Assembly (NCBI GenBank): GCA_016188865.1
Contig: JACPGX010000005.1
Span: forward strand, 75,188-112,080
DNA: 36,893 nucleotides
Direction: 5' to 3'
From: Candidatus Nealsonbacteria bacterium
Lineage (GTDB): Bacteria > Patescibacteriota > Minisyncoccia > Minisyncoccales > MHMH01
A program made the translations under genes and the position numbers. Below are positions 1 to 36,893 of the stretch, in pieces. Every line of letters begins with the position of its first letter. Positions within the stretch are counted from its first letter, which is position 1. The notes under the pieces were generated by a model, which was not told the origin of the DNA, did no database searches, and worked only from the letters and a program-made list of their open reading frames with translations.

Positions 1-352
1 GCAGAGAGCAGTTTTGACGCAAGCTAAGAAATCGATTGCAAGTTTTAAAATAAGACAAGGCCTTCCCATTGGCGCTAGGGTCACCTTAAGGAGTAAAAGA
101 ATGTACGATTTTCTGGAAAGAGTTATTAATATTGTTTTACCCAGGTCGCGCGATTTTCAAGGGATTAATTTTAAATCTCTCGATAAGAGCGGGAATTTAA
201 CTTTTGCCATAAAGGAGCACATCGTTTTCCCTGAGATTTCGCAGGAAAAAGTAAGGCAAATTTTCGGTTTGGAAATCACGGTTGTTATTAATGCGGGGAA
301 TAGGGAAGAAAATCTTGAATTATTAAAATTAATGGGGTTTCCCATCAAGTAA
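1..352 (+). CDS. rplE: 50S ribosomal protein uL5, 5' end cut by window edge
   Basis: Frame stays open back to nt 2. [21 protein letters not shown]...[12 protein letters not shown] is the conserved uL5 core. It is followed by S14-S8-L6-L18-S5 in canonical spc-operon order. Confidence 0.93.
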
Positions 353-353
353 T

Positions 354-539
354 ATGGCCACAGAAGCGCAAAAAGCCAAATCAAGAAAAAAGCCAAAATA
401 TAAGAGCAGAATAACTCGGCGTTGTTTTCGTTGCGGCAGGAAAAGGGGATACATGAGGAAATTCGGCCTTTGCAGAATTTGTTTCAGAGAAATGGCCAAT
501 AAAGGTTTAATACCCGGAATAAAAAAATCAAGCTGGTAA
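354..539 (+). CDS. rpsZ: 30S ribosomal protein uS14, short zinc-binding (type Z) form
   Basis: 61 aa with a CFRC...CRIC zinc ribbon and a ...KKSSW C terminus. It sits between L5 and S8. Confidence 0.95.
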
Positions 540-588
540 CCCGTTCGATAAACTCAGGGTTATCCTGAGCTTGTCGAAGGATAAAAAT

Positions 589-978
589 ATGACAGATCCA
601 ATATCGGACATGCTTAATATAATAATGAATGCTCAGAGGGTTGGCAAACCAGAGGTTTCTGTTTCTCTTTCAAACCTCAAATTTAATATTGCTCAAATTT
701 TAGAAAAAAATAAATTTATTGAAAAAGCCGAGAAAAAAGGAAGGAGTGATCGCAAGTTTATAATTATTACTTTGAAGTATGACAATAAAATACCGAGTAT
801 TTCCGGCATAAAAAGAGTTTCAAGGCCAGGGCAGAAAATTTACGCTTCTTTTAGCGAGCTTAGGTCAGTTAAAAGCGGGTATGGAATAGCGATTATTTCT
901 ACTTCAAAAGGATTGATGACCAATAAAGAGGCAAGAAAAAATAAGCTTGGTGGGGAAATAATTTGTGAAATTTGGTAA
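589..978 (+). CDS. rpsH: 30S ribosomal protein uS8
   Basis: ATG at 589 gives MTDPISDMLNIIMNAQR, the canonical uS8 N terminus. The tracked TTG at 571 is probably not the start. Confidence 0.93.
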   Translation: MTDPISDMLNIIMNAQRVGKPEVSVSLSNLKFNIAQILEKNKFIEKAEKKGRSDRKFIIITLKYDNKIPSISGIKRVSRPGQKIYASFSELRSVKSGYGIAIISTSKGLMTNKEARKNKLGGEIICEIW

Positions 979-982
979 ACAT

Positions 983-1528
983 ATGAGTCGCATAGGCAAA
1001 AAACCAATTTTAATACTTCAGGGGGTTGATGTAAAAATAGATGGGCAGAGAGTAACCGTCAAGGGACCCAGGGGCGAACTTTTCAAAGAAGTTCCGCCAG
1101 AAATTGGGGTTGCTTTGGAAGATGGCAAGCTCGTTGTTAGGATCGGAAAAGAAACCAAAAAAATCAAAGCTCTTTGGGGGTTGGTCCGCGCTTTATTGGC
1201 GGGCATGATTAAAGGAGTTACCGAGGGTTATGAAAAAAAATTAGAGATAGAGGGAGTAGGTTTCAGGGCCAGTGTTGAAGGCGATAGTTTGGTTTTGAAT
1301 GTAGGTTTTTTTAATCCGGTAAAAATAAAGGCTCCTGAAGGAGTAAAATTTTCAGTTGAGAAAAATATCATTATAGTTTCCGGAATAAACAAAGAATCAG
1401 TAGGACAAACAGCGGCAAAAATAAGAGCTGCCAAGCCGGCAGAGCCGTATAAGGGCAAGGGCATAAAATATTTAGGAGAACAAATCAGAAGAAAATTGGG
1501 CAAAAAAGCAGTAGCTACTGCGAAATAA
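983..1528 (+). CDS. rplF: 50S ribosomal protein uL6
   Basis: ATG at 983 gives MSRIGKKPI..., the canonical uL6 start. The tracked GTG at 965 overlaps the S8 stop. Operon position fits. Confidence 0.93.
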
Positions 1529-1529
1529 T

Positions 1530-1856
1530 ATGCAAACTAACAGCGAAAAAAGACAAAGACGTCACAAGAGAATCCGGGCAAAAATATGCGGCACGGCCGA
1601 GAGACCGAGGCTTTGCATTTTTCGTTCTAATCAATATATTTACGCCCAATTGGTTGACGATAATAAGGGCAGAACACTTATTGCGGCTAAAGGGAAAGCT
1701 AATATCGATTCAGCAAAAAAAGTCGGTAAATTAATAGCTAAAACAGCCCTAGAAAACAAGATTGAAAAAATTGTATTTGACAGAGGAGGATATAAGTATC
1801 ATGGTGTGGTAAAAGCTCTGGCCGAAGAAGCAAGGGGGGGAGGGCTTAAGTTTTAA
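1530..1856 (+). CDS. rplR: 50S ribosomal protein uL18
   Basis: [34 protein letters not shown] and [20 protein letters not shown] motifs. Operon position fits. Confidence 0.95.
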
Positions 1857-1877
1857 TTTTTAATTTTTAAACATTAA

Positions 1878-2375
1878 ATGATGAGAATTCAAAATAGAAG
1901 AGAAGGGGAAAGAAGATTTGAAAAGCCCAAGGACGAATTTGAGTCCAAGCTTTTGGATTTATCCAGAGTATCCCATACCAGGGCTGGAGGAAAAAAGATG
2001 AGATTCAGAGCGGTGATAATAACAGGCAACAAGAATGGCAAGGTTGGATTAGGCATTGCCAAGGGCGCAGATGTCCAGCTTGCCGTAGAAAAAGCCACTC
2101 GTCTTTCTAAGAAATATTTGATAGAAGTTCCCACCATTAGAGATACCATTCCCCACGAAGTTCAGGCAAAATTTGGAGCAGCTAAAGTTCTCTTGAGGCC
2201 CCAAGGAAAAGGCAGGGGATTGGTGGCGGGCGGCACAGTTAGAATAGTGTGCGTCTTAGCCGGAATTAAAAATATTTCTTCTAAAATTTTAGGCAATACC
2301 GGCAATAAAATAAATAATGCGAAAGCTACGATTATAGCTTTAAAAAAATTGAGATTGAGAACTTCCATAAAATAA
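1878..2375 (+). CDS. rpsE: 30S ribosomal protein uS5
   Basis: LLDLSRVSHTRAGGKKMRFRAVIITGNKNGKVGLGIAKG is the uS5 dsRBD core. Operon position fits. Confidence 0.95.
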   Translation: MMRIQNRREGERRFEKPKDEFESKLLDLSRVSHTRAGGKKMRFRAVIITGNKNGKVGLGIAKGADVQLAVEKATRLSKKYLIEVPTIRDTIPHEVQAKFGAAKVLLRPQGKGRGLVAGGTVRIVCVLAGIKNISSKILGNTGNKINNAKATIIALKKLRLRTSIK

Positions 2376-2379
2376 ATTT

Positions 2380-2811
2380 ATGCAATTACACGAATTAAAG
2401 CCAAGATACAAATTGAAACACAGCAGACGCGTTGGCCGCGGCGGCAAGCGCGGCACTTACTCCGGCAAGGGAGTTAAGGGCCAGTCAGCAAGAGCCGGCA
2501 GGAAAATGAAGCCGTATATTAGAGAGTTAATAAAGAGATATCCCAAATTAAGAGGTTATAGATTCAAAATTAAAAGTACAAAATCTAAAATTGTGAATTT
2601 AGATATTTTGGAAAAGCATTTTGAAGCAGGGCAAACTGTGAATCCTCAAGTATTGTTAGAAAAGAAAATAATCCGTAAAATAGAGGGGAAGATGCCGGAA
2701 GTTAAGATTCTGGGAGAGGGAAAAATAACTAAATCTTTGGCAATTGAGGATTGTTTAGTTTCAAAACAAGCTAAAGAAAAAATAGAAAAAGCAAATGGAG
2801 TGGTTAAATAA
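2380..2811 (+). CDS. rplO: 50S ribosomal protein uL15
   Basis: MQLHELKP...RRVGRGGKRGTYSGKGVKGQ N terminus. It starts 4 nt after the S5 stop, so no L30 gene lies between them. Confidence 0.94.
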   Translation: MQLHELKPRYKLKHSRRVGRGGKRGTYSGKGVKGQSARAGRKMKPYIRELIKRYPKLRGYRFKIKSTKSKIVNLDILEKHFEAGQTVNPQVLLEKKIIRKIEGKMPEVKILGEGKITKSLAIEDCLVSKQAKEKIEKANGVVK

Positions 2812-4075
2812 AGTTATCCAAATTTTTAAGATAAAAGAGCTTCGGAACAAGATATTGTTCGTTCTGGGGGTTTTTGTTATTTTCAGATTAATGTCTAATA
2901 TACCCATACCCGGCATTGATATCGCGAATTTAAAATCATTTTTTAATCAGTTTCAGGTGTTCGGCCTTCTAAACGTTTTTACGGGTGGCGCCCTGGACAA
3001 TCTTTCAATAGTTTTGCTTGGCTTGGGGCCGTATATTACAGCTACTATAATTTTACAGTTGTTGACTATGATTTTCCCGCAGTTGGAACAGATATATAAG
3101 GAGGAAGGCGAAGCTGGCCGCCAAAAATTTAATCAGTACGGCAGAATTTTGACAGTTCCCTTAGCTTTGCTGCAGGGTTACGCTATGCTTAATTTGCTGC
3201 AAAGGCAGGGAGCCATAGGTTATATTACAAACGAGGTCATGTTGAGCTCAATTATTACCATTACCGCCGGCTGCCTTTTGTTAATGTGGCTGGGCGAGCT
3301 GGTTTCAGAAAAAGGGATTGGAAACGGCGTTTCTCTTTTGATTTTTGCCGGTATTGTGGCAGACGTGCCAAATAGCCTTAGGCAGATTTTCCTGAAATGG
3401 GATCCGACCCAGCTGCCTGCTTATTTATTTTTCTTTGGCATGTCTGTACTGATTATTGCCGGCGTTGTTTTGGTGAATGAAGCCCGCAGAAATATTCCTG
3501 TTTCTTACGCTAAAAGAGTGAGGGGCAATAAAATGTACGGGGGAGTATCTACTTACCTGCCGTTAAATATCAACCCGGCAGGAGTAATCCCAATTATTTT
3601 TGCTTTATCAATTTTGCTTTTTCCCGGCATGATTGCCAATTTTTTATCTGGGTCTGGCGGGATAATTGGCAATATCGCTCAAAATGTCGGTGTTTTATTC
3701 CAAAATCCTTGGGTTTACGGCATTTTATATTTTGTCTTAGTTTGTCTCTTTACTTATTTTTATACTGCGGTCACTTTCGATCCAAAAGCCATTTCTTCCA
3801 ATCTTCAGAAAATGGGAGGATTTATCCCGGGCATCAGGCCGGGACAATCAACCGCCAATTTTCTTTATTATATTTTAAACCGAATTTTATTAATCGGAGC
3901 CTTGTTTTTGGGAGGCATTGCTGTTATGCCCTCAATTATTCAAGGGTTAACAGGCGTGACAGCTTTTACATTTTTGGTTGGAGGGACTTCTTTGCTGATC
4001 GTAGTTTCAGTTGTCTTGGAAACTATGCGCCAAATCAATTCCCAGCTTCAAATGAGAGAATACGACACTTTTTAA
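2795..4075 (+). CDS. secY: Preprotein translocase subunit SecY
   Basis: 426 aa polytopic membrane protein with GGALDNLSIVLLGLGPYITATIILQLL and GIGNGVSLLIFAGI motifs. It follows L15. Confidence 0.95.
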   Translation: MEWLNKVIQIFKIKELRNKILFVLGVFVIFRLMSNIPIPGIDIANLKSFFNQFQVFGLLNVFTGGALDNLSIVLLGLGPYITATIILQLLTMIFPQLEQIYKEEGEAGRQKFNQYGRILTVPLALLQGYAMLNLLQRQGAIGYITNEVMLSSIITITAGCLLLMWLGELVSEKGIGNGVSLLIFAGIVADVPNSLRQIFLKWDPTQLPAYLFFFGMSVLIIAGVVLVNEARRNIPVSYAKRVRGNKMYGGVSTYLPLNINPAGVIPIIFALSILLFPGMIANFLSGSGGIIGNIAQNVGVLFQNPWVYGILYFVLVCLFTYFYTAVTFDPKAISSNLQKMGGFIPGIRPGQSTANFLYYILNRILLIGALFLGGIAVMPSIIQGLTGVTAFTFLVGGTSLLIVVSVVLETMRQINSQLQMREYDTF

Positions 4076-4078
4076 ATT

Positions 4079-4738
4079 ATGGAAAAACCGTTAAATTTTG
4101 TTTTGATAGGAAGATCGGGTTCTGGCAAGGGGACGCAAGCCGAGCTTTTGATGAAGCATTTCGGCGATTTTTTGCATGTCATCACCGGCGACCTATTCAG
4201 GAGCCTGGCTAAAGCCGATAGCCACGTGGGCGAAATCATCAGGAAAATTCTTCAGGAAGGCGGCTTGCCTTACGATGATTTGGCCACCACCCTTTGGATG
4301 CATGAGATTGCCTTTAATCTTAAGAGTAGCCAGGGGTTAATGGCCGACGGATTCCCGCGCAGGTTACCCGAAGCTAAAAATTTAGATAGATTTTTAGAGT
4401 TTTTAAGCAGAAAAGAAAACACTTTTTATTTACTGATTGACATATCCAGAGAGGAAGCGTTTAGCCGCCTTACTAAAAGAAGAATTTGTAAAAAATGCGG
4501 AAAATTAATTCCTTGGGTTGGGGTGTTCAGAGAATTAAAAGTTTGCGATAACTGTGGCGGAGAATTAATGACAAGAGCTGATGACAAGCCGGAAGCCATT
4601 AATAATCGTTTAGATTATTACGAAAAAAGCGTTGTACCGGTAGTCGAATATTATAAAGAACAGGGAAAATTGATAAATATCAACGGCGAGCAGCCGATAG
4701 AAAATGTTTTTAAGGATATTCTTAAAGCCATAAAATGA
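4079..4738 (+). CDS. adk: Adenylate kinase with zinc-binding lid
   Basis: P-loop GRSGSGKGTQ and lid CKKCGK...CDNCGG. It follows secY. Confidence 0.92.
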   Translation: MEKPLNFVLIGRSGSGKGTQAELLMKHFGDFLHVITGDLFRSLAKADSHVGEIIRKILQEGGLPYDDLATTLWMHEIAFNLKSSQGLMADGFPRRLPEAKNLDRFLEFLSRKENTFYLLIDISREEAFSRLTKRRICKKCGKLIPWVGVFRELKVCDNCGGELMTRADDKPEAINNRLDYYEKSVVPVVEYYKEQGKLININGEQPIENVFKDILKAIK

Positions 4739-5481
4739 TTGCAATCAAGACCTCGGAAGAGATGAAAATAATGGCTGAAGGGGGGAAAATTCTGGCGCGC
4801 GTTATGGGAGAGTTAGAAAAAAAAGTAAGGCCGGGGGTTACCACTAAAGAATTAGACAGGCTCGCAGAAAGCCTTATTTTTAAATATGGCGGAAAGTGTT
4901 CTTTTAAGGGATATAGCGGGTATCCTGCTTGTTTGTGTACTTCAATAAATGAGGAAATCGTTCACGCCGTTCCTTCAGATAGAATTTTAAAAAATGGCGA
5001 TATTATTTCTCTTGATTTAGGCGTTTTTTATAAAGGATACCATTCTGATATGGCGATAACCTTGGCTGTCGGCAAAATAAGTTCTGAGGTTAAAAAATTA
5101 ATGGAAGTGACGGAAAAAGCGTTGGAGGTTGGGATTAAAGAGGTCGAGTCCGGCAAGAGATTTGGCGATATAAGCTATGCCATCCAAAATTATGTTGAAT
5201 CGCAGGGGTTTAGTGTAGTTAGGGATCTTTGCGGCCATGGCATTGGGAGAAATCTTCACGAAGATCCGGAGATCTTAAATTATGGCAAAAAAGGAACTGG
5301 CCCTAAGCTTGCCGAAGGAATGGTTTTTTGTTTGGAACCCATGGTTACCAAGGGCGATTGGCGCATTAAAAAATCTCAAGATGGCTTCGGCTTTTCCACC
5401 CAAGACGGCTCTTTATCCGCCCATTTTGAATACACTCTCGCCATCATCCAAAATAGAGTAAAAATTTTAACTGTGCTATAG
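4735..5481 (+). CDS. map: Methionine aminopeptidase, type I
   Basis: VHAVPSDRILKNGDIISLDLG, GYHSDMA and CGHGIGRNLHEDP metal-ligand motifs. ATGA overlap with adk. Confidence 0.93.
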   Translation: MIAIKTSEEMKIMAEGGKILARVMGELEKKVRPGVTTKELDRLAESLIFKYGGKCSFKGYSGYPACLCTSINEEIVHAVPSDRILKNGDIISLDLGVFYKGYHSDMAITLAVGKISSEVKKLMEVTEKALEVGIKEVESGKRFGDISYAIQNYVESQGFSVVRDLCGHGIGRNLHEDPEILNYGKKGTGPKLAEGMVFCLEPMVTKGDWRIKKSQDGFGFSTQDGSLSAHFEYTLAIIQNRVKILTVL

Positions 5482-5492
5482 TTATAATACGA

Positions 5493-5972
5493 ATGTTAAA
5501 TTTTTTTCAAAATTTATCGCCCGAACTAATTATCGCCTCTTTGAGCGCACTCCCTTTTACAGAGCTTCGCGGGTCAATTCCCATAGCTTTGGGCGTTTAC
5601 AAATTGCCGGTCGTTACCGCTTTTTTTCTTGCTGTTTTGGGAAATATTGCAGCAGCTGTGCTTGTACTTTTGGGATTGGAATTTTTTTCCGGATACTTAA
5701 TGCGCAAATTTTCTTTGGCAAATCGTTTTTTGAATTGGCTTTTTAAAAGAACCAGAGAAAGCCATCAAAAGAAATTTGAAGGCTGGAAAGAGCTGGCTTT
5801 AATGCTTTTTGTGGCAGTACCTTTGCCTTTGACCGGCGCTTGGAGTGGAGCCTTGTGCTCTTTTATTTTTGGCATCCCGGTAAAAAGGGCAATTATCGCA
5901 ATATCGCTCGGCGTGGTTATCGCCGGATTATTAGTAACTTTAATCAGCTATGGCGCCATTAATTGTTGCTAA
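5493..5972 (+). CDS. Small membrane protein, putative small multidrug-export family (COG2426-like)
   Basis: 159 aa with 4 predicted TM segments. The N-terminal ALPFTELRGSIPIALG motif is recalled from that family. Family assignment is from memory only. Confidence 0.55.
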   Translation: MLNFFQNLSPELIIASLSALPFTELRGSIPIALGVYKLPVVTAFFLAVLGNIAAAVLVLLGLEFFSGYLMRKFSLANRFLNWLFKRTRESHQKKFEGWKELALMLFVAVPLPLTGAWSGALCSFIFGIPVKRAIIAISLGVVIAGLLVTLISYGAINCC

Positions 5973-6579
5973 CTGGAAAATGAACCCCGCCACACTAAAA
6001 GAGGCAGTAACCTTGTTTAGTGCCGTAAAAGAAGCCGGCGCCGTTATCTGTCCGCCGTTTGTTTATTTGTCCGCATTGAAGGCTAACGGAGCCCAAGATT
6101 GTTTTTGGGAGAATCCGCCGGCTGGCGGAGGCGCTTATACCGGCGAAGTTTCTCCGCAGATGCTGAAAAATTTGGGAGTAGAGTATGTTCTTATCGGCCA
6201 TTCCGAGAGGAGAAAATATCAAGGAGAAACCAATGAGGTGGCAGAAAAAAAACTTAAAGCTGCTTTAGCGGCAGGCTTAAAGCCGATTTTGTGCATTGAT
6301 AAAATTTCTCAATTGCCCAAGGATATCAAAGAAGGTTTTATTGTGGCTTACGAACCTTTGTTCGCTATCGGTACGGGAAAGCCCTGCAGTTTTGAGATGG
6401 CAGATGAAATGATAGTTGCTATAAAAAATAAAGTAAAGGTTACCGTGCTTTACGGGGGGAGCGTTAATTCCCAAAATGCTGCAGACTATATTAAAAAAGC
6501 GCATTGCGACGGCTTACTGGTTGGCGGGGCTTCCTTAAAGCCGGCGGAATTCATTGACATAGTTAAAAATGCATGTTAG
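5950..6579 (+). CDS. tpiA: Triosephosphate isomerase (short form, 209 aa)
   Basis: ANWKMN (catalytic Lys), IGHSERR (His), AYEPLFAIGTG (Glu) and YGGSV. Confidence 0.88.
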   Translation: MAPLIVANWKMNPATLKEAVTLFSAVKEAGAVICPPFVYLSALKANGAQDCFWENPPAGGGAYTGEVSPQMLKNLGVEYVLIGHSERRKYQGETNEVAEKKLKAALAAGLKPILCIDKISQLPKDIKEGFIVAYEPLFAIGTGKPCSFEMADEMIVAIKNKVKVTVLYGGSVNSQNAADYIKKAHCDGLLVGGASLKPAEFIDIVKNAC

Positions 6580-7075
6580 ATATTATAGGATGATGGAGAA
6601 TATTTTTAACGGTTATTTCTATAATCCCACTAAGGGAAATTTAACTCTTGACGAGGTAATTGCCGAGCTTTATTCTTATATGGGCGAAAAGCCGGAAAAG
6701 TCTTACGAGGTTATCGTGGGATGCGATTCTCCTTCGGAAGAAGAGCCGCATTTTCCGCTTGTGCTGTTGGCCTTAAGAAAAGGCGAGGGCGGCAGATTTT
6801 TTATTAAAAAAGTCAGCTATCCTTTAGGCGAGAAGAAATTCTATAACTGGAAGCAGCGCATTTTAGAAGAAGTGATGCTTTCCTGTCAGTTTGCTTTAGG
6901 CTTGAGAGAGAGAATAGGCAAAGAAGTCCGCTATATTCATGCTGATGTTGGAGAACATGGTCAAACAAGGGATATGGTCAAAGAAGTAGTCGGCCTCATT
7001 AGGGGCAACGGTTTCGAGCCAAGAATTAAGCCCGAATCTTTTGTCGCATCGGTCGTAGCCGATAGGTACACATAG
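6569..7075 (+). CDS. RNase H-like YkuK/DUF458 family protein
   Basis: FYNPTKGNLTLDEV...VIVGCDS...IHADVG...SFVASVVADR resembles the YkuK family as recalled. The start could instead be ATG 6590 or 6593. Confidence 0.6.
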   Translation: MHVRYYRMMENIFNGYFYNPTKGNLTLDEVIAELYSYMGEKPEKSYEVIVGCDSPSEEEPHFPLVLLALRKGEGGRFFIKKVSYPLGEKKFYNWKQRILEEVMLSCQFALGLRERIGKEVRYIHADVGEHGQTRDMVKEVVGLIRGNGFEPRIKPESFVASVVADRYT

Positions 7076-7113
7076 GGCATCGTACTTTGAAAAATTAATA
7101 GGAGGTAGTTATC

Positions 7114-8113
7114 GTGTACGGATTTCATAGAGTAATTGTCCCTAAGGGGGTAGTCCCACAGGCAGCAAAAATAGTGGATAGCACTCCGAAAATTTTGCAT
7201 CCGAGCGAGATGTTGTTGACCGTATACAAGCTGAATCTTGATTCAACCAGCATGAGGCAGCTTAGAGAAAGCAGTGACGATGTGCCGGGGCGCATCAGAG
7301 AAATTGTCCGTACGAGAGGAAAGATGCATAATCCAATAACTAATTCAGGCGGAGTGATGATCGGCAAGGTAAGGGAACTTGGCGATTGTTGGAAATCCCG
7401 CGGCTTAAAGAAGGGAGAGTGGTTAATTCCGCTTGTTTCGCTCTCTGCCATTCCAATGAGTCTTTCGTCAATCAGCGAGATACGCGGCGACATGGTGGCA
7501 GCCAAGGGGGGGGGCTATTATTTTCGATAACTATCCCTACGCGGTTGCTCCTGGCGATATGCCGTTGGAGGTGGCACTATCGGCCATCGATATTTCTAGC
7601 CTAGTTCCGCAAGTAGAGCGACTGATAGAAGATAAAGACAGGATATTTATTATGGGGTGCGGTAAAGCAGGCATTACCGCCATGGCGGTTATTCGGCAAA
7701 TTTCTCCAGAGAGCATAATTTACGGTATTGATTTTTCGGAAGAGCATATTGAAATAGCTAGGAATTTAGGCTACGTCGATAATATACAGAAAGTTGACGC
7801 GCAAAATGCTGAGGCAGTTAATGATTTTGTGACCATTTCCATGGACGGCCGAGGAGCAGATTTGGTTTTAAATTGCGTGAACGTCCCTAATACTGAAACG
7901 AGCGCCATTCTTGCGGCTCGGGATCGCGGCACAGTTGTATTTTTTTCAATGGCGACAAAATTCGACCAAGCAGCGCTAGGCACCGATGCGACCGGCAAGG
8001 ACGTAACAATGATTATAGGCAACGGAGTTGCAGAAGGCCAGTCAGAAAAAATGTTCAATCTTTTAAGGCAGGATTTGAAGCTGCGAAGATATTTCGAAAA
8101 TTTACATAAGTAA
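7114..8113 (+). pseudogene. L-erythro-3,5-diaminohexanoate dehydrogenase (Kdd)-like Rossmann dehydrogenase, split by a +1 frameshift in a G9 run
   Basis: ORFs 7114-7530 and 7559-8113 are two halves of one protein. The N-terminal part, YGFHRVIVPKGVVPQAAK...LNLDSTSMRQL...RGKMHNPITNSGGVMIG, is Kdd-like as recalled. The second frame reads AIIFDNYPYAVAPGD back to nt 7514, then IMGCGKAGITAMAV (GxGxxG). Removing one G from 7506-7514 fuses the frames. GTG start with AGGAGG at 7101-7106. Confidence 0.6.
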
Positions 8114-8125
8114 CCAGTGAACCAG

Positions 8126-8154
8126 TGGGCTCCCCATGGAGCCCATTTTTATTT
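8126..8154 (+). terminator. Rho-independent terminator after the kdd-like gene
   Basis: TGGGCTCC-CCAT-GGAGCCCA 8-bp stem followed by TTTTTATTT. Confidence 0.75.
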
Positions 8155-8185
8155 GATGAAAAATGGGGACAGGCACCATTTTTAA

Positions 8186-8230
8186 CTCAGATTCTTTTGT
8201 CGCATCGGTCGTGGCCGACAGGTTTACGTA
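8186..8230 (+). pseudogene. Orphan second copy of the ykuK 3' end (…SDSFVASVVADRFT*)
   Basis: 8192-8230 aligns to 7037-7075 at 33/39 nt, with the first 20 identical. The differences are gta/gtg, gat/gac, aca/acg, tag/taa and tac/ttt (Y to F). There is no ykuK body upstream of it. Confidence 0.7.
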
Positions 8231-8275
8231 AATTAAATTCTCTAATTTTTAATATTTAATTTTTAAAAACTGCCC

Positions 8276-8304
8276 TTGACAGTTTTGTTTTTTTTTGATA
8301 GGAT
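8276..8304 (+). promoter_or_regulatory. Sigma70-like promoter of the repeat-protein gene
   Basis: TTGACA (8276-8281), 17-nt spacer, TAGGAT (8299-8304), about 110 nt upstream of the ATG. Confidence 0.45.
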
Positions 8305-8316
8305 ACGCTATGGCCT

Positions 8317-8352
8317 TGAGCTGGTATTCTAAAATGAGCTGGTATTCTAAAA
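8317..8352 (+). repeat. Perfect tandem duplication of 18 nt (TGAGCTGGTATTCTAAAA x2) in the 5' leader
   Basis: 8317-8334 is identical to 8335-8352. It lies between the predicted -10 and the AAGGAGG SD (8400-8406). Confidence 0.9.
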
Positions 8353-8416
8353 CGTGCGGATGGGAGTGCGTTTAGAAAGTAAGCCTTGGTCAAAATAAAA
8401 AAGGAGGTATGCAGCC

Positions 8417-9181
8417 ATGCCATTACCGACAGAAAGGCAGACTAGAGAATTCTTCCGTCTGTGGGCGGAAGGAAAAATTACCGGAGATGTGCTCCAGGAA
8501 GTTATAGAAAAAGCTGGCAAACTCGGCTTTAATCAGTTTTTTAAAAAAATAATTCAGCAGGCCCGCAAAACAGCAGTCGCAATCACCAATGCTTATTTGC
8601 AGGCCGAAGCCTACGCAGCCATTGCCGGAGCTTTAGCTGAAGCCAAAGATTTCGAACAGGCCCGCAAAACAGCAGCCGCAATCACCGATGCTTATTCGCA
8701 GGCCAAAGCCTACGCAGCCATTGCCAGTGTCAGCCATGAAGCCAAGGATTTCGAACAGGCCCGCAAAACAGCAGCCGCAATCACCGATGCTTATTCGCAG
8801 GCCGAAGCCTACGCAGCCATTGCCAGTGTCAGCCATGAAGCCAAGGATTTCGAACAGGCCCGCAAAACAGCAGCCGCAATCGCCGATGCTTGTTTGCAGG
8901 CCAAAGCCTACGCAGCCATTGCCGGAGCTTTAGCTGAAGCCAAGGATTTCGAACAGGCCCGCAAAACAGCAGCCGCAATCACCGATGCTTATTCGCAGGC
9001 CGAAGCCTACGCAGCCATTGCCAGTGTCAGCCATGAAGCCTACGCAGCCATTGCCAGTGTCAGCCATGAAGCCAAAGATTTCGAACAGGCCCGCAAAACA
9101 GCAGCCGCAATCACCGATGCTTATTCGCAGGCCGAAGCCTACGCAGCCATTGCCGGAGCTTTAGCTGAAGCGATGAAATAA
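8417..9181 (+). CDS. Alanine-rich tandem-repeat protein (33-aa helical repeats), function unknown
   Basis: SD AAGGAGG lies 10 nt upstream. After a unique 47-aa N terminus come about 6 repeats of ARKTAAAITDAYSQAEAYAAIA(SVSH/GALA)EAKDFEQ. A terminator follows. Confidence 0.8.
   Translation: MPLPTERQTREFFRLWAEGKITGDVLQEVIEKAGKLGFNQFFKKIIQQARKTAVAITNAYLQAEAYAAIAGALAEAKDFEQARKTAAAITDAYSQAKAYAAIASVSHEAKDFEQARKTAAAITDAYSQAEAYAAIASVSHEAKDFEQARKTAAAIADACLQAKAYAAIAGALAEAKDFEQARKTAAAITDAYSQAEAYAAIASVSHEAYAAIASVSHEAKDFEQARKTAAAITDAYSQAEAYAAIAGALAEAMK
8558..9169 (+). repeat. 99-bp in-frame tandem repeat array (about 6 units) with one extra 33-bp internal duplication
   Basis: Unit starts (CAGGCCCGC) are at 8558, 8657, 8756, 8855, 8954 and 9086. 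Units differ at a handful of positions. 9002-9034 is identical to 9035-9067. Confidence 0.95.
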
Positions 9182-9194
9182 ATAATTAATTAAT

Positions 9195-9240
9195 ATCGGA
9201 AGAATAAACCTATCCCATCTTATTCTTCCGATTTTTATTT
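9195..9240 (+). terminator. Rho-independent terminator
   Basis: ATCGGAAGAATAA / TTATTCTTCCGAT 13-bp stem followed by TTTTTATTT. Confidence 0.8.
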
Positions 9241-9279
9241 GAAAAATATGACATATTGTGGCAAACTAATAAAATTAGC

Positions 9280-10329
9280 ATGATAAAAAATAAAGAGAAG
9301 ATTAAAGTTATTGTGGCGATGTCCGGCGGAGTGGATAGTTCGGTCGCGGCGGCTCTCTTAAATAGGGCTGGTTTTAATGTTGTAGGAGTTTTCATGAAGT
9401 TCTGGGTCAATCCCCAGAATAGATGCTGTTCGCCGGAGGCCCAAGAGAGAGCGAGGCGGGTAGCAGCCAAATTGAAAATTCCTTTTTATGTTTTTAATTT
9501 TGAAAAAGAATTCAAAAAAAGAATCGTTGATTATTTTTTAAGAGAATACAAGGCCGGTAGAACGCCCAATCCCTGCATTGTCTGCAACAAAGAAATTAAA
9601 TTCGGACTCTTATTGGAAAAAGCCCTAAGTTTAGGTGTTGATCGCATTGCTACTGGTCATTACGCTAGAATTGTTAGACATTCAATGTCTAACAAATTAT
9701 TAATGGCCAAAGATAAAAAGAAAGACCAAAGTTATTTTCTTTGGCAGCTTAACCAGAAACAGTTAAGCCGTGTTTTATTTCCGCTTGCCAATTACACTAA
9801 GCCTGAAGTCAGGAAAATGGCTGAAAAGTTCGATTTACCGAATTATGCCACGCCAGATTCACAGGAAATTTGTTTTGTGCCAAATACTGTAAATGATTTT
9901 TTAGCAAAGCATATTAAACAAAAAAAAGGCGAAATAGTTAATGTTAATGGAAGGGTTCTGGGCGAGCATAACGGTTTGGAGTTTTATACTATTGGCCAGA
10001 GGAGGGGGATTGGTTTATCCGGCGGCCCTTATTGGGTGGCGGACAAGGATTTAGATAAAAATGTTTTAATCGTTACCAAAAAAGAAAAAGATTTGTTAAA
10101 GAAAAAATTAACTTTCAAAAATGCAAATTGGATTTCGGGCGTCGAAACAAGGTTCCCCATAAAAGTTAAAGCTAAAATTAGGTATCGTTCTAATTTGGTT
10201 TCGGCTGCGCTTTCAAAAAATAAAGTTATTTTTGATAAGCCGCAAAGAGCAATTACACCCGGTCAATCGGCCGTATTTTACAGTGGACGAGAATTGCTTG
10301 GCGGCGGAACTATTGACAAGATTTTATAG
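9280..10329 (+). CDS. mnmA: tRNA-specific 2-thiouridylase MnmA
   Basis: PP-loop VAMSGGVDSSVAA, NPCIVCNKEIKF, and ATGHYAR...KDQSYFL. ATG 9280 is preferred over the tracked TTG 9256. Confidence 0.92.
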   Translation: MIKNKEKIKVIVAMSGGVDSSVAAALLNRAGFNVVGVFMKFWVNPQNRCCSPEAQERARRVAAKLKIPFYVFNFEKEFKKRIVDYFLREYKAGRTPNPCIVCNKEIKFGLLLEKALSLGVDRIATGHYARIVRHSMSNKLLMAKDKKKDQSYFLWQLNQKQLSRVLFPLANYTKPEVRKMAEKFDLPNYATPDSQEICFVPNTVNDFLAKHIKQKKGEIVNVNGRVLGEHNGLEFYTIGQRRGIGLSGGPYWVADKDLDKNVLIVTKKEKDLLKKKLTFKNANWISGVETRFPIKVKAKIRYRSNLVSAALSKNKVIFDKPQRAITPGQSAVFYSGRELLGGGTIDKIL

Positions 10330-10413
10330 ACATGCTATATTGTTCATGCAAATCAAAATCGGCGTTAATACAAAAGCCGGAAGGAGGCAAACCCCGTACA
10401 CATATAAGTCCTT

Positions 10414-10520
10414 AGCGGAAAGCTCATAATATATTTGAGCTAAAGCACTAAGGGAAGGTCCTGGCGTCACATGGACCGTCAGGCGGAAAGCAGTGACCAT
10501 AAAAAAACCATGCTTCCGCT
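10414..10520 (+). ncRNA. ffs: Structured intergenic RNA, candidate small SRP (4.5S-like) RNA
   Basis: The ends pair (AGCGGAA(A)GC 10414-10423 with GCTTCCGCT 10512-10520). Internal hairpin AGCTCA/TGAGCT (10421-10441). GTCAGGCGGAAAGCAG at 10478-10493 resembles the SRP domain IV GUCAGG..GGAA..AGCAG, but with a shortened apical stem. An intrinsic terminator follows directly. Confidence 0.4.
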
Positions 10521-10532
10521 CCAAATTCCAAG

Positions 10533-10566
10533 ACCCGCATTTTGCTAAAAGTGCGGGCTTTTGTTA
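10533..10566 (+). terminator. Rho-independent terminator 12 nt upstream of the alaS ATG
   Basis: CCCGCATTTT / AAAAGTGCGGG stem followed by CTTTTGTT. Confidence 0.7.
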
Positions 10567-10577
10567 ATATTGAATTG

Positions 10578-12212
10578 ATGAATTCAGATAAATTAAGGCA
10601 GGAATTTTTTAATTTTTTTGAGAAAAAGAAGCATAAAATCGTGCCTTCTAGTTCGCTTTTACCATCTGACCCGAGCGTGCTTTTTACTACGGCAGGCATG
10701 CAGCAATTCAAGCCGTATTTTCTGGGAGAAAAGTCGCCGCACGGTAATAAAGCAGTGTCTTCTCAAAAATGCTTCAGGACTTCGGATATTGAAGAAGTCG
10801 GAGATGAAAGGCATCTCACCTTCTTTGAAATGTTAGGTAATTTTAGTTTTGGCGGGTACGGCAAGGAAGAAGCGATAAAGCTTGCCAAAGATTTTTTAGA
10901 TTCAATAAAAGTCAAAATAGATTATGTGACTGTTTTTTGCGGGAATAAAGATATTAAGAAAGATGAAGAATCGGCGAATATTTGGGAAAAATTCGGTTTT
11001 TCCGAAGAAAAAGGAAACCTTAAATTTTGCGGCATTGATGATAATTTCTGGGGTCCAACAGGCGATGAGGGCCCTTGCGGTCCCACTACGGAAATATATT
11101 CTCAAGGAGTAGAAATTTGGAACGTTGTTTTTAATCAGTATTATTGCGAGAAAAACAAAACCTTGAGGCCCTTGCCCTTGTTTGGCGTAGATACCGGCAT
11201 GGGCTTGGAGCGATTGGCTAAGGTTTCTCAGGATGTGCCCACTATTTTTGAAACCGATTTATTTTTGCCGATTATTTCTCAAATTACGGGAGGCGATGAG
11301 AAAGCCAGAAGAATCATCGCTGATCATGTAAGGGGAGCGGTTTTTTTGGCGGCCGAAGGCATTTTACCCTCCAATGTGGAGAGGGGATATATTTTAAGGC
11401 GCCTTTTAAGGAGAGCGATCAGATACGGCAAGTTGTCCGCCTTAGGCGGGCAGTTCTTAATTCCCTTAGCAGAAAGCGTTATTGAGATTTATAAGGGCGC
11501 GTATCCGGAAATTTCAGCTAAAAAAGACGATATTTTAACCGTTATTAAAAATGAAGAAGAAAAGTTTGAGAAAACTTTGGATAGGGGATTAAAAGAAATT
11601 CAAAAAGTTCCGAATCTTACGGGAGAAGTCGCCTTCCGCATTTACGAAACATATGGTTTCCCCCTAGAGCTGACAGAGGAGATAAGAAAGGTGGAGAACA
11701 GAGAAGCATTTTTTTTGATGCAAAAAAAGCATCAGGAAATTTCGCGGACGGGGGCCCAGAGCAAATTCGGAGGCGGGGGAGAGTTTTCGCCAAAACTCCA
11801 TACGGCTACTCATTTGCTTCACGCAGCCCTAAGAGATATTTTGGGTAAGCATGTCCAGCAAATGGGCTCTGATATCACATCGGAGAGAACAAGATTTGAT
11901 TTTTCCCATCAGCAAAAAATGACGGAAGATGAGATTAAAAAAGTTGAAGAATTGGTAAATCAAAAAATAAAAGATGACTTAGAGGTGGATAAAAGAGAAA
12001 TGACCCATGGCGAAGCTCTGAAATCAGGCGCTTTAGCCTTTTTCAAGGAAAAATATCCGGAAAGAGTTACCGTTTATTCCATTAATGGTTTTTCTAAGGA
12101 AATTTGCGCCGGCCCCCATGTTAAAAGAACCGGCGAGCTGGGTCATTTTAAGATTGTCAAAGAAGAATCTTCCGGCGCCGGCATCCGCCGCCTCCGCGCA
12201 GTTTTAGAATAA
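10578..12212 (+). CDS. alaS: Alanine--tRNA ligase, short form (545 aa) lacking the C-Ala domain
   Basis: ATG 10578 gives MNSDKLRQEFFNFFEKKKHKIVPSSSLLP. Also FTTAGMQQFKP, CGPTTEIY and GMGLERL. The editing-domain zinc motifs HTATH...CAGPH sit at the very C terminus. The tracked start at 10542 lies inside the upstream terminator. Confidence 0.9.
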   Translation: MNSDKLRQEFFNFFEKKKHKIVPSSSLLPSDPSVLFTTAGMQQFKPYFLGEKSPHGNKAVSSQKCFRTSDIEEVGDERHLTFFEMLGNFSFGGYGKEEAIKLAKDFLDSIKVKIDYVTVFCGNKDIKKDEESANIWEKFGFSEEKGNLKFCGIDDNFWGPTGDEGPCGPTTEIYSQGVEIWNVVFNQYYCEKNKTLRPLPLFGVDTGMGLERLAKVSQDVPTIFETDLFLPIISQITGGDEKARRIIADHVRGAVFLAAEGILPSNVERGYILRRLLRRAIRYGKLSALGGQFLIPLAESVIEIYKGAYPEISAKKDDILTVIKNEEEKFEKTLDRGLKEIQKVPNLTGEVAFRIYETYGFPLELTEEIRKVENREAFFLMQKKHQEISRTGAQSKFGGGGEFSPKLHTATHLLHAALRDILGKHVQQMGSDITSERTRFDFSHQQKMTEDEIKKVEELVNQKIKDDLEVDKREMTHGEALKSGALAFFKEKYPERVTVYSINGFSKEICAGPHVKRTGELGHFKIVKEESSGAGIRRLRAVLE

Positions 12213-12230
12213 TTCTGCTATAATGAAAAT

Positions 12231-13241
12231 ATGGGCAGGATCAATGAGTCTTTTTTAGCTTTAGATATAGGCACCGAGGCCGTAAAAGTTTTGGTTTTTG
12301 AGAGAGATAATCAAACGTATCATATTTGGGGAGCAGCTTTGGAGTACTTTGACGAATCAAATCCATTTAATAATGACAAGGTCATGGTTAAAATGAAAGA
12401 AGCGATAAAACAGGCAGGGAAAACTCCCAAAGATATACTGCTGGTTCCGCCGGCTAATATTTTAAAAAACAGGATTCATTTTCAAAGCATTGTCCGGGAT
12501 AATCCCCAAAAAATTATCAGCAAGAAGGAAGAGCAAGATATTATTGATTGTATTAGGAAACAGGACGCTGAAGTTATAGAATTCGAAATTTTAGATATAA
12601 AAATTGATGGCTATGAAATTCCCAAACTTATAGGGTATGCCGGTAAAAATATTGAATTCAGAATTTTGGTTAGCTTTTTGCCAGAAAATTATTTAGATAA
12701 TTTAGGATTAAAATTTCAAAAGATTATTAATCCCGTTAAGAAATTGGCCGGAATTTTTGTAATAGGGGAGGGAGTTTTTCTTGATATCGGCGGTAAAATT
12801 ACCCAGATTTATTTGGTTAGAAATGCTAAGATAGAAATGATTGATGACTTTGAAGGAGGCGGCATGGATTTTACCCGGGCGATATCTCAAACTTTGGGAA
12901 TGTCTGGAAGAGGCGCAAGAGATTTTAAGGAAAGGTACTCCAGAGGCGAATTAACCCAATTAGCCGAGAAAAAAACAAAAGAAATTCTAGCCATTCCGGC
13001 GAAAGAATGGTCATTAAAACTAAAGTCAAAACTTCAGTCCATGAGAGGCCTTATTCCTTCCAATTTTTTTATTTTCGGCGGTGGCAGCCAGCTGCCAGAG
13101 ATAAAAGAATTAATCGTCAGCGATAAGGCGAAAGTAAAATTTATTTATCCGAAAGATTTTAAAAATATAATTGACAATACAGGCTGCGTAGACAACCCGC
13201 AGTATACTAATTTAATTTTATCAATTTATAATGACTATTAA
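12231..13241 (+). CDS. Actin-like ATPase, divergent FtsA/PilM family
   Basis: LALDIGTEAVKVLVF (phosphate 1), FLDIGGKITQIYL (phosphate 2) and IFGGGSQLPEI (adenosine motif). Subfamily is not resolvable by eye. Confidence 0.55.
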   Translation: MGRINESFLALDIGTEAVKVLVFERDNQTYHIWGAALEYFDESNPFNNDKVMVKMKEAIKQAGKTPKDILLVPPANILKNRIHFQSIVRDNPQKIISKKEEQDIIDCIRKQDAEVIEFEILDIKIDGYEIPKLIGYAGKNIEFRILVSFLPENYLDNLGLKFQKIINPVKKLAGIFVIGEGVFLDIGGKITQIYLVRNAKIEMIDDFEGGGMDFTRAISQTLGMSGRGARDFKERYSRGELTQLAEKKTKEILAIPAKEWSLKLKSKLQSMRGLIPSNFFIFGGGSQLPEIKELIVSDKAKVKFIYPKDFKNIIDNTGCVDNPQYTNLILSIYNDY

Positions 13242-14466
13242 AAAAATTTCTGATATTGCTTCCTCGCATCGGCCGGCAGCAAAAAAAGATAACCTTGGGG
13301 TCAGGATGCCGTTAAGCATAACTTCACCGATTAAAAAATTTTCACCTCTTTTTACAGTAGCAAGTTTACTATTGGCGGCAGTTTTAAGTTATTTTCTGAT
13401 TCCACCCAAGGTTTCTATAGAAATTTGGCCGGCAAAAGAAAATATGTCAGAAGCTCTGACCATAACAGTTTCTTCTGTTCCGCAGGGGAAAAATTCTATT
13501 TTAGGCGAGATTTTAGAGATAGAAAAAACATTTTCTCAGAATTTTTCAGTTCAGGGCACTGCCGTAAAGGAAGTTAAAGCTAAGGGAGTTATCCGCGTGT
13601 ATAACAATTATTCGACTGCTCCTCAGCCTTTGCTGGCTACCACCCGTTTTATTTCAAATGACGGCAAATTATTCAGGACGCCGCAGAGGGTGGTAATCCC
13701 CGGCGGACAATACGAGGGAGCGAAACTTACCCCCGGCTCTATTGATATAGAGGTTGTAGCCGATCAAGCCGGCGAAGAATACAATATTAATCCTTCTACC
13801 TTTTCCATTCCCGGTTTTGCCGGTACTCCCAAATATACGGCCTTTTATGCTAAATCTTTTGAGCAGATGGCTGGCGGCATGAGAAAGGAGGTTCCTCGCG
13901 TTAGCCAAAAAGAAATAGATAAAGCCAAAGAAATTTTATCTCAAAAAGCTCTAGCAGAGACGCTTGCCGTCATTAAAGAATCACTTCCTTCAAATGATTA
14001 TTCAATTATTGATAAAGCGATTTCTGGCGAAATAGTAAATTTTCAATCATCGGCAAAAGCCAACGACGAGTCAATTAATTTTTCCGCCCAAGTCAAATTA
14101 ATGACTAAGGCGTTGGTTTTCAAAAATTCTGATTTAAAAAACTTTGCATTAAATTACCTCACAGAAAAAATCACCTTAGGGCAAAAATTAATAGAATCAT
14201 CTTTCAAAATAGATTATTCGCCGGAGACGATCGATTTAAAAAATAATAAGCTTGTTTTAAAATTGGCAATTTTTTCTCAAAGCCACTCTCTTCCAGAAGA
14301 GAACGAGATTAAAAATATGATAAAGGGGAAAAGTCTAAAGGACATAGAAACCATTCTTAATGAATTCAATTCCATCAAAAACGCTAAAGTTGAATTTTGG
14401 CCATTTTGGGTTAATTTAGCTCCGCAAGACCTAAGAAGCATTAAAGTCGTTTTGCATCTTGACTGA
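13231..14466 (+). CDS. Hypothetical N-terminally membrane-anchored protein (411 aa)
   Basis: Long ORF overlapping the preceding gene by 11 nt. One TM segment (FSPLFTVASLLLAAVLSYFLI), then a beta-rich ectodomain. No family recognised. Confidence 0.6.
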   Translation: MTIKKISDIASSHRPAAKKDNLGVRMPLSITSPIKKFSPLFTVASLLLAAVLSYFLIPPKVSIEIWPAKENMSEALTITVSSVPQGKNSILGEILEIEKTFSQNFSVQGTAVKEVKAKGVIRVYNNYSTAPQPLLATTRFISNDGKLFRTPQRVVIPGGQYEGAKLTPGSIDIEVVADQAGEEYNINPSTFSIPGFAGTPKYTAFYAKSFEQMAGGMRKEVPRVSQKEIDKAKEILSQKALAETLAVIKESLPSNDYSIIDKAISGEIVNFQSSAKANDESINFSAQVKLMTKALVFKNSDLKNFALNYLTEKITLGQKLIESSFKIDYSPETIDLKNNKLVLKLAIFSQSHSLPEENEIKNMIKGKSLKDIETILNEFNSIKNAKVEFWPFWVNLAPQDLRSIKVVLHLD

Positions 14467-14502
14467 TTTTGTCGTTTTTGGTATCATACATACTTGTATT
14501 CA

Positions 14503-14727
14503 ATGGAAAATCAAAATAAGAAGATTCTTAGAAAAACAGGCCAAGTTTTGGAAGCTCTCCCTAGCACTCATTTTAAGGTGTTGCTTGATGAAGGGGGAGA
14601 GGTGATTGCTCATCTGGCTGGAAAGCTTAGAATATTTAAAATTAAGATTTTGCCGGGCGACAGAGTAACCGTGGAAATGAGCCCCTACGACCAAAGGCGG
14701 GGGAGGATTGTTTATAGGGGAAAATAA
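14503..14727 (+). CDS. infA: Translation initiation factor IF-1
   Basis: [31 protein letters not shown]...[25 protein letters not shown] 14503 is preferred over TTG 14494. Confidence 0.93.
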
Positions 14728-14732
14728 AAATT

Positions 14733-14846
14733 ATGAAGGTTCAAACATCGGTTAAAGTAATTTGTAAAGATTGTAAAATTGTACGCCGCAAGGGTGTTGT
14801 TTTTGTAATTTGCAAGAATCCTAAACATAAACAAAGACAGGGTTAA
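14733..14846 (+). CDS. rpmJ: 50S ribosomal protein bL36 (37 aa, absent from the ORF track)
   Basis: Own translation gives [37 protein letters not shown]. It lies between infA and rpsM as expected. Confidence 0.93.
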
Positions 14847-14857
14847 ACTTTATCACC

Positions 14858-15247
14858 ATGCCACGCATTGCGGGAGTTATTATTCCCGATAACAAACAAA
14901 TATGGGTAGCTCTGGCCTATATCCACGGGATAGGCCGATCTTTGAGCGAAAAAATTCTAGCTGAAGCCGGGATTAATCCCATAACCCAAGCTGCAAAATT
15001 GACTTCGGAAGAAATCGGCAGATTGAAGGAAATAATTGAAAAAAAATATAAAATTGAAGGAGACTTGCGGAGAGAGAAAATGATGTCCATAAAACGCTTA
15101 AAAGATATAGGCTCTTGGCGCGGCTTAAGGCATATTAAGGGACTGCCGGTTAGGGGCCAGCGAACTAAGACTAACACCAGAACGGTTAGAGGTAATGTCA
15201 GAAAAACAGTTGGCTCTGGCCGTAAGCCGGCTTCTGAGCCGACATAG
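14858..15247 (+). CDS. rpsM: 30S ribosomal protein uS13
   Basis: [29 protein letters not shown] terminus. Operon position fits. Confidence 0.95.
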
Positions 15248-15257
15248 TAAATAAATT

Positions 15258-15713
15258 ATGGGAAAGAAAAAAGTTATCAAACAAACCGAAGAAGAGTTGC
15301 TCAAAGAGGGGGAAAAAGCAGGAACAGCTGTTAAAAAAGAGCCCAAATCAGAACCCGTAGTCAGCAAAATCAACGAAGGAAAAGTTTACATTGCTTCTTC
15401 TTACAATAATACGATTATCACCCTCACCGATTTACGAGGCAATGTTTTAGCTTGGGCATCAGCCGGCTCCATTGGTTTTAAGGGCACAAAAAAAGCCACG
15501 CCATTTGCCGCTTCAAAAGTTGCCGAAATGATTTTTCAGACAATTCAAAAATTAGGCATAGAGAAATTATCAATATTAGTAAAAGGCATAGGCGGAGGCA
15601 GGGAATCTGCCATAAGGTCATTTGCGGCCAAGGGTTTGGATATTGTTTCTATAACCGATGTGACGCCGGTGCCTCACGATGGCACTCGTCCGCCAAAGGT
15701 GCGCAGGGTATAA
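15258..15713 (+). CDS. rpsK: 30S ribosomal protein uS11 with a K/E-rich N-terminal extension
   Basis: YIASSYNNTIITLTDLRGNVLAWASAGSIGFKGTKKATPFAA core, preceded by about 35 extra residues. Confidence 0.94.
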   Translation: MGKKKVIKQTEEELLKEGEKAGTAVKKEPKSEPVVSKINEGKVYIASSYNNTIITLTDLRGNVLAWASAGSIGFKGTKKATPFAASKVAEMIFQTIQKLGIEKLSILVKGIGGGRESAIRSFAAKGLDIVSITDVTPVPHDGTRPPKVRRV

Positions 15714-15719
15714 TTTTTT

Positions 15720-16349
15720 ATGAAAAACGATAATTGCACAATTTGTCGAAGGCAGGGCATGAAGTTGTTTCTTAAGGGAGAAAAATGCTTATCCCAAAAA
15801 TGTCCCGTGATTAGGCGGGCTTATCCGCCGGGCAAAAAGGGGAAAAGGCGTCCTTCTCAGCTTTCTGAATTTGGAAAAGAGTTGAGAGAGAAACAAAAAT
15901 TAAAAAATTGGTATAATTTAGGCGAACGCCAATTCGGAAATTATGCCAAAGAAATCTTAAGGAAAGGCAATACAGTTGGAGATGCTTCTTTGGCATTTAT
16001 TCAAAAATTAGAAATGCGCTTGGATAATGCAGTTTTCAGATTGGGCTTTGCATCTTCCCATGCTCAGGCCAGGCAGTTAATAACCCATGGCCACATTTCA
16101 ATTAATGGCCGTTTTGTTAATATCCCTTCCTGCCAATTGAAAAAAGGCGATAAAGTCAGCATTCGTCCCTCTTCCAGCAAGAAGAAAATTTTTGAAAATT
16201 TGCCAGCAACTTTAAAGAAACATAAGCCAGTATCTTGGCTTAAATTGGATGCCGAAAAATTAGAAGGAGAAATTGTCGGTTTGCCAAGTATGGAAGATGC
16301 CAATCCAATATCAGAAATTTCCTCTATTTTCGAGTACTATTCAAGATAA
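15720..16349 (+). CDS. rpsD: 30S ribosomal protein uS4
   Basis: Cys-rich N terminus (CTICRRQG...EKCLSQKC), an S4 RNA-binding domain (LDNAVFRLGFASSHAQARQLITHGHISING) and a YYSR end. Confidence 0.94.
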   Translation: MKNDNCTICRRQGMKLFLKGEKCLSQKCPVIRRAYPPGKKGKRRPSQLSEFGKELREKQKLKNWYNLGERQFGNYAKEILRKGNTVGDASLAFIQKLEMRLDNAVFRLGFASSHAQARQLITHGHISINGRFVNIPSCQLKKGDKVSIRPSSSKKKIFENLPATLKKHKPVSWLKLDAEKLEGEIVGLPSMEDANPISEISSIFEYYSR

Positions 16350-16393
16350 AACACTTTAAAATTAAAAATTAATAATTAAAAATTAAACAAAAC

Positions 16394-17167
16394 ATGATAC
16401 CACTTCCGTCGCAGCCGAAAATCATCGAGAAAAAAGATAATTTAGTTATTTTTGAGATTGAAGGACTTTGGCCAGGATATGGAGTAACCGTAGGTAATTC
16501 TCTCCGCAGGGTTTTGCTTTCTTCTTTGCCCGGAGCCGCTATTACCCAAGTTAAAATTAAGGGAGTTCAGCATGAGTTTTCTACGATCCCCGGAGTTTTA
16601 GAGGATGTAATTACCATCATTTTGAATTTAAAACAATTAAGATTTAAGCTTTACGGCGATGAGCCTCAGAAAGCAACTTTAATGGTAAAGGGCGAGAAAA
16701 AAGTTGTTGGTTCCAATTTTGAATTGCCCTCTCAAGTTGAATTAATGAATAAGGATGCTGAAATCGCTACCCTAACTGCCAAATCGGCAGAGCTTGATAT
16801 GGAAATTTTGATCGAAAAAGGCATGAGTTACGAGCCGGTTGAGGCGCGCAAAAAAGGCAAATCGGAAATTGGCACTATTGCTATTGACGCTATTTTTACT
16901 CCCATAAGAAAAGTTAGCTACAGAGTGGAAAACATGAGAGTGGGTGAAAGAACTGATTTTGACCGTTTAGTTATAGAATTAGAAACAGACGGCACGCTTA
17001 CTCCCGAAGAAGCGATAAATCAGTCATCGGAGATTTTAGTAAGCCATTTTGCCTTAATCGGCGGAACATTTTTGCCGGAACCCGTAAAGAAATCTTTTGC
17101 AGAAGAAAAAACAATCGGTAAAGAAACCAAAAAGAAGCATGCAAAAAAAAGGAAGAAAACTAAGTAG
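16394..17167 (+). CDS. rpoA: DNA-directed RNA polymerase alpha subunit, N-terminal domain only plus a Lys-rich tail
   Basis: The GVTVGNSLRRVLLSSLPGAAIT and ENMRVGERTDFDRLVIELETDG NTD motifs are present. The protein ends after about 35 K-rich residues with no HhH-type CTD. Confidence 0.9.
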   Translation: MIPLPSQPKIIEKKDNLVIFEIEGLWPGYGVTVGNSLRRVLLSSLPGAAITQVKIKGVQHEFSTIPGVLEDVITIILNLKQLRFKLYGDEPQKATLMVKGEKKVVGSNFELPSQVELMNKDAEIATLTAKSAELDMEILIEKGMSYEPVEARKKGKSEIGTIAIDAIFTPIRKVSYRVENMRVGERTDFDRLVIELETDGTLTPEEAINQSSEILVSHFALIGGTFLPEPVKKSFAEEKTIGKETKKKHAKKRKKTK

Positions 17168-17483
17168 AAAAAAGGACCAAAGAAAGGCCTTATTGAGGGC
17201 GCTGGTTAGCGCGCTTGTTTTGCATGAGAAGATTAAAACCACTGAAACTAAAGCTAAAGAAGCGCGATCTTCGGCTGAAAAATCAATAACTTTGGCCAAA
17301 AGGAGTACTTTGTTATCCAGGAGATTATTGGCTAGATTTTTTTCTCCAAAGATAGTAAAAAAAATGATTGAAGAATTGGGGCCAAGATATAAAGATAGGC
17401 CGGGCGGTTACACCAGGATTATTAAATTAGGGCCAAGGCTAACTGACGGAGCCAAGATGGCAATAATTGAGTTAGTTAAATAA
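17139..17483 (+). CDS. rplQ: 50S ribosomal protein bL17
   Basis: ATG 17139 gives MQKKGRKLSRKKDQRKALLRALVSALVLHEKIKTTETKAKE, the canonical bL17 N terminus. It overlaps the rpoA tail by 29 nt. Confidence 0.9.
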   Translation: MQKKGRKLSRKKDQRKALLRALVSALVLHEKIKTTETKAKEARSSAEKSITLAKRSTLLSRRLLARFFSPKIVKKMIEELGPRYKDRPGGYTRIIKLGPRLTDGAKMAIIELVK

Positions 17484-17831
17484 ATGGAACGAAAAACATA
17501 TACAATTGACGCTGCCGGGAAAGTCTTAGGGAGACTGGCTGTTGAAATTTCTTTATTATTACGCGGGAAAAATAAACCAAATTTTGTTCATTATATGGAT
17601 ATGGGTGATTTCGTCATCATTAAAAATGCTGCTAAAATAGTTGTTTCAGGCAAGAAAATGGAGCAGAAAAAATATTATCACCATACGAGCTACCCCAGAG
17701 GTTTCAGGGAAATTCCCATGAAAAGAATTTTTGAAAAAAACCCAGGGCAAGTATTAAGAAAAGCTGTTCTTGGGATGTTGCCGAAAAATAAGCTAAGAGC
17801 CCAGCAAATAAAAAGATTAAAATTTGAGTAA
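17484..17831 (+). CDS. rplM: 50S ribosomal protein uL13 (short, 115 aa)
   Basis: DAAGKVLGRLAVEISLLLRGKNKPNF... and GMLPKNKL motifs. Confidence 0.92.
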   Translation: MERKTYTIDAAGKVLGRLAVEISLLLRGKNKPNFVHYMDMGDFVIIKNAAKIVVSGKKMEQKKYYHHTSYPRGFREIPMKRIFEKNPGQVLRKAVLGMLPKNKLRAQQIKRLKFE

Positions 17832-17840
17832 TTTATATTT

Positions 17841-18320
17841 ATGCCTCAAGTTAAGAAAACAGTAATTAAAAAGCGAGCGGCAATTACCAGGACCGAGAAA
17901 ATGCCCGAAGAAAAGCCTCTAGAAAAAACAGAGCATTATTTTGAAGCTTTGGGAAGAAGGAAGACGTCAGCGGCTAGAATAAGAATTTCCGCTAAAGGTG
18001 AAAAGGGTATATTTGTTAACGATAAACCATACCAAGTTTATTTCCCTAGCCTAGAATTGCAAGAGATTATTTTATCTCCGTTAAAGATGATGAGCTGTTT
18101 GGATTCATTTATGATTTTGGTCAAAGTAAGCGGGGGAGGAATGCATTCTCAAGCCGAAGCCGTAAGGCACGGAATAGCCAGAGCATTGGTTCTTTCTAAT
18201 GCAGATTTTAGAAAACGCCTCAAGAAGGCAGGCTATTTGACCAGAGATTCCAGAATGAGGGAAAGAAAGAAATTCGGCCTAAAGAGGGCCCGCAGGGCTC
18301 CGCAATGGAGGAAACGTTAA
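17841..18320 (+). CDS. rpsI: 30S ribosomal protein uS9 with an N-terminal extension
   Basis: GRRKTSAARIRI, GGGMHSQAEAVRHGIARAL and LTRDSRMRERKKFGLKRARRAPQWRKR. Confidence 0.94.
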   Translation: MPQVKKTVIKKRAAITRTEKMPEEKPLEKTEHYFEALGRRKTSAARIRISAKGEKGIFVNDKPYQVYFPSLELQEIILSPLKMMSCLDSFMILVKVSGGGMHSQAEAVRHGIARALVLSNADFRKRLKKAGYLTRDSRMRERKKFGLKRARRAPQWRKR

Positions 18321-18328
18321 CGATGTCT

Positions 18329-18343
18329 GGAGGTCCGACCTCC
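18329..18343. repeat. Palindrome GGAGGTCcGACCTCC (third copy of GAGGTCNGACCTC)
   Basis: Read directly in the rpsI / nuclease-gene spacer. The same 13-nt core occurs twice in lepA (25077-25108). Confidence 0.9.
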
Positions 18344-18350
18344 CGATATT

Positions 18351-19040
18351 ATGCTTAAAGAACTCATCGATCAATTTTACTTGGATAAACAGAGAGACAA
18401 AGAGCAAACGCACTTTTATGTTACCGATGCCGGTAAATGTGCGAGGGCTCTTTTTTTTAAATTTAAAAATGCCCCCCGCAAGGAAATAGAAGCTAATATT
18501 TTAAGATTGTTTGACCATGGCGACCATATGCACCAACTCATTATGAAGCCTTTGCTGGGCATTAGAGATATTCATGTGGTAGCTTCCGAAGTTAACATCC
18601 CTCCCCAGGAAATAATTTCCGGGAGATGCGATGCCATAGTCAGCGATGGAAAAAGTTTGTATGTTCTGGACATTAAAAGCATGAACAGCATGATTTTCGA
18701 TAAATTGTCAGAGCCCAAAGAAGAGAACGTTGACCAACTCCAGCTTTATTTGCACTACTTTAAAGTGCCGAAGGGGATTCTTCTTTACGTTAATAAAAAT
18801 ACCTTGAACTTAAAGGAATTTTTAGTTAGCTATGACCAAGGGAGGGCCTTTTCTCTTCTTAATGATTTAGCCGAAACAAAAAAGCAGATTGATTCCGGGA
18901 AAATGCCTCCTCGGCTTTCTGATTATCCCGGAAATTGGCAATGCAGGTATTGCCAATTCCGGGAAATTTGCGGTATGGCTGGCGCCGGCCAAATTCAGTG
19001 GGAAGCTTTTAAGAACAAAGTAGAATTCATCGCTAAATGA
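18351..19040 (+). CDS. Cas4-like PD-(D/E)XK nuclease with a 4-Cys cluster (stand-alone)
   Basis: AGKCARAL...D(x)VLDIKS...QLQLY...CRYCQFREIC gives a RecB-type nuclease motif plus a C-x...CxxCxxxxxC arrangement. No cas genes or array are nearby. Confidence 0.65.
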   Translation: MLKELIDQFYLDKQRDKEQTHFYVTDAGKCARALFFKFKNAPRKEIEANILRLFDHGDHMHQLIMKPLLGIRDIHVVASEVNIPPQEIISGRCDAIVSDGKSLYVLDIKSMNSMIFDKLSEPKEENVDQLQLYLHYFKVPKGILLYVNKNTLNLKEFLVSYDQGRAFSLLNDLAETKKQIDSGKMPPRLSDYPGNWQCRYCQFREICGMAGAGQIQWEAFKNKVEFIAK

Positions 19041-19558
19041 AATTAGCAAAAGCTTTTTTTATCAGGCCAACCCTGACCGTAGCCAAAGAGCTTTTAGGGA
19101 AGTATTTGGTTCGCAGGAATGGTGGCAAAAGTATTTCTCTAATGATTACCGAAGTGGAAGCCTATATTGGTCTAAAAGATAAGGCTTGCCATGCCAGTTG
19201 CGGAAAAACTGAAAGGAATAAAATAATGTTTGAGGAAGGCGGCAGATGGTATGTTTATTTTACCTATGGAATGCATTGGATGCTGAATATTGTTACCGGT
19301 TTCAAGGAATACCCGGCAGCTGTTTTAATACGAGGAACAGATAAGGTTTCAGGCCCTGCCCGGTTAACCAAATATTTAAAGATAGACAAAAGATTGAACG
19401 GTCTTTTGGCCGATAAAAAAAGCGGCCTTTGGGTTGAAGACCGCGGCTGCAAGATTAAATCTTCAGAAATTTTAAAAACTCCGAGGATCGGAGTGGATTA
19501 TGCGGGATCCGTCTGGGCTAAAAAGCTATGGAGGTTTTATATAAAATCCCCTCGCTAG
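19037..19558 (+). CDS. mpg: DNA-3-methyladenine (alkylpurine) glycosylase, Mpg/AAG family
   Basis: FFIRPTLTVAKELLGKYLVRR...ITEVEAYIG..DKACHA..GKTERNKIMF..GG.WYVYFTYGMHWMLNIV. ATGA overlap with the nuclease gene. Confidence 0.85.
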   Translation: MKLAKAFFIRPTLTVAKELLGKYLVRRNGGKSISLMITEVEAYIGLKDKACHASCGKTERNKIMFEEGGRWYVYFTYGMHWMLNIVTGFKEYPAAVLIRGTDKVSGPARLTKYLKIDKRLNGLLADKKSGLWVEDRGCKIKSSEILKTPRIGVDYAGSVWAKKLWRFYIKSPR

Positions 19559-20237
19559 AAATGTATAATTCTTTAGTATTTTTATCCCAGACTATTCTGG
19601 GGTTTTTAAATTCCGCAAAATCAATGATATTTAATCCGTCTCTGTTGTCTATTTCAGCAATTTTTATTTTATCGCCAACGTTAAATATCAAGTAATAATC
19701 ATTTAGCCAGAAAATATTTACTATTTTTTCCGAGAAGCGGGTTAAAAATATTCTCTCATCTTTTTTGGCAAAATAAACCCAGATTTCGTAATTATTTGAT
19801 TCAAGAACTTTCTCCTTATCGGTGGAAGTGGCAGAGTTGATAATTTTCGTCGGCATTTTATCGGCGATAGAAAATTGGGGATTTTTCGGAAAAAGAATAA
19901 TATTTTTAGCTTCAGTCACTTCTTTTTCTTTGACCTCCAAAGTTTTTATCCAAGCATGATAGCCATCTTTTTTTATTTCAACTTTGTATGTTTTGGGCAG
20001 CAGATTTTCGATATAAAAAGTATTAGTTATTAGGGAAGTATTTTTTTTAAATTTTCCATTAATATGCACCTCAACCTTGCTTGGGGAAACTTTAAAATAT
20101 AATCCGCCAGTCTGGACTATTTTTTTTTCGCCAAAATCCACTCTGTATCCTTGGGAATAAAAAATCGCCGAAGGAGCGGCCACCGCAAACAAAAAAACTA
20201 AAATCACAAAAATAATCGTCCTGACTCTCTTTGTCAT
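19518..20237 (-). CDS. Membrane-anchored PEGA-domain protein
   Basis: N-terminal TM segment (IIFVILVFLFAVAAPSAIF), then VEVHINGKF...LLPKTYKVEIKKDGYHAWIKTLEV, typical of PEGA domains. Confidence 0.65.
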   Translation of the reverse strand: MTKRVRTIIFVILVFLFAVAAPSAIFYSQGYRVDFGEKKIVQTGGLYFKVSPSKVEVHINGKFKKNTSLITNTFYIENLLPKTYKVEIKKDGYHAWIKTLEVKEKEVTEAKNIILFPKNPQFSIADKMPTKIINSATSTDKEKVLESNNYEIWVYFAKKDERIFLTRFSEKIVNIFWLNDYYLIFNVGDKIKIAEIDNRDGLNIIDFAEFKNPRIVWDKNTKELYISSEGILYKTSIAF

Positions 20238-20320
20238 GCCGATTCCATCTTAGTCTATTGACGATCCAAAATCAAATTGCTAAACTGTCTTTAGTTCGTT
20301 GGAAAATAGGGAGGTATAAA

Positions 20321-20542
20321 ATGGCGGAAAAATCGGAACTCGAGGTTCTACTGGAAAAGAATGCTTATGGGGAAGGTCTGAATAAAGAAGAATATGGAAA
20401 AGCATTGGTACTCATTAGAGATGCAGAGCCGGGGGAAGAAGTTTGTTGGGTATGCAAGATGAATAATCAAGACGATAGATCAATCCACGATACCGGCCTG
20501 TGTAAGGGTCATGCCAGATATGCCTTGGCAACAAGAAAATAA
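20321..20542 (+). CDS. Small hypothetical Cys/His protein (73 aa)
   Basis: GGGAGG SD lies 6 nt upstream of ATG 20321. Contains CWVC...C..H and is followed by a terminator. The upstream part of the tracked ORF (20231) has no support. Confidence 0.5.
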   Translation: MAEKSELEVLLEKNAYGEGLNKEEYGKALVLIRDAEPGEEVCWVCKMNNQDDRSIHDTGLCKGHARYALATRK

Positions 20543-20549
20543 AAATGTA

Positions 20550-20576
20550 AAGCGTTCGTTTTGACGGACGCTTTTT
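20550..20576 (+). terminator. Rho-independent terminator
   Basis: AAGCGTTCG / CGGACGCTT stem with G-U pairs, followed by TTTT. Confidence 0.6.
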
Positions 20577-20618
20577 CAATTTGCCAAAAAGGCAAATTTT
20601 GCTTAATATGGAATAAAC

Positions 20619-21881
20619 ATGGAAGAGAAATTTGTCATTAACGGCGGCAGGGCGCTGCGGGGAGAGATTGAGGTAAGGGGAGCGAAGAATGCTGCTTTTC
20701 CGATTTTGGCTGCCACTCTTTTGACTAAAAAAGAATGCCTAATTGAAAATATTCCTTTGATTGAGGATGGTTTTAGGATGCTCGAGATTTTAAAGGGCAT
20801 GGGTTCGAAAATTTCTTGGGTTGGAGAAAGGGCTATAAAAATTAAGAATGACCAAGTTAACCCGGCCAATCTTAGGGGTGATGTTATTAAGCGCTTGCGC
20901 GGTTCAGTTCTTTTTCAGGGCCCTTTATTGGCAAGATTTGGCAAAGTGGAATTTCCGCAGCCCGGCGGCTGCATTATCGGAGCAAGGCCGATAGACGCCC
21001 ATTTGAATGGTTTCAGCCAGTTGGGAGTAAAAATATGCAAGAATGGGAAAAATTATACTTTAGAAAATAAGAGTAAGGGAGGTAAGGCAATTCTTGACGA
21101 GTTTTCAGTTACCGCAACGGAAAACTTGATGCTTTTTGCCAGTCTGACTGCCGCAAAAACAATTATTAAAACAGCTGATCAGGATTATCAGGTGCAAGAA
21201 TTGGCTAAGTTTCTTAAAAAAATGGGGGTAAAAATTCAAGGAAGCGGCACCCATCAAATGGCAATTGAAGGATCGAAAAACCTTAAAGGAGTTCGCCATA
21301 AATTAATTAACGATCCAATTGAAGCCGGCACTTTTATATTGACGGCAGCAGCTACTAAAGGCAATGTTTTAGTAAAAAATGTAGAGATTGATTTTTTAGA
21401 GCTGCCTCTTAAAAAATTAAAAGATTTCGGTGTGCCGTGGCAAATAGCAGGTCCAAAAGCAATTAGAGTTTTACCATGGAAAAGGCTGTCTATTGATAAA
21501 GTGCAGAGCTTGATTTATCCGGGAATTCCATCAGATTTGCAGTCAGCTTTCGGTGTTTTAGCGACTCAATCTCCCGGGTCAACCCTAATACACGATCCGC
21601 TTTACGAAGGCCGCTTGAAATATCTTGAAGAATTGAATAAGATGGGAGCAGAAATATATTTTGCCGATCCGCATCGGGCAATCATCAACGGCCCAACCAA
21701 GCTTTATGGCAGAGAATTGGAATCTTTGGATTTAAGGGGGGGAGCTGCCTTGATTATTGCGGGGCTTATCGCTAAAGGCAAAACTGTGATAAATAATATT
21801 TATCAGATAGATCGAGGATACGAGAAAATAGAAGAGCGGCTTCAGAAGTTAGGAGCAGATATTAAAAGAATAAGAAATTAA
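20619..21881 (+). CDS. murA: UDP-N-acetylglucosamine 1-carboxyvinyltransferase
   Basis: GGRALRGEIEVRGAKNAAFPILAA, the GGCIIGARPID catalytic-Cys loop, and LRGGAALIIAGL...IDRGYEKIEE.L..LGA. Confidence 0.93.
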   Translation: MEEKFVINGGRALRGEIEVRGAKNAAFPILAATLLTKKECLIENIPLIEDGFRMLEILKGMGSKISWVGERAIKIKNDQVNPANLRGDVIKRLRGSVLFQGPLLARFGKVEFPQPGGCIIGARPIDAHLNGFSQLGVKICKNGKNYTLENKSKGGKAILDEFSVTATENLMLFASLTAAKTIIKTADQDYQVQELAKFLKKMGVKIQGSGTHQMAIEGSKNLKGVRHKLINDPIEAGTFILTAAATKGNVLVKNVEIDFLELPLKKLKDFGVPWQIAGPKAIRVLPWKRLSIDKVQSLIYPGIPSDLQSAFGVLATQSPGSTLIHDPLYEGRLKYLEELNKMGAEIYFADPHRAIINGPTKLYGRELESLDLRGGAALIIAGLIAKGKTVINNIYQIDRGYEKIEERLQKLGADIKRIRN

Positions 21882-21890
21882 ATTTTACTC

Positions 21891-21961
21891 GAACTCTGTC
21901 TTTTCTTCGCGCTTTACCCCGTCTTGGCGGGGCCTTACGCGACTCAGAAAATCCAGAGTTC
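21891..21961 (+). other. 71-nt nested imperfect hairpin in the murA-mreB spacer
   Basis: GAACTCTG/CAGAGTTC (21891-98 / 21954-61), TCGCG/CGCGA (21907-11 / 21938-42) and CCCCG/CGGGG (21917-21 / 21928-32). No T-tract follows. Confidence 0.5.
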
Positions 21962-21973
21962 TCGCAATTTATT

Positions 21974-22981
21974 ATGTTTGTTAGAAAAATTGGCATAGAT
22001 TTGGGGACTTGCAACTCATTGGTATTCGTGCCTAAAAAAGGCGTGGTTTTGCAGGAGCCGTCTGTGGTAGCCGTTTCCCTTAATGAGAATAGAATTCTTG
22101 CCGTAGGCCAAGCAGCTAAGGACATGACCGGCCGCACCCCAGACACAATTAGGGTTTATAGGCCGCTCAAAGACGGCGTGATTGCTGACTTTAGAGTTAC
22201 CCAAGCCATGCTTAGATATTTCATCGATAAAGTAATGGGCGGTTTTAGATTTTTGAAGCCCGAATTAATGATCGCAGTGCCAGCTGGTATTACTTCTACC
22301 GAAAGAAGGGCGGTAATTGAAGCTGCCATGAACGCCGGGGCTAAAGAGGCTTTTGTGGCAAAAGAGCCGATTTTAGCAGCCATTGGAGCGGGAATTCCCA
22401 TCAATGCCTGCTCCGGGCATTTGATTGTTGATATCGGCGGCGGAACTGCCGAGGTTGCAGTGATTTCTTTAGGAGGAATTGTCACCTGCAGTTCTATTAG
22501 AATGGCTGGCGACAAAATGAATTTGGCCATAGCCGATTTTATTAAAAGGAAATACAATTTAGCTATAGGCGATCAAACAGCCGAGGAGATCAAAATTAAA
22601 ATCGGCACTGCTCTGCCGGAAAAAGAAGAAAAAAAGCTGGAAATTCGTGGCAGAGATTTAGTTCTTGGTCTTCCCAGGAATATTAAAGTTTCTTCCAATG
22701 AAGTTTGCGCTGCCATCTCGGAAGTTTTAACTGAAATTACCCAAGTTATAAAGCAGGTTTTAAGAGATACTCCGCCCGAACTTTCAGCAGATATTATGGA
22801 CAAAGGCATGGTGCTTTCGGGCGGCGGCGCTCTTTTGCGCAATATTGACCAATTAATATCCCAATCGATTGGCATTCCGTGTTTTGTAGCCGAAGAGCCT
22901 TTGCTTTGCGTAGCCAAAGGCACGGGCGTAGTTTTGGAAAATTTGGATATTTATAAAAAAAGCCTAATGAGCAAAAAATGA
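21974..22981 (+). CDS. mreB: Rod shape-determining protein MreB
   Basis: IGIDLGTCNSLVFV, RPLKDGVIADF, LIVDIGGGTAEVAVISLGGIV and GMVLSGGGALLRNID. Confidence 0.94.
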   Translation: MFVRKIGIDLGTCNSLVFVPKKGVVLQEPSVVAVSLNENRILAVGQAAKDMTGRTPDTIRVYRPLKDGVIADFRVTQAMLRYFIDKVMGGFRFLKPELMIAVPAGITSTERRAVIEAAMNAGAKEAFVAKEPILAAIGAGIPINACSGHLIVDIGGGTAEVAVISLGGIVTCSSIRMAGDKMNLAIADFIKRKYNLAIGDQTAEEIKIKIGTALPEKEEKKLEIRGRDLVLGLPRNIKVSSNEVCAAISEVLTEITQVIKQVLRDTPPELSADIMDKGMVLSGGGALLRNIDQLISQSIGIPCFVAEEPLLCVAKGTGVVLENLDIYKKSLMSKK

Positions 22982-23700
22982 CCCTGACTCCCTTGCAACT
23001 TTTAAAAAAAGCCGCAGAGCTGGGCAGAATACCCCATGCTCTCTTATTTTACGGCCAAAATAATGAGGAAAAAATGGCCGTGGCTTTGGAATTCGTCAAA
23101 ATAGTTAATGGCGTAAAGGCCTTGAATAAGGCAAACCCCGATTTAGTTTTAATTGAACCAGATCAGGAAAAAGAAATTGAAATTTCTAAAATCAGAGAAT
23201 TGCAGTCGAAACTTTCTTTGAAATCTTATTCTTCACCCTTTAAAGCAGTGATTATTAATCAGGCTCATTATTTGAATCAGGAAGCCCAGTCAGCTTTTTT
23301 AAAACTGCTTGAAGAGCCAAAAGGCGAAACAATTTTTATTTTAATCACTGAATATCCGGAACAACTTTTGCCGACTATTCTATCCAGGACGGAGCGTTTG
23401 AGGTTTTATTCTGGCCAAAGGCATAATCTTTCCAAAGAAGAAGCGGAAAATATTTCAAAGATTGCCGGGAGCGACCTGAATAAGCGTTTTCAATATGTCA
23501 AAAGCCTAGCTGACGATTCGCAAAACTTAAAAAAAGTTTTGGAAAAGTGGCTTAATTATTATAGGGAAGCAATTCTGACCAATCCCAATCAGCCTAAAAT
23601 TTTAAAACTATTGAAAACTCTCCAAAATATCCACCACTTAATTTCCACTACCAACGTTAGCCCTCGCTTGGCCCTAGAGATTCTAATGCTTGAAATATAG
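22978..23700 (+). CDS. holB: DNA polymerase III delta-prime subunit (short)
   Basis: IPHALLFYG, AFLKLLEEP and ILSRTERLRF (sensor motifs of the clamp-loader AAA+ fold). Confidence 0.75.
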   Translation: MTLTPLQLLKKAAELGRIPHALLFYGQNNEEKMAVALEFVKIVNGVKALNKANPDLVLIEPDQEKEIEISKIRELQSKLSLKSYSSPFKAVIINQAHYLNQEAQSAFLKLLEEPKGETIFILITEYPEQLLPTILSRTERLRFYSGQRHNLSKEEAENISKIAGSDLNKRFQYVKSLADDSQNLKKVLEKWLNYYREAILTNPNQPKILKLLKTLQNIHHLISTTNVSPRLALEILMLEI

Positions 23701-23748
23701 CGTTGTCCGTGCTAGATTAAGGCGGGAAAATAATAAAAAGGAGGCACC

Positions 23749-24511
23749 TTGATAAAAAAACCTTACGTTGGAATCACAGGTTTCATGAGGCGGCAAGAAG
23801 TTTCCGCAGTTTTGGAGCAAGCTAATCTGCGGGTTAGAATGCTAATGGTCGGGGTCTTAGTCAGCTCGAAAACGCTTTCTGGCAGGCAGAATAAATGGCC
23901 CAATCGGTATCCGAAAATTAAAGAGATGGCCGATATATTTCCAGAAGATCCGAATGCCCTCAATTTAATCCATTATAATACGGATGAGCCCGAGACTCTG
24001 GCAAATCAGCTACTTGAATTAACCGACCGCGGTGGCCACAATTTGCGCGGTTTTCAGCTGAATATCGCTTGGCCGTTCCCCATAGAACTTTTTGCCTATC
24101 GTTTTTTTTTACCCCGATAAGGTTATAGTGCTTCAAGTCGGCGACAGATCTTTCCAAATGATTGATTATTCCCCGGAAAAGCTGGCCAAGAAAGTCAAAG
24201 ACGAATATGCCGACATCATTGATTATATTCTCCTGGATACGAGCGGCGGTCTGGGGAAGCCCTTTGAGCCGGAACTTATGAAGGAATATTTGCTGGTTTT
24301 GAAAGAAAAAAATCCGGAGATTGGTCTGGGTGTCGCTGGCGGCCTGAGTTCGACAACTCTTGGAATATTGGGGCCGTTGGTAGCAGATTTCCCGGATTTA
24401 AGTATTGATGCCGAAGGCCGTCTTCGCGACCAGAATGATTGCCTGGATATTTACTTGGCCGGGCAGTATCTTTTGAAGTCCTTAGAAATTTTTAAAGGGC
24501 AAAGTGTTTAA
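23749..24511 (+). pseudogene. TrpF-like (phosphoribosylanthranilate isomerase fold) TIM-barrel protein, split by a +1 frameshift in a T9 run
   Basis: ORFs 23749-24120 and 24092-24511 join if one T is removed from 24102-24110 (...AYRFFYPDKVIVLQVG...). GITGF near the N terminus and LLDTSGGLGKPF / GVAGGLS late in the protein resemble PRAI as recalled. TTG start with AAAGGAGG SD. Confidence 0.45.
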
Positions 24512-24528
24512 CTTTGCCCTTTTCTTTT
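24495..24528 (+). terminator. Rho-independent terminator overlapping the stop codon
   Basis: AAGGGCAAAGT / ACTTTGCCCTT stem followed by TTCTTTT. Confidence 0.75.
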
Positions 24529-24557
24529 GGCGGAAAATCGCTTAAAATAACTAAATT

Positions 24558-26327
24558 ATGGAGAATATGCGTAATTTCGTGGTGATGGCACACGTGGACC
24601 ATGGAAAGTCGACTTTGGCCGACAGGTTTTTGGAATTAACTAGTCAAGTGCCTTCGGGCAAAATGAGGCCGCAGTTTTTGGATTCTATGGACCTAGAACA
24701 GGAGAGGGGAATAACCATAAAAATGCATCCAGTTCGTATGGAATATAAAGGTTATATCCTGAATTTGATAGATACTCCGGGACATGTGGATTTTAACTAC
24801 GAAGTTTCAAGAAGTTTGGCTGCGGTGGAAGGAGCTGTTTTGTTGGTGGACGCCACAAAGGGGATACAAGCCCAAACTATTGGAAATTTAGAATTAGCTA
24901 GGCAGCAGGGTTTGGCTATTATACCTGTGATTAATAAAATTGATATGCCGCAAGCAAGAGTTGAGGAAACAGCCAAGGAAATAGCCGATTTATTAAAAAT
25001 TGACTCATCAGAAGTATTGAGAGTTTCGGGCAAAGAAGGCACGAATGTGGAGCAGGTTTTGGAAGCGGTGATTCGAGAGGTCAGACCTCCCGCGGGAGGT
25101 CTGACCTCAAACGGCAACTTGCGGGCGCTGATTTTTGATTCAAAATTCGATGCCTTTAAGGGAGTAATCGCTTACGTAAGAATTTTTGAAGGTGAAGTTA
25201 AGCGGGGAGACAATATTTATTTAATCCAAGGGCAGACTTCAAGCGAAGTTAAAGAAGTGGGGATTTTCAAACCAGACTTGACCGCTGCCGATTCGCTGGC
25301 GCCCGGTGAAATAGGGTATATAGCAACTGGAATCAAAGAATCTGATAGGGTTAGAGTTGGCGATACAATTACTAATTACCAAGCTGCAGAGCCCTTGCCG
25401 GGGTATATAGAACCCCAGCCGAAAGTTTTTTTAAGCATTTACCCTGAAGATTCAAATAATTTTGAATTATTAAAAACAGGTTTAGAAAAATTAAAATTAA
25501 ACGATGCAGCTTTAGTCTTTAAGCCAGAATTAAAAGAAGGGTTGGGCAGGGGATTTCAGTGCGGTTTTCTGGGGCTGCTGCACGCAGAAATTGTTTCAGA
25601 ACGCCTGAAAAGAGAATTTGACCTCGACCTTGTGTTGTCTTCGCCGTCGGTGTTGTATAAAATAGCCGTACAAGACGGCAAAGAAAAGTTTGTTTATACT
25701 TCTGCTGACTGGCCAGAGCAGGGTATCGTAAGTTCTCAAGAACTTTGGACGAAACTTCAAATTATAACGCCGATAAATTATTTGGGCCAAGTAATGGATT
25801 TAATTAAAACCATGGAAGCCAATTACCAGAAAACTGATTATTTGGGCATGGAAAAAGCAGAATTGATTTACGAAACGCCATTGAGAGAAATCATTACTAA
25901 AAATTTTTATGATAAACTAAAAGGAGCTACGCAGGGCTTTGCTTCCATGGGCTATGAAATTTTGGACTGGCGGCCGGCTGAATTGGCTAAATTAGATATT
26001 CTTATTTTGGGCAGGAAAGAAGAGGCATTATCTCGCATTGTGCCGGAGAGAGAAGTTTTTCAGGAAGGGAGAAAAACAGTTGAAAAGTTAAAAGACGTCT
26101 TGCCGTCTCAATTGTTTTCAGTGCCCTTGCAGGCGGCAGTTGGCGGAAAGATTGTTGCCAGAGAAACCATTAAAGCTAAAAGGCGCGATGTGATCGCCCC
26201 GCTTTACGGAGGAGATTATACGAGAAAGAGAAAACTTTTGGAAATACAAAAAAAAGGCAAAAAAGAATTGGCCGAAAAGGGAAAAATCCGAATTACTTCC
26301 CAGGTGTTTATAAAAATGCTACAATAA
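24558..26327 (+). CDS. lepA: Translation elongation factor 4 (LepA)
   Basis: RNFVVMAHVDHGKSTLADR, LIDTPGHVDF, NKID and GFLGLLHAEIV.ERL.REF. The C-terminal domain is present. Confidence 0.95.
   Translation: MENMRNFVVMAHVDHGKSTLADRFLELTSQVPSGKMRPQFLDSMDLEQERGITIKMHPVRMEYKGYILNLIDTPGHVDFNYEVSRSLAAVEGAVLLVDATKGIQAQTIGNLELARQQGLAIIPVINKIDMPQARVEETAKEIADLLKIDSSEVLRVSGKEGTNVEQVLEAVIREVRPPAGGLTSNGNLRALIFDSKFDAFKGVIAYVRIFEGEVKRGDNIYLIQGQTSSEVKEVGIFKPDLTAADSLAPGEIGYIATGIKESDRVRVGDTITNYQAAEPLPGYIEPQPKVFLSIYPEDSNNFELLKTGLEKLKLNDAALVFKPELKEGLGRGFQCGFLGLLHAEIVSERLKREFDLDLVLSSPSVLYKIAVQDGKEKFVYTSADWPEQGIVSSQELWTKLQIITPINYLGQVMDLIKTMEANYQKTDYLGMEKAELIYETPLREIITKNFYDKLKGATQGFASMGYEILDWRPAELAKLDILILGRKEEALSRIVPEREVFQEGRKTVEKLKDVLPSQLFSVPLQAAVGGKIVARETIKAKRRDVIAPLYGGDYTRKRKLLEIQKKGKKELAEKGKIRITSQVFIKMLQ
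25077..25108. repeat. Perfect 32-nt palindrome inside lepA
   Basis: GAGGTCAGACCTCCCG|CGGGAGGTCTGACCTC has 16-nt arms and no loop. It is in frame and encodes EVRPPAGGLTS. Each arm is itself GAGGTCNGACCTC. Confidence 0.97.
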
Positions 26328-26414
26328 CGGAGCTACGGTAAATATAATCATGCTGATAACAACCAGACTTATCAGCGTAATCCAGATTATTTTAGCAATT
26401 TTTTGCATTTTCAT
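26319..26414 (-). CDS. Possible 31-aa hydrophobic peptide (MKMQKIAKIIWITLISLVVISMIIFTVAPLL)
   Basis: Own translation of the minus strand. It has one TM-length hydrophobic stretch, and its stop overlaps the lepA 3' end by 9 nt. No clear SD. Confidence 0.25.
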   Translation of the reverse strand: MKMQKIAKIIWITLISLVVISMIIFTVAPLL

Positions 26415-26422
26415 ATTAATTT

Positions 26423-26794
26423 ATGATACCAAAATATAAGCAAATAAAAAAGCAGTCTTTCCAGAATATCTTTTTTATTGTCTTAATATCTTTCTTAATT
26501 CTTATCGTCGTCGGATTTTTAGTTGTTTCTAATTTCAGAATTAACCAAAAAAGAGCCAAATTAAATGCTCAAATAGAACAATTGAAAGAAGAAATTAGAA
26601 TGGCCCAAGAAAAGAAGCAGCAGCTGCAGGCTCAGCTTTACCAATCTGCGCAAGGAGAGTATTTAGAGAAAGAAGCCAGAGAAAATTTTAATCTTCAGAA
26701 GCCCGGTGAAGAAGTTGTGGCAATTTTACCTCAAGAAGAGGAATCCCAACAAAAAGAAAAAACCAAACAGTGGTGGAATCCATTAACGTGGTAA
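26423..26794 (+). CDS. Septum formation initiator, FtsB/DivIC-like
   Basis: N-terminal TM segment, a Q/E-rich coiled coil, and YLEKEARENFNLQKPGEEVV typical of the family. Confidence 0.7.
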   Translation: MIPKYKQIKKQSFQNIFFIVLISFLILIVVGFLVVSNFRINQKRAKLNAQIEQLKEEIRMAQEKKQQLQAQLYQSAQGEYLEKEARENFNLQKPGEEVVAILPQEEESQQKEKTKQWWNPLTW

Positions 26795-26798
26795 TTTT

Positions 26799-26872
26799 GC
26801 GGGATTAGTTGAGCGGTTCAACGTAACCTTCCCAAGGTTAAAAGACGGGTTCGACTCCCGTATCCCGCTCCA
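26799..26872 (+). tRNA. tRNA-Gly (anticodon CCC), CCA encoded
   Basis: Manual cloverleaf: GCGGGAT/ATCCCGC acceptor, GTTG/CAAC D stem, TAACC-TTCCCAA-GGTTA anticodon arm, ACGGG-TTCGACT-CCCGT T arm. Confidence 0.85.
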
Positions 26873-26952
26873 TGGTATTTAATGTCGGCAAAGGCGGGAA
26901 AATTCAATCCAGTTCTTGGCTGACTAAAAAATACAGTCAACTTTTAAAAGTA

Positions 26953-27750
26953 CTAGTCGGTGACCAAGCGGCCGATGAGGCCTCGTTTTTTAGCTACCCT
27001 GATCATCCAGTAAAAAAACATAATGCCTAGGGTGAAATAAACGAGGTTTAACGAAACTGCCCACAAGAGATGGGGTAAGGATATGGTTCCGTTTGCCAAG
27101 ACGAATCTCATGCCCTCAAAAAGATGCATGGTCGGTATGAGGATGGCAATTTTCTGCAAAAAGACAGGTAAAACACTTAGGGGGTAAAAAACTGCCGATA
27201 GCGGATAAAAGAGCATAGGCATAGAGAAGGCCAAGATATCCAGCGAGGGGCCGAAGCGTATGATTAATCCTATGGTAAATAGCCCTAAGGTCCAGCCGAA
27301 GATGAAAATGTTGATTAAAAAGGGTATCAAGTAAATGCCCAACTGAAAGGCAGGGAAAGCATAAAGGAGGGAGGCCAGCAAAATCATGGTGGCAAAAGTC
27401 AAAAAACCTTGGAATATGCTTATTAATGCCAAGCCGGAAACTAATTCTTTTATGCTTATAGGAGCTATGAAAATATTAATTAGGTTTCTCGACCAGACGT
27501 CTTCCATGAAGGAAACGGCAATGCTTTGCTGGGCACGGTTGAACAAGTCCCAGAAAATCAAAGCTCCAAGGAGTATGACTGTGAAATTTACGGTGCGTCC
27601 CGCTGAAATTCCTTCAAGCCATTTAGTGATGAAGCCCCATAAAAACAGTTCTAAAGTCGTCCAATAAAAAATACTGAAGATTCTGTGCCACGATCTTTTG
27701 AGCAGGAAAATATTGCGCAGAAATATTCCTTGAATCTTTAAATAGTTCAT
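26953..27750 (-). CDS. ABC-2 type transporter permease
   Basis: 265 aa with about 6 TM segments. It is translationally coupled (4-nt overlap) to the upstream ATPase gene. Confidence 0.75.
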   Translation of the reverse strand: MNYLKIQGIFLRNIFLLKRSWHRIFSIFYWTTLELFLWGFITKWLEGISAGRTVNFTVILLGALIFWDLFNRAQQSIAVSFMEDVWSRNLINIFIAPISIKELVSGLALISIFQGFLTFATMILLASLLYAFPAFQLGIYLIPFLINIFIFGWTLGLFTIGLIIRFGPSLDILAFSMPMLFYPLSAVFYPLSVLPVFLQKIAILIPTMHLFEGMRFVLANGTISLPHLLWAVSLNLVYFTLGIMFFYWMIRVAKKRGLIGRLVTD

Positions 27751-28484
27751 ATTTTATTGTTTTGGCCGGCTAAATGTATAAAGACCTCTTCTAAATCCGG
27801 TTTGTTGAATTTTTCCATTAACTCGCGGGGCGTGCCTTGGGTGATGATTTTACCCTTAAAAAGGAAAAGAATCCTGTCGCATATTTTTTCAATCTCTTTC
27901 ATGTTGTGAGAAGTCCAAAGAATGGCGCCGTTCGTTTCTTTCATTTTTTGGCAAATTCGTTCGCGCATTTCTTTAGCCGCCGAAGGGTCCAAGAATGCCG
28001 TCGGTTCGTCTAAAAGTAAGAGCTTCGGGTTATTCAAAAATGCCTTTGCTAAAGACAGCCGCATTTGTTCGCCAGAAGAAAGGGAGCCGGATTTTCGCTT
28101 TCTGAATTTGGTCAATTGGAACTCTTCAAGCAAAGCTTCGCTTCTTGCTTTGGCATCTTTGAAGCCGTAAAGCAGTGAAAAGATGAGTAAGTTTTCTTCG
28201 GGAGTAAGGTTATAGGGCAAAGAAGAATATGGGCCGGCAAAGTTTAATTTGCTCAAAATCTCATCTTCGTTTTTGGCGAAATTTTTTCCAAAAATTTTAA
28301 CTTGGCCCTCGTCGGGATTAAGCAGAGAAAGAAGTATGTGAATTATCGTAGTTTTTCCGGCTCCGTTCGGCCCCACCAGACCGACCACTTCTCCTTTTTT
28401 AATTTCAAAACTGACATGGTCTACGGCCGTAAAGCCATTGTATTTTTTAGTTAAATTTTCGACTCTAAGCATAGATTCTGCCAT
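27747..28484 (-). CDS. ABC transporter ATP-binding protein
   Basis: Walker A GPNGAGKTT, signature LSSGEQMRL, Walker B LLLLDEPT, H-loop TSHNM. Confidence 0.92.
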   Translation of the reverse strand: MAESMLRVENLTKKYNGFTAVDHVSFEIKKGEVVGLVGPNGAGKTTIIHILLSLLNPDEGQVKIFGKNFAKNEDEILSKLNFAGPYSSLPYNLTPEENLLIFSLLYGFKDAKARSEALLEEFQLTKFRKRKSGSLSSGEQMRLSLAKAFLNNPKLLLLDEPTAFLDPSAAKEMRERICQKMKETNGAILWTSHNMKEIEKICDRILFLFKGKIITQGTPRELMEKFNKPDLEEVFIHLAGQNNKI

Positions 28485-28527
28485 ATTGCAGTTATTTTAC
28501 CATACATGTTAATATGTTGGTATTAGC

Positions 28528-28603
28528 GCCACCTTAGCTCAGCTGGTAGAGCAGCACTTTCGTAAAGTGAAGGTCCGCGGTTCGAATCCGCGAGGTGGCT
28601 CCA
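28528..28603 (+). tRNA. tRNA-Thr (anticodon CGT), CCA encoded
   Basis: Manual cloverleaf: GCCACCT/AGGTGGC acceptor, GCTC-AGCTGGTA-GAGC D arm, TTCGTAA anticodon loop, CGCGG-TTCGAAT-CCGCG T arm. Confidence 0.88.
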
Positions 28604-28785
28604 GTATAAATTTTCAAAAATCTCTGATAGAATAAGTTCAAGCGAATTCGTAAACATACTTCAATGTTTAATTTACCAAAAGAAATCATCGTTTGGGATA
28701 GTCGGCCACATTCGGCCATAAACGATGTCCAGACTATTATTGATGGTTTAAGGGCCTTGAATAAAACTAAGATTACTACACGGCA

Positions 28786-28814
28786 TTGACTTTTAAGTTT
28801 ATTAGTGCTAAGCT
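28786..28814 (+). promoter_or_regulatory. Sigma70-like promoter of the 138-aa gene
   Basis: TTGACT, 17-nt spacer, TAAGCT. GAGAGGAGG SD at 28831-28839. Confidence 0.45.
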
Positions 28815-28845
28815 ATAAAAGTTAAAAAATGAGAGGAGGTTATGA

Positions 28846-29262
28846 ATGCCAGACGAGAAAAAGGGTGTTTTATGGGAGAACGAAGAGATGTCTCTGCAGT
28901 CAGCTTTTAAGCCGGCGATTCCCCGGACGGAAGGATTCCATTTAGTCCTTCTTCAAAAAAAGGATGTTCCTTCTCCATGGAGCAATCCCGAGCTTTACGC
29001 TAGAATGTCCAGAGTAGCCGCAATAACAAGCGGAGCGTTGATAGAACTAGGAATGGCGGATTGGGCTAATATCCAGTACAATGGCAACCTTGATGCGGGT
29101 AGAAAACCCAAGATGCACATTCACATTTTTGCCCGGCTTAAGACTGGTGATGACTGGGGTGGACCGCTCAAACTTCCTAGGAGCGAAGGACCTTACGGAA
29201 ACGATCCGCTGACTGATGAGGAAGTAGCACGTTTGCGTTCAGCTCTTGTTAATCGTTTATAA
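28846..29262 (+). CDS. Hypothetical protein, possibly HIT-like fold
   Basis: Strong SD 6 nt upstream. GFHLVLLQKK and KMHIHIFAR loosely resemble the HIT nucleotide-binding and His motifs, but the third His is replaced by Phe. Confidence 0.35.
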   Translation: MPDEKKGVLWENEEMSLQSAFKPAIPRTEGFHLVLLQKKDVPSPWSNPELYARMSRVAAITSGALIELGMADWANIQYNGNLDAGRKPKMHIHIFARLKTGDDWGGPLKLPRSEGPYGNDPLTDEEVARLRSALVNRL

Positions 29263-29279
29263 CTCTAATATCAAAAAGT

Positions 29280-29320
29280 GCGGCGCAGTGGTATAACCAC
29301 CTCGCCGCTCTTTATTTTTT
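29280..29320 (+). terminator. Rho-independent terminator
   Basis: GCGGCG...CGCCGC stem with an inner GTGG/CCAC, followed by TCTTTATTTTTTTT. Confidence 0.65.
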
Positions 29321-29348
29321 TTGAAAATGTGATAATATCAATAAAGAA

Positions 29349-30363
29349 ATGAATAATTCACAGGAAAAAACAGAAGATTTGCAAGTTAAAATCCGTCAGC
29401 TGGCGGACCGTCTTTGACATTGCCGGAAAACGGGATAAAATCAAAGAGCTGGAAAAAGAAATTGCTAACCCCGATTTATGGAAGGACCAGGCAAGAGCGG
29501 TAGAGGTTACCAAAGAATTGTCAAACCTTCAGCAAGAAATAGCCGAATTTGAGGCTATTAAAACCGAGGAGGATTTAAGAAAGATGGAGTTTCGGGTTTT
29601 TCTCTCGGGCAAGTATGACAGGGGTTCGGCTTTGCTGTCGATTTATGCTGGCGCCGGCGGTCAGGACGCGCAAGATTGGGCGGCCATGCTTTTAAGAATG
29701 TATTTAAGATATTCCGACAGAAAAGGCTGGAAAACGAGAATTATTGAGCAATCTTTCGGAGATCCCGGGCCCGAAGGAAGGATCGGCATAAAGTCAGTTG
29801 CTTTAACGGTGGAAGGTACTCATGCCTTCGGATTTTTGAAAAAAGAAACCGGAGTGCACAGGCTGGTCAGAATATCTCCGTTTTCGGCGCAATCTTTGCG
29901 CCATACTTCATTCGCTTTGGTGGAAGTTTTGCCGGAAATTTCTGCGCAAGACGAGCAGAAATTGGAAATAAAGCCCAGCGAACTGGAGGTTGAATCTTAC
30001 AAGTCATCGGGGCCGGGCGGCCAGAACGTTAATAAAAGAATGACGGCCGTGCGGATCGTTCATTTACCGACCAAACTTACGGTTACCGCCCAATCGGAAA
30101 GATCTCTGGCGCAAAATAAAGAACAGGCCTTGAAACTGCTTTATGCTAAGTTGTACCAGTTAAAAGAGCAGGAGAAAGTTAAAACGCTGGCCGAATTGAA
30201 GGGCAAAGCCGTATCCATTGAATGGGGCAACCAAATCAGGTCTTATGTTTTACATCCCTATAAAATGGTAAAAGATCTAAGGACGGAAGTTGAAACATCG
30301 AATACGGAAGGCGTGCTGGATGGAGATATTGACCAATTTGTAGAAGTCGAGTTAAAAGTATGA
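29349..30363 (+). CDS. prfB: Peptide chain release factor 2, requires programmed +1 frameshift at CTT TGA C (29412-29418)
   Basis: Frame 0 reads MNNSQEKTEDLQVKIRQLADRL then TGA. The +1 frame continues DIAGKRDKIKELEKEIANPDLW... into the tracked ORF, which carries SPF and GGQ motifs. Coding is 29349-29414 plus 29416-30363. Confidence 0.93.
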
Positions 30364-31049
30364 TTAGTTTTCAACAAGTAAGCAAAATTTATCAAGCAGA
30401 TGGCAGAACGATTACAGCTCTAAAAGATGTTTCTTTTGAAGTTCAACCCAAAGAATTTGTTTCTATTGTAGGCAGGTCAGGGGCCGGTAAAACAACCTTA
30501 TTCAAGTTGCTAATGGCTGAAGAAAAGCCCACTTCAGGTTCAATTTTTTTTGAAGGGCAGGATGTCCATCAAACTTCCCCCAATAAACTGCCTTTTTTGC
30601 GCAGAAAAATGGGAGCGATTTTTCAAGACTATAGATTGCTTCCATCTAAAACTGCTTATAATAATATTTCTTATATTATGGAAGTCATGGGGGCGCCGGA
30701 GGAACAAATTAGTGAAGACGTGCCCAAGGTTTTAGAAATAGTAGGGCTTGGAGAAAGATCCGCTAATTTACCGGAAGAACTTTCAGGCGGTGAACGCCAA
30801 AGGCTGGCCATTGCCAGGGCTTTGGTTCATCAGCCGGACATTATTTTAGCCGATGAGCCGACTGGCAACCTCGATCCGTTCCATACGCAGGAGATAATCA
30901 GATTGCTGCTGAAAATCAATGAGATGGGTACCACCGTCGTTTTAGCTACGCATAATAGAGAAATTATAAATAATATATCTAAAAGAGTGATCACTCTGGA
31001 CAGGGGAGAGGTTATCAGAGACGAGGCGGAAGGAAAATTCATTCTATAA
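30360..31049 (+). CDS. ftsE: Cell division ATP-binding protein FtsE
   Basis: GRSGAGKTT, LSGGERQRLAIARAL and ILADEPTGNLD. It is paired with ftsX. Confidence 0.9.
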   Translation: MISFQQVSKIYQADGRTITALKDVSFEVQPKEFVSIVGRSGAGKTTLFKLLMAEEKPTSGSIFFEGQDVHQTSPNKLPFLRRKMGAIFQDYRLLPSKTAYNNISYIMEVMGAPEEQISEDVPKVLEIVGLGERSANLPEELSGGERQRLAIARALVHQPDIILADEPTGNLDPFHTQEIIRLLLKINEMGTTVVLATHNREIINNISKRVITLDRGEVIRDEAEGKFIL

Positions 31050-31053
31050 GATT

Positions 31054-31962
31054 ATGTTTATTTCATTAAATAGGATTATAAAATCAGGTTGGGTTGATTT
31101 TAAGCGCAACAGCGGATTGTCTCTTGCCACTATTTTTATTATGGTTTTAGCTATTTCTTTAGCTACTTCGCTTTTCCTTTTTCAGAAAACATCGCAAGTT
31201 CTTACTAAAACCATAGCTGAAAAAGTAGATATGTATATTTATTTTAATACCGATTTGTCTTCCGACGATATTTTGGTGATACAACAAGAGCTTGCTGGCT
31301 TGGCCCTGATTAGGGATATTGAATACGTCTCCAGCGACGAAGCCCTTAAAAGATTTGTTTCCAGGCATAAAAACGATCAAGCTCTTATGGAATCTTTGGA
31401 GGAGTTGGGGGCGAACCCTCTTTTACCGTCATTAAATATCCAAGCTTGGGAGGCCTCGCAATACGCAGCCATATCCAGTTTTTTAAATAATTCCTCTTTT
31501 AATAATCTTATTGCCAAAATAGATTACCAGCAGAAAAAGCCAGTTATTGAAAAATTATCTTCTATCGCTTCCAGCATTAATGCGGCCGGTATTTTCTCAA
31601 GCATAATCCTAGCCCTCATAGCTATTTTGGTCGCTTTTAACACAGTAAGGCTGGCAATTTATAATTCGCGAGAAGAAATTGAAACGATGAGACTAGTGGG
31701 AGCTTCCAATGGGTTTGTCCGCGGACCGTTTTTAGTCCAAGGAGTTATTAGCGGATTTTTAGCAGCTGTAATCACGCTTATAGTTATTGGAGTTTCGCTT
31801 TTCTTCTTAAGCCCGGCCTTGAAATTTATATTGTCAGGGTTTAATATATTCAGTTATTTTGTCACTAATCTTTTTTTGATTTTTTTATCCCAAATATCAG
31901 TAGGCATCAGTTTGGGGTTCGTTTCCAGCTGGTTGGCAATAAGAAAATATTTGAAAATTTAA
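31054..31962 (+). CDS. ftsX: Cell division permease FtsX
   Basis: TM1, a large periplasmic loop, then 3 TM segments. Contains the EIETMRLVGASNGFVRGPF motif. Confidence 0.88.
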   Translation: MFISLNRIIKSGWVDFKRNSGLSLATIFIMVLAISLATSLFLFQKTSQVLTKTIAEKVDMYIYFNTDLSSDDILVIQQELAGLALIRDIEYVSSDEALKRFVSRHKNDQALMESLEELGANPLLPSLNIQAWEASQYAAISSFLNNSSFNNLIAKIDYQQKKPVIEKLSSIASSINAAGIFSSIILALIAILVAFNTVRLAIYNSREEIETMRLVGASNGFVRGPFLVQGVISGFLAAVITLIVIGVSLFFLSPALKFILSGFNIFSYFVTNLFLIFLSQISVGISLGFVSSWLAIRKYLKI

Positions 31963-31965
31963 TTT

Positions 31966-32039
31966 TCCGGGTTCGGCTAATGGTAGGCCAATAGCCTCTG
32001 GAGCTATGAATCCTCGTTCGAATCGAGGACCCGGAACCA
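31966..32039 (+). tRNA. tRNA-Gln (anticodon CTG), CCA encoded
   Basis: Manual cloverleaf: TCCGGGT/ACCCGGA acceptor with the U1-A72 pair typical of bacterial tRNA-Gln, ATAGC-CTCTGGA-GCTAT anticodon arm, CCTCG-TTCGAAT-CGAGG T arm. Confidence 0.85.
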
Positions 32040-32057
32040 TCACATGCTGAGTCAGGT

Positions 32058-32068
32058 GACCGAGAGGC
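32058..32068 (+). repeat. Junction motif GACCGAGAGGC, copy 1
   Basis: Read directly, 19 nt after the tRNA-Gln CCA and 10 nt before a -35 hexamer. Confidence 0.8.
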
Positions 32069-32078
32069 ATTAGAGGGC

Positions 32079-32107
32079 TTTACAAAAGTTTAATTTAGGT
32101 GTAATAT
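32079..32107 (+). promoter_or_regulatory. Sigma70-like promoter of the Zn-ribbon gene
   Basis: TTTACA, 17-nt spacer, TAATAT. Double SD AAGGAGGTAAGGAG at 32122-32135. Confidence 0.5.
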
Positions 32108-32140
32108 AACATTACAAAACAAAGGAGGTAAGGAGAAGCG

Positions 32141-32395
32141 ATGGAAGCCTACAAAACTATCTGCCCGGACTGTGGCCATGTTAGGTTTTGGGTCGGTTAT
32201 AAGACAGGGATCGGCAAAACGCCAGAGCAACTACAGGCGATGCACGACGCTCGAATTACGTGTGTTAAATGTGGTTCCAAGAAAGCAAATACTGAATTAG
32301 ACCGCGAATCAGAAGCTGGTCAAGTGTATGGCGAAAGCTATAAATATGCCGCTGGGATGATTGCGGATATTCTAAAGCAAAAGTTAAAAAAATAA
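32141..32395 (+). CDS. Small zinc-ribbon protein (84 aa), function unknown
   Basis: Contains CPDC...CVKC and has a strong SD. Confidence 0.65.
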   Translation: MEAYKTICPDCGHVRFWVGYKTGIGKTPEQLQAMHDARITCVKCGSKKANTELDRESEAGQVYGESYKYAAGMIADILKQKLKK

Positions 32396-32475
32396 TCAAA
32401 ACGATCTATATTTAAGTGCCCATTTAATCGAATGCGACACTTTTTTAAAAATATAATTTCCCGAACAAAATGCCC

Positions 32476-32486
32476 GACCGAGACGC
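32476..32486 (+). repeat. Junction motif GACCGAGACGC, copy 2
   Basis: Embedded in the imperfect hairpin CCCGACCGAG-ACGC-CTCGGCGGG (32473-32495). Confidence 0.8.
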
Positions 32487-32498
32487 CTCGGCGGGGGA

Positions 32499-32547
32499 GC
32501 CGAAAATAGGCCGAATTTCTCTCTAATAACTAGGTTCTAGACCGGGG
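32499..32547 (+). repeat. Promoter-like junction block, copy 1 (decayed)
   Basis: GCCGAAAATAGGCCGAATTT..CTAATAACTAGGTTCTAGACCGGGG aligns with the blocks at 32933, 33561 and 34171. Confidence 0.6.
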
Positions 32548-32579
32548 ATCACAGCACCAGTCAGCGCAGTATCGTGGCC

Positions 32580-32590
32580 GACCGAGAGGC
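32580..32590 (+). repeat. Junction motif GACCGAGAGGC, copy 3
   Basis: Preceded by AGTCAG..., like copy 1, and followed by a promoter. Confidence 0.8.
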
Positions 32591-32607
32591 GTTAAAAGAT
32601 GGGCGCA

Positions 32608-32635
32608 TTGACATTAAATTGAATTTTGTTAAATT
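32608..32635 (+). promoter_or_regulatory. Sigma70-like promoter of the HTH gene
   Basis: TTGACA, 16-nt spacer, TAAATT. SD AAGGAGG at 32660-32666. Confidence 0.4.
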
Positions 32636-32670
32636 TAAATTAGATATTTGAAAATTTGAAAGGAGGTAAG

Positions 32671-32877
32671 ATGATGAAAGACATCCGAATCGAATTACGT
32701 AATTTATTGAATACTTTTTTGACAAATCATCCTGGCAGCGAACCCGAACTTGCTCGTGAGTTGAGAGTATCAGTACCTACAATCAAGCGTTGGGCCAAAG
32801 GAGAGAGTGCCCCTCATCCCTTCGGATGCAAACCAGTCATTGAGTACCTAAAAAAGAAATTATCCGCAGGGCCGTAA
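32671..32877 (+). CDS. Cro/XRE-like helix-turn-helix protein (68 aa)
   Basis: ELARELRVSVPTIKRWAKGESAP is a typical HTH recognition segment. ATG 32671 lies 4 nt after AAGGAGG. Confidence 0.6.
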   Translation: MMKDIRIELRNLLNTFLTNHPGSEPELARELRVSVPTIKRWAKGESAPHPFGCKPVIEYLKKKLSAGP

Positions 32878-32893
32878 AAAGCCCTGCTTTTTT
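32866..32893 (+). terminator. Rho-independent terminator overlapping the stop codon
   Basis: GCAGGGC / GCCCTGC stem followed by TTTTTT. Confidence 0.75.
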
Positions 32894-32915
32894 ATTTCTT
32901 AATTTTTACCCCCCC

Positions 32916-32924
32916 GACAGACGC
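32916..32924 (+). repeat. Junction motif, degenerate copy 4 (GACAGACGC)
   Basis: It occupies the same position after the terminator T-run and a C-run. Two nt are missing relative to the consensus. Confidence 0.5.
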
Positions 32925-32932
32925 CTAAATGG

Positions 32933-32984
32933 AACACGACCAAAATCGCCAAAATCCCCCTTAAAATCTTGGTTCTAGACCGAG
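32933..32984 (+). repeat. Promoter-like junction block, copy 2 (decayed)
   Basis: AACACGACCAAAATCGCCAAAAT differs at one of 23 positions from 34171-34193. It continues CCCCCTTAAAATCTTGGTTCTAGACCGAG. Confidence 0.75.
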
Positions 32985-33054
32985 TATGCCAGCCGTTAGT
33001 CAACACAGTATCAATAGAAAATAATGGTGCCTGTCCCCATTATCATTATCTCAC

Positions 33055-33083
33055 TTGTTAGTTTGTTTGACTTTTGATAGCAT
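33055..33083 (+). promoter_or_regulatory. Possible promoter of the 121-aa gene
   Basis: TTGTTA, 17-nt spacer, TAGCAT. SD AAGGGGG at 33102-33108. Confidence 0.35.
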
Positions 33084-33113
33084 ATAAAAGTAGTTATTCG
33101 GAAGGGGGTAGTA

Positions 33114-33479
33114 ATGTCTGAGGAAAAAGCTAAAAAGTTGGCAGAAGCCCGCAAGTATGCGGATAAATATTTTCAACCGACTCTAAAAAAGATTTTGAAA
33201 AGAATCAAGAAAGCGTCTTCGAGAGGGTATTTCCATAACGAAATTCATCTGGGCATTGAGATAGAGTCTTTGGTTGCGACAGGAGAATGGACAGAGAAAG
33301 AATTTAGAAAAAAGTTATTGGCCGATAAGATAATCGCGGCTCTCAAAGAGAGGGGGTACGCGGTAATACCTAGTACTGCATCGGGTCATGGTCTTTTGAT
33401 CAATGGGCCAGAAGTGTTACTTGGAGACGATCCAAAAATAATTCCTACCATAATTACTACCTGGACCATTAAATGGTAA
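33114..33479 (+). CDS. Hypothetical protein (121 aa)
   Basis: It has an SD and its own terminator. No family recognised. Confidence 0.6.
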   Translation: MSEEKAKKLAEARKYADKYFQPTLKKILKRIKKASSRGYFHNEIHLGIEIESLVATGEWTEKEFRKKLLADKIIAALKERGYAVIPSTASGHGLLINGPEVLLGDDPKIIPTIITTWTIKW

Positions 33480-33484
33480 ATTTG

Positions 33485-33509
33485 AAAGGCATCATTCGAT
33501 GCCTTTTTT
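33485..33509 (+). terminator. Rho-independent terminator
   Basis: AAAGGCATC-ATTC-GATGCCTTT followed by TTT. Confidence 0.8.
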
Positions 33510-33515
33510 ATCTCC

Positions 33516-33526
33516 GACCGAGACGC
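33516..33526 (+). repeat. Junction motif GACCGAGACGC, copy 5
   Basis: It lies 7 nt after the terminator and is followed by the palindrome GCCTACCGGTAGGC (33546-33559). Confidence 0.8.
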
Positions 33527-33560
33527 GTCGGTGGGACAAGCCCCCGCCTACCGGTAGGCA

Positions 33561-33613
33561 GGCAAAAGCCCTAAAATACCCCTTGCTAAATTTATATTAA
33601 TTTGGTAAGATTG
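33561..33613 (+). promoter_or_regulatory. Promoter-like junction block, copy 3, serving as the hicB promoter
   Basis: GGCAAAAGCCCTAAAATACCCCTTGCTA, 17-nt spacer, TAAGAT. The -10 ends 6 nt before ATG 33618, so the mRNA is leaderless or nearly so. Confidence 0.5.
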
Positions 33614-33617
33614 AAGT

Positions 33618-33854
33618 ATGAGAAAACATAAAGAGAAAATCTATCAATACGAAGTAGTTTTTGATTCTAACGGAGAAGGGTATACAGTTACAGTACCCAA
33701 ACTCCCTGGCTTAGTTACCGAAGGGGACAATTTAAAAGAAGCTCGCGAGATGGCTAAGGACGCTATCCGCTGTTATCTTGAGGCATTGCTTAAGGACAAA
33801 ATGTTGCGCCGGCTATCTGAGACAAAAAGAGAGAAGGTTGAGGTATGCGTATAG
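33618..33854 (+). CDS. hicB: HicB-family antitoxin
   Basis: YEVVFDSNGEGYTVTVPKLPGLVTEGDNLKEAREMAKDAIRCYLEA is the typical HicB N-terminal (RNase H-like) fold signature. Confidence 0.75.
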   Translation: MRKHKEKIYQYEVVFDSNGEGYTVTVPKLPGLVTEGDNLKEAREMAKDAIRCYLEALLKDKMLRRLSETKREKVEVCV

Positions 33855-33861
33855 TTTTATT

Positions 33862-34089
33862 ATGACCAAACTCCCCAGAATACCGTCTGTGTTAGCGATT
33901 AGGGCTCTGAAGAGAGCTCATTTTTATGAATATCACCGTTCGGGTAGTCACATTCAATTACGTCATTTGAATAACTCCAGTTCAAGGATAACTATCCCTT
34001 TTCAGAAAAAAGATTTAAGTCCAAAAACACTAAAATCAATCCTAAAACAGGCCGGACTGAGTATCGATGAATTTATAACTTTAATATAG
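33862..34089 (+). CDS. hicA: HicA-family mRNA interferase toxin
   Basis: ATG 33862 gives MTKLPRIPSVLAIRALKRAHFYEYHRSGSHIQLRH...ITIPFQKKDLSPKTLKSILKQAGLS, the HicA pattern including the GSH catalytic His. It lies 7 nt after the hicB stop. Confidence 0.8.
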   Translation: MTKLPRIPSVLAIRALKRAHFYEYHRSGSHIQLRHLNNSSSRITIPFQKKDLSPKTLKSILKQAGLSIDEFITLI

Positions 34090-34112
34090 CGGTTTTCTTT
34101 TTTCCTATCCCT

Positions 34113-34123
34113 GACCGAGACCC
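34113..34123 (+). repeat. Junction motif GACCGAGACCC, copy 6
   Basis: Followed by the nested stems CCCTT/AAGGG and TCCGC/GCGGA (34121-34154). Confidence 0.75.
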
Positions 34124-34170
34124 TTCTTCTCCGCCTTGAGCGGATTCGAAAGGGCACAGCGGGTCAATGT

Positions 34171-34227
34171 AACACGGCCAAAATCGCCAAAATTTTCCTT
34201 GACAAAATATTGGTTTTGGAGTATACT
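34171..34227 (+). promoter_or_regulatory. Promoter-like junction block, copy 4, the intact helicase promoter
   Basis: AACACGGCCAAAATCGCCAAAATTTTCC, then TTGACA (34199-34204), 17-nt spacer, TATACT (34222-34227). Confidence 0.6.
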
Positions 34228-34243
34228 GTTAAGGTAATTGGAT

Positions 34244-35488
34244 ATGAGACCAATCGGTCTCTTTTATTTTATAACAATGAAAAGTTTTAACAGCGGTAGG
34301 CCGAAAAAATATTTCTATCAATCTCACTATAAAAGTGCGGGTTTTTCTGGTTTGGGACGCAGAAGGCCCATGGGCAGGCCAGTTCAAAAGATAGATCCAG
34401 CCAGATTTATCAACAAGGCGATTCAGGACGAGGGAGTTGAAAATTATACGCCGCAGCACGAATTTCAAGATTTTAAGATTGACCAGCAATTAATCGCGGC
34501 CGTTGCCGCTAAGGGCTACAAAATACCTACGCCGATTCAAGATCAGGTTATACCGCAAATTGTCGATGGCTTGGATGTAGTGGGCATTGCCGATACCGGC
34601 ACAGGTAAAACAGCTGCTTTTCTTTTGCCTCTCATCAATAAAGTTTTCATAAATCCGGAGGAGCAGATTCTGATTGTCGCTCCGACCAGGGAGCTGGCTA
34701 TTCAAATTGATCAGGAGTTTAAATCGTTCGTCAGGGGAATGGGAATGTTTTCAGTTTCCTGCGTAGGGGGCATGGGCATAGGCAGGCAAATTTCGGAGCT
34801 TCGCTACCGCTACAGTTTTATTATCGGCACGCCGGGAAGATTAAAGGATTTAATACAAAGAAAAATGATTAATCTGTCCCAGTTCAATACTGTCGTTTTG
34901 GACGAAGCGGACAGAATGTTTGACATGGGGTTCATCAACGACACGCGTTTTATAATTAACGGCATGCCCAAGAGCCGCCAGACGCTTTTTTTCTCCGCAA
35001 CCATTTCAAATGAAATAGAAAGAATGATTAGGGAATTCACCAAAAATCCAGTCAGGGTTTCGGTGAAAACCAGAGATACTTCAAAAAATGTTGAGCAGGA
35101 TATCATTAAGGTGGGGGAAGGGAGAACAAAATTGGACGTTCTCAATAATCTTTTAAGCCAAAAAGAATTCAATAAGGTGCTCATTTTTGGAAGAACTAAG
35201 TATGGGGTGGAAAAACTTTCGCGAATTCTTCTTCGCGAGGGCTTTAGCGTGGAATCAATACATGGAGATAAAAATAATTCCCAGCGCCAGAAGGCGCTAA
35301 GCATGTTTAAGGATAACCGCGTGCAGGTTTTAGTTGCTACCGATGTGGCTGCCCGCGGCCTTGATATTGCCGATATCAGCCATGTTATTAACTATGATAT
35401 GCCCTCGACTTACGATGATTATATCCATCGCATCGGGCGGACAGGGCGATATAACAAACGCGGTATGGCTCTCACTTTTGTTGATTAG
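34244..35488 (+). CDS. DEAD-box ATP-dependent RNA helicase
   Basis: Q motif F.DF..PTPIQ, ADTGTGKTAAF, PTRELA, LDEADRM, SAT, and HRIGRTGR. ATG 34244 lies 9 nt after AAGG. Confidence 0.92.
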   Translation: MRPIGLFYFITMKSFNSGRPKKYFYQSHYKSAGFSGLGRRRPMGRPVQKIDPARFINKAIQDEGVENYTPQHEFQDFKIDQQLIAAVAAKGYKIPTPIQDQVIPQIVDGLDVVGIADTGTGKTAAFLLPLINKVFINPEEQILIVAPTRELAIQIDQEFKSFVRGMGMFSVSCVGGMGIGRQISELRYRYSFIIGTPGRLKDLIQRKMINLSQFNTVVLDEADRMFDMGFINDTRFIINGMPKSRQTLFFSATISNEIERMIREFTKNPVRVSVKTRDTSKNVEQDIIKVGEGRTKLDVLNNLLSQKEFNKVLIFGRTKYGVEKLSRILLREGFSVESIHGDKNNSQRQKALSMFKDNRVQVLVATDVAARGLDIADISHVINYDMPSTYDDYIHRIGRTGRYNKRGMALTFVD

Positions 35489-35662
35489 AATAATCAATGG
35501 TATAATTAAAATACAAATAATCGAATTAATTATATAAAATTATGGGTATAGGATGGCGAAATAGAAAAAGACTTGAGAAAAAAATAAGAAAAAGGAAAAG
35601 AGGCAAGCTTGCCAAAAAATAATAGTTATCCACAGGGATGGCTTTTTGAGTGTTGATTTTAC

Positions 35663-35671
35663 TGGTATAAT
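35663..35671 (+). promoter_or_regulatory. Extended -10 promoter element (TGgTATAAT)
   Basis: Read directly, about 48 nt upstream of ATG 35719. Confidence 0.45.
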
Positions 35672-35718
35672 ATATCAAAAGGTCGAAGGATGATATTAAA
35701 TAACAAACGATAATCAAT

Positions 35719-36399
35719 ATGACAATTGCAGATTGGTATTCAGTAACAGTGGGAGCCTTACAGGGCCTTTGGCAGGGATTTTTAAATTTTATTCCTGCTT
35801 TAATCGGAGCTATCGTAGTTTTCGTAATTGGTTGGTTTATTTCGACGGGAGTAGGCAAGTTAGTTGCCGGCATCTTGAAGAAATTAAGATTCAACCAAAT
35901 TTTCAACAAGGGCAATTGGGACGAAGCTTTAGCCAAAGCTGATATTAAAGCAGACGCTTCAGCTTTTGTCGGCGCTATCATCAAGTGGGTTTTAGTGATT
36001 GTTTTCCTAATGGCCTCCGTAGAAATTTTAGGCTTGCCTGGTTTTGCCGGATTTTTGGACAAAATCATCGGATATTTGCCTAACGTAGTCGTAGCTGCTT
36101 TCATTTTTGTTGCGGCTGTAATAGTCGCTGATCTAACGGAAAAAGTAGTTAGAGTGTCAGTAGAATCAATGAAAATAGGTTACGGCCACATAGTGGGAGT
36201 GATTGTCAGATGGTCAATTTGGGTTTTTGCCTTTCTCGCTATTTTGCTTCAATTGAGGATTACCCCGACACTGATTAATACCCTTTTTATGGGTTTTGTG
36301 GCCTTGATAGTCATAGCTGGCGGCGTTGCCTTCGGCTTGGGAGGAAAGGATGTAGCTGGTGAAATTCTGCGAGATTTATATAAGAAATTGAAAGGGTAA
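35719..36399 (+). CDS. Membrane protein with conserved TM-helix repeats (MscS-N-terminal-like)
   Basis: 226 aa built from repeated units of a TM helix plus an amphipathic segment (IPALIGAIVVFVIGWFIS..GKLVAGIL). Family recollection only. Confidence 0.6.
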   Translation: MTIADWYSVTVGALQGLWQGFLNFIPALIGAIVVFVIGWFISTGVGKLVAGILKKLRFNQIFNKGNWDEALAKADIKADASAFVGAIIKWVLVIVFLMASVEILGLPGFAGFLDKIIGYLPNVVVAAFIFVAAVIVADLTEKVVRVSVESMKIGYGHIVGVIVRWSIWVFAFLAILLQLRITPTLINTLFMGFVALIVIAGGVAFGLGGKDVAGEILRDLYKKLKG

Positions 36400-36425
36400 A
36401 ATTTCGGTTCCAGAATTCTGATTTA

Positions 36426-36458
36426 CCCTCCCACCAATTTGGTGGGAGGGTTGTTTTT
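36426..36458 (+). terminator. Rho-independent terminator
   Basis: CCCTCCCACC-AATTT-GGTGGGAGGG followed by TTGTTTTT. Confidence 0.85.
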
Positions 36459-36492
36459 AGAGTTAAATTTGATAAAATTAGAGTATGGATTC

Positions 36493-36564
36493 GGGCACTT
36501 AGCGCAGTGGTAGCGCGCTTCGTTCACATCGAAGAGGTCACAGGTTCGAATCCTGTAGTGCCCA
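36493..36564 (+). tRNA. tRNA-Val (anticodon CAC), CCA not encoded
   Basis: Manual cloverleaf: GGGCACT/AGTGCCC acceptor, GCGC-AGTGGTA-GCGC D arm, CTTCG-TTCACAT-CGAAG anticodon arm, ACAGG-TTCGAAT-CCTGT T arm. Confidence 0.88.
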
Positions 36565-36568
36565 CATC

Positions 36569-36893
36569 ATGAATAATATTTTTTTTCAATATTTAGAGTG
36601 GCATTTTATTGATAGTCCGAAGGGTATTTTAAAGGGGTGGAGAAACTGCCTCAAGTTTAATTTGAATTATTGGTCGGTGGTTACTCTTTTGAAAACTTTT
36701 TTTAGCCACTGGCGCAGATATCGTTATGCGTACGGCAAGGGTTTTGATTTTAAAAGATATTTCGAAGTCTTCACTTTTAATATGATTTCCCGGGTTATTG
36801 GGGCGATATTGAGAAGCTTTTTGATTGCTTTCGGCATTTTAACTGAAATTTTCGTAATTTTTTCCGGATTAATCATATTTTTATTTTGGATAT
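36569..36893 (+). CDS. Hypothetical membrane protein, 3' end cut by window edge (absent from the ORF track)
   Basis: Own translation from ATG 36569 gives MNNIFFQYLEWHFIDSPKGILKGWRNCLKFNLNYWS...LIAFGILTEIFVIFSGLIIFLFWI. It stays open to the last base. Confidence 0.55.
   Translation, partial: MNNIFFQYLEWHFIDSPKGILKGWRNCLKFNLNYWSVVTLLKTFFSHWRRYRYAYGKGFDFKRYFEVFTFNMISRVIGAILRSFLIAFGILTEIFVIFSGLIIFLFWI

Follow-up and report, generated by a model that had tools for sequence, protein, structure and literature searches.

The window analysed here is a stretch of 36,893 nt from Candidatus Nealsonbacteria bacterium (GCA_016188865.1, contig JACPGX010000005.1, positions 75,188-112,080 of the forward strand), in which five small genes, set within a stack of tiny units, occupy the interval between tRNA-Gln(CTG) and a helicase gene. 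The tRNA gene (31966..32039; ARAGORN, Rfam tRNA 56.8 bits) serves as the anchor of the array and is its candidate attB-bearing gene, and its adjacency to ftsX is kept at 30 of 43 loci in relatives. The genes, promoter-like sites, terminators and junctions of the array given below all lie on the + strand.

The gene content originally predicted, comprising a zinc-ribbon protein, an HTH protein, a 121-aa orphan, hicB and hicA, was borne out by Pfam, with weak matches for the zinc-ribbon and HTH proteins. The cargo of unit 1, g1 (32141..32395), encodes an 84-aa zinc-ribbon protein that corresponds to the N-terminal domain only of proteins of about 250 aa, with 50-70% identity to residues 1-82 of P0121-P0131. 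The sequence downstream of g1 shows no remnant of the C-terminal domain of these longer relatives, and the full-length relatives adjoin TrmB regulators in ordinary contexts; as a lone N-terminal domain, g1 fits a cargo remnant of a larger gene. Unit 2 carries g2 (32671..32877), a 68-aa orphan with a weak Cro/XRE-like HTH (HTH_3 in Pfam, E=0.0019, under the curated cut-off; transcriptional regulator in PHROG, E=0.0012), for which a search of 5.8 billion proteins returned no homologues. The cargo of unit 3, g3 (33114..33479), encodes a 121-aa protein that matches no Pfam family and whose own family is very rare, with just 3 distant homologues in a set of 1.84 billion representatives; its AF2 model (pLDDT 78) found no fold match in the PDB (best E=0.26). 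Unit 4 carries a toxin-antitoxin pair (33618..34089) that also matches PHROG, consisting of the antitoxin gene hicB (33618-33854; HicB_lk_antitox, 40.2 bits, E=4e-10) and the toxin gene hicA (33862-34089; HicA_toxin, 57.5 bits, E=1.5e-15), both above the Pfam cut-offs.

Promoters of their own had been proposed for g1, g2, g3 and the hicBA pair. Promoter-like sites were recovered by the scan for g1 (TTTACA-17-TAATAT, 32079..32107, 9/12) and for g2 (TTGACA-16-TAAATT with TG, 32608..32635, 17 nt after A'', 10/12), as well as for the helicase (TTGACA-17-TATACT, 34199-34227, 11/12), a promoter that relatives retain in front of the helicase gene, whereas those of g3 and hicBA fell below the scan threshold. 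The g1 site is homologous to the g2 promoter region 3' of A'', with a 66-nt J0-J1b alignment (z=4.4) that starts at GACCGAGAGGC and reaches the promoter, and in the relative's locus L196 a TTGACG lies 13 nt 3' of its own A''. Hairpin terminators, expected for at least two genes, are present 3' of g2 (32866-32887, sequence scan) and g3 (33485-33506, hairpin and folding analysis).

The units are joined by a composite junction of about 130 nt, which reads in order A' (GACCGAGAC…), B (CCAAAAT…), psi, a partial copy of the tRNA-Gln 3' half, C, and A'' (GACCGAGAsGC). Directly 3' of the tRNA gene, the left arm of unit 1 (32040..32068) consists, by flank comparison, of a short C variant (TCACATGCTGAGTCAGGT) and the A'' core GACCGAGAGGC at 32058-32068, a type of flank shared with the tRNA-Gln loci L189 and L204. 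J1 (32472..32597) is the complete composite, with A' at 32472-32497 (core 32476-32486), B at 32498-32522, psi1 at 32523-32555, C at 32556-32577 and A'' at 32578-32590 (core 32580-32590). J2 (32912..33015) is a composite without A'', containing a degenerate A' (32912-32937), B (32938-32962), psi2 (32963-32993) and C (32994-33013). J3 (33512..33584) is a decayed right end made of A' (33512-33540, core 33516-33526), a 21-nt palindromic insert (33541-33561, palindrome I11) and a B remnant (33562-33584), and its psi position is taken by the promoter-like hexamers of hicBA (TTGCTA, 33583-33588; TAAGAT, 33606-33611). J4 (34113..34227), the outermost and most decayed right end, comprises an A core (34113-34121), a 39-nt insert (34122-34160) ending in the psi-like GGGCACAGC, and an A' tail with B (34161-34197), its psi position being taken by the helicase promoter. 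The 39-nt insert of J4 is left unexplained by the accretion model set out below.

The reiterated repeats at these junctions are real. GACCGAGAsGC has five exact copies (32058, 32476, 32580, 33516 and 34113), confined to 2 kb of the + strand, with none elsewhere in the 36.9-kb window, compared with 0.64 expected, and none of 100 shuffles reached five. Scored against dinucleotide shuffles, similarity is significant for J2-J4 (z=17.5, with a common 50-nt block reaching the helicase -35 and spacer), J1-J2 (z=7.8), J1-J3 (z=6.9), J0-J1 (z=4.4) and J3-J4 (z=3.5), whereas the remaining junction pairs show none. The blocks are common to junctions, but their sharing is a mosaic rather than the uniform set in uniform order that had been described. 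Likewise, the repeated block of about 50 nt (the 23-mer) has two good copies, at 32933 and 34171, while those at 32499 and 33561 are weak and recovered by profile only, and J0 has none. Of the six psi copies, five resemble the tRNA-Gln 3' half (z=3.1-6.2; psi2 against tRNA-Gln 3' halves, z=6.2), and B shows no such resemblance; a profile built from tRNA alone scores psi weakly (E=1.7).

Comparison with relatives places these repeats in a single frame: all the blocks originally described map, by alignment, onto one contiguous module consisting of the tRNA-Gln 3' half, C, A and B. The unsplit form, with the tRNA-Gln end, C, A and B contiguous directly 3' of tRNA-Gln, is found in L198 and L216, two distant Nealsonbacteria relatives, in which the two arms are fused at a single GACCGAGA and no recognisable psi follows B. 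In the split form, the module is interrupted by unrelated cargo of 0.6-3.6 kb, namely one 157-aa ORF in L196, 2 kb in L211 and 3.6 kb in L189; the full composite is also present in L008. In L211 and L189 a terminator-like hairpin lies 3' of psi, as expected for the native tRNA flank. The L198 tRNA 3' half and flank align with J1 over 70 nt (z=22.6); L216 matches J2 (z=6.0), its B block matches J4 (z=6.4), and J3 matches both L216 (z=9.9) and L198 (z=7.2). Of 35 flanks from relatives, 6 have an exact GACCGAGA at 20-24 nt 3' of tRNA-Gln (background 0.0007).

An independent profile, built only from the relatives L008, L196, L211 and L189, matched the window at E<1 solely at J1 (58.4 bits, E=4.8e-18), J2 (31.0 bits, E=1.7e-9), J3 (11.7 bits, E=1.8e-3) and J4 (5.9 bits, E=0.12), the score dropping with distance from the tRNA gene. 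J1 and L196 agree at 72 of 80 bases, or 88% over the right end, while the FtsX proteins are only 58% identical and J1 and J2, inside the window, only 60%; the module copies of L008 and L189 are 83% identical. As these comparisons show, unit ends form subfamilies that cross genome boundaries, and the greater closeness of J1 to L196 than to J2 points to separate origins of the two junctions.

The tRNA-Gln site is variable and has no conserved right-hand neighbour among relatives. The largest protein family downstream of it there is a large serine recombinase, found at 4 loci, at which the A'-B-psi module is absent; no tyrosine integrase occurs among about 45 downstream proteins of relatives. The stated lack of an integrase in the window holds, and no recombinase was found in the array or among the window's mid-sized ORFs. 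Presence/absence polymorphism was not found: contigs carrying the exact proteins (about 8 runs) all keep the same order, and no close sibling genome was found, the next FtsX being 76% identical. In L233, an ftsX diverged by 28% runs into a 1,116-nt segment with 100% identity to the window, starting at the first tRNA base; this is possibly a transfer but may instead be a chimera that arose during assembly through the tRNA.

The small-gene array is best read as the well-known trace of successive insertions at a single tRNA gene, in an unusually small form. The array probably represents four very small integrative units (g1; g2; g3; hicBA), each of about 0.44-0.62 kb, accreted serially 3' of tRNA-Gln(CTG), with none encoding a recombinase. 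Serial accretion at one att site, one of the options first raised, is upheld on two grounds: the repeats are homologous to the tRNA-Gln 3' half and its 3' flank, decaying with distance from the tRNA, and in other genomes these ends likewise enclose unrelated cargo at tRNA-Gln loci. Each unit would bear the same ends, a left arm of C and A'' (GACCGAGAsGC) and a right arm of A' (GACCGAGACgc...) and B, with the left arm of units 1 and 2 leading to a putative promoter that reads into the cargo; unit 4 has no recognisable left arm. A new unit would enter at the intact tRNA, displacing older units towards the helicase, so that the junction between units would read A'-B-psi-C-A'', an attP-like composite, and the outer junctions would be the older and more decayed ones. 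Psi, following each unit, would be the direct repeat expected of a site-specific recombinase that exchanges strands at a tRNA gene end; the crossover would lie at the tRNA end/psi, the GACCGAGA repeats would be putative arm-type protein-binding sites, and the recombinase would act in trans. The units may now be fixed remnants instead of active elements.

Alternatively, and with appreciably lower probability, the 8-11-bp core GACCGAGA may itself be the recombination site, with one-core circles carrying single genes entering the core 18-24 nt past tRNA-Gln or psi. Direct core repeats would then flank each gene, following an integron-like logic with a different site and enzyme, and the psi-C-A-B modules would be a pre-existing or co-transferred tandem platform. 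GACCGAGAsGC indeed brackets g1, g2 and hicBA each, and L198 and L216 resemble true empty sites in which left and right arms overlap at one core, a fusion that fits a crossover at GACCGAGA better than one at the tRNA end/psi. For some large serine recombinases, attB and attP have a core of about 8 bp in common, and at the serine recombinase locus L204 the flank leaves the consensus inside the core (GTGACCGG followed by GTTGCG). However, the tandem psi-C-A-B modules would require a second, separate process; J1 is closer to the L196 copy than to J2, which makes duplication of the platform in place unlikely; conservation across genomes spans the whole composite of about 130 nt and not the core alone; and g3 lacks a core on its left side.

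Local segmental duplication is improbable. It would have copied the helicase upstream region or the tRNA flank in place several times without a dedicated site-specific system, unrelated genes being shuffled in later by illegitimate or homologous recombination. The extension of the J2-J4 block into the helicase promoter, the ancestral status of that promoter in relatives and the heavy rearrangement of CPR genomes between species are consistent with it, but the copies all share one orientation, a fixed order and a tRNA anchor, and those within the window are less alike than copies across genomes. Moreover, the B-psi module occurs at tRNA-Gln in L196, L211 and L189 with no helicase nearby, which also shows the suggestion that the inner blocks are decayed helicase promoters to be wrong.

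Still less probable are shared regulatory sites, in which GACCGAGAsGC and the A-tract block would be operator- or UP-element-type sites that place the small genes under common control with the helicase, the g2 HTH protein and HicB being examples of what might bind them. The core does precede the -35 hexamers of g1 and g2 by 10-17 nt, B forms phased A-tracts just upstream of the helicase -35, and primary sequence is conserved without RNA structure. Yet the spacing between a core and the promoter that follows it ranges from 10 to 76 nt, the core is also found 3' of terminators and in relatives without g2 and hicBA, and the partial tRNA copies and variable cargo are left unexplained. Regulatory sites of this type are compatible with arms that also carry predicted protein-binding sites.

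An integron-type cassette array without integrase, resembling a CALIN-like attC cluster, can be practically dismissed: its one gene per unit, conserved junction ends and toxin-antitoxin cargo are set against promoter-bearing units, sites homologous to the tRNA gene end, no RYYYAAC...GTTRRRY (R''/R' core) pair in the region on either strand, no covariation found at the junctions, no integrase in the window, and single-strand folding no better than shuffles (z=-1.0, +0.8, +0.4 and -1.4) except at J3 (z=-3.9, owed to its terminator).

The closest known systems are cis-mobilizable elements (CIMEs), att-flanked remnants that have lost their integrase and are joined by accretion, as described with ICESt1/ICESt3-related islands and IMEs (PMC5704250). 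Like them, the array has tandem units 3' of one tRNA gene, direct repeats that include a partial tRNA copy, both ends kept without an encoded recombinase, and cargo including a small regulator and a toxin-antitoxin pair. CIMEs as described are kilobases long, in contrast to the single-gene units here. The array also differs in its Patescibacteria host and in its long conserved ends, which span about 130 nt when joined and include a duplicated 11-mer; no autonomous parental element with the array's ends was found. What is unusual is the very small size of the units and the missing insertion enzyme, in an ultra-small bacterium. Since tandem accretion and recombinase-less att-flanked elements together fit the array, the undescribed capture mechanism originally proposed is not needed.

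Similarly, the tycheposons of Prochlorococcus tRNA-anchored islands integrate successively, leaving partial tRNAs between them (bioRxiv 10.1101/2020.12.28.424599). They share with the array a streamlined host, repeated integration at a specific tRNA, older elements pushed inward and degenerate remnants scattered in the island, and the family uses both tyrosine and large serine recombinases. Tycheposons are, however, several kb long and defined by hallmark integrase and replication genes, none of which the array has, and no protein homology connects the two. Integron cassettes resemble the array in their reiterated junction element, and their logic would possibly be analogous if the GACCGAGA core were the crossover site, but the array lacks attC cores, a folded bottom strand and intI, and its junctions are tRNA-derived.

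Finally, the large-serine-recombinase elements at L185/L086, L200, L204 and L206 use the same tRNA-Gln hotspot as the array, but they differ from it in lacking the module, just as the window lacks their recombinase gene. Serine recombinases normally leave no long direct repeats. An IS integrase and homing endonucleases also occur downstream of tRNA-Gln in relatives.

The array begins 1 nt past tRNA-Gln(ctg) (31966-32039) and comprises g1, g2, g3, hicB and hicA, with a DEAD-box helicase following hicA. The original prediction had read the genes as a zinc-ribbon, an HTH, an orphan and hicBA, and this order is present, but with weak matches for the first two. g1 (32141-32395) gives weak zinc-ribbon matches, g2 (32671-32877) gives a weak HTH match under Pfam thresholds and no homologues in a protein database search, and g3 (33114-33479), with three distant homologues, matched neither a family nor a defence system nor a fold. 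The hicBA pair was confirmed, as hicB (33618-33854; HicB_lk_antitox, 40.2 bits, cut-off 27) and hicA (33862-34089; HicA_toxin, 57.5 bits, cut-off 27) both exceed the curated Pfam thresholds and are spaced by 7 nt, identifying a HicAB type II toxin-antitoxin system. HicAB is the sole recognisable cargo, and comparison of the array genes with known defence systems matched nothing. g1 corresponds to the N-terminal domain alone of ~250-aa proteins, which elsewhere adjoin TrmB regulators, and a search for a remnant of its C-terminal domain found none. This zinc-ribbon is a conserved N-terminal module (32141-32395 in the window; proteins P0121-P0131) that in other CPR genomes occurs in fusions with three or more distinct C-terminal domains (HPHPWP-motif, HD and Cys-rich), and the fusion genes often neighbour a TrmB-family regulator gene.

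The repeats between these genes are real, although the claim that every junction reuses the same blocks was too strong. GACCGAGAsGC occurs in five copies, all on the + strand within 32058-34123, and nowhere else in the 36.9 kb, against an expected count of 0.64; five copies were reached in 0 of 100 shuffles. Across the successive junctions, from J0 at tRNA-Gln to J4 at the helicase, similarity judged against dinucleotide shuffles is a mosaic: it is strongest for J2-J4 (z=17.5), followed by J1-J2 (z=7.8), J1-J3 (z=6.9), J0-J1 (z=4.4) and J3-J4 (z=3.5), and is not significant for the remaining pairs. The 23-mer that opens the predicted ~50-nt block has two good copies only.

Comparison with relatives brings these pieces together. 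In two loci, L198 and L216 (FtsX ~50% identical), the DNA directly 3' of tRNA-Gln reads ACGAGTCArCGCAGTATCGTGGATGACCGAGAyGGGTCrrTGGGA...CCAAAAATCGCCAAAT, which joins the tail of predicted block C, then the GACCGAGA block and finally the 23-mer block without interruption; the remainder of block C (CTAGGTTCTAGACCGGGGATCACAGC) takes the position of the tRNA 3' half. The L198 tRNA 3' half and flank align with J1 over 70 nt (z=22.6) and with J2, J3 and J4 at z=6-10. From this contiguous order and these alignments, all the predicted blocks are recognised as parts of a single ~130-nt composite, A'-B-psi-C-A'', in which A' and B form the right arm, psi is a partial tRNA-Gln 3' half, and C with A'' (GACCGAGAsGC) forms the left arm. 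The composite is complete at J1 (32472-32597) and in another compared locus, L008, lacks A'' at J2 (32912-33015), and survives at J3 and J4 as decayed right ends only. Both arms were mapped for units 1 and 2 (g1 and g2); for g3 and hicBA, units 3 and 4, the mapping was partial. A profile built from other genomes alone matches the window at J1-J4 only (E<1), with scores dropping with distance from the tRNA (58.4, 31.0, 11.7 and 5.9 bits). Phage and plasmid collections gave no match to the composite, and four motif scans of viral contigs returned chance-level matches that did not extend past the seed.

The psi segments link the composite to its target. The tRNA 3' half and flank are colinear with psi1 (32523-32555; z=22.6) and psi2 (32963-32993; z=6.0), and five of six psi copies resemble tRNA-Gln 3' halves at z=3.1-6.2, while psi3 and psi4 have decayed too far for a call. 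Segment B is not tRNA-like (z~0), and a tRNA-only profile scores psi weakly (E=1.7). As tRNA likeness is confined to the 3' half, the psi copies are interpreted as partial tRNA copies, and whole pseudo-tRNAs are rejected. A structured RNA was likewise rejected, since the covariance analysis of the junctions that the original prediction had proposed yielded no supported consensus structure (covariation term -0.03), and Rfam, which returned tRNAs only for the window region and seven relatives' flanks, gave no known RNA family.

The gene order tRNA-Gly, tRNA-Thr, prfB-ftsE-ftsX, tRNA-Gln is conserved among relatives, with tRNA-Gln 3' of ftsX in 30 of 43 loci. The DNA past tRNA-Gln varies almost everywhere, with no conserved right-hand neighbour, and in no relative does the site carry any of the window's array genes. 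Large serine recombinases make up the biggest family of proteins encoded downstream, with members at four loci (L185, L200, L204 and L206) that lack the module; other genes at this site in relatives include an IS integrase, LAGLIDADG ORFs and a GIY-YIG fragment. This varied content, together with the recombinase and mobile genes, marks the tRNA-Gln flank as a hotspot of repeated insertion throughout the clade.

Relatives carry these modules at the same tRNA anchor, and exact GACCGAGA lies 20-24 nt past tRNA-Gln in 6 of 35 distinct flanks (background 0.0007). In L196, tRNA-Gln is followed by C, GACCGAGACGC, a promoter, one 157-aa ORF and A'-B-psi, 72/80 identical to J1. L211 carries a 2-kb insert encoding two envelope proteins, and L189 a 3.6-kb insert with a protease, an IS200-like gene, a truncated IS integrase and a SET-domain protein; in both, a terminator-like hairpin follows psi, as expected for the displaced native tRNA flank. 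Occupancy between species therefore ranges from fused or empty arms (L198 and L216) through single inserts of differing cargo (L196, L211 and L189) to the tandem arrangement of the window.

The best fit to these data is that small integrative units without a recombinase accreted in tandem at the 3' end of tRNA-Gln, and the proposal of serial accretion at one att site is supported by the same ends bracketing differing cargo at tRNA-Gln and by the relatives-only profile that finds J1-J4. Each unit would be laid out as C-A''-(promoter)-cargo-A'-B, with psi serving as an att-type direct repeat; a new unit would enter at the intact tRNA, and older units would be displaced outward. A less likely variant of this scheme is a cassette model with the crossover at the GACCGAGA core, which the fused L198 and L216 sites favour. 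Local duplication in place, as an origin of the junction copies, is argued against by the finding that J1 is 88% identical to L196, despite an FtsX identity of 58%, and only 60% identical to J2 inside the same window, which supports separately acquired units, each with its own ends. With L008 and L189 sharing 83% identity, the composite ends form subfamilies that cross genomes, which again argues for separate acquisition. The weakest reading, the predicted integron attC logic, is dismissed, since neither strand of 31900-34400 contains an RYYYAAC...GTTRRRY pair, single-strand folding of the junctions does not exceed that of shuffles except at J3, where the signal is the g3 terminator, covariation is lacking, the junctions are tRNA-derived, the window holds no intI, and g1 and g2 each have their own promoter-like site, in contrast to mostly promoterless integron cassettes.

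The tandem accretion favoured here resembles known elements at tRNA genes. CIMEs joined by accretion have been described (PMC5704250), and, like these and other tandem tRNA elements, the array lies directly 3' of the tRNA gene taken as its target, its units are separated by direct repeats with a partial tRNA 3' copy, they keep att-type ends while encoding no integrase or excisionase, and between-species occupancy is empty, single or multiple, although no variation was seen within the source population. Successive integrations at tRNAs have also been described for tycheposons (bioRxiv 10.1101/2020.12.28.424599), whose hallmark integrase and replication genes are absent from the array; the tRNA-targeted stacking logic alone is common to both. 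The array is a real feature that a process of a known kind accounts for in large part, and what is unusual in it is the miniature size of the units, their long conserved bipartite ends and the host lineage.

In agreement with the original prediction, no recombinase was found in the array or the 37-kb window, and the five array genes (zinc-ribbon, weak HTH, orphan, HicB and HicA) include no integrase or excisionase. The cargo of L196, L211, L189 and L008 contains no recombinase, and 0 of ~45 proteins tested near the hotspot was a tyrosine integrase.

On the helicase side, the window, which derives from a relative of Candidatus Nealsonbacteria (Patescibacteria), encodes a protein ~80% identical to helicases of Nealsonbacteria MAGs, whose neighbourhood differs in each species representative and has tRNA-Gln upstream in none; the empty-site search via helicase synteny was consequently uninformative, and FtsX anchoring worked instead. 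Relatives share the core promoter of the helicase and its leader hairpin, but not the upstream 23-mer and GACCGAGA. In the region 5' of the helicase (window 34199-34309; L005-L016), the promoter TTGACAAAATATTrGTTTTGnnnTATACT is conserved across Nealsonbacteria, spacer included, as is the hairpin GAGACCAAyCGGTCTC with its T-run (34246-34270), which has the look of an attenuator in the leader or of a regulatory element. The start codon is probably ATG at 34277 rather than 34238 or 34244, because MKSFNSGRPKK matches the N-termini of the relatives. In the two nearest relatives by helicase (L006 9751-9835 and L009 ~1720-1752), where tRNA-Gln is absent within 10 kb, decayed sequences resembling A' and psi adjoin the helicase promoter on its upstream side, and the helicase may have been the ancestral right-hand boundary of the insertion site.

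At the strain level, exact-protein look-ups with FtsX, the helicase, g1, g2, g3 and hicB gave the window arrangement only, and contigs from ~8 runs all show the same gene order; the nearest other FtsX is 76% identical, with no close sibling genome. The only hints bearing on excision or re-integration are two contig overlaps and one hybrid contig. Contig pairs of single runs, L232/L004 at 32452-32481, which is the start of A' in J1, and L233/L002 at 33052-33081, overlap by exactly 30 nt (k-1), and since the window contains no exact intragenomic repeat of at least 20 nt to cause them, these overlaps suggest alternative paths in those samples. Positions 1-18 of L232 are a Nextera adapter remnant (GATGTGTATAAGAGACAG) and were set aside as an assembly artefact. 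The hybrid contig, L233 (Logan SRR12113384_3223237), aligned to window 31687-33081, has a different allele at its ftsX 3' end, with 77 differences (28%), and from the first tRNA-Gln base on is 100% identical to the window for 1,116 nt, through g1, J1, g2 and J2. It represents either a recent array transfer between diverged genomes or an assembly chimera, and no other record of its second ftsX allele (species B) was found.

If real, L233 would imply that genes move in trans between divergent genomes within a single community. A broader reading, which seems rather unlikely, would make tRNA-Gln a dedicated, still-active gene-capture platform of Nealsonbacteria and related Patescibacteria, in which single genes between ~130-nt promoter-supplying bipartite ends are moved in trans between diverged community genomes by a recombinase encoded elsewhere; such a platform would be a functional, tRNA-anchored counterpart of integron cassettes in minimal genomes.

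Very little is known about gene exchange among the ultra-small, host-dependent Patescibacteria, and here a conserved ~130-nt end family at tRNA-Gln brackets very different cargo, with some inserts as small as one short gene. Units that still move would rank with the smallest known integrative gene carriers, and the A'-B-psi-C-A'' composite would then provide an easily searchable marker for gene flow in these uncultured bacteria; should the units instead be dead remnants, the locus would nonetheless preserve a clean record of successive insertion and decay in a reduced genome.

A LAGLIDADG-type ORF family, another mobile gene at the ftsX/tRNA-Gln locus, lies between ftsX and tRNA-Gln in four relatives (L189 4657-5367, L193 8912-9676, L218 2996-3781 and L223 8960-9847). 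The tRNA-Gln gene seems to have been replaced in L196, where a 17-nt 5' fragment of the common allele (GCGGGATCGTCTAATAG; 8912-8930) separates ftsX from a complete tRNA-Gln that belongs to another allele. The window's own tRNA-Gln allele (acceptor TCCGGGT/ACCCGGA) is shared by L190 and L192 but not by the relatives nearest in FtsX. Additionally, a second recurrent structured sequence, …GCCGAGAACyATAGC…CCGCCGCAGGCGG…CCTTCGGGCA, for which Rfam gave no match, lies 50-110 nt past tRNA-Gln in L203, L210, L218 and L194, and a piece of L190, TCCGCCTTGGGCGGA…CAGC, resembles the 39-nt insert of window J4 (34122-34160).
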